Assembly (NCBI GenBank): GCA_938028625.1
Contig: CALIZB010000003.1
Location: 12,103 to 76,102 of the forward strand
Source: an uncultured Bacteroidia bacterium
GTDB taxonomy: Bacteria; Bacteroidota; Bacteroidia; JANWVE01
Direction: 5' to 3'
Length of the DNA: 64,000 nucleotides
A program made the translations under genes and the position numbers. The stretch's first letter is position 1, and each line of letters begins with the position of its first letter. A model generated the notes under the pieces. The model did no database searches. It was not told where the DNA came from and saw only the letters and a list, made by a program, of their open reading frames with translations. This document shows positions 1 to 64,000 of the stretch, piece after piece.

Positions 1-635
1 CCAGAATAAGGGTCTTTTTCACCTTCTCTACGGGTAGTAAAGAAAATACGACTTTCGTCAGCAGTCAGTACGGGTACATAATCTGGAAACTTTCCGTTAA
101 TGTTAGGACCTAAATTTTTTATTTCTACATCAAGCGGGTTAAGTACCAGTTGCTTGCCATTTTCACAATTTCGAATAAGTTGAGCTATCTTTTCTGTACT
201 GATGTATAAACTTTTATCTTTTATTCTTGCGTTATAGGCATTGTGTACTCTTTTGTCATTAAGAGCTTGTTTGTAGTATTTAATAGCTTCATCAAAACGG
301 TTATTTAAATGCATGCCTCTACCCAGTAGATACACAAGTTCTTCTTCGCCGTTAGGTTTTATTTTATGTGCCTGTTCAAAGTATTTTAAGCACTCCTGAG
401 GTCTTACTCCGCGTTCGTGGCATAGTCCTGCCTTAAAGTTAGCCTCAAAAGAAGTAGGATCAATACTTGCGGCGATTTCAAAGTGATGAGCGGCTTCATC
501 AAATAAATCATTGTAGTAAGCTGTTTCTCCATCTTTCATGTGCTTGTGAAAATCTTTCTTGGTTCCAGCCGTCTGAGCATGTACCCAACTTTGAACAGCA
601 ATAAAAAGCAAGAATAAGAAAATGATAGGTTTCAT
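1..635 (-). CDS. Partial CDS: N-terminal part of a secreted TPR + PD40 (TolB-like beta-propeller) protein; the C-terminus lies beyond the window start.
   Basis: Reverse-strand translation from the ATG at 635 gives MKPIIFLFLLFIAVQSWVHAQ (signal peptide), then TPR-like helices, then ...KFPDYVPVLTADESRIFFTTRREGEKDPYS (PD40-like). It resembles the N-terminal half of the OmpA-family protein at 50959..52452. There are no stops in frame as far as position 1. Confidence 0.6.
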   Translation of the reverse strand, partial: MKPIIFLFLLFIAVQSWVHAQTAGTKKDFHKHMKDGETAYYNDLFDEAAHHFEIAASIDPTSFEANFKAGLCHERGVRPQECLKYFEQAHKIKPNGEEELVYLLGRGMHLNNRFDEAIKYYKQALNDKRVHNAYNARIKDKSLYISTEKIAQLIRNCENGKQLVLNPLDVEIKNLGPNINGKFPDYVPVLTADESRIFFTTRREGEKDPYS

Positions 636-783
636 ATGAATTTTTTGCAAAAATAAAGTTTTTTTCTGTATTACAAAAACTTGCCTGTTGCAAATTTGGC
701 GTTATGCCAAAGACAAATTCCATTTGATAGCTATTTTACTTTACTTTGTCATGTTTGTATAAGCAGGTTACAAAAATATAAAA

Positions 784-791
784 TATATTTG
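784..791 (+). promoter_or_regulatory. Bacteroidota sigma-A -7 box (TAnnTTTG: tatatttg) upstream of the M61 peptidase gene.
   Basis: The motif tatatttg lies 23 nt upstream of ATG 815, and a TTG is present about 20-30 nt further upstream. Confidence 0.3.
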
Positions 792-814
792 CAGTAATAA
801 TACAGCACAAGCTT

Positions 815-2632
815 ATGTATACAAAACATTTTTCTTTTCTTTTTTTAGTGCTTTTCAGTACTTTTTTTTCCTTTGGGCAGGAGAAATACCAATGTAGTAT
901 TGACCTAAATGACGTACAAGATAAAAAAATCAAAGTAAGTATCATCACCCCCAAAAATATAAAGGGAAAGTATATTTTTCAGTTTCCTAAAACAGTACCC
1001 GGTACGTATGCAAATTTAGATTATGGCAGGTTTATTAGTAATTTTCAAGCTTTTGATAGTAATAATCAGCCTTTACCTGTAAGCAAAAAAGAACCTAACA
1101 CTTTTATTATTTCAGGAAAGAATTTAAGTAAAGTTACTTATGAAGTAAGTCCTTCATGGGATACTCCCGTAGATAAAAATGCAATCTTTGAACCCGCAGG
1201 TACTAATTTTGAAAAAGATAAATGCTTTATTTTTAATCAAGGGGGAGTATTCGGATATTTGGAAGGCGCTATGATGTTGCCTTATGAAGTTACCATTACG
1301 CACCCTAAACATTTATTCGGAGCGTCAGGAATGGAAGTTGCTCGTAAAGATAGCCTCACTGATATATGGAAAGCCCCAAGCTATGTACGATTAGTAGATA
1401 ACCCAATTATGTATGCACCTTTAGATACTGCTATTCTTAAAGTTGGAAAAACGGAAATTCTTATTTCTTGTTATTCTATGGATAAAAATATCAATGCCAA
1501 AGCGCTTGTGCCTTCCATAGAACCTACTGTAAAAGCGTTACAAGCCTTCTTAAAAGAACTTCCTGTTAATAGATACGCATTTTTGTTTTATTTTAGCCAC
1601 TTGTTTAGTAGTAACTCACGTACAGGTGCATTTGGCGCACTAGAACATTCTTATAGTTCTCTGTATTATTTGCCTATAATGCCAATCTCAGCAGTGGTCA
1701 GACAGGTAAACGACGTAGCTTCACATGAGTTTTTACATATTATTACTCCGCTTAACCTGCACAGCCGAGAGATTCATGAGTTTAACTTTTCCAACCCTAA
1801 AATGTCCCAACATTTATGGCTGTATGAAGGCAGTACAGAGTATTATTCCCACCTCATTCAGTTAAAGGCAAAAATGATAGATTTAGATGACTTTTTCCGT
1901 GAAATACGAGGTAAAATTGAAGCCGCCAACATGATGCCCCGAGATATGAGCATGACAAAAATGAGTGCCAATGTATTAGACGAGAAATATCATAAAGCAT
2001 ACAGACACGTATATGATAAAGGCGCTTTACTTTGTATGGGATTAGATTTAGAAATTATGCGCCTTACACAAGGCAAAATGACCCTCCGTAAAGTAATAGA
2101 ACAACTCTCTAATAAATATGGTGCAGAACGTCCTTTCGAAGACAATAAACTTTTTGGTGAAATTGTTGCACTTACGCACCCTGATGTCAAAAAGTTTATA
2201 GACAAGCACATTTCAGGTACAGAACCCTTAGACTATGCGGCATTATTTAAAACAGTGGGTATTCGTTATGAGAGGCTTGGCAAGATAAGAGTTGCTTCTC
2301 TCGAGGCCAGTGGTATAGAACTCGGCATGCTGAACAGTTCCAAAACCCAGATTACCAAAGACTGCCCTGAATACGGCTTAAAATACGGAGACTTTGTAAA
2401 GTCTATCAATGGGATAGAAATATCTATTTTTACTGCTATGACTATTGGAGAAGAAATTAAATCCAGCGCAGGAAAACCTATTAAAATTGTAGTAGAGCGT
2501 GATGGAAAAACTATTGAAGTAGAAAAGCCACTAAAAGTTGTAGAAGATGATGCTTCTCATGTTTTTGTATTAGAAGATACCAAAGACCCTGTTGTCTTGC
2601 AATGTCGTAAGGTATGGATGACGAATGAATAA
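815..2632 (+). CDS. Peptidase M61 (glycyl aminopeptidase-like) zinc metallopeptidase with a C-terminal PDZ domain.
   Basis: The 605-aa protein has a signal-like N-terminus, an HExxH motif (VASHEFLHII), a downstream EGSTEYY glutamate, and a C-terminal PDZ-like segment (GDFVKSINGIEI). Confidence 0.55.
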   Translation: MYTKHFSFLFLVLFSTFFSFGQEKYQCSIDLNDVQDKKIKVSIITPKNIKGKYIFQFPKTVPGTYANLDYGRFISNFQAFDSNNQPLPVSKKEPNTFIISGKNLSKVTYEVSPSWDTPVDKNAIFEPAGTNFEKDKCFIFNQGGVFGYLEGAMMLPYEVTITHPKHLFGASGMEVARKDSLTDIWKAPSYVRLVDNPIMYAPLDTAILKVGKTEILISCYSMDKNINAKALVPSIEPTVKALQAFLKELPVNRYAFLFYFSHLFSSNSRTGAFGALEHSYSSLYYLPIMPISAVVRQVNDVASHEFLHIITPLNLHSREIHEFNFSNPKMSQHLWLYEGSTEYYSHLIQLKAKMIDLDDFFREIRGKIEAANMMPRDMSMTKMSANVLDEKYHKAYRHVYDKGALLCMGLDLEIMRLTQGKMTLRKVIEQLSNKYGAERPFEDNKLFGEIVALTHPDVKKFIDKHISGTEPLDYAALFKTVGIRYERLGKIRVASLEASGIELGMLNSSKTQITKDCPEYGLKYGDFVKSINGIEISIFTAMTIGEEIKSSAGKPIKIVVERDGKTIEVEKPLKVVEDDASHVFVLEDTKDPVVLQCRKVWMTNE

Positions 2633-2650
2633 AACTACTACGCTTACAGT

Positions 2651-4345
2651 ATGCTGACTGCTATTAAAATTAAGAATTTCAAGGTATTTGAAGAAACAGA
2701 CTGGATACCTATTCAAGGCAATGTTGTATTTATCGGACCTAATAATTCAGGTAAAACCACTATTCTACAAGCTTTGTCTTTATGGCACTATGGCTTACAA
2801 AAATGGATATCGCAAAGAAAAAATAGTAAAGCCGTTAGCGCAGTAGTAATGAATAGAAAAGATTTATATGCTATACCTATTTTACATTCAAGGCATATAT
2901 GGAACAGGTTTTTTACACATAAATCTCAAAAAAATACAAATCAAAAAAGTAAAACTGCACTTTTTAATAACATAGAAATTAGCGTAAAAGGTATCCATGA
3001 GAATAAAGAATGGACTTGTACTCTTGAATTTAGATACAATAGTTCAGAAACTATTTATACAAAACTGATTGAAAAATCATTAGATTATGACGTATTAGAA
3101 AAAATTCAGATTGCTTTTTTACCCCCTATGTCGGGGCTAAAATTGGAAGAGGAAAAGTTATTATTTTCTACCGTAGAAGCAAGAATAGGTGAAGGTAGAA
3201 CTGCCGAAGTACTTGGTAATTTATTTTATCAGGTATGTTATCCTGAGTCTGATGTACTGCGAAAAAATAGAAACCCTGAGGAAGATTGGAAATATATTCA
3301 ACAAACAATCAAAGAATGGTTTAATGTAGAACCTCAAAAACCTGAAATAGACAGCAGAGGTGCTATAAAAATAAAATACATCAATGCTGATAAAATTGAA
3401 ATGGAAATCAATTCAGCAGGTAGAGGTATGCAACAAATTTTACTTTTACTCTCCTATCTAATGCTGAAGCCTAATACAGTATTTTTATTAGATGAACCTG
3501 ACGCACATCTTGAAATTCTTAAGCAAGAACAGATATACAAGTTACTCTCTCATTTAGCAAAAGAAAAAAAATCTCAAATTTTAATAGCTAGTCATTCAGA
3601 GGTAGTCTTAAATCAAGCCGCTTCTAACCAAGATACTGTAATTGCAGTTCTACCTTTTAGCAAACCTGTCGTAATGGAAAAAACTAGCCATATTCTCAAA
3701 TCTCTCAAAACTATTCCGATTAGTGAATACTATTTAGCTCAACTCAGAGGCTGGATTTTATACACAGAAGGTACTACTGACCGGAATATCTTAATAAAAT
3801 TCGCAGAAAAATTAAATCACTCTGTTTTACCTTACTTAAAAAATTGTTTTCACAAACCTTTGAATATCAATGACCCTAATAAAGCTCGTGAACATTTCTC
3901 TGCTTTACAATCCGCATACCCTAAACTGATAGGCATTGCTGTATATGATAACATCTCTAATTCCCTAAATACCATGTCTGGACTTTACGAGGATATGTGG
4001 CGCAAACGTGAAATAGAAAATTATTTTTATAGTCAAGATACTTTATTAAAATGGGCATTAGGTAAGCAAAACGATTTATTCGCTTCTAATAATGAGAAAG
4101 CTATTCAGGACGCATTAGATGATGTATTGACAGGTGCGGCTAAAAAAAACCCAAAAGATGAGTATTGGAATACTTGTAAAGCAAGTGAAGAAATAGAAAA
4201 AATACTAAGAAAATACTATGAAAACCTTAACATATATGGAAATACTTCAAAAAATAATTTTATAGAATTGATAGATTATCAATGTGAATTTGACCCTGAG
4301 ATTACAGAGAAATTAAACTTCATTTATGAACATATACCCAAATAA
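2651..4345 (+). CDS. Fused ABC-type ATPase (AAA_15/AAA_21) plus C-terminal Toprim-like (DUF4435/DUF4276-like) domain. Candidate class-1 OLD-family nuclease or fused PARIS AriAB-like defence protein.
   Basis: Walker A is GPNNSGKTT, Walker B with D-loop is VFLLDEPDAHLE, and the H-loop is IASHSEV. The C-terminal half carries a Toprim-type acidic motif WILYTEGTTDRNIL, similar to CEGKTEQNF of the DUF4276 protein at 18828. It then has AVYDN and REIENYFY. It is a single gene wedged between two peptidase genes with 18-bp and 51-bp spacers. Confidence 0.6.
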   Translation: MLTAIKIKNFKVFEETDWIPIQGNVVFIGPNNSGKTTILQALSLWHYGLQKWISQRKNSKAVSAVVMNRKDLYAIPILHSRHIWNRFFTHKSQKNTNQKSKTALFNNIEISVKGIHENKEWTCTLEFRYNSSETIYTKLIEKSLDYDVLEKIQIAFLPPMSGLKLEEEKLLFSTVEARIGEGRTAEVLGNLFYQVCYPESDVLRKNRNPEEDWKYIQQTIKEWFNVEPQKPEIDSRGAIKIKYINADKIEMEINSAGRGMQQILLLLSYLMLKPNTVFLLDEPDAHLEILKQEQIYKLLSHLAKEKKSQILIASHSEVVLNQAASNQDTVIAVLPFSKPVVMEKTSHILKSLKTIPISEYYLAQLRGWILYTEGTTDRNILIKFAEKLNHSVLPYLKNCFHKPLNINDPNKAREHFSALQSAYPKLIGIAVYDNISNSLNTMSGLYEDMWRKREIENYFYSQDTLLKWALGKQNDLFASNNEKAIQDALDDVLTGAAKKNPKDEYWNTCKASEEIEKILRKYYENLNIYGNTSKNNFIELIDYQCEFDPEITEKLNFIYEHIPK

Positions 4346-4383
4346 AACTCTCAATAAAAGTTTATTCTCAATCATATTGTTTA

Positions 4384-4391
4384 TACCTTTG
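4384..4391 (+). promoter_or_regulatory. TAnnTTTG -7 box (tacctttg) immediately upstream of the DPP-IV gene, implying a very short or absent 5' UTR.
   Basis: The motif ends 5 nt before ATG 4397. Confidence 0.3.
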
Positions 4392-4396
4392 CACTT

Positions 4397-6556
4397 ATGA
4401 AAAAAAATATTCTTTTTATTTATATTTCTCTTTTACTGTACTACGGATATTCTCAAAATGGTAGTAAAGAGATAGTTTTAGAAGATATTTGGTTAAAGTA
4501 CACATTTTATCAAAAACGCCCCAGTGGTATTAATTGGATGAAAAATAGCAAGTATTATTCTGATTTATTAGAAGGAGGCATAATTGCTAAATATGATGTT
4601 ACCACAGGAAACAAGATAGAAGACCTTTACAAAAATGAGGCTAGATTAGAAATTGAAGACTACAACTTTAATGAAGATGAAAGTAAGATATTAGTTAGTA
4701 CAGCATCAGAACGTATCTATCGCCGTTCTTCAAAATACAATTTTCACGTTATTGATGTAAGAACACAAAAAGCAGTCCCTTTATCTAAAAATGGCAAACA
4801 AATGCACGCCACTTTCTCACCCAATAGCCAAATGATTGCTTTTGTAAGAGATAATAACCTGTATATCAAAGACTTAAATACAGATAAGGAAATACAAATT
4901 ACCAAAGATGGCAAATCAAATGAAGTTATCAACGGCAGCGCAGACTGGGTATATGAAGAAGAATTTAGTATGTCCAAAGCATTTCAGTGGTCGCCTGATG
5001 GGCAGAAACTTGCTTTTATCCGTTTTGATGAAAGTAAAGTAAAAGAATTTTCTATGACAAATTGGGGAAAACTTTATCCCGAAGAATATAAATTCAAATA
5101 TCCCAAGGCAGGAGAAGCTAATTCTATTGTAACCGTATGGATTTATGATGTTAAATCTAAAAAACTTTTACAAGTAGATACAGGTAAAGAAACAGATATG
5201 TATATACCCCGAATTTATTGGACAAAAGATAACAGATTAGCTTTTTTACAACTTAATCGCTTACAAAATGAAATAAATTTATTTTTTGTAGATACTAAAA
5301 CAGGAAAATCTACACTCATTTTACAAGAAAAATCTGATACCTACATTGACCTCAACAACACTGATTTTCTGCGCTTTTTAGAGAATGGTAAAGAATTTAT
5401 ATGGGGTTCAGAACGAGATGGGTTCATTCAACTCTATTTATATGATATTCAAGGTAATCTCATTCGCAGAATAACGGACAACAAAGGAGATATTACGGCA
5501 CTTTCTTATATTGATGAAAAAAAACGGCTTATTTACTATATCTCGGCAGAGGTAAGCCCATTAGAAAGGCATCTATTCAGGATTGATTTTGAAGGTAAAA
5601 ATAAAGTTCAACTTTCTACACAAGCAGGTACAAACAGTGTAAACGTCAGTGAGGACGGACAGTATTATATTCTTTTTCATACTGCGTCAGATAGTCCTTT
5701 AAGAGCTACTTTGCATACTTCGGAAGGAGCTATTATTCGCACTTTGGAAGATAATGCAGAACTTCGCAAACGCTTGCAGGAATACAGTTTTTCTCCAAAA
5801 GAATTTTTCAAGTTTACGACTTCACAAAACATAGAACTCAACGGCTGGATGATAAAACCCAAAAATTTTGATGCATCTAAAAAATACCCTGTGATTATGT
5901 TTGTTTATGGCGGACCTGGTAACCAAACCGTAGAGAACATGTATGACAATTTTGACTTTTTCTGGTATCAGACTTTGGCACAAAAAGGTTATGTTATTGT
6001 ATCCGTAGATAACCGCGGTACTGACGGCAGAGGAGCGGCTTTCAAAAAATCCACCTATAAAAATCTTGGCAAATTAGAGTGCGAAGACCAAATAGAAGTA
6101 GCTAAATATTTAGCTTCACAATCTTGGGTAGATAGCAAACGTATAGGTATCTGGGGCTGGAGTTTTGGCGGGTACTTAACCTCATTATGTATGACCAAAG
6201 GCGCGGATTATTTCAAAGCAGGTATTGCTGTTGCGCCTGTAACCAACTGGCGTTACTATGATACTATTTATACAGAACGTTTTTTACAAACTCCCCAACT
6301 TAATCCCATAGGTTATGATGATAATTCTCCTATTACACACGCAGGTAAAATGAAAGGTAAATATCTCATTATTCACGGTACAGCTGATGATAATGTTCAT
6401 TTTCAGAACGCCGTAGATTTTGTAGATGCACTTATTAAAAATAATGTACAGTTTGAAAGTTTTTATTATCCTAACCGAAATCACGGAATTTATGGTGGAA
6501 ACACAAGATATCACCTATACAGAATGATGACTAATTTCTGGATAAAAAACCTATAA
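4397..6556 (+). CDS. Dipeptidyl-peptidase IV (S9B family prolyl oligopeptidase), secreted.
   Basis: The 719-aa protein has a signal peptide and a DPPIV N-terminal propeller region (WSPDGQKLAF). The catalytic serine motif is GIWGWSFGGY, with Asp and His downstream (GTADDNVHF). Confidence 0.85.
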   Translation: MKKNILFIYISLLLYYGYSQNGSKEIVLEDIWLKYTFYQKRPSGINWMKNSKYYSDLLEGGIIAKYDVTTGNKIEDLYKNEARLEIEDYNFNEDESKILVSTASERIYRRSSKYNFHVIDVRTQKAVPLSKNGKQMHATFSPNSQMIAFVRDNNLYIKDLNTDKEIQITKDGKSNEVINGSADWVYEEEFSMSKAFQWSPDGQKLAFIRFDESKVKEFSMTNWGKLYPEEYKFKYPKAGEANSIVTVWIYDVKSKKLLQVDTGKETDMYIPRIYWTKDNRLAFLQLNRLQNEINLFFVDTKTGKSTLILQEKSDTYIDLNNTDFLRFLENGKEFIWGSERDGFIQLYLYDIQGNLIRRITDNKGDITALSYIDEKKRLIYYISAEVSPLERHLFRIDFEGKNKVQLSTQAGTNSVNVSEDGQYYILFHTASDSPLRATLHTSEGAIIRTLEDNAELRKRLQEYSFSPKEFFKFTTSQNIELNGWMIKPKNFDASKKYPVIMFVYGGPGNQTVENMYDNFDFFWYQTLAQKGYVIVSVDNRGTDGRGAAFKKSTYKNLGKLECEDQIEVAKYLASQSWVDSKRIGIWGWSFGGYLTSLCMTKGADYFKAGIAVAPVTNWRYYDTIYTERFLQTPQLNPIGYDDNSPITHAGKMKGKYLIIHGTADDNVHFQNAVDFVDALIKNNVQFESFYYPNRNHGIYGGNTRYHLYRMMTNFWIKNL

Positions 6557-6581
6557 TAACCATAAAAATAAAACTTTTTAC

Positions 6582-7553
6582 ATGATTTCAGTAATTGGTG
6601 GAGGAAGCCTTGCCACAGCCTTAGTAAATATATTAGCACAGCATAGTACAGTACACTGGTGGATGCGAGACCCTAATCAAGCCGAACACATCAGAATACA
6701 CAGACAAAATCCCAAATATCTCCCTGATTTATACATACCAGAAAATATATTTCCTACTCATGAATGGGATAAAATACTTGAAAACACCGAAGTTATGTTT
6801 TTGGTTGTGCCGTCTGCTTTTCTCAAAAGTGTTCTACCTGATACTCTACCTCAAAATATACTGTATGTCAGTGGCATAAAAGGTTTACTATATCCTGAAA
6901 ATCAAACAGTTTCACAATATCTTACGCATAAATACCACGTTCCAGAAAGTCAAATAGTAGTTTTTAGCGGACCTTCGCATGCAGAAGAAATTGCCCAGCA
7001 TCAACTTTCTTATTTGCATATCGCGGGTACAAGTACGATACATTTACAAAAAATACAGAAACTATTAACACAATATTATCTGAAAACGACACTCACCGAA
7101 GATATACTCGGTATAGAATATCTTGGTGCTATTAAAAATATCATGGCATTAGGTATGGGCATCATCAACGGATTAGGTTACGGAGATAACTTCAAAGCTA
7201 CTTTTTTTACCTTTATTATTAAAGAAATACAACAGATATTGCAGTTTTTGTGTCCTGATACAGAGAGAAATATATTAGACAATGTATATCTTGGTGACGT
7301 GCTTGTTACCTGTTATAGTCAGTTCAGTAGAAACCGTATGTTTGGCAACATGATAGGCAAAGGTTATTCTGTAAAATCGGCACAGTTAGAAATGAATATG
7401 GTTGCCGAAGGATATTATGCGTTACAAGGTATTTACAGTCTGTTACAAAGTAAAAAAACAGAGTTTTCTATTGTTGAAATGCTGTACAAGATTATATATG
7501 AATTTGCACCTCCCCGTAAAACTGTACAAAAATGGATAGAAACGCATCTATAA
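6582..7553 (+). CDS. gpsA: NAD(P)H-dependent glycerol-3-phosphate dehydrogenase (divergent GpsA).
   Basis: The N-terminal Rossmann motif is VIGGGSLATAL. Other conserved GpsA matches are GPSHAEE, GAIKNIMALGMGIINGLGYGDN, TCYSQFSRNRMFG and SAQ...VAEGY. Confidence 0.75.
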   Translation: MISVIGGGSLATALVNILAQHSTVHWWMRDPNQAEHIRIHRQNPKYLPDLYIPENIFPTHEWDKILENTEVMFLVVPSAFLKSVLPDTLPQNILYVSGIKGLLYPENQTVSQYLTHKYHVPESQIVVFSGPSHAEEIAQHQLSYLHIAGTSTIHLQKIQKLLTQYYLKTTLTEDILGIEYLGAIKNIMALGMGIINGLGYGDNFKATFFTFIIKEIQQILQFLCPDTERNILDNVYLGDVLVTCYSQFSRNRMFGNMIGKGYSVKSAQLEMNMVAEGYYALQGIYSLLQSKKTEFSIVEMLYKIIYEFAPPRKTVQKWIETHL

Positions 7554-8311
7554 CCCCTAAAATTGCTGTTTTATTGGATAAACTATATGAAAAATATCAT
7601 ACTACTGATTTTATTTTTGATGACCCTATATCTATTCCTCACGCATATACCCAAAGGCAAGATATAGAGATTACAGGTTTTTTTGCCTCTATACTTGCCT
7701 GGGGACAACGCAAAACTATCATAAATAAATGTAAAGAACTTTTTACCCGCATGGACAATGCCCCGTATCAGTTTGTACTACATCATACAAAAAAAGATTA
7801 TAAACACTTGCAAGGATTTAAGCATCGTACTTTTAATGAAATAGATTTACTTCATTTTGTATCGCAATTACAGCAAATTTATCAAGAATATGATAGTTTA
7901 GAACCTTTATTTACAGTAGAACACACAGAGGATAATGTACAATCTGGTTTGGTGAAATTTCATAAAGCATTTTTAAATAATGCACCTTTACGCACACATA
8001 AACATATCAGCACACCCATTAAAAACAGTGCTTGCAAACGAATAAATATGTTTTTGCGATGGATGGTACGTCAAAACAGCTCTATAGACTTTGGATTATG
8101 GACAAAAATACAACCTTCACAATTAGTTTGTCCATTAGATATACATGTACATCGCGCTGCTGTACAATTAAAGCTGATAGATGAAAAAGACGCTTCTACT
8201 TGGAAAACTGCTATAAAACTCACAGAAATTCTTAAAACTTTATCTCCCGATGACCCTGTAAAATATGATTTTGCTCTTTTTGGGTGGAGCAGATATGAAC
8301 TTGAAACATAA
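7532..8311 (+). CDS. TIGR02757 / DUF2400 family protein.
   Basis: The 259-aa protein carries the DPISIPHAY...FFASILAWGQRK signature typical of the Bacteroidota TIGR02757 family. It overlaps the gpsA 3' end by 22 nt. Confidence 0.5.
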   Translation: MDRNASITPKIAVLLDKLYEKYHTTDFIFDDPISIPHAYTQRQDIEITGFFASILAWGQRKTIINKCKELFTRMDNAPYQFVLHHTKKDYKHLQGFKHRTFNEIDLLHFVSQLQQIYQEYDSLEPLFTVEHTEDNVQSGLVKFHKAFLNNAPLRTHKHISTPIKNSACKRINMFLRWMVRQNSSIDFGLWTKIQPSQLVCPLDIHVHRAAVQLKLIDEKDASTWKTAIKLTEILKTLSPDDPVKYDFALFGWSRYELET

Positions 8312-10042
8312 TTACACCTCTTCCCAATATATTTTATCTTTAACAATTACTACTGCTATTGATTTTAATTTTTGAAGGGTTTTAAGTTCTGCGTCTACCG
8401 TTAAATACTTTTTGAGCTGGTTTTTGGCTAATTCCATAATTTTTGATAACCTACTTTCTTCGCTTTGTTTTAGATACTTGATTTCTAACACATATTGATA
8501 CGGTTCTGCGGATAAATCAGAACGTTTTAGAACTTCTAAATCTAGGTATCCTTCATTTTTTACCTCTCGCTCTGAACGAATGTAATAAAATGAAGCATGA
8601 TGTAAATATGCCATCATTAACGCTTTTATGTATTTTTCATCAAATCTTTGATAATCCCGATTAGATAAGTTTTCTAATATACGCTGTATCTCCTTAAAAA
8701 ATAATTCTATATTCCCATACGCGCATGCTTCTACACTCTTTTCTATGCTGTTAGTGTCATATTTGAGTATCGCTTTTTCTTGTATCACTAACGCATAATA
8801 CTGCCAAAATAAACGCCCTATCACAAAATTAGGTATCATAAAATTAGGATAACCAGTCTGAGCATCTATTCCAGATAAAGTTAAATTTCCAAGATAATAT
8901 AAAAAATTGATAAATGCGGTTCTATCAAATGGTTTTTCAAATAAAAATTGATATAACAATGGACAACTAATTTTATCATTTTCTAAAATTTCTTGTAATA
9001 CTTCTATATTCTCTGCATAGTTTGCTACCTCAAACAGCTTCATTAACTTACCATAATCAGGCATAATGTTAGGGTCTAACATCTCTCTCGGATAAGATTG
9101 TTTGTACTTAAAAGCATCTAAAAAATATAAAACCATATCGGGATTATAGAGAGTATGAGTTATTTCTGGATTAAACTTATATCCATTATACCATTTTCTT
9201 AAATCATTCATTATTCTGTCTTTTTGGTTATTATCAATTAAAACTAATTCTAAAAAATCTTTTACTTCATCTTCTACAAAACCAAGCATATCATGAAATA
9301 CCTCATTATTAGACAAGTGTTTTCCAATATTAAATCCGCTGGTAAGACTATCCATGGTCATAGGGGATACTCCTGTAATGAAAAATCTATCTACTATACC
9401 CTGTTGTGTGGCTATTTTTAGAGTTTCATAAAACTTACGAACATACCCATTTTGAGATACAGAACGCTTGAACTCTGCTAAATCACGTACTAATATCTCA
9501 TTCGTAAAATGTTCATATTCATCTATTATTACATATATGGGTGTGCTATCGTTATTTTGTTTTTGCCATGCATCATAATACTCAAAAAAATTATCCATTA
9601 AGTTAGCAGGAGAACTAGATAATAAAATACTCTCAACAATATCAGCACAAAATAAATTATACCGATACATAAAATTTTTGAGAGTATGTTTTAACTTGCT
9701 TAAAAAGTATTTGTAAGTATGTTCTTCTGTTTGTGTGTCAATACCACTGAAATCAAATTTTAATACTCGGTATTGATTAGCTAATGAAGTAGGATTTTTT
9801 CCAATGTAATACTTTGAAAAAATACCTTGAAAGTTGTTCTTTTCTAATATATCATAATAATACTCCAATATAGATACAAAAAGACTTTTTCCAAATCGCC
9901 GAGGTCGTAAAAAAATCACGTATCTTTCTTCCTCTTCAAGTTGTTCTATATACTTTGTTTTATCTACAAAAACATAGTTGTTTTTTGTAAGTTGTGCAAA
10001 ATTACTGATACCATACGGAAATTTTATACGCGGTCTATCCAT
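8312..10042 (-). CDS. Predicted AAA-ATPase (PF09820-like) fused to a C-terminal PD-(D/E)XK nuclease domain (PDDEXK_9-like).
   Basis: The N-terminal signature is YGISNFAQLTKNNYVFVDKTKYI...FLRPRRFGKSLFVSILEYYY. The C-terminal region has E/D/K residues (YVLEIKY). This architecture is common and multi-copy in Bacteroidota. The stop abuts the convergent TIGR02757 gene with zero gap. Confidence 0.7.
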   Translation of the reverse strand: MDRPRIKFPYGISNFAQLTKNNYVFVDKTKYIEQLEEEERYVIFLRPRRFGKSLFVSILEYYYDILEKNNFQGIFSKYYIGKNPTSLANQYRVLKFDFSGIDTQTEEHTYKYFLSKLKHTLKNFMYRYNLFCADIVESILLSSSPANLMDNFFEYYDAWQKQNNDSTPIYVIIDEYEHFTNEILVRDLAEFKRSVSQNGYVRKFYETLKIATQQGIVDRFFITGVSPMTMDSLTSGFNIGKHLSNNEVFHDMLGFVEDEVKDFLELVLIDNNQKDRIMNDLRKWYNGYKFNPEITHTLYNPDMVLYFLDAFKYKQSYPREMLDPNIMPDYGKLMKLFEVANYAENIEVLQEILENDKISCPLLYQFLFEKPFDRTAFINFLYYLGNLTLSGIDAQTGYPNFMIPNFVIGRLFWQYYALVIQEKAILKYDTNSIEKSVEACAYGNIELFFKEIQRILENLSNRDYQRFDEKYIKALMMAYLHHASFYYIRSEREVKNEGYLDLEVLKRSDLSAEPYQYVLEIKYLKQSEESRLSKIMELAKNQLKKYLTVDAELKTLQKLKSIAVVIVKDKIYWEEV

Positions 10043-10153
10043 TGAAACAAAAATAGTAAAATTTAGAAACTATGGAGTAATGAAATTAAAAAGCCGCCAT
10101 TGCTGACGGCTATACATTATTACTTTAGCGTAATGGTTACTTATCTTGTTCTC

Positions 10154-12268
10154 TTACTGTATTAGCACAGGCAAGGTTTTAACTTCATTACCCATTCTTA
10201 CTTTGACAAAGTAAGTACCTTTTTCCTGTACCGCAGGTATAGTAATACTTTGATTACCATGAATAAGATTTATGTTTTGTTGATATACTAATTGTCCAAT
10301 AGTAGAATAAATCTTTACTTCACCGTCTTGTGATTGGGTAGAGAATAAACCGATATTCCAGTTGTCATAGTGCAATACAGGATTAGGATACACCCATGCG
10401 TCATTTTGCTCACCTGAAATAATCACTTCTTTGGCATCACTGAATACAAAAGAACCATCTTTATTGACTACTCTCAAACGATATAAAATGGGACTGTCAT
10501 ACAAATTAGGCTTTTTATCTACAAATTGATACTGTTCTGTACCATTAACAGACACTTCGCCAATGGTTTCAAAAGTATTTCCCCTATCTAAACTTTTTTC
10601 TATAACATAATGTGTAACTTCGGATAAATCTTTGGTTTTCCAGTGTAATACTGCACCGCCTTTTTGGGAATATGCATTAAAATTAAGTTGCTCAACAGGC
10701 AAGGCACATACCACTACTACATTTTGTGTAATGGTATTGGGACAGTTTGTAACAGGGTCTGTAACGGTTAAGGTTACGGTGTAAGTACCTGCACTAGTAT
10801 AAGTATGAGTTTGGGAATTGCTTGCACCAATGCCAAAACCTGGCGCACTGATGTCTCCCCAAGACCACAGGTAAGAAGTCAAAGCATTTCCTTGACAAGA
10901 ACCTCCGATAAGTGTACAAGCAAAACCGCAGGCAACCACTCCAAGCCCGTTACAACTCGTTAATAAAGTAGAAGTACTTGTAAAGTTAATAGGTGTGCCA
11001 CAGGCTACGGGAGAAGCAGGAGAATAGGTGAAGTTTGCGGTGGGTGCATCTTTTACAGTAATCGTAACGGATGCTGTTTGTACGCATGTTCCACTAGTAA
11101 CAGTTACATTATAGGTATGCGTACCTGTAGTAGAAAGCGTTTGAGTTAACGTCTGACCTGTTCCTATTACCGTAGGAGAGGGGCTTTTTGTCCAGGAGTA
11201 AGAAGTTGCACCGCCAGGATATGCTGTTAAGGTAAAAGCTGAATTTTTACATACATTAGAGGGGGCATTTATACTGGCAGGAGGAGGAGTAGCGGTAAAA
11301 TTGAGGGTAGTATTTACAGGGGTAAAGTTACCGCATAAATCTTGAAGAGTATTGCCGTCTGTACCTGTTTTAATAGTAAGCGTATAAGGACTTCCTATGG
11401 TTAAAGCAGGGGTAAAGTTAATAGTAATTTGAGAAGTCTGTGTACCGCATAAAACACCTGAGGCACTGGTTACAGTAAAAGGACCGCCAGGACCTGAAAT
11501 AAGAAAATCTGAACCATTACTGGCTATGGTAGAACATAATACAGCTTCACTCATTTGTAAAGTTAGAGTACCTACCCCACAGGGAGTAACCGTAGAAACA
11601 GGCATAGGAGGAACATTATCAAATATTACAGCAGTAGAAGGGCTAAAATCTAAGGTATAACCGTTCTGGGACTGACTGTAATTGTCTATAACGAGAACAT
11701 AAGTCTGTCCTGCGGTTACGGGTAAAATCGTACTAAATCTTGGTCCTGATGCGGGTTCAGAAGGATTAGTACCTGCGGAACTCAATCCTGTTACGCCGGG
11801 GTCTGCGGAGAAATTACAGCGTACTTCGGGTGCGGCACCTGTTACAATATCTGAACAGTTTTTACCTGTCATGTTATAGAGTGCAAAATCATAATCTTCA
11901 CTCATATTCACGGGGGTAATGTTAAAAGCAAGATTTCCTGAGGTTTGTATGGTAAGAATGTACCATACACTGTTTCTTTCTCTTACTCCCAGACAAGAAC
12001 TGGTAGGCACTTCTTGCTGACTGCCATATCCTGTATAAGAATTAGGCTGATTGTAAATATTTTGACATACAGGAATAGCATTAGGGCAATCTTGCTCAGG
12101 TCCCGTGATAGCTGTTTTAGCAATCTGTGCGGTATTAGGCATGTATTTAGCCGCTTCTTTTTCTGCAATTCTTTTTTGCAGTTCTTCTTTACTGATGCTC
12201 TGTGCAAAGATAGGTTCAGATACTGTAAGCAAGAGCAATAGGCTGGATAGTATAATGACTTTTTTCAT
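10154..12268 (-). CDS. Secreted cell-surface protein with a T9SS type-A C-terminal sorting domain.
   Basis: It has a signal peptide, T/S/G-rich beta-rich repeats, and a C-terminus ...VYPNPVLHYD...GTYFVKVRMGNEVKTLPVLIQ typical of a Por secretion CTD. Confidence 0.7.
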   Translation of the reverse strand: MKKVIILSSLLLLLTVSEPIFAQSISKEELQKRIAEKEAAKYMPNTAQIAKTAITGPEQDCPNAIPVCQNIYNQPNSYTGYGSQQEVPTSSCLGVRERNSVWYILTIQTSGNLAFNITPVNMSEDYDFALYNMTGKNCSDIVTGAAPEVRCNFSADPGVTGLSSAGTNPSEPASGPRFSTILPVTAGQTYVLVIDNYSQSQNGYTLDFSPSTAVIFDNVPPMPVSTVTPCGVGTLTLQMSEAVLCSTIASNGSDFLISGPGGPFTVTSASGVLCGTQTSQITINFTPALTIGSPYTLTIKTGTDGNTLQDLCGNFTPVNTTLNFTATPPPASINAPSNVCKNSAFTLTAYPGGATSYSWTKSPSPTVIGTGQTLTQTLSTTGTHTYNVTVTSGTCVQTASVTITVKDAPTANFTYSPASPVACGTPINFTSTSTLLTSCNGLGVVACGFACTLIGGSCQGNALTSYLWSWGDISAPGFGIGASNSQTHTYTSAGTYTVTLTVTDPVTNCPNTITQNVVVVCALPVEQLNFNAYSQKGGAVLHWKTKDLSEVTHYVIEKSLDRGNTFETIGEVSVNGTEQYQFVDKKPNLYDSPILYRLRVVNKDGSFVFSDAKEVIISGEQNDAWVYPNPVLHYDNWNIGLFSTQSQDGEVKIYSTIGQLVYQQNINLIHGNQSITIPAVQEKGTYFVKVRMGNEVKTLPVLIQ

Positions 12269-12448
12269 AGGTTAAACTTTTTTCAGGTAATGGTTTTATA
12301 TTTCAAAATACAGGTACAAAAGTATTCTGTTATTAAACTGTGTAAAAGGGTGCTACCCCCTCAAAATAAATTTATGGTAAACTTATAGTTACGAATTACG
12401 TTTAATGAAGGTTAAACAGTACTTGGGAGATAGAAAAATGAAATCAGC

Positions 12449-12487
12449 ATAAAAAAACCTGTAAGACTTTTTTAGAGCTTACAGGTT
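12449..12487 (-). terminator. Rho-independent terminator downstream of gyrB.
   Basis: The stem is aacctgtaag / cttacaggtt (10 bp) with a 12-nt loop. On the minus strand it is followed by a T-run. Confidence 0.6.
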
Positions 12488-12507
12488 TCAGAGTTTTCAT
12501 ACAAAGT

Positions 12508-14466
<1,959 letters not shown>

Positions 14467-14697
14467 TCACAAAACAGCCAAATTAAAGTATAACTTTTTA
14501 GCTTTGATAATCAGAAAGATAGAAAAATGATTTTTGAATAATTTTAGCCAATTGCAGATAAAATTTTGACTGATGCCTACAAGTATAGCTGGATTGTCTT
14601 TTTTTAATGTATCACTGCTTTACTAATTTCTGCACATTGCACCCCTTCAATTTTACAAAATAAAGTTAGCATAAGAACTGTCAGAATTTATCACTCT

Positions 14698-15300
14698 CTA
14701 TTGTTGATTTGATAAAAAACGCTGCATATACTTGCCCAATATATCAAATTCTATATTGACTTTGTCCCCTACCTGCAAGGTATGGATATTCGTATGTTCA
14801 TAGGTATAAGGAATAATACACACGGAAAACGTATTTTTTTCTGCACTCACTACGGTTAAAGATATGCCATTAACCGCAATAGAACCTTTTTTTACTACAA
14901 GAGGAATGTATTTTTCATCATATTCAAAAAGATAGGTCCAACTGCCTTGATGAGATTGTATGTCTAATACGGTTGCCATAGTATCTATGTGTCCTTGTAC
15001 AAAATGCCCATCAATACGTTGATTAGCAAGCATACTGCGCTCTATATTTACTTTATGTCCTACGTTCCAATATTGTAAAGTAGTACGAGAGAGTGTTTCT
15101 TCAATAGCTGTTACTTGATAGGTGTTATTTAGAGCATCAATGTTTATTACGGTAAGACAAACACCGTCATGCGCTACGGATTGGTCAATTTTGAGTTCTT
15201 TACTTATATCAGAATACAAGGTAAAAGTCTTGTTTGTACCTTCCGAGAGAATGCCTTTTACTACGGCATAACTTTCAATAATTCCTGTAAACATACACAA
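14698..15300 (-). CDS. ribE: Riboflavin synthase alpha subunit.
   Basis: MFTGIIE...GVCLTV...GHFVQGHID are the duplicated lumazine-binding repeats. The true start is probably the second Met at 15294. Confidence 0.9.
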   Translation of the reverse strand: MCMFTGIIESYAVVKGILSEGTNKTFTLYSDISKELKIDQSVAHDGVCLTVINIDALNNTYQVTAIEETLSRTTLQYWNVGHKVNIERSMLANQRIDGHFVQGHIDTMATVLDIQSHQGSWTYLFEYDEKYIPLVVKKGSIAVNGISLTVVSAEKNTFSVCIIPYTYEHTNIHTLQVGDKVNIEFDILGKYMQRFLSNQQ

Positions 15301-15350
15301 AAGTAGATAATTTGTAACGAAAGTAACACACTTGACGAGGTTTATATGCG

Positions 15351-15358
15351 TATATTTG
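15351..15358 (+). promoter_or_regulatory. TAnnTTTG -7 box (tatatttg) for the tauE-like / MBL-rhodanese operon.
   Basis: The motif lies 18 nt upstream of ATG 15376, in the divergent ribE / tauE intergenic region. Confidence 0.3.
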
Positions 15359-15375
15359 CATTGTAATAATCACTT

Positions 15376-16191
15376 ATGGAGATTTTAGGATACATAATCG
15401 CATTATTTATAGGAGTTTCGCTTGGCTTGACGGGGAGTGGTGGTAGTATTTTAATGTTACCTGTATTAGTCTATCTTTTTGGCGTAGAAATACTTCAAGC
15501 TACTACTTATTCTTTGTTTGTGGTAGGTATTACCAGCATTACAGGGTTAGCAAAGTATATCAAAGAAAAATCTATTCATAGTGCATCAATTATTGCATTT
15601 GGCATACCTTCTTTATTGTTAATAACCATTACACGCAGATACATCACGCCTGAAATACCTGAAAATATATATCTCTCAGACAGCATAATTATCAGCAGAC
15701 ATATTCTGCTGATGACTTTATTTTCATTACTGATGATAATAGCTTCATTAAAGTTTATTCGTAAAAAAGAAAACGATAAGATTGAGGAAAATACTTGCAC
15801 ACGCGCACAAAATTATTTTTTGAAGTTAAGTATAGCAGGAATAGTAGTTGGATTTTTAACAGGGCTTCTAGGTATAGGTGGAGGGTTTTTAATTATTCCT
15901 GCATTAGTTACCTTTGTGCATTTAGATATGAAAAAAGCCATAGGAACTTCTTTATTCTTAATTACTATCAATTCTATAATAGGCTTTTTAAGCGAAAAAC
16001 ATTTTCAGAATATGGACTGGAGGTTATTAGTCAGCATAACGCTTATTTCTATAATAGGAATGATAATAGGAAGTAGTTTGGTCAAAAAAGTAAATACCAA
16101 GCAGTTAAAACTAATTTTTGGTTGGTTTATTTTGAGCATGGGAGTATTTATCATATTCAAAGAAATTATTGTATATTCGTACCATAAATAA
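15376..16191 (+). CDS. TauE/SafE (DUF81) family sulfite/anion exporter membrane protein.
   Basis: The 271-aa polytopic membrane protein has two internal repeats with Gly-rich TM helices (GSGGSILMLP, GIGGGFLIIPAL). Confidence 0.7.
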   Translation: MEILGYIIALFIGVSLGLTGSGGSILMLPVLVYLFGVEILQATTYSLFVVGITSITGLAKYIKEKSIHSASIIAFGIPSLLLITITRRYITPEIPENIYLSDSIIISRHILLMTLFSLLMIIASLKFIRKKENDKIEENTCTRAQNYFLKLSIAGIVVGFLTGLLGIGGGFLIIPALVTFVHLDMKKAIGTSLFLITINSIIGFLSEKHFQNMDWRLLVSITLISIIGMIIGSSLVKKVNTKQLKLIFGWFILSMGVFIIFKEIIVYSYHK

Positions 16192-16200
16192 ACATAGATT

Positions 16201-17613
16201 ATGAACATAGAACAAATATATACGGGCTGTTTAGCTCAAGGCGCTTACTACATCACCTCTGATGGGGAAGCCGCTATCATTGACCCTTTACGGGAAATCA
16301 AGCCTTATTTGGATAGAATTGCCAAAGATGGAGTAAAGTTAAAATACATCTTTGAAACCCACTTTCATGCAGATTTCGTATCAGGACACTTGGATTTGAA
16401 TAAAGCCACAGGTGCGCCCATCGTATACGGACCTACGGCTAAACCCGAATTTGATGCCATTATCGCGACCGATGGACAAGAGTTTAGGATAGGTAAAATT
16501 ACCATAGTAGTTTTACACACGCCAGGGCATACCTTAGAAAGTTCTACTTATCTGCTTAAAGATGAAAATGGCAAACCACATTGTATTTTCTCAGGAGATA
16601 CCTTATTTCTTGGTGATGTCGGTAGGCCTGACCTTGCGCAAAAAGCCGCACACATGACACAAGAAGAACTTGCAGGCTTGCTGTATGATAGCTTGATGAA
16701 CAAAATTATGCCTTTACCTGATGAGATTATTGTTTATCCTGCACACGGCGCAGGTAGCGCGTGCGGCAAAAACATGATGAAAGAAACCGTGGATACTCTA
16801 GGCAATCAAAAAAAGGTAAATTATGCGCTCAAACAACCCAATAAAGAAGCTTTTATTAAAGCTGTTTTAGATGGTTTGCTTCCACCGCCCAAGTACTTTG
16901 GTATGAACGTAGCTATGAATAAACAAGGTTATCAAAATTTTGATACGGTTCTCAAAAAAGGACTTAACCCTATTGACCCAAAAAATTTTGAAAGCATAGT
17001 AGAAGCCACGAATGCACTTATCTTGGATACCCGCCCTGCATCAGAATTTTATCAAGGTTTTATACCTAATAGCATCAATATCGGCTTGAAAGGAGATTTT
17101 GCCCCCTGGGTAGGTGCTATGATTATAGATGTCCAACAACCTATTGCATTAGTTTGTGTACCAGGTACAGAAGAAGAAGCTATTACAAGATTAAGTCGTG
17201 TAGGTTTTGATAATGTAATAGGTTACCTTGATGGTGGTTTTGAAGCATGGAAAAACGCAGGATTAGAAATAGATACCGTTAATAGAATTACCGCCACACA
17301 GTTTGAACAGCAAGTAAATATAAACAAAGACCTTATTATTGATGTGCGCAAACCGTCTGAATACGAAGCAGAACACGTAGAAAATGCAGAAAATAAATCT
17401 CTGGATTTTATAAACGAATGGATAAAAGACCTTAACCCCGATACACATTTTTATATTCACTGTGCAGGCGGATACCGCAGTATGATAGCCGCAAGCATCT
17501 TGCAATCTCGGGGATACAGAAATTTTACTGAAATAGAAGGTGGTTTTAATGCTATAAAAAACACAAAAATTCCTGTAACTAACTTTGTCTGTCAAAGTAA
17601 AAACAAAGTATAA
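16201..17613 (+). CDS. MBL-fold persulfide dioxygenase-like hydrolase fused to rhodanese (sulfurtransferase) domains.
   Basis: The metallo-beta-lactamase motif is HFHADFVSGH, and the C-terminal rhodanese has active-site CAGGYRS. It sits 10 bp after the tauE-like gene, forming a sulfur-handling operon. Confidence 0.8.
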   Translation: MNIEQIYTGCLAQGAYYITSDGEAAIIDPLREIKPYLDRIAKDGVKLKYIFETHFHADFVSGHLDLNKATGAPIVYGPTAKPEFDAIIATDGQEFRIGKITIVVLHTPGHTLESSTYLLKDENGKPHCIFSGDTLFLGDVGRPDLAQKAAHMTQEELAGLLYDSLMNKIMPLPDEIIVYPAHGAGSACGKNMMKETVDTLGNQKKVNYALKQPNKEAFIKAVLDGLLPPPKYFGMNVAMNKQGYQNFDTVLKKGLNPIDPKNFESIVEATNALILDTRPASEFYQGFIPNSINIGLKGDFAPWVGAMIIDVQQPIALVCVPGTEEEAITRLSRVGFDNVIGYLDGGFEAWKNAGLEIDTVNRITATQFEQQVNINKDLIIDVRKPSEYEAEHVENAENKSLDFINEWIKDLNPDTHFYIHCAGGYRSMIAASILQSRGYRNFTEIEGGFNAIKNTKIPVTNFVCQSKNKV

Positions 17614-17618
17614 TGCTC

Positions 17619-17684
17619 AAACCTATAAGGTTTTGTAAAATTAAACAAGTAATTTTGAACTATAAGACCTTATAGGTTTTTAAT
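17619..17684. terminator. Long inverted repeat / bidirectional terminator-like hairpin at the left edge of the ATPase-DUF4276-IS1 insertion.
   Basis: aacctataaggtt at about 17622 and its inverted partner accttataggtt at about 17669 are followed by ttttt. They give a roughly 12-13 bp stem with a roughly 34-nt AT-rich loop. Confidence 0.45.
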
Positions 17685-17718
17685 TTTATGCTAAATTTGC
17701 TTTAAAGACCTTTTATGT

Positions 17719-18831
17719 ATGCCCATAGATAGAATATCCGTATACAATTTTAAGTCTATTCAAGAGCTTGAAAATTTTAGCATTAAACCTATAAATATAC
17801 TCATAGGGGCTAATGGTGCAGGAAAAACAAATTTTATTGAGTTTTTCAAGCTATTACACCACATATATCAAAAACGATTACAATTTTACACTGCTCAGAA
17901 TGGTTATGCAGATAGAATATTATTCATGGGTAGAAAAAAATCTTCATTTTTAGGTGGAGAGATTATTTTTAGACCTGATGCAAAAAGCAATACATCTAAC
18001 ACTTATAAATTCAAAATTGTACCACAGACACATGCAGATAACTTTTATTTCGAGGAAGATTTGGCAGGATATAACATATATGCTATGGGATATAATGAGT
18101 CTTGGGACTATAAAAACGCAGGTGGAGAAGGTAAGTTAGAAAGTGAAATAATACATAACTATGAACTTACACGCATGGATTTTTTGCGAAACTACTTCAA
18201 TACATTCAGAATTTTTCATTTTCATGATACTACCCCTAATTCCCCCCTAAAACAACCTTGTAACATAGAAGATAACGAATATCTCAAAGAAAATGGAAGT
18301 AATCTTTCGGCTTTTTTATATTCTATCAGGCATACTTCTGAGTTTAATATGATACAGTACACCATTCAAAGTATAGCACCATTTTTTGAACGCTTTGAAC
18401 TATACCCCAGTGCCAAAAATGAAAATATGATTTCACTCAATTGGGTACACAAAAATGCTGAAAATTATTTCAATGTACATAGTCTCTCTGATGGCACATT
18501 AAGGTTTATTGCCTTGACTACGTTGCTTTTACAGCCTAATCCACCTAAAACTATCATTATTGATGAACCTGAATTAGGTTTACATCCTACTGCTATTTAC
18601 AAATTAGGAGAAATGATAAAAATGGCATCTACAAAATCTCAGGTTATCGTTTCTACACAATCACCGTATTTGGTAGATATATTTGAACCCGAAGATATTA
18701 TTGTAGTAGAGAGAGAAAATAACCAAAGTATATTTAATCGTTTATCTCGTTTGGAATTGGCAGAATGGTTAGAAAAATACACTATTAGTGAACTTTGGGA
18801 TAAAAACATTATAGGAGGACTTCCCCGATGA
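17719..18831 (+). CDS. AAA_21-type ABC ATPase (an OLD/PARIS AriA-like ATPase component).
   Basis: Walker A is GANGAGKTN, the signature-like motif is LSDGTLRFIAL, and Walker B with D-loop is IIIDEPELGLHP. A Q-for-H H-loop is VIVSTQSP. The stop overlaps the downstream ATG (ATGA), indicating translational coupling. Confidence 0.8.
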   Translation: MPIDRISVYNFKSIQELENFSIKPINILIGANGAGKTNFIEFFKLLHHIYQKRLQFYTAQNGYADRILFMGRKKSSFLGGEIIFRPDAKSNTSNTYKFKIVPQTHADNFYFEEDLAGYNIYAMGYNESWDYKNAGGEGKLESEIIHNYELTRMDFLRNYFNTFRIFHFHDTTPNSPLKQPCNIEDNEYLKENGSNLSAFLYSIRHTSEFNMIQYTIQSIAPFFERFELYPSAKNENMISLNWVHKNAENYFNVHSLSDGTLRFIALTTLLLQPNPPKTIIIDEPELGLHPTAIYKLGEMIKMASTKSQVIVSTQSPYLVDIFEPEDIIVVERENNQSIFNRLSRLELAEWLEKYTISELWDKNIIGGLPR

Positions 18832-19432
18832 ACCCTATTTATGTACTTTGTGAAGGAAAAACAGAGCAAAATTTTGTCAATCAAATTTTGGGAGAGTATT
18901 TGTATAATAAATACCAAATAGAACGTATCTATGGTATTATGGCAAATACAAGCAAAAACGCAAAGGGCGGTAGTTTATCTTATTCTAGGTATAAAAATGA
19001 AGTTCAGGATTTGTTAAAAAGAGAGGAAAATGCCATAATAACTTCTCTGATAGATTATTACAAATTACAGACGGATTTTCCTGATTATACTGCCATACAA
19101 AGCACAAATATTCAGGATAAAGCAGAGAAAGTTTCGCAATTAGAGCAGTCCATAGCAAGAGATATTAAGCATAAACGCTTTTTACCTTATATTCAGTTAC
19201 ATGAATTTGAGGCTTTATTATTCTCTTCTATAAATGGTTTTGATAACCTTGTTGGCTTAGATTTAAAGAAGAAAAAACAGATAGAGAAAATAATAACTTC
19301 ATATCATAATCCTGAATATATCAATGACGGTCAGGATACACACCCGTCAGCAAGGTTAAGCTAACTTATTCAAGGATATAGAAAACTGCTATTTGCAGAG
19401 CAAATTATTAAGCAAAGTGGTATGGATAGTAT

Positions 19433-20181
19433 GGTATTGCTAATTTAGTATAGTTTTTTTTATTTTGCAACTTTATTACTCTAATTCATTTGACTATGAA
19501 GACATGCCCAAAATGTAAATCTATTAATTTCTGTAAAGATGGTATAGTAAAACAAAAACAGCGTTTTAAATGCAAAGATTGTAATTTTCGCTTCACCGTG
19601 CAAGAAGTAGGAAAACCTGCTATCCTTAAAAGAAACGCCTTAACTTTATATCTTGAAGGTTTAGGGTTTCGCTCTATTGGGAGACTTTTGGGTGTCAGTA
19701 ATGTAACAGTTATGAACTGGATAAAATCTTTTGGAGAAAAAATTGATGAATTAAGAAATAATTCAGATATTGAAATTGTGGAGATTGATGAATTGCATAC
19801 CTTTATCGGTTCAAAAAAAAGTATCAATGGATTTGGATTGCTGTTGATAGAAATGGGCATCAATTCATCACTTGTGAAATTGGCAGTAGAGGAACAGAGA
19901 CAGGGGAAAAACTTTGGAAAAGAATTGAAAGTAAAATAAAAGATAAAGTATGTACTGATTATTGGAACGCATATGAAAAATTTGTTCCAAAAGAAAAGCA
20001 CGTACAAAGTAAAAAAGAAACATTTACAGTAGAAGGATATAACAGTCTCTTTCGGCATTTTTTAGCGCGTTTAAGGAGAAAAACAAAATGTTATTCAAAA
20101 TCACTAACAATGCTTCTACATTCTGTAAAATTATTAATGTTCAAATGGAATAACGATTTATCTATACTTTTTTAGCAATAC
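19433..20181 (+). mobile_element. IS1-family insertion sequence (749 bp) with 21-bp imperfect terminal inverted repeats and an 8-bp target-site duplication (gatagtat).
   Basis: IRL is ggtattgctaatttagtatag (19433..19453). IRR is ctatacttttttagcaatacc (20161..20181). The direct repeat gatagtat flanks both ends (19425..19432 and 20182..20189). Inside is an InsA-like zinc-finger/HTH ORF and an InsB-like DDE ORF in the -1 frame. Confidence 0.85.
19490..20172 (+). CDS. insAB: IS1 transposase InsAB', produced by a programmed -1 frameshift at the A8 run 19813..19820. InsA alone is 19490..19939.
   Basis: InsA has the zinc-finger CPKCKS...CKDC and an HTH. The -1 frame reads KKKYQWIWIAVDRNGHQFITCEIGSRGTETGEKLW...HVQSKKETFTVEGYNSLFRHFLARLRRKTKCYSKSLTMLLHSVKLLMFKWNN. 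This aligns with E. coli IS1 InsB (QRWLFYAYD...[39 protein letters not shown]). Confidence 0.8.
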
Positions 20182-20301
20182 CGATAGTATTTTACAGCGT
20201 TGCTGTCGTTTTAGAGAGTGGGTAAAAAAGTTAGTAGAGTATTCTAATAAGAAATTTTGATTGCATTGTGCTAATTTTACCTTGTTTTATCTATCTTAAA
20301 A

Positions 20302-23300
20302 TTACAGTCTATTCGCTAATACGCACACTAACTTATATTTTTTATGCTTGCCATTCTGACCATCACTGGTTTCTACCCAAACAATGTAAATGCCCATTCT
20401 GCATTTTTCGTTTTCTTCATTAGTACCGTCCCAGGTAAAAAAACTCGGTTCTGTGCCAACCAGTTCATTTTCTTTGAGTTTGCGTACTAATCTGCCTTGT
20501 GCATCAAAAATGTAAATGCGTAAAGTAGTAGGTTGATTAAAATTGTAATGTATTTGTAAAAAATCATCTCTGCCATCATTATCGGGGGAGAATACTTTGG
20601 GCGATAAAGAAACGCCTTCATTTTCATTAACTAACACTCTTTGGCTATTTTCATACCCAGGTGTACCAAATCCTGCGGTAGAAGCGGCACTATGCCAATT
20701 ATCTTTACTGTTTGTACGTTGTGAAAAACTTAATCTTTCCAAAGCCACCCCATCTTGGCTGACTAACGTAGGTACATGCCAATCCTTGTAATAGCGTAAA
20801 GTATCTATCCATAGCCCTTGATTGCTTATGATAGCACACCCCCCTTTGCTGTCATCATAAGTAGGAAAAGAACTCATTTTGAATAAAGCATTAGGATTTT
20901 TTACCTTGTATCTTGCTTTGATAAAAGCAATATCAGCACTCATACAAAAATATTGCTGTGGTAAAAGAATACGGCTTTGGTTAGTAATCGTTTTTATATT
21001 ATAGATACTATCTTTATCCATGTCTAATTCTGCAATTTTCCAATTTTTAAGGTCTATGGCTTTATCTGAATTATTGTAAATCTCTACATAATCCGAACCA
21101 TTAGTATAAGGATTAAATAAAATTTCATTGATGATAATATCCCCTGGATGCGCGGTGCGCGGAATAAGTATGGTTAGAGTATCTTTTACGATATTCCCAC
21201 TACAATCTCTTGCACCATTTATAATGAGTTGATAGGCTTGCATACTATCTAATGAGGTAGCTAAATTCAATGTCATTTTTTGTAAATCAGGCGAAGAGAG
21301 TGCTATACTTTGTGGATTTCCAATACCGTTGTTAATGCTATAAAATGCAGTATTTACAGATAAAGCACTGTCTAATGGTTCATTAAATTGAATTTCTAAT
21401 ATAGTTGGACTAATAACTCCAAAAAATGTAATTTTAGGAATTTGTGTATCTGGACTATTAGCGGCTACACTGTTTATTTTACCCGGTGTTCCCCCTGTGA
21501 GTGAATTGCTAGCTCGCCAGTTATCACCACTGCGGCAGGGTGTATTCTCGTCTATCATTTCTAAACTGTATCCGCCATTTTTTTTAACATCATCTTTGTA
21601 CCAATCCAAAGTAAAATTAAGTTTATGAACAATAGCATTTTTTTCGTTCTTTAAAACTAGTACTTCACCATCATTGCTAATGCTCGGAAAACTACTTACA
21701 CCAAGTACTTGTCCATAAGTACTAAATAAAGGCGCATTAGTAGTAGAAGTGAGAATTAAAAAGGAATCAGGTCTAAGCGTGTAATTAGGTAAAGTAGCTG
21801 TATTGTTATCGTTGCTTATTTTCCAACCTGATAGATTAAACGTTTTAGTAGAACGATTTTTGATTTCTATGTATTCCGCATTAGGAAGTCCTACTACGGG
21901 CGTAGGGTCTGCCATGAATTCTGAAATAATTACATCATACAATTGTGCTACACGCGGAAATTCAAAAGTTAAAACTTGATTAGTGAGGTTATTAGAACAG
22001 TCTTTTACATTATTAACAGTAAGTTGATACGTTTTAGTAGTATCAAAAGTAGCTGTAAAAGTAAGTGTAACCGTAGTAAAATTGGCATCTATGTTTATAC
22101 TATTAGGGTTGCCTATTCCAAAATTGACAACATAATTTGAAGGATTAACCGCAGATAGGCTATCTAAAGGTTCATTAAATAAGAGTTCTAATTTGTTTAG
22201 GGTAGTAGGTGTAAGTTGTATTACGTTAGGTGCAGTATTATCGGGGTTAGATGCGTTAACGCTATTAAGTTGTCCAGGTGTGCCGCCTTGCGCGTGTGTA
22301 GAAGCTATCCAATTAGCAAAACCTACACAAGGAAAGTTTGTATCTATCATTTCTAAACTATACCCGCCGTTTTTCTTAACATCATTTTTGTACCAAGTAT
22401 TACTATAAGTCAATTTATGAATAATGTTTCCGTTATTATCTCGCAAGGTTAAAGTTTCTCCTGAATTATTCAGACTTGGGAAGGAAGTTACTCCTAACGT
22501 ACTTCCAAAAGTAGAAAACGTGGCTACATTAGTAGTACTGCATAAAATTAAGCGTTGTCCTGGATTAAGCGTATAACTTGCCAGAGTAGCCGTAGACGTA
22601 TTATCAGATAACTTCCAACCTATTAGGTTAAGTGTTTTTGTAGAACGATTAAATATTTCTAAATATTCAGCATTAGGAAGTCCTACGGGAGGGTCTGGGT
22701 CTGCCATGATTTCTGTAAAAATAACATCATAGAGTTCAGGTACAACATACATAAATGTAGCAGTATTGCTTGTACCAATAGTATTTCCTGCTAAATCTTG
22801 GATATTAAAACAGGTTACGGTATAATTGATGTTAGCAGTAAGCGGAGTAGACAAGGTTAAATGTACTAATTTAGGATTTCCAATGTCTAAATTAGCAGTA
22901 GCAGGTGTGCCTATGCCCCCACTGATAGAATAATTTGTGGGTACATTTGTAGTGCTAGTTTTAAGGTTCTCATTAAATAACAAATCTATTTCTGTGGGGC
23001 TTATAACTGTGGCAGAGAGTAATTCGGGGGGTGTAGTATCTACTACGATGGGTCCTACATATACATCATCAAGGTAAAATTTAGTAGCGTTACTTATAGT
23101 ATATTGACAGTACCAACCCACATAGCTTGTTGAAGTATGGGTATTATCTAATACTGTACCTTGCGAAACAAAAAATGCACCTGTACCTGTGGTATCAGCG
23201 AGGAGTTCCCAATTACCGATATTATCACGAGTTACTTTGAGTTTAACAAGGTTATTTGTTTTAGCTACCGTACCAGGTATACCTGCAATGATACGTGTAC

Positions 23301-23727
23301 GCGTAGTACCTGTTTGTTTATAGAGAGAAATAGTATCCGTACTTCCTGTACTACCCCCTAACTGTACATAATATCCGTTTAATGGCGTTTTAAGGTCTGC
23401 TTGGTCAGAAACAAGGTAAAAACGGCAAAAATTAGATGTGCTGGGTGAAAATGCAAAGCGTATCCAGACATTCCATTCGGTATTATTTATAGCCGTGTTT
23501 GCAGTAGCCAATGAGGAGGAACCTGCCACAGTAGCATTACTTTGTAATTGAAAACTTGTATTAACTTGAAAATTAGCTACATCACCTACCCATGCAGGCG
23601 AGGAGGTAAAGTTCCCATCACTAAAATCATCATATACTTGCGCGTAAATTGAATTTGAATAGAAAAAAAGTAGCAAGAAGACTATACAAATATCTTTCAT
23701 GCTACGAATATATATTTTTTTTGACAA
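20302..23727 (-). CDS. Large secreted protein (1141 aa) with repeated lamin-tail (LTD) domains and a T9SS type-B (gliding-motility CHU_C-like) C-terminal sorting domain.
   Basis: It has a signal peptide, two near-identical LTD modules (LYDVIFTEIMADPDPPVGLPNAEYLEIFNRS... and LYDVIISEFMADPTPVVGLPNAEYIEIKNRS...) and a third degenerate one. The C-terminus is FSPDNDGRDDFLQIHYNF... Confidence 0.7.
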   Translation of the reverse strand: MSKKIYIRSMKDICIVFLLLFFYSNSIYAQVYDDFSDGNFTSSPAWVGDVANFQVNTSFQLQSNATVAGSSSLATANTAINNTEWNVWIRFAFSPSTSNFCRFYLVSDQADLKTPLNGYYVQLGGSTGSTDTISLYKQTGTTRTRIIAGIPGTVAKTNNLVKLKVTRDNIGNWELLADTTGTGAFFVSQGTVLDNTHTSTSYVGWYCQYTISNATKFYLDDVYVGPIVVDTTPPELLSATVISPTEIDLLFNENLKTSTTNVPTNYSISGGIGTPATANLDIGNPKLVHLTLSTPLTANINYTVTCFNIQDLAGNTIGTSNTATFMYVVPELYDVIFTEIMADPDPPVGLPNAEYLEIFNRSTKTLNLIGWKLSDNTSTATLASYTLNPGQRLILCSTTNVATFSTFGSTLGVTSFPSLNNSGETLTLRDNNGNIIHKLTYSNTWYKNDVKKNGGYSLEMIDTNFPCVGFANWIASTHAQGGTPGQLNSVNASNPDNTAPNVIQLTPTTLNKLELLFNEPLDSLSAVNPSNYVVNFGIGNPNSINIDANFTTVTLTFTATFDTTKTYQLTVNNVKDCSNNLTNQVLTFEFPRVAQLYDVIISEFMADPTPVVGLPNAEYIEIKNRSTKTFNLSGWKISNDNNTATLPNYTLRPDSFLILTSTTNAPLFSTYGQVLGVSSFPSISNDGEVLVLKNEKNAIVHKLNFTLDWYKDDVKKNGGYSLEMIDENTPCRSGDNWRASNSLTGGTPGKINSVAANSPDTQIPKITFFGVISPTILEIQFNEPLDSALSVNTAFYSINNGIGNPQSIALSSPDLQKMTLNLATSLDSMQAYQLIINGARDCSGNIVKDTLTILIPRTAHPGDIIINEILFNPYTNGSDYVEIYNNSDKAIDLKNWKIAELDMDKDSIYNIKTITNQSRILLPQQYFCMSADIAFIKARYKVKNPNALFKMSSFPTYDDSKGGCAIISNQGLWIDTLRYYKDWHVPTLVSQDGVALERLSFSQRTNSKDNWHSAASTAGFGTPGYENSQRVLVNENEGVSLSPKVFSPDNDGRDDFLQIHYNFNQPTTLRIYIFDAQGRLVRKLKENELVGTEPSFFTWDGTNEENEKCRMGIYIVWVETSDGQNGKHKKYKLVCVLANRL

Positions 23728-23747
23728 AAGTACAATATTAGATTTTA

Positions 23748-24230
23748 TCAGCCGTTAAGTATCCATTCTAAAAAAGTATTTTTAGGGGTTACAAGTTGCC
23801 ATTGTGAAGCTGATGACTGAAAACAAGCTATACAAGATGTTTTTGCATGAATAGGCTTTTCACGAGGAATTTGTAACAACAAATTAAGCGTATAAGAAAT
23901 AGAATAATTATGACCTACAAGAGCAACTTCATTAAATTTTTCATCTATATTTTGGATAAAAGTTAGATAATTGCTATCAAAAGTGTAGAGTTCATCTTGG
24001 GTAATAATAGTTTTATCAGGATAGTGTTTGAGAAAGATGTTAGCAGTTTGAATTGCTCTATTTGCGGGCGAGGAGAATACTACATCAAGTTTGTCTATTT
24101 TATTTTTGAGTAAATCCGCGTAGATATTCATTTTCCAAGTTCCTTTTTCAGTCAGATTGCGTTCTTTATCGTTTTTGCCAAGTCCTTCTTCGGTTTTTGC
24201 GTGCCTAATTAAGATAAAGCGTTTTGGCAT
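23748..24230 (-). CDS. Histidine phosphatase superfamily protein (SixA-like phosphohistidine phosphatase).
   Basis: LIRHAKTEE is the RHG catalytic motif, and ALVGHNYSI gives the conserved His. The protein is 160 aa. Confidence 0.7.
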   Translation of the reverse strand: MPKRFILIRHAKTEEGLGKNDKERNLTEKGTWKMNIYADLLKNKIDKLDVVFSSPANRAIQTANIFLKHYPDKTIITQDELYTFDSNYLTFIQNIDEKFNEVALVGHNYSISYTLNLLLQIPREKPIHAKTSCIACFQSSASQWQLVTPKNTFLEWILNG

Positions 24231-24233
24231 AAC

Positions 24234-24959
24234 TTATTGATTACTTGAGTTGTTATTTTTGCCGTCCATCGCGCCAAATACTTTTTGCATATCAGGAGTG
24301 GTACGAGCATTTGGGCTTTTGCGTATTTTTTGTTCTTCTTGTGCCATATAAATAAACATTCCCCTGATAGCCATACGAGTAGCATAAGCAGGCAAATCTG
24401 TATCAGCTTTTTTGACTAATGGTATTTTGTTATAGATTTCTGTGATATTTTTCCATTGTTGCGCTGCGCCTACATTCTCCAAAGATGTTTTGACTATGGG
24501 TAAAAAAGCATCATATAAAGGATTAGTACTTGTTTTTCTTAAATACGCAGTAGCGGCACTATCTCCCCCTACAAGTATATTTTTAGCATCATTTAAGGTC
24601 ATTTTTGTAATGGCATCTATAAATATGCCTGCGGCTTTTTTTGAGGCATCTTCAGCGGCGCGGTTAAGGCTTTTTTCAAAGGTATCTACTTTGTCTTTTT
24701 TACCAATTTTAATAAGTTGTTCTTTTACAATTTTAGCTTCATTAGGAAAAGGAATAAATACAAGAGGGTTTTTATAGAAGCCGTCTTTAGCTGAGGCTCT
24801 TTCTGTTGCTTTATTAGCGCCTATTTTAAGGGCATCTTTGAGTGCATTTCCTACTTCTCCTTGGGTAAGATTTTGTAACCATCCAGGTATATTGTTCTGA
24901 CTGTTTCCCAATATAGAAAACATGAACAAAGGTATAAAAACAAATAAGGTTTTTTTCAT
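24234..24959 (-). CDS. DUF4197-like secreted protein.
   Basis: The 241-aa protein has a signal peptide and Lys/Ala-rich helical sequence typical of the Bacteroidota DUF4197 family. No catalytic motifs are evident. Confidence 0.4.
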   Translation of the reverse strand: MKKTLFVFIPLFMFSILGNSQNNIPGWLQNLTQGEVGNALKDALKIGANKATERASAKDGFYKNPLVFIPFPNEAKIVKEQLIKIGKKDKVDTFEKSLNRAAEDASKKAAGIFIDAITKMTLNDAKNILVGGDSAATAYLRKTSTNPLYDAFLPIVKTSLENVGAAQQWKNITEIYNKIPLVKKADTDLPAYATRMAIRGMFIYMAQEEQKIRKSPNARTTPDMQKVFGAMDGKNNNSSNQ

Positions 24960-25084
24960 ATATATGTTAAACTATACCCATACTTTACAAAAATGTTGCC
25001 AAAAGTTTAATGTTACACAATTATGGGTATATATGTCCATAAATATAAAATTTTGTTATCATTACCTGTAAAATTATTTGTTTA

Positions 25085-25620
25085 TTCAGTAATACTTTTT
25101 GGGTTGTTGGGTCATGGAAGCATGCTGTAAGTTTATTCTGTAAAAATAAGTACCTACTGGGTCTGTTTCAATGTTAAGTTTGCCATTTCCTATGTTTCTG
25201 AGGTATAAAAAAGCCGTTCCGTCTACACTTTTATATGTACCATAAGCCCCCTCTAATCCCAATCAGACTTGAATATTTGTATGCTACCATCAGGATTTGT
25301 ACATTTTATTTAGTCAGAGGCTATGCTTGTACTCTCTAATTTGTATTTTTCTGGACTATTTGGAAATTGTACATAAGAAACAGTTTCATAAAATATAAAA
25401 TTTCCTTCTTGGTCTTTGGCAGTAGATTGTACTATTTTGAGAGGTATCACCTTGTTTGGATTATTAGAGTGTGTATACCAAACTTTGAAATGATGTAAAG
25501 AACAAACATAAAGTTTTTCAACGGTATTATTAGAATTTTTACAGGTATATACTTCACAATGTTCAGGTAATTCCATATGGATACTTTGTGTGTATAGATT
25601 AAAAGAAACTGTTAGAGATA
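25085..25620 (-). pseudogene. Decayed remnant of a T9SS cargo gene (C-terminal CTD fragment broken across three frames).
   Basis: Minus-strand frames give IKCTNPDGSIQIFKSDWD* and then EGAYGTYKSVDGTAFLYLRNIGNGKLNIETDPVGTYFYRINLQ..KKYY, a T9SS type-A CTD-like segment. The 88-aa ORF 25310..25576 lies upstream, and there is no intact long ORF. The region 24960..25753 is otherwise gene-free. Confidence 0.4.
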
Positions 25621-25741
25621 TTCTTAATAATAGTTTTTAGTATATTGATGATGTAGCAAAAGTAAGAAAAGCTAAACGAGCATAAGGTTAAGCTTAACAG
25701 ATATAATCTGAATTTTTACAAAGATATAACTATTTTTAGTG

Positions 25742-25749
25742 TAACTTTG
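25742..25749 (+). promoter_or_regulatory. TAnnTTTG -7 box (taactttg) for dnaX, implying an essentially leaderless mRNA.
   Basis: The motif ends 4 nt before ATG 25754. Confidence 0.35.
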
Positions 25750-25753
25750 CCAC

Positions 25754-27457
25754 ATGGATAAATATGTGGTTTCAGCAAGAAAATATCGTCCAAGTACCTT
25801 TGAAAGCGTAATTGGACAGTCACATATTACAAAAACACTACGAAATGCTATTAAAAACAACACATTAGCACACTCTTTTTTATTCTGCGGACCACGCGGC
25901 GTAGGTAAAACAACTTGCGCAAGAATATTAGCCAAAACTATAAATTGCCATAACATCACTCCTGAGATAGAAGCGTGTAACGAATGTAGCAGTTGTATAA
26001 GTTTTAATCAAGGTACAAATCTGAATATCTTTGAATTAGATGCCGCTTCTAATAACAGTGTAGATGATATTAGAACTTTGATTGAACAGACACGTATTCC
26101 ACCCCAAGACGGAAAATACCGTATTTTTATTGTAGACGAAGTACACATGCTTTCTACTGCGGCTTTTAATGCGTTTCTTAAAACTTTGGAAGAGCCTCCT
26201 GCACATGCTGTTTTTATCCTTGCCACTACGGAGAAACATAAAATTCTACCTACTATTTTATCTCGCTGTCAAAAATTTGACTTTAAACGCATAGAAATCA
26301 AGCATATAACAGAACAGTTAGAACGTATTGCAAAAAAAGAAAATATACGCTACGAACCTGAAGCCCTTCATATTATTGCCCAAAAAGCTGATGGGGGTAT
26401 GCGAGACGCACTTAGTATTTTTGACCAACTTGCTAATTTTACAGAACGCAATCTTACTTATAATGCGGTTATTGAAAATCTTCATGTATTAGATTATACT
26501 GTTTTTTTTGAACTTACAGAATATTTACTTTCTCAAAATCATACACAGGCTTTATTGCTTTTTCATCAGACCTTGCAAAATGGTTTTGATGCACACCATT
26601 TTCTTATCGGTTTAATGGCACATTTGAGAGATTTGTTGCTTGCACAATCCGAAGCATCAGCCAAAATTTTAGAAGTAAGCGAACAAGCACAAAAAAAATA
26701 TCTTGAAACTGCTCAAAAAGTGAATACAGAATATATTCTCAACGCACTCAATATTTGCGCACAAACAGAAGCACAATATAAAAACTCCGCACAGCCCCGA
26801 ATGCTTGTAGAATTAGCTATTATTAAACTATGCTACCTAAAAAATGCCGTAGAAACCGCAAAATTACTCCAAAATATAGACCAACTCAAATCTATCGGAT
26901 TTGAGGAAAAAAAAAACTTAACGCAAACGGATAACACTGCTTCTACTGTTACCAAGTCAAGTACCAGAGTAGATTTCAAATCTCTTAAAGACGCTACTAT
27001 TAACCCTAATCCTGAACAAATTAAAGAAGTTTTTTCAAAAACAACTCTAAACTCACATAAAAAGAATACAACCCTTGAATTGCCAGATATACCTTCTAAT
27101 TTGACATTAGAGCAATTATGGGAGTCTTTTAAGCAGTTTATATATCAAAAATACAATAGTGAAAACCTTAAATCTGCAATGGATAGCTCTAAAATAGAGT
27201 ATAAAGAACCTGTTTTAACCTTGTGGTATATTCATGCCCTTAAAAAATGGCTTATTGATGATGACGAAAAATTTAAACTTTTTGAAGCCTATTTCAGAAA
27301 AGGACTAAATAATCCCTCTCTTACTATAAATAGCGAAAAAATTAACATTAATACAGAAGAGGTTCTTACCTCTACCAAGCAAAAAATACAAAACATGATA
27401 CAAAAAAATCCTGATTTAGTGCATTTTATCACAGCACTTGATTTTCAAATAGAGTGA
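25754..27457 (+). CDS. dnaX: DNA polymerase III subunit gamma/tau.
   Basis: The clamp-loader motifs are YRPSTFESVIGQ...FCGPRGVGKTTCARILAK and the zinc module CNECSSC. The SRC-like motif is LSRCQKFDFKRI. Confidence 0.95.
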   Translation: MDKYVVSARKYRPSTFESVIGQSHITKTLRNAIKNNTLAHSFLFCGPRGVGKTTCARILAKTINCHNITPEIEACNECSSCISFNQGTNLNIFELDAASNNSVDDIRTLIEQTRIPPQDGKYRIFIVDEVHMLSTAAFNAFLKTLEEPPAHAVFILATTEKHKILPTILSRCQKFDFKRIEIKHITEQLERIAKKENIRYEPEALHIIAQKADGGMRDALSIFDQLANFTERNLTYNAVIENLHVLDYTVFFELTEYLLSQNHTQALLLFHQTLQNGFDAHHFLIGLMAHLRDLLLAQSEASAKILEVSEQAQKKYLETAQKVNTEYILNALNICAQTEAQYKNSAQPRMLVELAIIKLCYLKNAVETAKLLQNIDQLKSIGFEEKKNLTQTDNTASTVTKSSTRVDFKSLKDATINPNPEQIKEVFSKTTLNSHKKNTTLELPDIPSNLTLEQLWESFKQFIYQKYNSENLKSAMDSSKIEYKEPVLTLWYIHALKKWLIDDDEKFKLFEAYFRKGLNNPSLTINSEKININTEEVLTSTKQKIQNMIQKNPDLVHFITALDFQIE

Positions 27458-27463
27458 TTTCTA

Positions 27464-27823
27464 TCAAGAAAGATGTTTTTTTATTCTCAATATTAGTATT
27501 CCGCTTGCCATGCTGGCAATTACCGCCATAATAAAAAGAATACCATGATCGCTTTGTACAGATATTCCCAAAACAAAAAGATGCAACAGCACCGCATTGA
27601 GCATCAGAAACAAAGACAGCACAGACCCCAAAAATTTATATTTAGGTATCCATAGCAAAATACAGGCTACTAATTCTGCAAAACCTGCACCTAATCTACC
27701 ATAAGGTTCAAGGTGTAAAGCAGAGAATATATATACACTTTCTGGTGCGGCACTGAACTTAAAGAATAAAGTTTGTCCGAGTATAAGCGTAACGATAAGC
27801 CTTAAAATGAAAGAAATAGACAT
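27464..27823 (-). CDS. DoxX-family small membrane protein.
   Basis: The 119-aa protein has four predicted TM helices and resembles DoxX. Confidence 0.45.
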   Translation of the reverse strand: MSISFILRLIVTLILGQTLFFKFSAAPESVYIFSALHLEPYGRLGAGFAELVACILLWIPKYKFLGSVLSLFLMLNAVLLHLFVLGISVQSDHGILFIMAVIASMASGILILRIKKHLS

Positions 27824-28039
27824 ACTTAACTATAAATACGAGAAAAAAGAAACTATAAGGTTTTATTAAGTACTTTTTTAAGTTGATTTTTACACTTTAA
27901 GGATATAATTTTGAATTCTAATGGTGCGTAATATTGTATTACATTCTTTTGTCAAAAAAATGGTTAGAAGATACACCTACTTTTTAGTGTACGAAAATAA
28001 AACACAGATGTTCTACAAGGGTATTTTTTCTGTCTATTG

Positions 28040-28843
28040 ATGAGTATATTTCATAATGCATACAGTCAAGATAAAAAAAAACTTATCCGTCAGAATTTAG
28101 ATGTTCTCGAAAAATATGACCCACAAGGAAGTTATATTGTCAATTATGTGCTCAAACTGCCCGAAAGCTATAATTTATGTGGAGTTAAGATTACTACCAG
28201 TGTTGAGAAAGTAGAAAATTACCTTAACAAAAATACTTTTCAAGAAATGCTCTGGCAACTCTCTACATTAGTACATGAATTTAACCACGAATATACGGGT
28301 AATCCGTATTTGTACATGCAAAAAAATAATATCTGTGATGCAAGCAATAACTACTATGCTTATTTTATAGACACCCATCATACTAATTTAGTTAGGTTAA
28401 GTAAAGTGTTTCCGAGTAAAAAGATATATGACTATATTCAAAAAAACAATCTGGTTACTTTTAGAGTAAATACGTACATTAATGGAAATACAAGTACGCA
28501 GAGTAATGGTATATATGGACTATTAGATGAAATGAATGCCTATCGTGTAGGTGCTATAACACTACTCAATTTGAGTAAGTACTATATAGATAGTCAAGGT
28601 AGTTATGAAAAATGGATTATAGAGTACCTGCAAGAGACACAGTCTAACATGATGACATATTTTGAGTTTAAGTTTTTTATTCTGCGGTATCTTATTTATG
28701 CCCAAAAAAATGAAAAGCAAATTTACAACAACCTTATGGGTAATACACTATTTCTTAAAAGTTTTGTTGCAGTTGAACAGTCTTTTGAAAAAACAGTTAA
28801 TGAGTATATTGCCTTTTACAAAAAAGTTTTTTCAGAACTGTAA
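28040..28843 (+). CDS. Hypothetical cytoplasmic protein with an HExxH zinc-metallopeptidase-like motif.
   Basis: LVHEFNHEYTG (HEFNH), with a later GLLDEMNAY possibly giving the third ligand. It has no signal peptide and I recognise no family. The ORF track starts at TTG 28037; the first ATG is 28040. Confidence 0.4.
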   Translation: MSIFHNAYSQDKKKLIRQNLDVLEKYDPQGSYIVNYVLKLPESYNLCGVKITTSVEKVENYLNKNTFQEMLWQLSTLVHEFNHEYTGNPYLYMQKNNICDASNNYYAYFIDTHHTNLVRLSKVFPSKKIYDYIQKNNLVTFRVNTYINGNTSTQSNGIYGLLDEMNAYRVGAITLLNLSKYYIDSQGSYEKWIIEYLQETQSNMMTYFEFKFFILRYLIYAQKNEKQIYNNLMGNTLFLKSFVAVEQSFEKTVNEYIAFYKKVFSEL

Positions 28844-28846
28844 AAA

Positions 28847-29011
28847 ATGGGTATAGATGTATTTGATGAGTCTAATTCAGAATTTGTTTTTATTAATAAG
28901 AAAGGAACAGTGCTGTTAGAAAAAAACGATGATTATAAGAAACTTGAAAATGAACTGAAAAAAATAGAATATCAAGAAATGATGACTGATATTTTAGCTA
29001 AAGCAAGATAG
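28847..29011 (+). CDS. Small ORF (54 aa) immediately downstream of the HExxH protein, below the ORF-track length cutoff.
   Basis: MGIDVFDESNSEFVFINKKGTVLLEKNDDYKKLENELKKIEYQEMMTDILAKAR. Its ATG lies 4 nt after the preceding stop, and it sits just before the tRNA cluster 3' end. Confidence 0.3.
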   Translation: MGIDVFDESNSEFVFINKKGTVLLEKNDDYKKLENELKKIEYQEMMTDILAKAR

Positions 29012-29057
29012 CAAGTGTGCTGGCTTATTTTTTGAAAAACTGAATAAAATAAAATTG

Positions 29058-29130
29058 AGCGGAAGACGGGATTCGAACCCGCGACATTCACCTTGGCAAG
29101 GTGATGCTCTACCAACTGAGCTACTTCCGC
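29058..29130 (-). tRNA. tRNA-Gly (GCC).
   Basis: The reverse complement is GCGGAAGTAGCTCAGTTGGTAGAGCATCACCTTGCCAAGGTGAATGTCGCGGGTTCGAATCCCGTCTTCCGC plus discriminator T. It gives a cloverleaf with anticodon loop TTGCCAA. No CCA is encoded. Confidence 0.9.
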
Positions 29131-29137
29131 AAGAGTG

Positions 29138-29223
29138 TGCCGCAGGCGGGAATCGAACCCGCACCCGTATTACTACAGACAGGATTTTAAGTCCTGCGCG
29201 TCTACCTGTTCCGCCACCACGGC
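29138..29223 (-). tRNA. tRNA-Leu (TAA), type II with a long variable arm.
   Basis: The reverse complement is GCCGTGGTGGCGGAACAGGTAGACGCGCAGGACTTAAAATCCTGTCTGTAGTAATACGGGTGCGGGTTCGATTCCCGCCTGCGGCA. The anticodon loop is CTTAAAA. Confidence 0.85.
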
Positions 29224-29251
29224 AAATACTCTTAATTCTCAAAGAACTTTG

Positions 29252-29324
29252 AGCAGAAGACGGGATTCGAACCCGCGACATTCACCTTGGCAAGGTGATG
29301 CTCTACCAACTGAGCTACTTCTGC
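29252..29324 (-). tRNA. tRNA-Gly (GCC), a second copy that differs from the first in the acceptor stem (GCAGAAG versus GCGGAAG).
   Basis: The body is identical to the first tRNA-Gly, and the acceptor base change is compensated on both strands of the stem. Confidence 0.9.
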
Positions 29325-29440
29325 ATAAAAAGGACTGCAAATATACTTGTTTTATTTACTTATGTCAAGCATTATTTTAGAATTTTTCTATAAACTACTG
29401 ATAATAAACTCAAAACAAAGTAAAAACCCAGTATATGATT

Positions 29441-29572
29441 GCGTGAGGCATGCAAAGCAAGGGCGCTTAGCCCTGTGCGAAACGTAGTGTAGCACCGAAG
29501 CGTAAGCGTAGTGCGCTGCACGCCGACCTTGCAGGCATGAGCGTAAGCGAAACGCCTTGCAAGGACACGCCC
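29441..29572. other. GC-rich (about 60% GC) structured island in an otherwise roughly 33%-GC region, between the tRNA cluster and hemL. Possible small ncRNA or repeat element.
   Basis: gcgtgaggcatgcaaagcaagggcgcttagccctg...gaagcgtaagcgtagtgcgctgcacgcc...gcaggcatgagcgtaagcgaaacgccttgcaaggacacgc. It has internal repeats (gcgtaagcg twice; aggcatg twice; ccttgcaagg / accttgcagg) and local hairpins (agggc-gctta-gccct). Its termini are gcgtg...cacgc. No ORF is present. Confidence 0.35.
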
Positions 29573-29589
29573 AAAAATAAAGTAAAATA

Positions 29590-30897
29590 TCAGTTTGCTT
29601 TCTTGGTTTCGTGTATTTTTACCAAAGCCTCATAACTGACTTTGATAATTTTCTCAATATCTTCATCACTGATAGCATAACTTACAAACATGGCTTCAAA
29701 CTGACTGGGGGCAAGATAAATACCATTATCAAGATTGTATTGAAAGTACTGAGCAAAAAGTTGAGTATCAGAAGTCATGGCAGTAGTAAGGTCGGTTACG
29801 GGAGTGTTTGTAAAAAATAAAGTGAACATAGAACCCACCTGATTAAACTGATAGTTTAAGCCAAGTTTTTGCAAATTAGACTTTATACCTTCTCCGATAG
29901 CAAGTGCTTTTTTATTGACCTGTTCCAGCAAATGAGGATTATCTGCTAATAAACGAAGAGTAGTATAACCCGCCGCCATAGCAATAGGATTTCCACTTAA
30001 TGTACCTGCTTGATATACTTTTCCGATAGGCGCAACACAGTCCATAATTTCTTTTTTTCCGCCGTAAGCACCTACGGGAAGTCCTCCACCAATAATCTTA
30101 CCAAGTGTGGTCATATCAGGAATAATGTCATAGTACTCTTGCGCTCCACCTAAACTTATTCTAAATCCTGTCATGACTTCATCGAAAATAAGAACAATGC
30201 CTTCTTGTGTGCAGAGTTCTCTTAAACCTTGCAAAAATTGTTTTGAAGCAGGTACACAGCCCATATTGCCCACAATAGGTTCTAAAATGATAGCGGCAAT
30301 TTCATTTTTATTTTCATTTACAGCTCTTTTTACAGCATCTAAATTATTGAAAGGTAAAGAGAGTGTATCTTTAGCTGTACCCTTGGTAACTCCTGCACTG
30401 TTAGGAATACCAAAGGTTAAAGCACCACTGCCAGCGTCTACAAGAAAACTATCGCCATGCCCATGATAACACCCAGCGAATTTGATAATTTTATTGCGCT
30501 GTGTATATCCTCTTGCGGCACGAATGGCACTCATAGTGGCTTCTGTACCTGAATTGACCATACGCACTTTTTCAATAGAGGGCACTAATTCGCAGATAAG
30601 TTTTGCCATTTCAATCTCCATACGGGTAGGTGCACCATAAGAAAATGAATTGATACTTGCTTGATATACTGCTTCTATAACAGGGGGGTAAGCATGTCCA
30701 AGTATCATAGGTCCCCAGGAATTTATTAAGTCTATGTAGATATTTCCATCTTCGTCAAATAAATGTGCACCTTTGGCACGTTTGATAAAAACAGGATTTC
30801 CACCTACACTTTTGAATGCTCTTACAGGAGAATTTACGCCACCTGGAATATATTTTTTGGCTTCTTCAAATAACTCTTGGCTATATTTTCTTTGCAT
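29590..30897 (-). CDS. hemL: Glutamate-1-semialdehyde 2,1-aminomutase.
   Basis: MQRKYSQELFEEAKKYIPGGVNSPVRAF, and the PLP-lysine region is conserved. The ORF-track start at 30960 adds a spurious 21-aa hydrophobic extension. The start is taken as the Met at 30897. Confidence 0.9.
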   Translation of the reverse strand: MQRKYSQELFEEAKKYIPGGVNSPVRAFKSVGGNPVFIKRAKGAHLFDEDGNIYIDLINSWGPMILGHAYPPVIEAVYQASINSFSYGAPTRMEIEMAKLICELVPSIEKVRMVNSGTEATMSAIRAARGYTQRNKIIKFAGCYHGHGDSFLVDAGSGALTFGIPNSAGVTKGTAKDTLSLPFNNLDAVKRAVNENKNEIAAIILEPIVGNMGCVPASKQFLQGLRELCTQEGIVLIFDEVMTGFRISLGGAQEYYDIIPDMTTLGKIIGGGLPVGAYGGKKEIMDCVAPIGKVYQAGTLSGNPIAMAAGYTTLRLLADNPHLLEQVNKKALAIGEGIKSNLQKLGLNYQFNQVGSMFTLFFTNTPVTDLTTAMTSDTQLFAQYFQYNLDNGIYLAPSQFEAMFVSYAISDEDIEKIIKVSYEALVKIHETKKAN

Positions 30898-31001
30898 ACC
30901 ACAAAAGTAAAACAAAAATGAAGAGAAAAAAATCAAAAAGAAACAAGTGCATAACCACAAAGGAGATGCACTTGTACAAGAAAAATATATGAGAAATGTT
31001 T

Positions 31002-32225
31002 TTATTTATTAATGCGAGATGAACCTACGCGAGTCATAGCACAGCGGAAGCCAATAGTAGCAGAACGAGAGGTGTCTTGTTCATGTCTTCTTGCGCCGCA
31101 AGTCATGTAGTAAGCGATATCTTTCCACGAACCACCGCGATATACTTTAGTTTTTTCACCTATTAAAGTAGCACTATTTGCACGGCTAACGTTGGTGAGA
31201 TTTTCAGGTTTTGCAGTAAAGTATTCACCTGAGGTGATGTAGCGGTTATCACCATCCAAACGGTCATTTCTGCGGTGTGGGTTAAGGTCATCAGCATCTT
31301 CATAAGTAAGAATACGGTAGGTATCCTGTACCCATTCTGCTACGTTACCAGACATATTGTATAAACCGTAGTTATTAGGTTCACCCCACTTGGTATTAGT
31401 AGGAATAGTGTACACGTCATCTGTATTACGAGGGGTCCAGTCAGCGGCTTCAGAGTACCAGCCTGCATAATCCCCGCGACCATGATAGAAGTTTGCTCTC
31501 CACTCACCGCGTTTAGGTCTGCGGGTTGTATGACCTTCCCATGGATAAAGTTCATTGTACAAACCACCGCGTGCAGCGTATTCCCATTCTGCTTCAGTAG
31601 GTAAGCGGTATTCAGGATACACTACTCTTTGATAACGTGCTGCATCAGGGTCAGTAACAGTAGGGGGGTTATCTTGTGCTAATTTACCATTTACAATAGT
31701 AGTTCTCCATTTGCAGTATTCTTGGGCTTGTAACCAGGTAACACCTACTACGGGGTAAAGATTATAAGCAGGATGCTGGAAATAAGTTTTGGTGTAAGGA
31801 TCATTGAAAGCTAATTCTCTGTACCAAACCATAGTATCAGGAATGTAGAGTTTAAATTTTTCATCTTCTGCGGGGATACTATCTTTCAGACCATACAAAA
31901 ACTGCTTCCAGTCAAGGTTGGATACTTCACACTCATCCATGTAAAAGGAAGATACAGTTACTTGACGTGGGCGAGCGTCCATATCATAACCAATATCTTG
32001 TTCAGAATTACCCAAGTGCATAGTAGCTCCAGGTATAAATACTAGTCCAGGTCCTGTTTCTTGTTCCTGATATTTTTCTACAGTAAAAGGAGTATCTTCT
32101 CCAAATTTTTGCCCTGTTGCTTGGGATACACGCGTACGGTTATCTTTTTTCTTACCGCATCCCGTTGTCCATACTGCAACACTAAGGATAACAGTAAGGA
32201 TAGCTATATTATTAAGTCTTCTCAT
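31002..32225 (-). CDS. FGE/SUMF1-fold lipoprotein of the GldJ / GldK(PorK) family.
   Basis: The lipobox is VWTTGCGKK. The FGE-sulfatase domain hallmarks are RPRQVTVSSFYMDECEVSN, LPTEAEWEYAARGG, MSGNVAEWVQD and RGGSW. It is 407 aa, shorter than canonical GldK, and is directly downstream of a porP/sprF gene. Confidence 0.6.
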   Translation of the reverse strand: MRRLNNIAILTVILSVAVWTTGCGKKKDNRTRVSQATGQKFGEDTPFTVEKYQEQETGPGLVFIPGATMHLGNSEQDIGYDMDARPRQVTVSSFYMDECEVSNLDWKQFLYGLKDSIPAEDEKFKLYIPDTMVWYRELAFNDPYTKTYFQHPAYNLYPVVGVTWLQAQEYCKWRTTIVNGKLAQDNPPTVTDPDAARYQRVVYPEYRLPTEAEWEYAARGGLYNELYPWEGHTTRRPKRGEWRANFYHGRGDYAGWYSEAADWTPRNTDDVYTIPTNTKWGEPNNYGLYNMSGNVAEWVQDTYRILTYEDADDLNPHRRNDRLDGDNRYITSGEYFTAKPENLTNVSRANSATLIGEKTKVYRGGSWKDIAYYMTCGARRHEQDTSRSATIGFRCAMTRVGSSRINK

Positions 32226-32387
32226 ATTCTTTTGCTTATTTTAAGGTGAGTATAAAATTACTGTTTTTAGAATTTTTATGCAATTTACAACAAAATGATT
32301 AACTATGCAAATTTTTGTATGAATATTTATGCACTTTTTTGAAACAAAAAAACATAAATAACTGAATTTCAATGTTTTATTTTTTTA

Positions 32388-33380
32388 TTAAAATCTTGGG
32401 CAAGGCATTCTACGAAAACGCTTTCCTTTGAGTTTATTCGTTTGTTCTACTTCAATATTAAAGGAGATTTCGTGAGCGCCAAGTCCGTATCCTCTCATGT
32501 TTGAAGTAGTAATATCATAACTGTATCCTACGGTAAACATACCTATTTTTATGCCTGCAAGCAAGATAACTGCATCATTTAATCTGTACCAAGAACCTAA
32601 TAAAAGCATTTTGTAATTACCATAAACACCTACGTCTATTTGTGTGAAAGGACCTTGTTTTCTGTATAAACCGCCGAAACCTATATTGGTTTTCTCATTT
32701 ACAGGGAATAAACCACCAATATTTCCTGTCATACGCATAGGAAGTTTGGCACTCTGTCCGTACAATAAAAGGGACTGATTGGGTTGCGTTAAGTGGTGTG
32801 CACTAAAACCCGCATACAAGTATTTGTTATACCATTCTATACCTCCTGCAAAATCAGTGTAAGTAATGGTTCTGCTTGCGGGTAAATTCTCACCAGAGGG
32901 AAGACTACTATTAAACCCTGTTCTTGGGTCAAGTTGGTTACCAAAAGTTAAGAGATAAAAATCTATGCTTTTTTGTGCAAAACCTGCTTGTCCGCCAAGA
33001 AGCAAATTAGAACCACCAAGATTAAAGTTTGCAGAATAAATAGCATTAAAATCAAGGGACTCCAAGTTTCCTTCTCCTGCACGGTCTACATTTATTATAG
33101 CCCCTACTCCGTGTGTAACGAGTTTATTTACCTGTTTTCCGCCTTTGTGAGAAGAACCAAATATCAAGGTCTGGTCATAAGCCGCACTGAATGTATTGTA
33201 ACTCTTACCTAATCCAGGCCACTGGTTTCGGTAAATCAATGTTCCTCTCGGTCCTGCGCCTGAACCAGCAAAAGCAGGGTTCATATACAATTTAGCGGCA
33301 TAAAACTGCGAAAATTGCGGGTCTTGGGCAAAGGTTTGTAACACAACAAAACAAGCAAAATACAATAATACTTTTTTCAT
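32388..33380 (-). CDS. Type IX secretion system membrane protein, PorP/SprF family.
   Basis: The N-terminus MKKVLLYFACFVVLQTFAQDPQFSQFYAAKLYMNPAFAGS matches the PorP/SprF signature. The 330-aa protein is a predicted beta-barrel. Confidence 0.8.
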   Translation of the reverse strand: MKKVLLYFACFVVLQTFAQDPQFSQFYAAKLYMNPAFAGSGAGPRGTLIYRNQWPGLGKSYNTFSAAYDQTLIFGSSHKGGKQVNKLVTHGVGAIINVDRAGEGNLESLDFNAIYSANFNLGGSNLLLGGQAGFAQKSIDFYLLTFGNQLDPRTGFNSSLPSGENLPASRTITYTDFAGGIEWYNKYLYAGFSAHHLTQPNQSLLLYGQSAKLPMRMTGNIGGLFPVNEKTNIGFGGLYRKQGPFTQIDVGVYGNYKMLLLGSWYRLNDAVILLAGIKIGMFTVGYSYDITTSNMRGYGLGAHEISFNIEVEQTNKLKGKRFRRMPCPRF

Positions 33381-33443
33381 ATTTTTGAATGGTTATGCGA
33401 AAATAGACATAATTTTTTATTTCATCAAGAAAAAAATAATTTT

Positions 33444-33980
33444 TTACGGCGTTAGTTTATACACATCAGGCAAATTCCTGCCAAGATTGGCATAGTCTAA
33501 TCCATAACCGACAATAAAATCATCAGGAATTTGAAAACCCACATAATCTAATTGCATTTCAGGAGATAGCTGGTGCTTGTGAAACAGACAAGCAATTTTA
33601 ATGCTCTTGGGATTGCGGTGTTTCAGATAATTGACCAGTATTTCCATAGTTCTGCCTGTATCTACAATATCTTCTACAATAATCACATCTTTGTTCTCTA
33701 CGGTGGCTACGTCTACACCAAGCATAATAAAAGGCTGATGTTTGGCAGAAATTTCTCCCTTGTAACTGGAAATTTTAACAAATTCAAATTCGCAAGAAAT
33801 GGTAAGATGTTTAGCTAATTCTGCCGCAAAAGGAAAAGCACCATTGAGTACAGGTAATATAAGCGGGGTTGTTCCCTCAAAATCTGTGTTAATTTGATGT
33901 GCCATGTTTTTTATTCTGTTCTGAATAATCTCATGGGACATGAAAAGAGTAAAATTTTTATCTAATATTTGTATGTTCAT
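33444..33980 (-). CDS. hpt: Hypoxanthine-guanine phosphoribosyltransferase.
   Basis: The PRPP-binding motif is VIIVEDIVDTGRTM, and the N-terminal flexible loop is LPVLNGAFPFAAELAKHL. Confidence 0.9.
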   Translation of the reverse strand: MNIQILDKNFTLFMSHEIIQNRIKNMAHQINTDFEGTTPLILPVLNGAFPFAAELAKHLTISCEFEFVKISSYKGEISAKHQPFIMLGVDVATVENKDVIIVEDIVDTGRTMEILVNYLKHRNPKSIKIACLFHKHQLSPEMQLDYVGFQIPDDFIVGYGLDYANLGRNLPDVYKLTP

Positions 33981-33985
33981 AATGC

Positions 33986-35944
33986 TTATGAGTGTAAAGA
34001 TTTCAACGTTTTTTCTGCCTGTTCGCGAGCATCAGCTTCAAAAGTAAGCGAAATAAGATTAGCTACGGACTTTAAAAAAGTATGGTCTTCCTGTTCCCAA
34101 TGGGTAATACGCCCTACCTGCTCACAACATATAACGCCAATAGTTTTACCTCTCAAACGAATGGGATAGTCTAACATAGAATAGATATTAAACGGTTTAA
34201 GATAATTTTCTGTAAATTCTGCGGTCTGACTGTCTGTGCGGGCATCATCAGCAATAATAGCATCCTGATAAAACAAACAACGAAAATAATTTGGATAATC
34301 TTTGGCAAAAAGTTCTAAACCCGATTCGTGTTGATTATTCCAATACAAATCTAAACAAGTAATTTTTTCATTGTCTTCCGAGAGTTTCCAAATACTAACA
34401 CGCTCTACATTCATTGCTTTTGCAGTTTTCTCAGTAAAGATATTAAAAACTTTATCCAGACTTTTTAGTTCAGTATAGTTATTGAGAGTAAGTTCAGATA
34501 AAGTATGATTATATATCGCTAATTTTTGTTCTTTTTGATGTAAAATACCATTTAACATGTGTAAGCTCTCTTGTGCGGACTGCAATTCTTCCAAACTTTG
34601 ACGTAATTCTTCATCTTGTGCTATGAGTTCTTCATTCAGACATTTGAGTTCCTGCATCATTTTTTTATTAGTTTCGTTCTCTATGCTTAATACCAATAAA
34701 TCTGCGATGGATTTAGCAAAATAGCGTTCTTCGGGTTCAAAAGTACGCTCTATATTACCGTTTTGCTCATAACAAATACAACCTGAAAAATTACCATCTA
34801 CAAAAAAAGGTACAGCAATGACAGAGATTATACCCATCTGTTTGTAATAAGTATCCGCTAAAGTACGAGTATGAATATGCTTGTAAATATTACTCACAAT
34901 AAGTGTATCTTCTGTATGCAGTACCTGAAAAAACTGAGGGTGTTCAGAAGCAGAGAGAGTATATTTGATAAACAAGTGAGATTGTACATCTTGACTGTAT
35001 AAAACTTCAAGATGTAGTTCTTGCCGCTCAACTTCATACTTCCATATAGAACACTGAGAAATATTTAATTCCTGGCAGGCAATTTTAGAAAGGTATTGTT
35101 GTGCTTGTTTTTTAGTTTCTACTTTTGGTAAAATATTTTTTGTGAAATTATAGAGTACTCGCTGAAACCTGTTGACTAACTCATTTTTACGTAATAAACG
35201 TTCTGTCTGAACACGCATAAATTCTTGCGTAGTACGAAGTTGTTCAAGGTTTTGGGAGAGTTCTTCATTACTGGTTATTAGTTCCTCTGTTTTTACCTGT
35301 AATTCCCGCTCTATAGTTTTCTGATGCGATATATCTCTGAATATAGCAATAAGGTATTCTATTTCCTGTTTGCTATTATATATGGGTGCAGAAATTACTT
35401 CTAAAGGAATACGTTTGTTGTTCTTGAAAATATCTATATTGGTTACGTGGCTTTTTTTGCCTTTGGCGGCAAGGGTCATTGGGAGTTGTTCATAGGGATA
35501 AGGTTCATTACTGTATTCTACATAAAGCGGATACTCTTGTTTGTCTTGTTCAATAATTCCTTTACCCAACAGCCCTACTGCAATATCATTGGCAAGAAAA
35601 GTTTTTCTATCTACCGTCTGGATAAGTACCCCCACAGAAAGTTGATTAAAAAACTCTATAAGAAGTTGTTTTTCAATATGCTCCGTTCTTTGAGAGATGA
35701 TATACACATAATTTTGAGCTAATCTCTTTTTTTGAACAGTCAGAAGCTCATTTTTGCCTGTAACGTATTCACTTTTGTCTTGTATGCATTTTGTAATTAT
35801 TTGCTGAATATCGTGGTCAGAAACAAGCAAAGAACCTTTTACAAACAACAAATTGCCCTTTTTGTCTGTAAAAACTACTTTGGCAGTGAAGTTGTTCAGC
35901 AGAGCATCTATAAGTTCTACATATTCGTTTACACTGATATTCAT
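33986..35944 (-). CDS. Cytoplasmic sensor-like protein with PAS and two GAF domains plus coiled coils. No recognisable output domain.
   Basis: The GAF-like segments are VIAVPFFVDGNFSGCICYEQ and YPIRLRGKTIGVICCEQVGRI. Long heptad-like segments are ELIAQDEELRQSLEELQSAQE. There is no HATPase, GGDEF or HTH. Confidence 0.5.
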   Translation of the reverse strand: MNISVNEYVELIDALLNNFTAKVVFTDKKGNLLFVKGSLLVSDHDIQQIITKCIQDKSEYVTGKNELLTVQKKRLAQNYVYIISQRTEHIEKQLLIEFFNQLSVGVLIQTVDRKTFLANDIAVGLLGKGIIEQDKQEYPLYVEYSNEPYPYEQLPMTLAAKGKKSHVTNIDIFKNNKRIPLEVISAPIYNSKQEIEYLIAIFRDISHQKTIERELQVKTEELITSNEELSQNLEQLRTTQEFMRVQTERLLRKNELVNRFQRVLYNFTKNILPKVETKKQAQQYLSKIACQELNISQCSIWKYEVERQELHLEVLYSQDVQSHLFIKYTLSASEHPQFFQVLHTEDTLIVSNIYKHIHTRTLADTYYKQMGIISVIAVPFFVDGNFSGCICYEQNGNIERTFEPEERYFAKSIADLLVLSIENETNKKMMQELKCLNEELIAQDEELRQSLEELQSAQESLHMLNGILHQKEQKLAIYNHTLSELTLNNYTELKSLDKVFNIFTEKTAKAMNVERVSIWKLSEDNEKITCLDLYWNNQHESGLELFAKDYPNYFRCLFYQDAIIADDARTDSQTAEFTENYLKPFNIYSMLDYPIRLRGKTIGVICCEQVGRITHWEQEDHTFLKSVANLISLTFEADAREQAEKTLKSLHS

Positions 35945-35974
35945 AGGGTATTAGATGTTTTTTACTTTGTTTTT

Positions 35975-36544
35975 TTAGTCTTTGTCGTCGTCATCGTCGT
36001 CATCATCTTTGTCAGAACCTTCTGCTTCGGGCAGAAGTTTTGTTGCACCGTCCATCTTTCCTTTGGTGTATACGCCTGATGTCATATAAATGATTTTTCC
36101 TTGTGGGTCTAAAACATAGAAATAAGGGGTTTCTTTATCAGTCATATTCAGTTCATCTTTATATTTACCTAATCCACCTTGATACACTAATACATATTTA
36201 TGCAATTCAGGGTCAAGCTCTTTTTTGAGTTTATCTTCTATCTTATCCCCAGCGGCTTGTTTGATACCCCCTATCATAATAACAAAATATACTTGGGCTT
36301 CATATTCAGGTTCATGAATAAAAGTACTGAATGCAGGTTGTAACCAGGTTTCTAATTCCTGTTTAGATTTTTGGGAGTATCCTATGCCCAACACAGTATA
36401 TTTACCTTTGGTACTTGTCGGTAGAGTGATATTTTTATTATCTAATGTAGTACCGCTTAATACAGGAAAAGACTTACCTACCTGCGCTATACTAAAAAAA
36501 GGGATTAAATTCAGCAAAGCAATAAACCAATATAGTATTTTCAT
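35975..36544 (-). CDS. Secreted hypothetical protein with a poly-aspartate C-terminal tail.
   Basis: The signal peptide is MKILYWFIALLNLIPFFSIAQ. The C-terminus is EAEGSDKDDDDDDDDKD. No family is recognised. The ORF-track start at 36568 adds 8 aa. Confidence 0.5.
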   Translation of the reverse strand: MKILYWFIALLNLIPFFSIAQVGKSFPVLSGTTLDNKNITLPTSTKGKYTVLGIGYSQKSKQELETWLQPAFSTFIHEPEYEAQVYFVIMIGGIKQAAGDKIEDKLKKELDPELHKYVLVYQGGLGKYKDELNMTDKETPYFYVLDPQGKIIYMTSGVYTKGKMDGATKLLPEAEGSDKDDDDDDDDKD

Positions 36545-36624
36545 AATTGTGGAACAAATATAGTACATTTTTTACGAAAAAGCCATGCCAGAGTTTAAAT
36601 GATTGTAAAATAACCGAAAAAAAG

Positions 36625-36655
36625 CCGTACACTTGTACACGGCTTTTAAGGATAA
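36625..36655 (-). terminator. Weak hairpin terminator between the frameshifted small gene and the poly-D protein gene.
   Basis: The stem is agccgt / acggct with loop acacttgtac, flanked by an A-run and a T-run (aaaaaagccgtacacttgtacacggctttt). Confidence 0.3.
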
Positions 36656-36703
36656 AGAATTGTAATTTATTTTTAAGAAATTTATACTCAAATATAGTAG
36701 GGT

Positions 36704-37080
36704 TTATGCACCTGTATTTTCATCTTTTTTCTCTTCGGTATTTTCTTTTTTCTGTTCTTTCTCTGTAACATGACTCATGGCTTGTTTGGATAACTCTTTG
36801 GAAAGTTCCGCAATAAATTTATCTCTTACAGGTTTTACCACTTCTTCAGGTAAACCATTTTCATCAGCAATAGGCTGAATTTCTTGCTTGAATATATCAC
36901 GGCACTGGTCTTTAATAACTCCCTCTAATTCTTCACCTGTAAGTTTTGACGTTTCTTTATCTAATTTTACTTCTTTGTTTTTTTGGATACAATCTTTTAC
37001 TCTTTTGCCAATGTAGGCAAGGTGATAGGTCTGCCAATCATAGGGGCTTTACCAAAACATTTATACAATTTTTCTATCAT
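36704..37080 (-). pseudogene. Small acidic/Lys-rich protein gene (about 124 aa) interrupted by a frameshift at a G4/C4 homopolymer (37044..37047).
   Basis: Frame A reads MIEKLYKCFGKAPMIGRPITLPTLAKE*. Frame B continues ...YDWQTYHLAYIGKRVKDCIQKNKEVKLDKETSKLTGEELEGVIKDQCRDIFKQEIQPIADENGLPEEVVKPVRDKFIAELSKELSKQAMSHVTEKEQKKENTEEKKDENTGA*. Adding one C to the CCCC run joins the two frames into a single ORF. Frame B has no start codon of its own. Confidence 0.5.
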
Positions 37081-37137
37081 AATGAGATAAGGTTAATATT
37101 TTGCAAAGATAAGTTTTTTTTTAACGTAAAAATATGT

Positions 37138-38694
37138 TTATTTAAAAATAACATCTTTTTTTTGAGGTCTTAATTTTTCTTGCCATTTAAAGTCTTTCAA
37201 AATAGCATTTTCATTATTTATTTCTTTGGGTGGATAAAATATACCATCAGGTTGATTAAAAAACTTTATGGTGGCAGGGCGATTTTCTTTGAAATAAAAA
37301 TCAGCTTCGCTGCATAAAATATAGTTCATTCCGTTTAAAGTTTTATCTTCTTTGAATACATAGTACAGGCTTTCACTGTTACCTGAAACAAACATACGCT
37401 CAATAGCATTATCTCTCAGTTTTACCTGTATTTGTCTGCCTTTGAGCTGATTATACCGAATAGTATCTTCTTGTTGTATCATAAATCCTTTTTGTAGTAC
37501 AGTGATAGAGTCTAATTGCTTGTTTTTAATGTAAGCTATGATATTTTTACCTGTTATTTGGTTCTTCTCTGACCAAAGTATAGGGTTCTGAATAAAGTAA
37601 AATACAGAATCATCACGATTGTACAGTAAAGTATCCGCTACAGCCTGAAAATCTTTTTTGAACAGTTTTGCATTCCTATAAGCATAAATATAGCGTTTTT
37701 TAAGACTGTCCTGTTTGGCTAATAATGTATCTGCGGTAATGTAAAGTGTATCTTTTTCTATCCTGTACATAGTGTAGGCTTTTTGGGTAACATACGTGTA
37801 TTTATGAAAGTCATCTACTCTTGCATATTGCCCAAAAATATGGATACTGCTGTCTTTATTCAATACATGTACATTTCTAAATGCTTCTCCAAGATTATCA
37901 AGTTTGGAAAAATAAACAGAGTCCCCTTTTATGATATATTCTTTATCCTGCATAATCACGTTATTATACAAACTTCCTTTACGCTGTGCTGTCATATAAG
38001 AACCTTTGTAACATACAATATCACTACTGTCATTAAAAATATGTGTTTTTGTGTTAAAATTAGCAATTTGGGTATCTGTATTATAGTCCAATGCGTCTGT
38101 TTGTACTCTATAATCGGGGGCGTAGAGCTTTACGTTATCTCTAAACTCTGCCCAACGAGTTTCGGTATTATAGATAGCATACCTTGAAGTAAGACTATCA
38201 TTAGCATTTACAATTTTACCTTGTTCAAAATATTTACCTGTTTTTGTATTTACATCATATTGAAGGTGCGGTGTGTACAAATGTGTAGAACCGTCATACA
38301 TAATTACATTACCGAGTACGTCAGCAATTTTAGTATTAGCGTCGTACTGCAATTTATCTCCTGTAATAGTTACTTTTCCTGAAACAATGCGGATATTACT
38401 ATATGCTTCAATAAAATTGCGGTCTATGTATTGATAAGCAGAGTCACAAAAAATAGCCGTAGTATCTTGGTGTATGCGTACATCTCCTATCAGTTTTCGG
38501 ATACTTTCTGTGGTTTTGATAAATTCTAATGTATTGGAATGGTCTATGTACACTTTATTGGGTACTTCTTCAGAATTCTGAGCAAAAGAATTTCCGATAT
38601 AAAACAATACTGCAATCCACAGTGTCAAACCGTACTTATTCAAATCTACTTTTCTTTTGAGTAACAATGCCATTATCCAATGAAATAAATACAA
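37138..38694 (-). CDS. OstA-like (LptD N-terminal-like) periplasmic beta-jellyroll repeat protein.
   Basis: The 518-aa protein has a signal-like N-terminus and repeated OstA-type strands (GDVRIHQDTTAIFCDSAYQY...GNVIMYDGSTHLYTPHLQYD...). Confidence is moderate only. Confidence 0.45.
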   Translation of the reverse strand: MYLFHWIMALLLKRKVDLNKYGLTLWIAVLFYIGNSFAQNSEEVPNKVYIDHSNTLEFIKTTESIRKLIGDVRIHQDTTAIFCDSAYQYIDRNFIEAYSNIRIVSGKVTITGDKLQYDANTKIADVLGNVIMYDGSTHLYTPHLQYDVNTKTGKYFEQGKIVNANDSLTSRYAIYNTETRWAEFRDNVKLYAPDYRVQTDALDYNTDTQIANFNTKTHIFNDSSDIVCYKGSYMTAQRKGSLYNNVIMQDKEYIIKGDSVYFSKLDNLGEAFRNVHVLNKDSSIHIFGQYARVDDFHKYTYVTQKAYTMYRIEKDTLYITADTLLAKQDSLKKRYIYAYRNAKLFKKDFQAVADTLLYNRDDSVFYFIQNPILWSEKNQITGKNIIAYIKNKQLDSITVLQKGFMIQQEDTIRYNQLKGRQIQVKLRDNAIERMFVSGNSESLYYVFKEDKTLNGMNYILCSEADFYFKENRPATIKFFNQPDGIFYPPKEINNENAILKDFKWQEKLRPQKKDVIFK

Positions 38695-38876
38695 AAGTAA
38701 AGTGTATATTCTGTATTACCAAAAAAGACAACTGTACTAAAATTTCTCAATACAATTATACTCCGTCTTACAGTTACAGGCATTCAACAAATTGTTGCTT
38801 ACAGACAATATACAATAAAAAAGCGGATACCTGTAAAGAGTATCCGCTCAGATATTTACACATAAAGACTGTTATT

Positions 38877-41126
38877 TTACTGCTTCATGATTTTATAAGT
38901 TTCGGAATATTGTTTTCCATCATAAAAACGAAGCATATAAAATCCTGTACTAAATTCGCTGATATTTACAGGAATAGAATATCTACCTGAAGTACTACCG
39001 ATATTGACTTTTTTCACTACTTTTCCATACATATCTAAAATTTCAAGATCTCCGTTCGTTTGTGTTGGGAAGTACATATCCAATTTTACTTCATCTTGTG
39101 CAGGATTAGGATACACACCTAAAATTGTGCTGTTAATATGCGTAGGAGCATAATCTATTTCAATGGGATTACCATAAGTATAACTACCATCTTTGGTTTT
39201 AGCATACACACGATAGAAAGTTTTACCTGGTATAGGTTGTGCATCTACAGATAAGTATGTATTTGCACCATTATAGGCTTGCTCATTTACAGGAAAATAA
39301 GTAGTTCCATCAGTAGAGCGTTCTACATAAAAAGTTTGTACATTCATTTCACCTGCTTCCCATTGTAAGTATACTTTATCATTTTGTAGGTTGCCTTTAA
39401 AGTTTATTATTTGTAAAGGTAGATTTAAACACACACTACAGCCTGATGGAGTAAAACGCCATGCTTCATTGGTAGTAGAAGGCCAAGCAGGAATAGCATT
39501 CCTGTTTGGTGCTGCGGGTACTACAGCTTGAGTACCATTATAGTTATGAAGCCCACAAATAGCATAATTATTGTTCCAACTAGGGCAGGAAGGCTTGTTA
39601 CCAATATGAACCTCTATTACATTATTTTGTTCAAATAAACGAATCTGTGTTCTTGCTAAAAGTGAATCACAAGCCGTGCTATACATAGGTACATTATCCC
39701 ATTTTACAGTAAATATACGATTAGGTGCGGTACCTGTGGCATTCGTTCTGATAGTACCTCCTACACTCGGATTCATATCCATCCATACACCAAGTATAGC
39801 ATTACGGGGTGCTTCTGTGGTATTAGGAATGTTCATAGTAATTACCCATCCAGAGGTAGCAGAAGGACTTGCATTGCCTGCAGGCATATTGGTAGCAGAA
39901 CAACTGGGAGAGTCAAAAATAATATAACCATTAGCAGAAATAAGCCCTTGGTTTATATTTGTTTGACCATCATAACAGAAAGGAAAACTGGTAGGAATAT
40001 ACGCAGAACTGAATACGTCGTCAGTGGTAAGGCCAGGTACCGCAGTACCTGTTGTCCAACTTTCAGGTGCATAGGTAATAGAAGATACTGTATATCCCCC
40101 CAAGCCCATATTACAACTTGTAAATCCCCCTGATGGCGCAGTAATACTTAAATTAGAATATGCATTACACGCAGGTGAAGCATAAGAGTCTAATACTAAA
40201 TAGTACGTTTGCCCAGCTACAACATTAGCACACATAGTTTTACTGCCTGTACTACTTTGTGCATACGCTACGCAAGTACCACAGCTAGGACAACCTTGGT
40301 AGAGCATTAAACCTGTCCATGTTCCTCCCGAAGTAAGCGTAATAGTAATATCACCCGATGTAGTAGGGGTAAATACCCATACTCTATCCTCACCTGTATA
40401 GTAATTAGAACTACCACATACCACAGAGTTAATAGATGTTTGGTCGTTTCCTTGCCCGCAGGTTGTTCCTGCACCAGAAGAGTAAGGTAAAGAAGCAATA
40501 TTGATAACTCCTGTACCTAACGCGCATGGGACAGGGGGTGCAGAGGTAACTTGGATATTATCAATAGCGCCAGGAGGCTGTGTTCCAATAGAACCATCAT
40601 TACGCCATGAGAATACCAAACGCATGGTAGTACCAGCAGCCGAACAAGGTAAAGTAAAATTTGCTAATTGGTATGTACTTTGTAAATTTAAGTTTCCACC
40701 AATTTGTCCTGTCGTGAGCATTGTTCCTGCCACAGGGGTAGTTGTAGTGGGAACTAAAAACACTTGGAGATAGTCACAACAGCCTTCGCCTTGTGCTTTC
40801 CATCTAAAAGAAAGTTGTATGTTAGTTTCTCCCGCAGGAAAAGCAATATCCCTATAAAAATGCACCACAGAAGAAGCGGCAATATCATAATTATAGGTTG
40901 TACCACCTGTATTAGAGATGTAGGCGTGCCTTGCGCCAGCAAAAGGGGCACCTACTGCCCCCACATACCATTGGTTAGTACCGCCATTAACTACCGTCCA
41001 GCCGTTAGCACCAAAAGTAGCTCCACTTTCAAATCCTCCGTTGGTAGTAGAATTAACTAATGTAGTTTGAGCATAGCCCAGTACAAAAGTGAACAAAAGA
41101 CAAGATAAGAGTATATGTTTTTTCAT
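38877..41126 (-). CDS. Secreted T9SS cargo protein with a type-A C-terminal sorting domain.
   Basis: It has a signal peptide and T/G/S-rich beta domains. The C-terminus is ...YPNPAQDEVKLDMYF...GFYMLRFYDGKQYSETYKIMKQ. Confidence 0.7.
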   Translation of the reverse strand: MKKHILLSCLLFTFVLGYAQTTLVNSTTNGGFESGATFGANGWTVVNGGTNQWYVGAVGAPFAGARHAYISNTGGTTYNYDIAASSVVHFYRDIAFPAGETNIQLSFRWKAQGEGCCDYLQVFLVPTTTTPVAGTMLTTGQIGGNLNLQSTYQLANFTLPCSAAGTTMRLVFSWRNDGSIGTQPPGAIDNIQVTSAPPVPCALGTGVINIASLPYSSGAGTTCGQGNDQTSINSVVCGSSNYYTGEDRVWVFTPTTSGDITITLTSGGTWTGLMLYQGCPSCGTCVAYAQSSTGSKTMCANVVAGQTYYLVLDSYASPACNAYSNLSITAPSGGFTSCNMGLGGYTVSSITYAPESWTTGTAVPGLTTDDVFSSAYIPTSFPFCYDGQTNINQGLISANGYIIFDSPSCSATNMPAGNASPSATSGWVITMNIPNTTEAPRNAILGVWMDMNPSVGGTIRTNATGTAPNRIFTVKWDNVPMYSTACDSLLARTQIRLFEQNNVIEVHIGNKPSCPSWNNNYAICGLHNYNGTQAVVPAAPNRNAIPAWPSTTNEAWRFTPSGCSVCLNLPLQIINFKGNLQNDKVYLQWEAGEMNVQTFYVERSTDGTTYFPVNEQAYNGANTYLSVDAQPIPGKTFYRVYAKTKDGSYTYGNPIEIDYAPTHINSTILGVYPNPAQDEVKLDMYFPTQTNGDLEILDMYGKVVKKVNIGSTSGRYSIPVNISEFSTGFYMLRFYDGKQYSETYKIMKQ

Positions 41127-41182
41127 AGATAGTTTGGATATAAGATTTCTTGTAAATAAAAATGTTAATATAAGTTTCAGAT

Positions 41183-41551
41183 TTATTGTTTGATAAACTC
41201 GTCTTTACACATAGACTCCACGTCAGCAAAATTTGACCATTTATGGAATATCTCGGCAGAAGGTGTAATCGCTTTAATAGCATTTTCAATAGCGGCGTTA
41301 TCTGCTTGAACATTGCGGTCAACATGCAACAACCATAGTTTTTGACTGTGGCACACTTTCATAAAGGTTACCCCATTTACCTGATTTAAAGCAGATTTAT
41401 ATGTATTCATTTGTTCAGGTGCGTAATTAAGTACTCCAAGAACAAGTTCTTCCGTGTTTGTCCCTTTGACAAACGTAGGCTGATAGCTGGTTTGTGCTTG
41501 TACAGCAAAACTAACCAACAAGATAGCAAATAAACATAATAAGTATTTCAT
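41183..41551 (-). CDS. Small secreted hypothetical protein (122 aa).
   Basis: The signal peptide is MKYLLCLFAILLVSFAVQAQ. No motif is recognised. Confidence 0.4.
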   Translation of the reverse strand: MKYLLCLFAILLVSFAVQAQTSYQPTFVKGTNTEELVLGVLNYAPEQMNTYKSALNQVNGVTFMKVCHSQKLWLLHVDRNVQADNAAIENAIKAITPSAEIFHKWSNFADVESMCKDEFIKQ

Positions 41552-41647
41552 AATTTACTAATGATAAAGTTATGCAAAGATAAAAAGTTTTTTTCAATTA
41601 TACAAAGAAAATGTATATCCTTATTTTGGGTTTTTTGTAAAAAATAT

Positions 41648-41677
41648 AAAAACCCACGTCAGTGTGGGTTTTTTGTG
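41648..41677 (-). terminator. Rho-independent (bidirectional) terminator after pdhA.
   Basis: aaaaacccacgtcagtgtgggtttttt is a perfect 8-bp stem with a 5-nt loop, an A-run on one side and a T-run on the other. Confidence 0.7.
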
Positions 41678-41697
41678 TGTAAAAAGTAAAAGTTATT

Positions 41698-42720
41698 TTA
41701 ATAATGTATATATGGATAGTTTGGTTCAGCGTACACATCTTTATAGAGTTCATCAGGAGTAGGAAAAGGAGACTCATCAGCAAATTTTACGCTTTCTTCT
41801 ACTATTTGATTTACTTTTTGCTCTATAGCTTCACACTGGGCTTCGGTAGCACCTGCTTCAATAGCCTCACGCTTTAGGTCCATGACAGGGTCAAGATTTT
41901 TAAACTGTTCCAACTCTTCTTTGGTGCGGTATTTAGCGGGGTCAGACATAGAATGCCCACGATAACGGTAGGTTTTAATTTCTAAAAAAGCAGGCCCATG
42001 TCCTTCTCTTGCTAATTGTACATATTTTTTTGTAGCTTCATACACATCACGAGTTTCCATACCATTAACCTGTTCAGAAGGCATATCATAAGCTAAACCC
42101 AGTTTATATATATCTGTAACATTAGAGGTGCGTTCTACAGAAGTTCCCATAGCATAGAGGTTATTTTCACAAATGAAGATAACAGGAAGTTTCCATAACA
42201 TAGCCATATTAAAAGCCTCGTGTAATGCGCCCTGGCGTACTGCGCCATCACCCATAAAACACACGCATACACTATCTTCCTTCATGTACTTAATTTTGAA
42301 GGCAATGCCTGCGCCAAGAGGAATTTGACCACCTACAATGCCATGTCCGCCCATAAAACGGTGCTCTTTGGAAAAAAGATGCATAGAACCACCTTTACCT
42401 TTGGAACAACCTGTAATTTTACCATACAATTCTGCCATAATGCTATTAGCAGACATACCTTTAGCTAAGGCCTGCCCGTGTTCACGATAAGCAGAAATCA
42501 TATAATCATCAGGGCGAAGTGCCGCAGCTACACCTACTGCTACCGCTTCCTGACCGATATACAAATGGCAGAATCCTCTGATTTTTTGCTGGGTCTGATA
42601 AATAAAACCTGCTTTTTCCTCAAATTTGCGCATCAGAAGCGCCTGTTCATACCAGTTGAGTAAAAGTTCTGCGGTATATTCTGTTTTATTTTCTTTTTTA
42701 CTTTGTGCTTTTTTAGCCAT
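41698..42720 (-). CDS. pdhA: Pyruvate dehydrogenase (acetyl-transferring) E1 component alpha subunit.
   Basis: The TPP-binding motifs are GQEAVAVG, YREHG and GDGAVRQGALHEAFNMAMLWKLPVIFICENNLYAMGT. The R..HS phosphorylation-loop equivalent is YRYRGHSMSD. Confidence 0.9.
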   Translation of the reverse strand: MAKKAQSKKENKTEYTAELLLNWYEQALLMRKFEEKAGFIYQTQQKIRGFCHLYIGQEAVAVGVAAALRPDDYMISAYREHGQALAKGMSANSIMAELYGKITGCSKGKGGSMHLFSKEHRFMGGHGIVGGQIPLGAGIAFKIKYMKEDSVCVCFMGDGAVRQGALHEAFNMAMLWKLPVIFICENNLYAMGTSVERTSNVTDIYKLGLAYDMPSEQVNGMETRDVYEATKKYVQLAREGHGPAFLEIKTYRYRGHSMSDPAKYRTKEELEQFKNLDPVMDLKREAIEAGATEAQCEAIEQKVNQIVEESVKFADESPFPTPDELYKDVYAEPNYPYIHY

Positions 42721-42824
42721 AGTACAAAGCTATAAAAAACCTGACCAAAACTCAAAAATTCTATCTAAAAAATCTTACTTTTATCTTGTTTATCTCTTAC
42801 AATCAATATAATACAATTTTTATT

Positions 42825-43121
42825 TTAATAAATTTCTACATCATATACAAGTTCTGTATTTACATATTGATTTATTTTTTCTTTAATCTCTTTTTTTCTG
42901 TAATACAATTCATTTCTCCAACAGCTGTTATTCATTTTTACATACAAGATTTTTTCCTTGAAAAACATATTTGTAGTATGATTGGCGGCACTTTCTCCTA
43001 CTATATTCTTCCATTCGGATATAATCAACTGGCGGTACATTTCTACATCTAACTTGCTTTCTTTAAGAAAAGAATGTATAGAATCAGATAGAGATATTTC
43101 TCCAAGAATACGGTTTTTCAT
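42825..43121 (-). CDS. DUF721-family small protein (the recF-associated gene).
   Basis: It is 98 aa. The start overlaps the recF stop by 4 nt, and the conserved W..I.G.....T position matches the classic recF-DUF721 arrangement. Confidence 0.55.
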   Translation of the reverse strand: MKNRILGEISLSDSIHSFLKESKLDVEMYRQLIISEWKNIVGESAANHTTNMFFKEKILYVKMNNSCWRNELYYRKKEIKEKINQYVNTELVYDVEIY

Positions 43122-44185
43122 AATTCAATAGATTGATAAGTAAAATTAGGTTTTAGTTCATTTAAACGGCTTTTTTGAGTATCTGTGATGAATATCTGTC
43201 CTTTGAGAGTATTAAGAAAAGTAAAAAGTTGAGTTAATCTTTGAGTATCTAATTTATCACAAATATCATCAAGGAGTAAAATGGGATTAGTTTTTTTTTG
43301 TTGTGCAAGATACGAATATTGTGCTAACTTTATAGATAAAGCAAACGTTTTTTGTTGTCCCTGTGAAGCAAAGCTCTTGACTGATAAGCCATTAATTTTA
43401 AACACAATTTCATCTTTGTGTACCCCTGATAAAGTTCTGCCTGCGGCTATATCCCTAGAATGGTGTTGAGATAAATAAGCCCTAAAATTTTCTTTATGAT
43501 GAGAAATATAACTCAATGAAGGACGCTCTACATGATTACAAATTTGATAATACACTTCCTCAAAAAATGATGTAAAAGTTTGGAAAAAGCTATCTCTGTA
43601 TGTATTTATGAGTTCTCCGTATCTTTCTAATAAACTATCATAAACACCTAACAAATCTGTTGAGTAAGTTTGTACATTTTCTTGTATTTGTTTGAGAAGT
43701 GCATTTCTTTGTTTTAAAGTTTTTTGATATTGACTTAACGCATTTAAGTATTCGGGGTGTAGTTGGCACAAAACAAGGTCAAAACTTCGTTTTTTCTCTT
43801 CATTACTTTCTATGAGTGCATATACATCATAAGGTGCAAAAAAAAGCATGCTAATTCTACCAATATGGCTACCCATATTTTTAACTAACTCTTGATTTAC
43901 CCATAATTTCTTTCCCATATGCACATGATATGCATAGCGTACAGAGTGTATGTCCGAGTCTGAACATTCTGCTTGTACAGTTGTGTACTCTTTGCCATAC
44001 ATTATGTTTTCTTTATCTAAATGCTGAAAGTAGCTTTTTGTAAATCCTAAACAATAGATAGCATCTAATATATTAGTTTTACCTGTACCATTTAGCCCCG
44101 ATATAAAGTTAATATCAGAGCTAAATGTAAAAAACTTGTCTAAATGATTTCTGAACTGTTCTAATTTTAGCGTTTTAATATACAC
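43118..44185 (-). CDS. recF: DNA replication and repair protein RecF.
   Basis: MYIKTLKLEQFRNH...FISGLNGTGKTNILDAIY is the Walker A motif. The SMC-like signature/Walker B is ILLLDDICDKLD. The protein is 355 aa. Confidence 0.9.
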   Translation of the reverse strand: MYIKTLKLEQFRNHLDKFFTFSSDINFISGLNGTGKTNILDAIYCLGFTKSYFQHLDKENIMYGKEYTTVQAECSDSDIHSVRYAYHVHMGKKLWVNQELVKNMGSHIGRISMLFFAPYDVYALIESNEEKKRSFDLVLCQLHPEYLNALSQYQKTLKQRNALLKQIQENVQTYSTDLLGVYDSLLERYGELINTYRDSFFQTFTSFFEEVYYQICNHVERPSLSYISHHKENFRAYLSQHHSRDIAAGRTLSGVHKDEIVFKINGLSVKSFASQGQQKTFALSIKLAQYSYLAQQKKTNPILLLDDICDKLDTQRLTQLFTFLNTLKGQIFITDTQKSRLNELKPNFTYQSIEL

Positions 44186-44201
44186 ACCACAAAAGTAAGA
44201 A

Positions 44202-44693
44202 TTACTCCGCGGTTAAGACTACTTCTGTATTGATTTCACCTTTTCCGTTTTTGTCATAAAAGCGTGCTTTGAAAAGATATTTTTTACCTGATTCCATAGG
44301 GTTACCCGTAGTAAAATACGCATCTAATATTTCAGCGTCTTCTGCGGAATACTCCCCTTTTAAGATATCCACAGCGTCTAACAAAGATTTACCTGTGGCT
44401 ACATCAATAATATACATATCCACACCAGGACTTACTTTACCACTGCTTAATTTCTTATATCCTTTTACTCCTGTTACTACAATAGCAAACTTATACTTGC
44501 CAAGCGGTACAGTATTTTTCCTGATTTTAGTCTTAGTTTCCACGTCCATAAGGTAATACTCCCCAACATTCAAACCTTTGTACTTGATTTTTAGCCCTGT
44601 AACAAGGTCTTTGGCACTACCTGACTGCGCAGAAACAGAATTTGAAAATGCGGATAACACACAAAGGGTTATCCATAAAACTATTTTGTTCAT
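44202..44693 (-). CDS. Secreted hypothetical protein (163 aa).
   Basis: The signal peptide is MNKIVLWITLCVLSAFSNSVSAQ. No motif is recognised. Confidence 0.4.
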   Translation of the reverse strand: MNKIVLWITLCVLSAFSNSVSAQSGSAKDLVTGLKIKYKGLNVGEYYLMDVETKTKIRKNTVPLGKYKFAIVVTGVKGYKKLSSGKVSPGVDMYIIDVATGKSLLDAVDILKGEYSAEDAEILDAYFTTGNPMESGKKYLFKARFYDKNGKGEINTEVVLTAE

Positions 44694-44792
44694 ACTTGCA
44701 AGTATGCCTTAAACACCTGAGTAAAACACTCTGAATATTGATTGACTTATGTTTTTATTTTGTAAAAATCGGCTAAAAGTTGGTAAAAGTAT

Positions 44793-44800
44793 TACTTTTG
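44793..44800 (+). promoter_or_regulatory. TAnnTTTG -7 box (tacttttg) for aroA. It lies inside the ORF-track 5' extension, which argues for the ATG 44807 start.
   Basis: The motif ends 6 nt before ATG 44807. Confidence 0.35.
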
Positions 44801-44806
44801 TATAGA

Positions 44807-46123
44807 ATGGACGTTTATCAGTTATATCCTAAAAGCCTCAGGGAAATTACTCTAACCTTACCCTGTTCCAAAAGCATAGTCAACAGAGTTATTCCGCTTT
44901 CTGTATATTTTAATGTACCCTTGCAGATAACTAATGTTACCTTAAACACTGATATTGAAACTTGCCTGAACAGTATTGCTAAAATGGGGTTTTTTGTAAA
45001 ATACAATCCTGAAACAAACACTTTGAAGATAGACAGGCAGTTAGACGTAAAAAAAGAAAAAATACATTTAGATGTAGGTCCTTCGGGTACTACTTTGAGG
45101 TTTATGACAGCATTAGCCCCTTTTTTAGGTTCAAAAATTCATATAGATGGTGATGAGACCCTAAAAAAACGCCCTATTCAAGATTTATTAGAGGTTTTAG
45201 AACAACAACTCGGGGTACAGGTTCAGTATCATGAAAAACACGGACATTTACCATTTACGCTTATTCCTACTTTGGATTTTCCAAAAACTAAACATCTCAC
45301 TGTAAAAGCCGATAAAAGTAGTCAGTTTGCTTCTGCACTATTGATGATTTTACCTTATTTAGGTCAAGGTGCTACCTTAACCTTGTGTCCTCCTGTATAT
45401 TCTTATTCTTACATTGAACTTACTTTACAAGTTATGCAAGAACTCGGCTTTGAAATACAAAAAAAAGATAATTACACTTATGAGTACGTAGGCAGACAAA
45501 TACCTGAAAAACAGATTTTCTATCATACAGAAGCAGACTGGTCTGCGGCTACTTTTTGGTATGGATATACGGCTTTATCAGGCAGAAAAACTACTTTAAT
45601 CGGACTTAATCCAAACAGCGTACAGGGAGAACGCAGTATTAAGCAAATTATGCAAAAAATGGGAATTCATTCTGAATTTAACACAAGCAATGAACTGGAA
45701 ATTCTTCCTGCACAAAGTCCTTTACAAGCCACAGACGCAGATTTAACCTTATTACCTGACGCTACTCCTATGTTAGCCGTATTATGTGCGTTTGCACAAG
45801 GTAAAAGCACATTTACAGGTTTGCAAACCCTGATATACAAAGAAACTGACCGCATACAGGCATTAGTGCAGGAACTTAAAAAAATGAACGTTAATGTAGA
45901 ATACGCTTCTAATAGCTTAACTATTTACGGCACACAACCTCAAAATGCTGTTATAGAAACCTATCAGGACCATAGAATAGCTATGGCTTTTGCTATGGCA
46001 GGAGTAAAAATACCCTATCTTTCCATACTTGAACCAAAGTGTGTAGAAAAATCTTATCCGAAATTTTGGGAACATTACAAACAAACAGGTATGCTTATTT
46101 TACACCGAAGAACTGTAATATAA
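44807..46123 (+). CDS. aroA: 3-phosphoshikimate 1-carboxyvinyltransferase (EPSP synthase).
   Basis: LDVGPSGTTLRFMTALAP is the EPSPS P-loop-like motif. DHRIAMAFAMAG is the conserved C-terminal motif. The ORF-track TTG start at 44780 is rejected. Confidence 0.85.
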   Translation: MDVYQLYPKSLREITLTLPCSKSIVNRVIPLSVYFNVPLQITNVTLNTDIETCLNSIAKMGFFVKYNPETNTLKIDRQLDVKKEKIHLDVGPSGTTLRFMTALAPFLGSKIHIDGDETLKKRPIQDLLEVLEQQLGVQVQYHEKHGHLPFTLIPTLDFPKTKHLTVKADKSSQFASALLMILPYLGQGATLTLCPPVYSYSYIELTLQVMQELGFEIQKKDNYTYEYVGRQIPEKQIFYHTEADWSAATFWYGYTALSGRKTTLIGLNPNSVQGERSIKQIMQKMGIHSEFNTSNELEILPAQSPLQATDADLTLLPDATPMLAVLCAFAQGKSTFTGLQTLIYKETDRIQALVQELKKMNVNVEYASNSLTIYGTQPQNAVIETYQDHRIAMAFAMAGVKIPYLSILEPKCVEKSYPKFWEHYKQTGMLILHRRTVI

Positions 46124-46226
46124 GCGTATTTATTGGTTAGCAACAAGATTAGTGATTAGCAGAATAACGAAGTAATCATGTGCTCAGCATGTCAAAATGA
46201 CCCCCTTATTTATTTCAAAAATTTCC

Positions 46227-46234
46227 TACATTTG
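46227..46234 (+). promoter_or_regulatory. TAnnTTTG -7 box (tacatttg) for the TPR-CHAT gene.
   Basis: The motif ends 5 nt before the GTG start at 46240. Confidence 0.3.
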
Positions 46235-46239
46235 CACTT

Positions 46240-49176
46240 GTGAAAGTATTTTTTATCGCCTTTTTACTTTACTTTACCTTATTTTGCACAGCGCAAACTT
46301 GGCAAAGTGCCTATGATAGCTGTAAAAAATATCAAGACTTACAACAATATAAAAAAGCCATTGAGTGGGGAGATAAAGCCTTAGAACTATATGAAAAACA
46401 AGTTTTAATGAAAGATACGAATTATAGTAATATTTTGAATAGACAAATTGAAAATTGTTATTATAGTGGTTTATACAAAAAAGGAGAGCTATATGCTAAA
46501 AAAGATAGTATTTGGTCAAAAAGCTATATTCAAGATTTAAGTAGATATTCTATTTCTTGCAATAATTTAGCATTGTTATACGAAGTTCAGGGTCATTACA
46601 CTGAAGCGGAGGCTCTCTTTAAAGAAACGAAAAGTATTTTAGAAAAAACACTAGGCAAAGAACATATTCAATATGCTACTACTTGCAATAATTTAGCAGT
46701 CTTATACAAAGAACAAGGTCGTTTCACTGAAGCCGAAGTTCTCTTTAAAGAAATCAAAAATACTCTACAAAAAGTACTCAGCAAAGAACATGTTGAGTAC
46801 GCTACCGCTTGCAATAATTTAGCTAATATGTACATATCTCAAGATCGTTATAATGAAGCCGAACCTTTGTATAAAGAAGCCAGAGCAATTCTAGAAAAAG
46901 TACTTAATAAAAAACATCCAGATTATGCTTCATCTTGCAATAATTTAGCCACATTGTATCACTCTCAAAGACGTTATAGTGAAGCCGAACCTTTGTATAA
47001 AGAAGCCAAGGCGATAAGAGAAAAAGTACTGGGCAAAGAACACCCCGATTATGCAGTTTCTTGCAATAATTTAGCCAATTTATACAAAGCTCAAGGTCGT
47101 TATAGTGAAGCCGAACTTTTGTATAAAGAAGCCAAAGCAATTTATGAAAAGATACTTGGCAAAAAACACCCTGATTATGCTAATTTATGCAATAATTTAG
47201 CTATTCTATACAAATCTCAAAGACTTTATAGTGAAGCTGAGATACTATACAAAGAGTCCAAAACGATTTATGAGAAAATACTTGGTACAGAACACCCAAA
47301 CTATGCAACTTGTTGTAACAATCTAGCAGAATTATACAAGGAACAAGGTCGTTATAGTAAAGCTGAGTCTCTTTTCAAGGAAGCAAAGGCTATTCGCGAA
47401 AAAATGCTTGGCAAAGAAAGCCCAAACTATGCGGCTTCTTGCAACAATTTAGCAGAATTATACAAAGAACAAGGTCGTTATGATGAAGCTGAAGCGCTAT
47501 GTAAAGAGTCTAAAACGATTTATGAAAAAATACTCGGTAGAGATCATCCTTCTTATGCTTTATCTTGCAGAAATTTAGCCCGTTTATACCATAAACAAGG
47601 TTTATACTATAGTGCAGAACCTTTATACATAGAGTCCATTCAAGTTAAGCAAAAAGAAATAGAAAAAAATTTCAAAGGGCTATCCGAAGCAGAAAAAGAA
47701 AAATATATAAAAGCAAACATAGAAGGTTTTTTTACTGATTTTCAATGTTTTGTGAGCAAACGTTATTTAGAAAATCCTTTTGTGGCAGGTTATGCCTATA
47801 ATCTTGCCATATTTACCAAAGGACTTATTCTAGAAAGTACTCAAAAAATTAAGAACCGTATTCTTAATAGCAAAGATGAAAATCTTAAAAATCTTTACCT
47901 TGAATGGAAACAAACCAAAGATAAATATGCTAAATTCCAAAATCTAACCATACAACAAAGATTACAGAAAAAAATCAATTTAGATAGTATAGAAAAACGT
48001 GCTAATGAATTAGAAAAAGAACTCGCTTCCAAAAGTGAAGATTTTGCGCATGTATTTATTTCAAAATCTGTTACTTGGCAAGATATACAATCTAAACTTG
48101 AACAAGACCAAGCCGCAATAGAAGTTATCAGAGTAGAATTAAACACAGATGATTATTTTTACATGATATTCTTTCTTAAAAAAGAAAGTAATTGCCCAAA
48201 AATGATAGTCCTGCAGAGTGATAGTTTAGAAAAAGAATATCTCATCAACTATAGAAGAAGTACTCGGCATAAACTATACGATCCTTACAGTTATAACGTC
48301 TTTTGGAAAAAAATTAAAGAAAAACTCAAAGATATAAAAACAGTGTATTTTTCTCCTGACGGGATATATCATCAAATTAACTTGCTTACCTTGCAAAACC
48401 CAGAAACGAAAAAATATGTATTTGATGAGATACAAATTATTAACGTAACCAATACCAAAGATATACTACAAAAACCTAAGAAACACTCTAAAAATAGTCA
48501 TCTAATAGGTAATCCTACGTTTAACTTAGGTATAGACACCAAAGGCAATGAAAAACCTGAAGAGTTCCATAGTATATCAAACTTATCCCAATTGCCAGGT
48601 GCAGAGAATGAAGTAAAACAAGTGGCTAACTATCTACCCAATTCTAAGCTTATTACAGGTAAAGAAGCTACCGAAGAATATGTAAAATACCTCAAAAATC
48701 CACGTATTTTGCATGTAGCCACACATGGGTACTTCAAAAAAGGACAATACCAAAGTAGTACTCAAGCTATGTTAAATGGGGGTTTGCTATTCGCAGGAGT
48801 AGTAGACTATGACCGTATGGAAATTCGTCCTTTTGATAAAGAAGACGGCAAACTTACGGCATTTGAAGTGATGAATATGGAATTAGACAGCACAGAGTTA
48901 GTAGTTTTATCTGCCTGCGAAACAGGTTTAGGAAAAGCAAGTAAAGAAGGAGTATATGGGTTACAACGAGCTTTTAAGGTAGCAGGTGCAGAGTGTATCA
49001 TTATGAGTTTATGGAAGGTAAATGATGAAGCTACGCAGTTACTGATGACTAAATTTTATGAAAATTGGCAGAAAAAAGGCATGAGTAAGCGTGTTGCTTT
49101 TGAAACTGCCCAAAAAGAAATTAGAAAACAATATAAAGAACCGTATTATTGGGGCGCTTTTGTGATGATTGAGTAA
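46240..49176 (+). CDS. Secreted TPR-repeat protein with a C-terminal CHAT (caspase-like) peptidase domain.
   Basis: The signal peptide is MKVFFIAFLLYFTLFCTAQ. It has about nine TPR_12-type repeats (CNNLAxLYKxQGRYSEAEPLYKEAKAIxEKxLGKEHPDYAxS). The CHAT catalytic dyad context is RILHVATHGYF (His) and LVVLSACETGLG (Cys). Confidence 0.8.
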   Translation: MKVFFIAFLLYFTLFCTAQTWQSAYDSCKKYQDLQQYKKAIEWGDKALELYEKQVLMKDTNYSNILNRQIENCYYSGLYKKGELYAKKDSIWSKSYIQDLSRYSISCNNLALLYEVQGHYTEAEALFKETKSILEKTLGKEHIQYATTCNNLAVLYKEQGRFTEAEVLFKEIKNTLQKVLSKEHVEYATACNNLANMYISQDRYNEAEPLYKEARAILEKVLNKKHPDYASSCNNLATLYHSQRRYSEAEPLYKEAKAIREKVLGKEHPDYAVSCNNLANLYKAQGRYSEAELLYKEAKAIYEKILGKKHPDYANLCNNLAILYKSQRLYSEAEILYKESKTIYEKILGTEHPNYATCCNNLAELYKEQGRYSKAESLFKEAKAIREKMLGKESPNYAASCNNLAELYKEQGRYDEAEALCKESKTIYEKILGRDHPSYALSCRNLARLYHKQGLYYSAEPLYIESIQVKQKEIEKNFKGLSEAEKEKYIKANIEGFFTDFQCFVSKRYLENPFVAGYAYNLAIFTKGLILESTQKIKNRILNSKDENLKNLYLEWKQTKDKYAKFQNLTIQQRLQKKINLDSIEKRANELEKELASKSEDFAHVFISKSVTWQDIQSKLEQDQAAIEVIRVELNTDDYFYMIFFLKKESNCPKMIVLQSDSLEKEYLINYRRSTRHKLYDPYSYNVFWKKIKEKLKDIKTVYFSPDGIYHQINLLTLQNPETKKYVFDEIQIINVTNTKDILQKPKKHSKNSHLIGNPTFNLGIDTKGNEKPEEFHSISNLSQLPGAENEVKQVANYLPNSKLITGKEATEEYVKYLKNPRILHVATHGYFKKGQYQSSTQAMLNGGLLFAGVVDYDRMEIRPFDKEDGKLTAFEVMNMELDSTELVVLSACETGLGKASKEGVYGLQRAFKVAGAECIIMSLWKVNDEATQLLMTKFYENWQKKGMSKRVAFETAQKEIRKQYKEPYYWGAFVMIE
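46555..47650 (+). repeat. Tandem, roughly 126-bp coding repeats (TPR units) inside the TPR-CHAT gene.
   Basis: The nucleotide-level periodicity is tgcaataatttagc...gaagccgaa(c/g)ctttgtataaagaagcc, repeated about 9 times. Confidence 0.8.
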
Positions 49177-49355
49177 CACGGTCATTGAGTAGCCTGTAAG
49201 GCGTACCGAAATGACCGTATAGTATCCCAAAATGACCGTACATACAGCGGTGGCTTCGGTACGCTTCGCTACTCAGCCACCTTATGCAAATTAGTCATTG
49301 AGTGGTTCGGCAAGCTCACTAACCAAGCTCACTAATCGTAAGGCATGCCTAAGTG
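49177..49355. other. GC-enriched structured repeat island immediately 3' of the TPR-CHAT gene. Candidate ncRNA, terminator complex or small repeat element.
   Basis: cacggtcattgag...gaaatgaccgtatag...aaaatgaccgtacat gives inverted and direct copies of atgaccgt. The hairpin is ggtggct-N19-agccacc. A direct repeat gtcattgagt occurs twice, and the tandem caagctcactaa occurs twice. aaggcatgc is shared with the island at 29441. Confidence 0.35.
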
Positions 49356-49426
49356 AATATGTGCATATCTTAAACATAAATCAGTAAAAGTCTATGCAGT
49401 AATTCTATATTTCTTACTTTTTACTG

Positions 49427-49434
49427 TATTTTTG
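49427..49434 (+). promoter_or_regulatory. TAnnTTTG -7 box (tatttttg) for plsC.
   Basis: The motif ends 7 nt before ATG 49442. Confidence 0.3.
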
Positions 49435-49441
49435 TGGCATA

Positions 49442-50173
49442 ATGAAATTATTAAAAAAACTTTGGGCAATTTGGTATGTATTCATTTTTTTGTTTATTTT
49501 TTTTACCTTGATTTTTCCCTTTCAAGCACTGTTTATTCAAAGAAAGAAGTGGCATCCGTATGCAAATTTTATGAATAGTATATGGGCATTTATTGTATGC
49601 CCATTAGCAGGACACTGGATATTTGTTAAGAACAAAAAAAATTTCAAAAAAAGCAAGCGCCCTTACCTTATAGTAGCTAATCATAGCTCATACATAGATA
49701 TTCCCATTCTTATGTGGAGCATTCCCTTTGATGCACGATACATAGGTAAAGCTGAACTCAGTAAAGTTCCTGCTTTCGGATATATGTTTCGCAAATTACA
49801 TATTCCTGTCAATAGAAGTAGTAAAATAGACAGTTATCGTGCTTTCAAAAAAGCAAGCGAATTTTTAGAAAAAGGTACTTCCGTAGTTATCTTCCCCGAA
49901 GGTACTATTCCTGACACTCCCAATCAATTAGGAGAATTTAAAAATGGTGTTTTTGCATTAGCAATACAACACAAAGTACCTATTCTGCCCATTAGTATTA
50001 AAGGTAGTCGTTATGCGTTTGAAGACCCCACAATATTCCGTGCTATGCCGAGAAAAATTACTGTAATTATACATGAACCTGTCATAATTACTAATCAAAC
50101 AGAACAAGAACTTAAATCACAAGTTTACCAACTTTTATCTAAAACAGTATTTGAACATGAATGTAAAACCTAA
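49442..50173 (+). CDS. plsC: 1-acyl-sn-glycerol-3-phosphate acyltransferase.
   Basis: The HX4D motif is VANHSSYIDIPIL and the FPEGT motif is present. There is an N-terminal TM helix. Confidence 0.85.
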   Translation: MKLLKKLWAIWYVFIFLFIFFTLIFPFQALFIQRKKWHPYANFMNSIWAFIVCPLAGHWIFVKNKKNFKKSKRPYLIVANHSSYIDIPILMWSIPFDARYIGKAELSKVPAFGYMFRKLHIPVNRSSKIDSYRAFKKASEFLEKGTSVVIFPEGTIPDTPNQLGEFKNGVFALAIQHKVPILPISIKGSRYAFEDPTIFRAMPRKITVIIHEPVIITNQTEQELKSQVYQLLSKTVFEHECKT

Positions 50174-50921
50174 AAAGCATCTTGGACAGCACTTTTTACG
50201 AGATTTATCCATAGCTAAACGCATAGCAGACACACTTACATATACGCATCTACCCGTGTTAGAAATAGGCGCAGGTACAGGAATATTAACACAATTCTTA
50301 ATAGAAAAAAACCTCTCTTTGCATGTTGTAGAAATAGATACAGAGTCTATTCAATACCTTAAAAAAAACTTTTCTGAAAATAGTTTTACTTTGTACGAAC
50401 AGGACTTTTTAAACTTAAATCTCAACTCTCTTCCCTCACCTATAACATGGATAGGAAACCTGCCGTACAATATCAGTTCGCAGATATTTTTTAAATTATG
50501 GGAAAACTATGAGCAAGTTCCCGAAGCGGTTTTTATGGTACAAAAAGAAGTAGCCCTCCGTATAGCGGGCAAGCCTAATTCCAAAGAATATGGTATTTTA
50601 AGTGTGTTGTTACAATTAGATTATGATATTTGTTATCAATTTACTGTACCTCCGCATGTATTTAATCCGCCACCAAAAGTACAATCAGGCGTTATTCACT
50701 TGATAAAAAAAGAAAATGTACCTACATATGACCGAAAAAAACTGTTACAATTGGTAAAAACCGCTTTTAATCAAAGGCGGAAAACCCTTAAAAACAGCAT
50801 AAAACCTTTGTTTAATGGTGAAATTGATATTACAGTACAGAACAGAAACATATTGGAATGCCGTGCAGAACAGTTATCCGCCAAAGAGTTTTTATTATTA
50901 CTTGATGCCATACAAAAATGA
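50151..50921 (+). CDS. rsmA: 16S rRNA (adenine1518/1519-N6)-dimethyltransferase.
   Basis: KKHLGQHFL and the SAM motif LEIGAGTGILT. The catalytic motif is NLPYNISS. Confidence 0.9.
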   Translation: MNMNVKPKKHLGQHFLRDLSIAKRIADTLTYTHLPVLEIGAGTGILTQFLIEKNLSLHVVEIDTESIQYLKKNFSENSFTLYEQDFLNLNLNSLPSPITWIGNLPYNISSQIFFKLWENYEQVPEAVFMVQKEVALRIAGKPNSKEYGILSVLLQLDYDICYQFTVPPHVFNPPPKVQSGVIHLIKKENVPTYDRKKLLQLVKTAFNQRRKTLKNSIKPLFNGEIDITVQNRNILECRAEQLSAKEFLLLLDAIQK

Positions 50922-50958
50922 GCATGAATTTTGAGAGAAAAATAGTACTTTTGCATCA

Positions 50959-52452
50959 ATGAAATATTTTAGCGTATTCATATTTTTAACTTTGTATCTG
51001 ACTTCACAAGCACAGCAACTGCATTCTATTGGTAATCCTGTGAATAGTATGCACACAGAATATGCCCCTGCCATCAGTCCTGATGATAAAACTATTATTT
51101 TTCAAAGTAGCAGACAGGGCGGTGTGTATAAACTGTATGAGTCTAAATATGACGAAAAAACAAAAAAATGGTCAGAACCGAAGTATCTTTCTAATATCAA
51201 TAATTTTTTTGAGAGTAAAACTTATATATTCGGACCTTGTCTGAGTTATGATGGCAATTATCTCTATTTCTGCACAGATGAAAAAGGTATGGGTGCTATG
51301 GATATATGGGTTTCCCGCAGAAAAGGTAAAGAATGGACAACCCCTTCTAATCTCGGCTATCCCATCAATACAGATGGCTACGATGGTTTTCCTGCTGTAT
51401 CTGCTGACGGCAAGGCACTATATTTTATGCGAGATAATAAAAACAATACTAATCGTACTAATTCAGGGTTAGAATGCTATGATTTATATGTATCCTACAA
51501 ACAACCTAATGGCGCCTGGGGCGAACCCGAAAAACTTCCTGCACCTGTCAATATGGGCTGTGAACGCATTCCCCGCATTATGCCTGATGGAAAAACATTG
51601 TATTTCTCTTCATATAGACCAGGGGGAAAAGGTGATTTAGATATTTACAAGTCTGTTCTCGGTCCTGATGGCAAGTGGAGTAACCCGCAACCGCTTAATT
51701 TTATGAACACAAATACGGCAGATAATACAGGTTCTATTAACGGTGCATGCGATAGAATGTATATTGCGTCTAAACAAATGAATAACTGGGACATTTTTTA
51801 TGTAGATATACCTCCCGAGTATCGTCCTGCTACAACAAATATCGTAGTAGAAGGTACAATTACTGATACCACTACCCAAAAACCCATTGCCGCAAAAATT
51901 CAGGTAGCAGATTTAGAAACCAAAGAAATACTTATAGAACAAGAAAATAACAGTTATGATGGTACTTATATGGTAGTTGTTCCCACAGGTAAAGACTATG
52001 AAATTACCGTTTCTGCCAAAGGATACTTTTTTAATTCTATGGAAATCAATGCCAAAGAAATAACTACTTACAAAGAGATAGATAAAGATATTAAATTAGA
52101 AAAACTAAAAAAAGATAAATCCATTCCTTTGAAAAATATCTACTTTGATTTTGACTCCTACAAACTAAAACCTGAGTCTTATATTGAATTGGATAAAGTA
52201 GTCCGTCTTATGCAAGAAAACCCCGAAATTAGCATTGAACTCAGCGCACACACAGATGACAGGGGCAAAGATGACTATAACATGACCCTCTCTAATAACC
52301 GTGCAAAATCTGCCGCAGAATATATTTTTAGCAAAGGGATAGACAAAACCCGCATTGTATCCAAGGGGTACGGAGAAACAAAACCTCTTGTACCTAACTC
52401 TACTGATGAAAACCGAGCAATAAACCGAAGAGTTGAATTCAAAATACTGTAA
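50959..52452 (+). CDS. OmpA-family outer-membrane protein with N-terminal PD40/TolB-like repeats and a carboxypeptidase-regulatory-like domain.
   Basis: It has a signal peptide and PD40-like repeats (SPDDKTIIFQSSRQGG, SADGKALYFMRD, MPDGKTLYFSSYRPGG). The OmpA C-terminus is NRAKSAAEY...NRRVEFKIL. Confidence 0.8.
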   Translation: MKYFSVFIFLTLYLTSQAQQLHSIGNPVNSMHTEYAPAISPDDKTIIFQSSRQGGVYKLYESKYDEKTKKWSEPKYLSNINNFFESKTYIFGPCLSYDGNYLYFCTDEKGMGAMDIWVSRRKGKEWTTPSNLGYPINTDGYDGFPAVSADGKALYFMRDNKNNTNRTNSGLECYDLYVSYKQPNGAWGEPEKLPAPVNMGCERIPRIMPDGKTLYFSSYRPGGKGDLDIYKSVLGPDGKWSNPQPLNFMNTNTADNTGSINGACDRMYIASKQMNNWDIFYVDIPPEYRPATTNIVVEGTITDTTTQKPIAAKIQVADLETKEILIEQENNSYDGTYMVVVPTGKDYEITVSAKGYFFNSMEINAKEITTYKEIDKDIKLEKLKKDKSIPLKNIYFDFDSYKLKPESYIELDKVVRLMQENPEISIELSAHTDDRGKDDYNMTLSNNRAKSAAEYIFSKGIDKTRIVSKGYGETKPLVPNSTDENRAINRRVEFKIL

Positions 52453-52469
52453 AAAACCTATTTCCCATT

Positions 52470-54278
52470 ATGAAAACTAGTCTTAAAGTTTTATTTTTTC
52501 TTTTTGTAATCATAACAGGGCTTACGTCCTGCAACAAGGCTAAAAAAATACAAAAAGGAGAATATCAGACCACACAGACAGAACCTTCCTTCGGGGATTG
52601 GGTAATTATGGGAATTATCACTGAACCCGACAACTTAAACCCTTTTATGGGTATTTCTGCCTATTCTATGTACATATACCCGCTTTTGTATCAATCCTTA
52701 ACAGTTATAGATAATATATCTACCAAAGAAAAACCTTTAATTGCTGAAAATTTGCCCTTAGTTTCCGAAGATGGACTACGCTACACTTATCAAATACGCT
52801 CCGATGCAACTTGGGATAATGGAAGTCCCATATTAGCCGAAGATATTGCATTTACTCTAAAAATAATACTCCATCCGTACACAAATACAGCCGTAATAAA
52901 ACCATATTATAATAATATCAACAACATAGAACTATACCCTGATAATCCGAGAAAAATTACATTTATTCTTAAAGAAAAGTACATACTTTCATCTTATAGT
53001 ATAGGCTCTATGTCTATACTGCCGCGATATATCTATGACAAAGAAAACCTAATGGAAAAGTTCAGTTTGCAGGAAGTAATCAATGGAAAAGAAACACTCA
53101 AAAACAACTCTGATTTTATGAAATTTGCTGAAAGTTTTAATGCCCCTTCACGTTTGAGAGATCCCGAGTATTTAAGAGGTTCAGGAGCATATTTGTTAGA
53201 AAAATGGGAAACACAACAGCAATTAGTACTTAAAAGAAAAACTCACTGGTGGGGATATAAGCACAGTAAAGAATTATCTGCATTTGAAGCCTATCCTGAT
53301 AAAATTATCTACAAAATTACGAATACAGTTAATACAGCTATTACTGAAATGAAAGCAGGTAATATTGATGCGGTATTTGGTATTCCCCCTAAGGATTTTG
53401 AGGAAGTAAAAGAAAATGATATTATGAAGCGCCATTTTAATTTTTATACCAATACACAGTATGCTTTTATGTATATTGGATTAAACAATTTGCCTAAAAG
53501 CAATACCAACCCTGCACTGGGGGACATAAAAGTACGCCGTGCCTTAGCTTATCTTACTGATGTAGACAAAATCCTGGATAAAATTTATTATGGGTATGGA
53601 ACACGCATAGCCAATATCGGGCTGACCAACAACAAAGAAATGTACAATCCTGAATTTAAACCTGTTCCATACAGTTTTGAAAAAGCACAGCAACTTTTAG
53701 ATGAAGCCGGTTGGAAAGACACCAACAATGACGGTATCAGGGATAAAGTAATTAACGGAAAAAAGTATGATTTGAACTTGGATTTCATTACCGTAGCAGG
53801 TAGTGTTACTACACAAAATATGGCTTTAATGATACAACAAAGCGCTAAACCCGCAGGGGTAAAAATAAATTTAATCAGTCAAGAAGGTAATGTATTTATT
53901 CAGCGGTTAAGAAACCGTGATTTTGATATGTATATCTCTGCATGGAGCGTACCTCCTACACCTTTTGATGCACATCAGATTTTTCATTCTAAAAGCATTG
54001 ATGTAAGCAGTAATTTTGTGGGATTTAGCAATTCCGAAGCGGATAAACTCATAGAGCAAATTCGTGTAGAACTTGACCCTGAGAAACGTAAAAAACTTTA
54101 TTACGAATTACAAAAAATTATTTATGAACAACAACCCTACATATTTTTATGGCAACCCAAAGAAAGAATAATTATTCATAAACGTTATCAAAATCAGGTA
54201 GTGTTTGATAATAACCCAGGTATTGCCCCCAATATGTTTTGGACTCCCAAAGAATATGTTAAGTACAAAGAGAAGTAG
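52470..54278 (+). CDS. ABC transporter substrate-binding lipoprotein, family 5 (oligopeptide/nickel type).
   Basis: The lipobox is LTSCNK. At 602 aa it fits the SBP_bac_5 size and topology. There is no adjacent permease or ATPase in the window. Confidence 0.6.
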   Translation: MKTSLKVLFFLFVIITGLTSCNKAKKIQKGEYQTTQTEPSFGDWVIMGIITEPDNLNPFMGISAYSMYIYPLLYQSLTVIDNISTKEKPLIAENLPLVSEDGLRYTYQIRSDATWDNGSPILAEDIAFTLKIILHPYTNTAVIKPYYNNINNIELYPDNPRKITFILKEKYILSSYSIGSMSILPRYIYDKENLMEKFSLQEVINGKETLKNNSDFMKFAESFNAPSRLRDPEYLRGSGAYLLEKWETQQQLVLKRKTHWWGYKHSKELSAFEAYPDKIIYKITNTVNTAITEMKAGNIDAVFGIPPKDFEEVKENDIMKRHFNFYTNTQYAFMYIGLNNLPKSNTNPALGDIKVRRALAYLTDVDKILDKIYYGYGTRIANIGLTNNKEMYNPEFKPVPYSFEKAQQLLDEAGWKDTNNDGIRDKVINGKKYDLNLDFITVAGSVTTQNMALMIQQSAKPAGVKINLISQEGNVFIQRLRNRDFDMYISAWSVPPTPFDAHQIFHSKSIDVSSNFVGFSNSEADKLIEQIRVELDPEKRKKLYYELQKIIYEQQPYIFLWQPKERIIIHKRYQNQVVFDNNPGIAPNMFWTPKEYVKYKEK

Positions 54279-54400
54279 GAAACAAAAATAGGTTCTACAT
54301 AATTTTACATGCAATTTTTTCCGAATAAGAATAATATTCTGCGTGCAAAGTTGTGTTTATCGGTATGCGTTTAAACATTTATATTTTGAGATATATGCCT

Positions 54401-55048
54401 TTACAAACAGCGACATTTAGATTTCAATACACTTACTTTTTGCCGAAGCTGTTTTTTATCTGGAAATATCCCATAAAACTTAGAAGCCTTTAAATACTCT
54501 TCCTTTATCAATTTTAGACCTTGTTTTTTAGGGTAAGTCTTATATGCTATGTATTCTTTGATAATAGTTTCATAGTCAGATAAAAGTAACCCCTGAATAT
54601 CTAACAAAAAAATCAAAAACAGTGAAGTCGCAAAGTTTATATGCTGATAATTCTCTTTCAAAGCATGGATACATTTTTTATCATCTGTACAAAAAACAAA
54701 GTACTTACCTTCCTTCTCCATTCTTTTACTGATTTGTGCAATAGCATCTGCTTCTCCAATATCTACATTTTTAATAGTTTTTAGCTGACAAAATATAAGT
54801 TCATCTCGGGTATTGCATAAACTGATAGAATATCTTTTTTGTTCTATCCACTCGATATATTGTTGAGTACGTTCCTTAAAGTGTTCTTCATGGAGATTAA
54901 ATGTATTCAATTCTGTAAAGATACATTCAGGAATAACTATCTGACCAGATATCAGTTGCAGTTTTTGTATCAGGTCTATAGAAGATATTCTTGCCGCAAT
55001 ATTAAAAACAGTATTATCCAATACAAGCACTATATCTTGTTTTTGCAT
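54401..55048 (-). CDS. PIN-domain protein (predicted RNase) with a roughly 80-aa C-terminal extension.
   Basis: The four PIN acidic positions are D11 in VLVLDNTVF, E in IPECIFTEL, D in DIGEADAIAQ and D in FVFCTDDKK. The start codon overlaps the stop of the upstream TIR-like gene (55048). Confidence 0.6.
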   Translation of the reverse strand: MQKQDIVLVLDNTVFNIAARISSIDLIQKLQLISGQIVIPECIFTELNTFNLHEEHFKERTQQYIEWIEQKRYSISLCNTRDELIFCQLKTIKNVDIGEADAIAQISKRMEKEGKYFVFCTDDKKCIHALKENYQHINFATSLFLIFLLDIQGLLLSDYETIIKEYIAYKTYPKKQGLKLIKEEYLKASKFYGIFPDKKQLRQKVSVLKSKCRCL

Positions 55049-55632
55049 TATTTTTTATCTGACAGCAAAGATGCGAGCACTACCAAACCTACACCTATAC
55101 CCAAAATAGCCAGAATTCCATTTAACATATCTTTTTCCTCTTCTTTACGTTTGAGTTCCTGTTTCTGTTTGTTTTTACGTGCCTCTTCAATAGCTTTATC
55201 CCATTTTTCAAATTCTTTGCTGAATACCTGCTGTATAATTCTTTCAAGAATTTTTTCTGTATTTTCTTGGTGTGGATTACAGTAAATTTCTGTAAAATGT
55301 TCTGTCATTGAACCTGTAAGGTTTTTCTGAGTACTGTAAACCACTATAATTCTGCTTTTATCCAGCAATTTTTGATAAGCAAACTCTATCTCTTCTTTGA
55401 CCACATTGCTTAGTTTATCAGTGAGGGCGAACATAATGACGTAATCAGCCTGTAAAATTCTGTTTTTTGTGTTTTGTGAAATATGTGCAATAGAGTCATA
55501 ACGGTCAGGCAGATAGGCAGTAAAGCCATTTGTTACTGCTATACTGTGAAGGCGGAGGGCAAGGGTCTGTTCATCAGGATTTTTAGGGTTATAGGTAATA
55601 AAAAGCGTTTTGTTCATGGTGCAAAAAGACAC
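55048..55632 (-). CDS. TIR-like (DUF1863/MTH538-type; alternatively nucleoside 2-deoxyribosyltransferase-like) Rossmannoid domain protein with a C-terminal transmembrane anchor.
   Basis: The TIR-like N-terminal strand is LFITYNPKNPDEQTLALRLHSIAVTNGFTAYLPD. The conserved S..V..EIE.A motif (SNVVKEEIEFAYQ) supplies a candidate catalytic Glu. A coiled, charged linker follows. The C-terminal TM helix is ILAILGIGVGLVVLASLL. It starts 5 nt after the PorU-like stop. Confidence 0.5.
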   Translation of the reverse strand: MSFCTMNKTLFITYNPKNPDEQTLALRLHSIAVTNGFTAYLPDRYDSIAHISQNTKNRILQADYVIMFALTDKLSNVVKEEIEFAYQKLLDKSRIIVVYSTQKNLTGSMTEHFTEIYCNPHQENTEKILERIIQQVFSKEFEKWDKAIEEARKNKQKQELKRKEEEKDMLNGILAILGIGVGLVVLASLLSDKK

Positions 55633-55636
55633 TATT

Positions 55637-58600
55637 CTAACGTATAATTACTAATTTTTGATATTGAGAAACAGGCTTTTTGTCTTTACTTGTACGAATT
55701 TGCAGTTTATAGATATAAGTACCTCTGCCAATTCTATCCCCAAAATCATCTAAACCGTCCCATTGAATACTACGTACCTGTGTACCTTCTGAAATTACAT
55801 CTTGCTGAATGGTTTTTATGAGGCGTCCTGAAATAGTGTAAATTTGTACAGTAACTTCTAAAAGCTCACCTGGTCTGTTGTGTTCAAACCAAAATTCTGT
55901 ATGTGTAGAGAAAGGATTAGGATAATTTAACACATTAGCCAAAGCTAATTCAGCGCTTTTAGCAACAATAAATTCGGTAACGGCTTCATTAGAATTATTG
56001 AATACGTCCCATGCTTTTACTCTCATTGAATATCTGCCTTCATTGAGTTTTTCCATTTGATAATTTACTTTTCCACTCTGATAACTATTGAGTTCATAAG
56101 TAAAGTACTCGTTCAATATACGATTATCTTTGGAATTTTCATTTAATCTTCCTGTAATGTCGTGTCCTACACTTGTGCCTACGGTATTGATGCCATTTTC
56201 ATCATAAATTTTGGCAATAAGAATAGGTGTATCATCTACTATGCCTCCACGAATAAAATTTTCATCATTCATAAAAAGTTCAATTTTAGGTCCTTGATTA
56301 TCCACAGGCGGATTTGGATTTACTCCACCTACCACAATATCTATATTATATCCCCCACCATCTTGTTTAACTTGTCCATTTTCAAAATAAAGGGATATTT
56401 TTCCTTTGCCAAAAGTGTAATCAATATCTTTGGGAACAACAAATTCAAAGGCAAATTTTCCTGCATTTACAGAGGCTTTGCCCTGAAAAATAATATTTTT
56501 GTAAGACTTGTACGTACGGGGTTCTACTATGGTAGTCTGTGTGGCAGGTTTGTCAAAAACAGTAGAATACAGTGTACCGTTATAGTTCGTATTCAGACTA
56601 CCGTCGTTGTTGCGTACCTCTCCTTCAATACGGATTTTAGTAAGAGCTCTGAGGGTATCTAAGGTAACTGCGGTATTTAAACCTGTAACTTTGAGTACAG
56701 AGGCTTTTTTTTCAGGGTAGTTTAACTTCATAGCAGGGTCACCGAGTAAAGCAAAAGCCGTAGAATTTAGCCCTGACAAGTTCATACTATTCATATAGAT
56801 TTCACCTATGGTATAATGGCTACCGTTGCTCATCGTATCAAAAACAGATTTAGCGAAATTTTTATTTAATATTTCGTTAGCACTGGCGTACACCAGTCGT
56901 GTAGTTGTAAATAAAGCAATAGCCCCACCATCAGATTTTTTGAATACCTCTATGCCAATAGAAGTTTTTTCAGGGTCATCAAAACGCCCAAATTCGCAAG
57001 TAGCCGTAACCATAAGTGGCATTTTTACAGGATTTGTAAAAGCACTGAGGTCTGGCATATTGAACAGGCGTTCATGTCCTATACCTTCTTCATTACCGTG
57101 TCCTGCATAATTTAATATAAGTGTACCTTGCGTAAAAGCTTCTATTACTTTTTGTTTTACGTCAGGTCTGCGCTTACCTACCGCAGTAGATACCACAGGA
57201 TAGGAATCGCTATACAGTTTATTTACATTGTATTGTGGATAGTTAGTTTCTATAATATCTGTAACAGCTTCCATCTGATTAAAATGGGCAATTTCAGGTG
57301 GACTTACTAAGCCTTCATAATACATATCGTCTGCAAGTAAAGTAACGGTATTTCTCCATTTTCCTAAACCTTCTGGATTAGTCTTATAGCGGATTACTTT
57401 ATCTACCATACCATTGGCTTCAGAAAGGTTGCGTGCAGGAAATCTGCCAACACCTATATCCATTTCATCAACGATACTGCTTTCTAATTTACCATCAACA
57501 TCATCTAATGCTCCTATAAACTGGTCAAAACCAATGGAATATACAGGACTGAGCGAATTTGAGCTTTGGTAAGTAGGAATCATACAACCATTTATCTTGG
57601 GACTATAGCCTGCTGCACCCATAATGAGTACATTTTTAGGTATTATCACTCCCCTATCGTAGTGCATTTTAAGAAAATCACGTATAGCTACTACATCGGC
57701 TTTTCCTGATGCAAATTCTGTATAAATCTGACGCACAGGTACTACGGCAACGGTCATATTATCATACTCTCTGTGAAACTGGGCTAATCGCTCTGCGGCA
57801 GGTATCAGGCTTTCATGAGTAATAATAAAAAACTCTGCGCTGTTCATACCATGTAAATTTTGATTAGCTACTTTACCTAATAACATAGGACTTTGTGTGC
57901 CATTACTATTAAATCCTACAATCCATTTGCGGTTAGAAGCATCTACCTTGAATTGTGCAGTAGTACCTGAAAGCGTGTAAGGAATAGATTGTATATTAAA
58001 AATATCGGTTACGTCCCAAAAAGTAGCATCAGTAGCATTTTCTACGGTATATTGATGAATGTTACCTGATGCAATATTACTTAACTGTGTCATCAAGACA
58101 TAATTTTCGTTGAGATTAGCATTTTTAATATAATTGATGCGGATAAAGTTCGTCCATACATCACAAGCGCCGTTTTTTGCAAAATTAACAGTATATTGTA
58201 ATTCAGGTGTAGTAACGGTATTACTGTTTATAGTAAGTGTAGCATTGAATATACTAGCATAGTCCGCTACATAGCTCGGATTGTACGGGGTAAGGTTGCG
58301 TATTACGTTGTTGCTTCCTGCAGAGAATGTCATTGTTCCCCCACCTCCGCGATATGCCATTTCAATATAAGCAGTAAGGTTAGTATTAGGTGCAAGGTTA
58401 GTAGTATTAAGCATGTAAGAGTAAGAATTTTGTCCTACAAAGTTTTCACCAAACATGGTTTTACCTGATTTTATCAGGCTGTACTGGTCTTTTTCAAAAA
58501 AGGTATAGGCATTATAGGTGCTGAATGTATGCGTAGCAGGGGCAGTAATAGCTGTGGTTGTAGGAATACGCAATCCATTTCCAGGAATATCTGCCGTAAT

Positions 58601-59479
58601 AAAGTAAAAGGTAGTATCAGAATAAATGTTAAAACGGTGAGTAATCTGTGTAGCACTGGCTACTAACTCATGCGGACTTTGTCCGTAAAACAAAATATAA
58701 TCTTCGGGATTAAATACATTATCACTTTCACCTACCACAATAATAGGATTTTCTTTCAAGTCATCGGGGGGAGTAGTATTTGCAAGTGTGGGAAGCATGC
58801 TGCCACCATTTCCGAATATCCGTATTTGCTTAGGATTAAGAGAACTTACAGGAAAACCCAAACTTTGTAAATCGTTGTAAGTAAGTTTATAAACACCGTT
58901 TTTAGTAACACCAATCTTTGCCCAATATCCTGATGAAAGTACACTATTGGTAGCATAAGAACGTATTCCCGTAGTGCGCATGGCAGGATTAGAATTATTT
59001 TTAAGAGTATAACTTACTTCAAGATGAGTTAATTTGTAGTATTGTCCATTTTCATATTTGAGTGGGTAGATGCGTAATGTAGCTACTTTTTCTTTGCGAA
59101 TAAAGCCATATTGCTGAATTTGCACAATAGCCGTTTGATTGAGAAAAACGTCATTAGGTTTGAGAGCGGTATATTCATTAGCGTTAGAGAGAACCTGATA
59201 TTCAGAATGTATGACTTGTATCTGTTCAATTTCTTGATTATTAGGAATTTTTATTTGATGTATTAAATAAGGCGCCCATTGTTCCATAGCATCAGGAAAT
59301 TCATGGGCATTGGAAGCGTTTGCAAGGTAAGGTATTTTTTTATTCTCCTGCATGTTCAGATAGGTATACCCTAACCACTTTGGATTAAGCACAAAAGTTT
59401 GTTGTGCAAACAAATCTATCTTATGATAACTAATACCTATGAGCAGAAAAGCTAAATAAAAATATCTTTTGTATAGCAT
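55637..59479 (-). CDS. Peptidase C25 (gingipain-like) family protein with a T9SS CTD. Candidate T9SS sortase PorU.
   Basis: It is 1280 aa with a signal peptide. The C25 catalytic His context is NYAGHGNEEGIGHE and the Cys context is MVTATCEFGRFDDPE. The C-terminal T9SS CTD-like region is GTYIYKLQIRT...KLVIIR. Size and architecture match flavobacterial PorU, but no porV is adjacent. Confidence 0.55.
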   Translation of the reverse strand: MLYKRYFYLAFLLIGISYHKIDLFAQQTFVLNPKWLGYTYLNMQENKKIPYLANASNAHEFPDAMEQWAPYLIHQIKIPNNQEIEQIQVIHSEYQVLSNANEYTALKPNDVFLNQTAIVQIQQYGFIRKEKVATLRIYPLKYENGQYYKLTHLEVSYTLKNNSNPAMRTTGIRSYATNSVLSSGYWAKIGVTKNGVYKLTYNDLQSLGFPVSSLNPKQIRIFGNGGSMLPTLANTTPPDDLKENPIIVVGESDNVFNPEDYILFYGQSPHELVASATQITHRFNIYSDTTFYFITADIPGNGLRIPTTTAITAPATHTFSTYNAYTFFEKDQYSLIKSGKTMFGENFVGQNSYSYMLNTTNLAPNTNLTAYIEMAYRGGGGTMTFSAGSNNVIRNLTPYNPSYVADYASIFNATLTINSNTVTTPELQYTVNFAKNGACDVWTNFIRINYIKNANLNENYVLMTQLSNIASGNIHQYTVENATDATFWDVTDIFNIQSIPYTLSGTTAQFKVDASNRKWIVGFNSNGTQSPMLLGKVANQNLHGMNSAEFFIITHESLIPAAERLAQFHREYDNMTVAVVPVRQIYTEFASGKADVVAIRDFLKMHYDRGVIIPKNVLIMGAAGYSPKINGCMIPTYQSSNSLSPVYSIGFDQFIGALDDVDGKLESSIVDEMDIGVGRFPARNLSEANGMVDKVIRYKTNPEGLGKWRNTVTLLADDMYYEGLVSPPEIAHFNQMEAVTDIIETNYPQYNVNKLYSDSYPVVSTAVGKRRPDVKQKVIEAFTQGTLILNYAGHGNEEGIGHERLFNMPDLSAFTNPVKMPLMVTATCEFGRFDDPEKTSIGIEVFKKSDGGAIALFTTTRLVYASANEILNKNFAKSVFDTMSNGSHYTIGEIYMNSMNLSGLNSTAFALLGDPAMKLNYPEKKASVLKVTGLNTAVTLDTLRALTKIRIEGEVRNNDGSLNTNYNGTLYSTVFDKPATQTTIVEPRTYKSYKNIIFQGKASVNAGKFAFEFVVPKDIDYTFGKGKISLYFENGQVKQDGGGYNIDIVVGGVNPNPPVDNQGPKIELFMNDENFIRGGIVDDTPILIAKIYDENGINTVGTSVGHDITGRLNENSKDNRILNEYFTYELNSYQSGKVNYQMEKLNEGRYSMRVKAWDVFNNSNEAVTEFIVAKSAELALANVLNYPNPFSTHTEFWFEHNRPGELLEVTVQIYTISGRLIKTIQQDVISEGTQVRSIQWDGLDDFGDRIGRGTYIYKLQIRTSKDKKPVSQYQKLVIIR

Positions 59480-59567
59480 ATTTTGAGTACTCTAACACAA
59501 AGATACGAAAAAAAGTGTAATTAAGGCAAGGTAAAAAGAAATGTACCGAAGTTTATGAATTAGCAAA

Positions 59568-60593
59568 TTAGTTATTTTGCTTTCTGACAATTTCTGACAG
59601 CACTTCTAAAAACGCATTTTCTCTTCGTTCTTTGGGATAATTTTGTATAATGTATTCTCTTGCCTTCTGTGGTGTATAATCAGGATTTTTGACAGCTTTG
59701 CGAATAATAGGTGCAATATCCTGCGGATTTCGGGAATCAATGATATACCCTGCATCACCAATAGCTTCGGGTATTCCTCCGCGCTTTGTACCTACGGGAA
59801 TACAACCACAAAGCATAGCTTCGCAAACTGCATTGGGAAGTCCTTCCCGTACAGAAAGCTGTGCATATACACTATGGCTTTGACACAGTTCTATAATTTT
59901 TTCAGGAGGTAAAGTCGGAATGAGAGTAACGTTGTCTGATTTTATCTGTGTAAGATATTCGTACATATTTTCTTTTACACCTGCAATAGTAAACGGAATA
60001 TCTGGCAAAAGTTTAGCTACTTCTATAAGTACATCAATACCTTTGATTTTCATGCGCTTGCATGTATCTGTAACGCTTATGGTAAGTACTGCTTTTTTTT
60101 GTATAAGAAAATTAGGTTTCCATTTTTCGCTGTCAAATCCGAAGGGAATATGTTTTACAATAGCTTTTGTGTCAGGAACATGCGTATAAAGGTCTTGTAT
60201 CAGGGCTTGAGAAACAGAGAATACGTAAGACGCGTATTTTAAGGTAAATTTTGCACAATAACCGCGTATTTTATACAAAAAAACGCCATAGTCGTATTCT
60301 TTTTCTGCGGCTACGTCATAGCCAGCTATCACGGTTATTCGTTTTTTATGGAATATTCGGGCGAACAAAGTGGGCAAAAAACCGTGATAATCTGCAAACC
60401 ATATAAAAACTACTTTACATTGCCATATATGCCATAAAATCCATAGAAACAGTTTTATCTGATATACAAGATGTCCTTTACCAGATACAGCGGCATAATG
60501 AAAACTTTTAACGGTGTATTGTTTATTGAGAAACTCTTCATCTGTACAGACAAAGGTACTGTTCACAGGTTTAATAAACAGAATTTCAGCCAT
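59568..60593 (-). CDS. Glycosyltransferase family 4 (GT-B fold).
   Basis: The donor-binding motif is EGLPNAVCEAMLCGCIPVGT...GIPE. The protein is 341 aa. Confidence 0.7.
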   Translation of the reverse strand: MAEILFIKPVNSTFVCTDEEFLNKQYTVKSFHYAAVSGKGHLVYQIKLFLWILWHIWQCKVVFIWFADYHGFLPTLFARIFHKKRITVIAGYDVAAEKEYDYGVFLYKIRGYCAKFTLKYASYVFSVSQALIQDLYTHVPDTKAIVKHIPFGFDSEKWKPNFLIQKKAVLTISVTDTCKRMKIKGIDVLIEVAKLLPDIPFTIAGVKENMYEYLTQIKSDNVTLIPTLPPEKIIELCQSHSVYAQLSVREGLPNAVCEAMLCGCIPVGTKRGGIPEAIGDAGYIIDSRNPQDIAPIIRKAVKNPDYTPQKAREYIIQNYPKERRENAFLEVLSEIVRKQNN

Positions 60594-60595
60594 TT

Positions 60596-61657
60596 TTAGG
60601 AGATAATTAACATAGCATCACCATAAGCTAAAAACCTATATTTTTCTTTGAGCGCTATTTGATAGGCTTCTGTAATAAGTTCATAGCCTCCGAAAGCACA
60701 AGCCATCATATACATAGTAGAACAACTATCGTGAAAGTTTGTAAAGAATGCATTACATACCCTAAAATCATAAGGAGGGAAGAAAAAGCGGTTTGTCCAG
60801 CCATTATCTATTGCTTGCAAGTTATAAGATGCAGATACAGATGACTCTATGGCACGCAAGGTAGAACAGCCCACAGCACAGATGCGTTTTTTATTTTTCT
60901 TGGCGGTGTTTACTGTTTCTGCCAGTTTTTCGCTAATAAAATAGTTTTCTGAATCCATTTTATGTTTGGTAAGGTCTTCCACTTCTACTTCTGCAAAGCA
61001 CCCCCTACCAAGATACAATGTAACAAAATCCTGATTTACCCCTTGTAGTTCAAGGCGTTTCATAATTTCCTTAGTAAAATGCAATCCTGCTGCTGGGGAG
61101 GCTACTGAACCTAAAGGTTCTTCTTTGGCAAAGATAGTCTGATAGGTTTCTCTGTCCAACTGCTCTGCTTCGCGTTTTTCGGTGATATAATCAGGTAAAG
61201 GCATTAACCCTAGTCTGTCAATTTTTTTATAGAATACCTCGTCATCACCTTCGTACAAAAAACGAATTGTTCTGCCGCGTGAAGTAGTGTTATCCACCAC
61301 TTCGGCTACTAATTCACCGTTTCCAAAATAGAGTTTATTACCTACACGTATCTTGCGCGCGGGGTCTACGAGGACGTCCCACAGACGGTATTCCTTATTG
61401 AGTTCACGCAATAAAAACACTTCAATTTTAGCCTGTGTTTTTTCTTTTGTGCCATAAAGTTTTGCGGGAAAAACTCGGGTATTGTTATAGATTATCACAT
61501 CTCCTTCACCAAAATAATCTAATATGTCTTTGAAGGTTTTGTGTTCTATTTCTTTAGTAGTACGGTTAACAACCATGAGTTTTGACGTTCCTCGTTCTTC
61601 TAACGGATAATATGCAATTTTATTTTTGGGAAGGTCAAAGTAAAACTGGGATAGCTT
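60596..61657 (-). CDS. queA: S-adenosylmethionine:tRNA ribosyltransferase-isomerase.
   Basis: [30 protein letters not shown] matches the QueA N-terminus, and the C-terminal GGYE..A motif region is conserved. The ORF-track start at 61717 adds 20 spurious residues. Confidence 0.85.
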
Positions 61658-61784
61658 CATAATAAAAAGTGCTATGTAATAGCTTACAAATATACAGTGT
61701 TTTATTATGTATAGCAAATTTTATGTTGTAACAGATTGGTTTTGAGTAAGTTTTTCTGAAAAAATATATGTATAAAGTACTTTT

Positions 61785-62480
61785 TTACTGAGCAAACTCT
61801 GTCAGTTGTGAGTAACTATTCAGTGTTCCCTTATCATCATAGTTTTCACTTTTGACCATATCTACCCCTTTGGCTATCCAAGATACTGTTTTATATTTTT
61901 TGGTCATCCCCATAGTTTTCACTTCGGAAGTGTAGCTCATTTTATAGGCTTCAAAAGTTCCTGCGGGAACAGTTACTTTTTCTATGGCTTCTACTTTCCT
62001 ACCCGTTATTTTCATATTAAAAGACATAATTTTCATGCCGTTCATATAGCTTTCTGAACCAAAATTAATATCTTTCAAAGTCTGCCCTGCTATGGCATTA
62101 ACAGGAAAGTCAAAATTATCTCCTGAAAACTTTACTTCTATATTGGTATTGGGAGGCATATCGTTCATACCTTGTCCTGAAAATGCGCGGCTGTCTATCA
62201 TGAGGTTTGTACCATCGCACATTACTTTGGATTTGAATTTGTTGATACTTTTGTTTTTTCCGTCAAGAACCTCATTGTCTAATTCAGCTGTATACTGACT
62301 GCTGTTGTTTTCTACGGAGAGCATTTTTTGCTTTACAGTGGTAGTCAGTTTGTTTTTTCCGTTAAAATGCTGTGTAGTAAAAGATACTCCCTGCTTGAAA
62401 GGGTACAAATCCTGACAGTTCTGACCAAATATAAAAGACCAGGACAGAATACTGATTAAAATACTAATAATAAGTTTCAT
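61785..62480 (-). CDS. Secreted hypothetical protein (231 aa).
   Basis: It has a signal peptide and no recognised motif. Confidence 0.4.
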   Translation of the reverse strand: MKLIISILISILSWSFIFGQNCQDLYPFKQGVSFTTQHFNGKNKLTTTVKQKMLSVENNSSQYTAELDNEVLDGKNKSINKFKSKVMCDGTNLMIDSRAFSGQGMNDMPPNTNIEVKFSGDNFDFPVNAIAGQTLKDINFGSESYMNGMKIMSFNMKITGRKVEAIEKVTVPAGTFEAYKMSYTSEVKTMGMTKKYKTVSWIAKGVDMVKSENYDDKGTLNSYSQLTEFAQ

Positions 62481-62595
62481 AATGCAGTTAGATTATGATG
62501 CAAAGGTAACAGCTTTTATGTTGTATGCACATACTGTCAAAATTTTTTTAAGGCATAAACTTTGTCTAAATAATTTGTTTAGTTTTACATCAGTT

Positions 62596-63438
62596 ATGCA
62601 AGCAGGATTTGATATAGGAAGTACGCTTATTAAGGTGGTCTGGCAAGAAGACGGTCAGTGGCAGTTTGACAGCACAGCCCACCAGCCTTTGGATATTTTA
62701 TTACGTAATTTACAAAGAAAGCAGGTTTCCCGTCTGCATATTACAGGAATTGGCTTAAACCATGTTCCGCTCATCAAAGGATTTGAACTGCGCAAAAGAA
62801 AAGGTGATGCCATAATGGCAGAACTTTTAAATCAAGTGGCAGGCGTAAATTACTTATTGGCACAGCAGAATAAATCTCATGTTCAGGATTATCTGCTCGT
62901 TTCCATAGGCACAGGTACATCTTACACACGGGTACGAGGTGCAAGTGTGCGTAAATTTCCGTTAGGAAATGCTTTGGCAGGAGGCTTTTTATACGGTATG
63001 AGCAAATTTATGGGTTATGCTAACTATAATGATTTTTTAAACATTGCCAAAGAAGGCAAGTTAGAGAATGTAGAACTCTTACTCAAAGATAAAATAGCTG
63101 AAACCGCTTTAAAACCCGAAGGAAATTTATTAGTAGCTCATTTAGCCAAAGCACAAACAGATACCCCGAAATCTGATGTGCAAATAGGTTTTTTGAATAT
63201 GATTGCTATCGGAGTAGTTCGTGATATTTTGCTTATAGACCTAATTCCTGAATTTTCAGGTATTAAGCAGATAGTATGCATAGGTTCTAATACGGAAAGT
63301 GACAGTCCGCTCAGAACGCTTCTTATGCAATACAAAGACTTTATGCAGAAAGAACTTGTTTTTATACAGCATGGTGCTTATGCCAATGCACTCGGAGCAT
63401 ACCATTTGGACTGGAACTCTATGGAAAAAATAAATTAA
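62596..63438 (+). CDS. coaW: Type II pantothenate kinase (CoaW / Fumble-type).
   Basis: It aligns motif-by-motif with staphylococcal CoaW: GFDIGSTLIKVV (GIDAGGTLIKIV), VSIGTGTSYTRV (ANVGTGTSLHY), GNALAGGFLYGM and QHGAYANALGAYHL (ENGAFSGAIGALYL). The ORF-track start at 62482 adds a non-homologous extension. Confidence 0.75.
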   Translation: MQAGFDIGSTLIKVVWQEDGQWQFDSTAHQPLDILLRNLQRKQVSRLHITGIGLNHVPLIKGFELRKRKGDAIMAELLNQVAGVNYLLAQQNKSHVQDYLLVSIGTGTSYTRVRGASVRKFPLGNALAGGFLYGMSKFMGYANYNDFLNIAKEGKLENVELLLKDKIAETALKPEGNLLVAHLAKAQTDTPKSDVQIGFLNMIAIGVVRDILLIDLIPEFSGIKQIVCIGSNTESDSPLRTLLMQYKDFMQKELVFIQHGAYANALGAYHLDWNSMEKIN

Positions 63439-63440
63439 TT

Positions 63441-64000
63441 TTAATTTTTCTTCTGACCAATTACTGCCTGATAAAATTCTATCGTTTTTTGAGTAATGGC
63501 TTGCCAATCATAGCATTTTTTTACGGTTTGTAAAGCGTTTTGAGCGAGTTTTTGTTTTAGTTCTTGATTCTCAAAACAGCGTTTAATCTGCGTAATAAAC
63601 TCTCCTGGTGTATTAGCAATAAGAATATCCTGTTCAGGCATAACCTGAATGCCTTCCGCACCTATACTGGTACTTATGATTACTTTTTGCATAGCCATGC
63701 CTTCAATGATTTTAATGCGCATACCTCCTCCGCTAAGTAATGGAACGAGCATAATCTCAAAAGACTGCATAAAATCACGGGCAGAGGGCACATTTCCATA
63801 CACCAATACATTACTTTCATCATGCAGATTAAGTATCTCCTGCGGGGGATTTTTACCCCCGATATACAGTTTTACATCAGGAATTTCTTGTTTTAATTGT
63901 GTAAATACTTTATGATAAAACCACAATACGGCTTCTACATTCGGCATCCAGTCCAAACTGCCAAACAAGAAAAGAGAATTAGGCAGAGTTTCTATTTGAG
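63441..64000 (-). CDS. Glycosyltransferase family 1 (GT-B), C-terminal part. The N-terminus lies beyond the window end.
   Basis: It has the GT1 C-terminal domain with the E...E donor-binding region. The frame stays open upstream of the TTG called by the ORF track, all the way to position 64000. Confidence 0.6.
   Translation of the reverse strand, partial: QIETLPNSLFLFGSLDWMPNVEAVLWFYHKVFTQLKQEIPDVKLYIGGKNPPQEILNLHDESNVLVYGNVPSARDFMQSFEIMLVPLLSGGGMRIKIIEGMAMQKVIISTSIGAEGIQVMPEQDILIANTPGEFITQIKRCFENQELKQKLAQNALQTVKKCYDWQAITQKTIEFYQAVIGQKKN

Follow-up and report, generated by a model that had tools for sequence, protein, structure and literature searches.

A predicted tail-anchored TIR-domain protein paired with a VapC-like PIN nuclease: a candidate two-gene conflict cassette of Bacteroidota

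What is the role of two small, overlapping genes that follow directly behind the gene of the T9SS sortase PorU in a bacterium of the class Bacteroidia? In the window, by which we mean the whole stretch of 64,000 nucleotides that was analyzed, both genes lie on the minus strand. Gene A (55048..55632) encodes a TIR-domain protein with a predicted tail anchor, of 194 amino acids if read from the GTG at 55632, and gene B (54401..55048) encodes a VapC-like protein of 215 amino acids, with a predicted PIN core at residues ~1-150 and a C-terminal extension at residues ~159-206. The co-oriented upstream neighbor, which lies outside the module, encodes 1280 amino acids (55637..59479, minus strand) and was identified as true PorU by the NCBIfam model NF033707, with 1204 bits against a cutoff of 420.

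A previous sequence-only reading of this DNA had placed both open reading frames at these coordinates on the minus strand and had described the stop codon of gene A as overlapping the ATG of gene B in a translationally coupled arrangement, and both statements were borne out. The junction reads AAA TAA TG, so that the stop codon of gene A and the start codon of gene B share one base in a TAATG overlap (55046..55050, minus strand) which couples the translation of gene B to that of gene A, and similar junctions were found at other loci, with a 1-nt, 4-nt or 8-nt overlap or a 2-nt gap. The same reading had set gene A 5 bp behind a C25 peptidase gene; the identity of this gene as porU was confirmed, and the distance had to be revised. 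Because the database copies of gene A (P0001 and P0224) are 189 amino acids long with MNKT as the first residues, and because the equivalent Met is the start in all gene A homologues, the true start is probably the ATG at 55617, which would give a protein of 189 amino acids beginning 19 nt past the PorU stop codon rather than 4-5 nt.

Gene A of the window taken alone showed no significant family match in Pfam, NCBIfam or PADLOC, and no TIR match at E<=10 in Pfam. Its homologues were more informative. In a set of 51 sequences collected by a word-indexed search, Pfam TIR_2 was matched by 30 sequences (best E 2.5e-5) and Pfam ThsB_TIR/DUF1863 by 12 (best E 1.4e-6), and weak PADLOC matches to ThsB were obtained for 4 of the 51 family members (E ~1e-4). 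No match to UPF0175 (PF03683) was found in gene A or its homologues, and no DNA-binding domain was found in gene A. The AF2 model calculated from the 51-sequence alignment was confident (pLDDT 86, pTM 0.83). Residues 9-117 were predicted as a beta-alpha-beta domain and residues 125-153 as a long helix, followed by a second helix at residues 157-191 which contains a hydrophobic segment. In this model the fold appears as the flavodoxin-like, five-stranded beta-alpha arrangement of TIR domains, and the top Foldseek matches were TIR-STING, TIR-APAZ (SPARTA), a 'cryptic TIR' and SARM1.

The TIR-like domain of gene A (residues ~9-117) carries the segment F11-I-T-Y14-N15, a BB-loop L41-P42-D43-R44 and a predicted catalytic E81. 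When the gene A profile was compared by hhalign with the SARM1 TIR domain (127 columns, probability 35%, E 4e-4), F11-I-T-Y14 aligned on FISY of SARM1, and E81 aligned on its catalytic residue E642. In an alignment of 158 gene A family members, E81 was 96% conserved, P42 and R44 of the BB-loop were 98-99% conserved, and N15, R27, R58 and I59 were each conserved in more than 90%, while the Trp before the Glu, which is conserved in many NADase TIRs, is Val in gene A. As judged from these alignments, gene A keeps the FxxY strand and the Glu of helix C, from which TIR enzymes build their NAD-cleaving site, and its conservation together with the invariant Glu suggests that the protein is itself an enzyme, with predicted activity on NAD+, rather than a simple inhibitor or binder of B. 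The TIR-like domain with a catalytic-type Glu that had been proposed before is in agreement with the homologue matches, the Foldseek results and the conservation of E81.

The C-terminal part of gene A consists of a charged helical stalk (residues 125-153) and a predicted TM helix (residues ~163-188). A C-terminal hydrophobic helix with a conserved G-x-G-x-G motif was present in at least 139 of the 157 gene A family sequences, which confirmed the C-terminal TM anchor claimed earlier. Gene A has no signal peptide, and since the Lys-rich stalk stands ahead of the TM helix and only four residues follow the helix, the protein is predicted to be tail-anchored on the inner membrane with its TIR domain facing the cytoplasm. 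When 1.84 billion representatives were searched exhaustively by HMMER with the gene A profile, only about 210 clusters were recovered, and generic TIRs were not reached. Among the best 150 of the 210 clusters, all members were 249 amino acids or shorter, the profile was matched end to end where the sequences were complete, and no fusions were seen. The gene A family is thus small and uniform in architecture. PDB sequences searched with the family profiles of gene A and gene B gave nothing significant.

For gene B of the window, the only Pfam match was PIN_4, which was below threshold (E 0.021, 15.6 bits against a cutoff of 21.9), and in the current Pfam copy no match at E<=0.01 was obtained for any of 24 gene B family members. 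PF11848 (DUF3368) is listed in the precomputed annotation of 24 of 25 gene B homologues; with precomputed matches on one side and none in the current Pfam-A on the other, this model may differ or be retired between Pfam releases. The PADLOC profiles PDC-S70, with matches judged by E-value and without PADLOC's own coverage and score thresholds, were matched by 22 of the 24 family members (best E 3e-11) and by gene B of the window (E 7e-6), in the latter case over the N-terminal half of the profiles only (positions 5-86 of 161 and 12-86 of 125). The profile comparison that had been proposed for the two window proteins therefore succeeded in part: TIR_2/ThsB_TIR were found via the homologues, PDC-S70 was matched in part of its length by gene B of the window, and significance against the Pfam TIR and PIN families was not reached by the window pair itself.

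The structural model of gene B displays a PIN fold, in which the acidic residues occupy canonical PIN positions: D11 after beta1, E46 in the helix at residues 41-49, D96/E99 at the start of the helix at residues 97-113, and D122/D123 after the beta strand at residues 116-120. These residues, G98-E99 included, were invariant or nearly so in 10-24 sequences, so that the four PIN acidic residues noted in the earlier reading are conserved in the family. Residues ~159-206 form a three-helix extension, which is conserved in the family and lies beyond the PDC-S70 profiles. Based on these features, gene B is a PIN nuclease of the VapC type, predicted to be active, whose acidic metal-binding site is intact, and by sequence comparison it is a distant relative at the periphery of the COG2405/DUF3368/PDC-S70 toxin family, so the PIN half of the pair would not be new alone. 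According to Matelska et al. (PMC5499597), the proteins of COG2405/DUF3368 are putative TA toxins of VapC-like type and have UPF0175 as their characteristic partner. PDC-S70 is a PIN-only defense candidate (PMC12988326), which originated from a two-gene cassette embedded in defense loci and one representative of which reduced the plating of T4, T5 and T7 (10.1101/2024.09.26.614923).

The association of the two genes was found to be nearly obligate. At six loci with gene A homologues of 41-86% identity, a B homologue of ~200-216 amino acids was located directly downstream, in unrelated neighborhoods. With one genome per GTDB species, gene A was found at 56 loci (56 of 185,579 species representatives), and in an HMM search of the open reading frames 54 of the 56 had gene B as the next gene after A on the same strand, the exceptions being L058, where the contig ends, and L015, which carries a solo A. 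Conservation of the pair across genomes, for which the sequence-only reading had suggested a synteny comparison, was thereby established. From the B side, three look-ups (five loci) showed an A-family gene overlapping upstream in 5 of 5. With B next to A in 54 of the 56 independent species loci, the pairing is far above chance, and the two genes are passed on together as one unit. No third conserved gene emerged when 289 flanking proteins were clustered, the largest cluster having 4 members. The hosts were nearly all Bacteroidota (Saprospiraceae, Cytophagales, Chitinophagaceae and Bacteroidales), together with one Chlorobiota MAG and one MAG labelled Asaia.

The two genes also co-evolve (r = 0.74 over 1176 locus pairs), with A more conserved than B in 99.5% of the pairs and mean identities of 48% for A versus 34% for B. 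Decayed copies of the pair were recognized at L015, L024, L035, L048, L052, L053, L056 and L063. In five loci with A intact, B was absent, truncated or frameshifted, and in one to two loci with B largely intact, A was truncated or frameshifted, MAG assembly errors being possible in both groups; both genes were broken in L063. Such decay, mostly of B with A kept, would be expected of a pair in which B does the harm.

The location behind porU, which the earlier reading had called odd, turned out to have no functional meaning. Adjacency to porU was confined to the closest relatives of the window (L001-L003), and the pair had unrelated neighbors at more than 50 other loci. In the window and these relatives the pair lies 10-19 nt behind porU with no promoter motif of its own, whereas 38 of the 58 loci carried the Bacteroidota -7 motif TAnnTTTG at a distance of 20-57 nt upstream of A, for which the chance expectation is, by a rough estimate, ~3% per 40-nt window. 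Given this frequency of the motif, the pair is, as predicted from sequence, normally an autonomous operon with its own promoter. The motif was absent upstream of A in the window (55618-55760) and in L001, and since no -7 motif stands between porU and A and the pair lies just behind porU, it is probably transcribed there by read-through from porU. Searches around the window pair for flanking repeats, terminators and sigma-70 promoters gave nothing above chance, and no tRNA was found near it; the GC content of the region was slightly lower (0.30-0.32 versus about 0.35).

At the other loci, the first and second shells of flanking genes were mostly housekeeping, such as tRNA synthetases, ATP synthase, dehydrogenases and T9SS cargo. 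Contact with type I RM genes was observed at about 4 of the 56 loci, in the arrangements hsdM-A-B-hsdS (L037 4553-8567 and L039 4553-8817), hsdM directly upstream of A-B (L058 4304-6330) and A-B-hsdS-AAA_21-HNH (L009 8001-12283), and an integrase and an AbiEii gene were found near the pair in L007 and L151, respectively. The accessory, defense-island context suggested by the earlier reading therefore holds for these few RM contacts, and it does not hold for the window and most other contexts, which are housekeeping. Residence in defense islands was rejected as a general rule, and only occasional embedding in RM loci was retained. The suggestion of an accessory, toxin-like or defense-like module fared better, in that the pair is found in more than 50 unrelated neighborhoods instead of being conserved beside porU.

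Evidence of mobility came from three metagenome contigs (L151 357-2266, L152 194-~2050 and L153 1-1716), which carry a 99.8-100% identical A-B cassette of 1.75-1.9 kb between unrelated flanks, made up of A-B with ~390 bp upstream and 190-355 bp downstream. The right end of the cassette is marked by a palindromic repeat, AACCCAGATTATGCAT..ATGCATAATCTGGGTT, together with another, related hairpin, and L152 has a ~100-bp deletion at this end. A 33-codon ORF lies at the left edge; the palindromic repeat, the hairpin and the ORF may mark the ends of a mobile unit. A tblastn search of phage and plasmid collections with A and a scan of IMG/VR gave no match. A search of metagenomes for an empty site by means of the flanking SBP gene identified one close relative, L069, whose flanking genes are 84-93% identical and in which the 7.7 kb downstream of the SBP gene contain neither PorU nor A nor B. 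Because porU is missing along with A-B, what L069 shows is broken synteny and not a clean insertion site. Taken together, the A-B pair behaves as an accessory, horizontally moving and self-contained cassette.

Several other features of the region were recorded. A polytopic membrane ORF of ~420-447 amino acids follows the SBP_bac_5 gene in L001 (9218-10561) and L069 (4187-5443), and in its place the window has a 122-bp spacer (54279-54400), which separates the stop codons of the SBP gene and gene B, so that this junction of convergent operons is a variable spot. On the plus strand of the window, a PD40/OmpA-domain protein (50959-52452), with sub-threshold matches to PorE, a family of T9SS proteins (237 bits, cutoff 600), and to OmpA-like proteins of the CHU_0125 type, lies near PorU on the opposite strand, with the SBP gene and the A-B pair in between. 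Further away, a 978-aa protein (46240-49176, plus strand) contains many TPR repeats, which are the only part recognized by NCBIfam, and C-terminal caspase/CHAT-like His and Cys motifs (HVATHGYF ... SACETG); TPR-CHAT proteins are often components of conflict systems.

With regard to function, we are inclined, by a modest lean, to regard the pair as a self-contained conflict module of toxin-antitoxin-like type, probably abortive-infection or antiviral, with the PIN RNase as effector and the TIR protein controlling it or acting alongside it. We infer that the PIN RNase would be kept inactive by the TIR protein in an A-B complex at the membrane, with A in the upstream 'antitoxin' slot that is normally filled, in this PIN family, by the DNA-binding antitoxin UPF0175. 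The nuclease would be freed by a trigger, for instance infection by a phage, a perturbed membrane or the loss of fresh synthesis, the tethered TIR domains may also oligomerize and consume NAD+ upon the trigger, and growth would stop via RNA cleavage with or without NAD+ depletion. In favor of this are the relation of B to known toxin and defense PINs, the obligate pairing, the mobility, the promoter of its own and the decay pattern. Counting against it are the slower evolution of A than of B, which is the opposite of classical antitoxins, and the lack of a DNA-binding domain in A, as well as the mostly housekeeping neighborhoods, the absence of the pair from phage, plasmid and IMG/VR collections, and the Val in A at the position of the conserved NADase Trp.

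A variant which we consider unlikely, and which gives A a catalytic role, is that the tail-anchored TIR protein regulates the PIN nuclease enzymatically, standing in the antitoxin slot of a COG2405-type module and acting by NAD+-dependent modification of B or by a nucleotide made at the membrane and read by the C-terminal domain of B. If true, this would represent a new logic of TIR immunity, a membrane TIR gating an RNase, and the first TIR-domain 'antitoxin'.

The high conservation and the invariant Glu of A also keep alive two readings in which the TIR domain has a larger share, both of which we hold to be distinctly improbable. The first is a Thoeris-like signaling system, in which the tethered TIR protein would sense infection and convert NAD+ to a nucleotide signal, and the C-terminal helices of B would bind this signal and switch on RNA cleavage. 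The TIR fold, the catalytic-type Glu and the weak ThsB matches of A are consistent with such a system, as are its enzyme-like conservation and the extra conserved C-terminal domain of B, which is missing from PDC-S70-type PINs. However, that extension has just three helices with a total of about 50 residues, no recognizable SLOG, Macro, SAVED, CARF or STING sensor was found in B, and the start/stop coupling suggests a stoichiometric complex, not an enzyme and its receiver. A is moreover the slower-evolving partner, and the ThsB sensors of Thoeris are usually the fast-evolving one.

The second reading reverses the roles, with the TIR protein as effector and the PIN protein as sensor or regulator, comparable to SPARTA. 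The PIN protein would recognize invader nucleic acid or, as in a type V TA system, cleave its own mRNA, and would then release or cluster the TIR domains, leading to NAD+ depletion or to membrane damage via the glycine-zipper TM helix. The most conserved features of the pair are indeed the TIR active-site residues and the G-x-G-x-G motif of the TM helix, and TIR-APAZ and TIR-STING effectors were among the best Foldseek matches. On the other hand, B keeps a complete acidic quartet and so is not a mere binder, PINs of the B type are toxins elsewhere, and B was lost more often while A stayed intact, which is unexpected if A is toxic.

A housekeeping or T9SS-accessory role tied to PorU, be it as a PorV substitute or as a membrane-associated RNA-processing pair, would fit the position behind porU without a motif of its own in the window and its relatives and the many housekeeping neighbors elsewhere, but it is very improbable indeed, as porU adjoins the pair only in L001-L003, on which synteny a T9SS/PorV component was rejected, the family is rare (only about 210 clusters) and its copies are sometimes frameshifted, A and B are predicted to be cytoplasmic or inner-membrane proteins without signal peptide as opposed to the outer-membrane PorV, and L069, related by its flanking genes, has none of A, B and PorU.

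In bacteria, plants and animals alike, TIR domains have a central part in immunity, and to our knowledge every new TIR partner so far has revealed a new signaling or effector logic, as in Thoeris, SPARTA, CBASS and Pycsar, while Bacteroidota are under-represented in experimental studies of defense. If the A-B pair is a defense or TA module, it would be an example of partner swapping between TA toxins and TIR enzymes, a compact (~1.2 kb) and Bacteroidota-specific system, and a tractable test of membrane tethering as a control of TIR activation. The pair may also involve a novel mode of control over a TIR enzyme or over a VapC nuclease. One point of annotation is settled in any case: in the source genome, the genes behind PorU belong to an inserted cassette and are no part of the T9SS.

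In comparison to known systems, the pair is close to UPF0175-COG2405 (PF11848) and PDC-S70, with which it shares a VapC-like PIN protein with the same acidic site, encoded downstream in a tightly coupled two-gene operon. Some A-B copies are embedded in type I RM loci, and it was from such embedding that PDC-S70 was found. The upstream partner is different, being at every locus a TIR-TM protein of 170-190 amino acids and not a UPF0175 antitoxin, and B is 40-60 residues longer than COG2405/PDC-S70 proteins, with family-specific C-terminal helices. With Thoeris the pair has in common a small, stand-alone TIR/DUF1863-like protein with a catalytic-type Glu beside a putative effector, and a TM segment in the system. 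Unlike Thoeris, it has no SIR2, SLOG or Macro protein, the PIN nuclease that accompanies the TIR protein has no known ligand-binding domain, and the TIR protein both bears the TM helix itself and is the slower-evolving partner; PADLOC gave no match to ThsA, and the 289 neighbors included no conserved third gene. SPARTA and TIR-STING/TIR-SAVED systems provided the best Foldseek matches of the A model and share the concept of a TIR NADase under a nucleic-acid- or ligand-binding partner, whereas A has no APAZ, pAgo, STING or SAVED but only the stalk and TM helix, and its partner is an apparently active nuclease. CBASS and Pycsar differ from A-B, which is without their sensor domains. HEC-03, a defense pair of an ABC ATPase and a VapC-like PIN protein (Payne et al., 10.1101/2024.01.29.577857), resembles A-B in its VapC-like PIN effector, in an upstream partner that is not of the antitoxin type and in its embedding in defense loci; the two differ in this partner, which is an ABC ATPase in HEC-03 and a tail-anchored TIR protein in A-B. 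In agreement with the sequence-only reading, which had recognized neither Thoeris nor any other described TIR system in this pairing, full-text literature searches found no description of a TIR and PIN/VapC operon. The A-B pair is therefore most likely undescribed, a candidate two-gene conflict cassette in which known domain types are used in a known general way.
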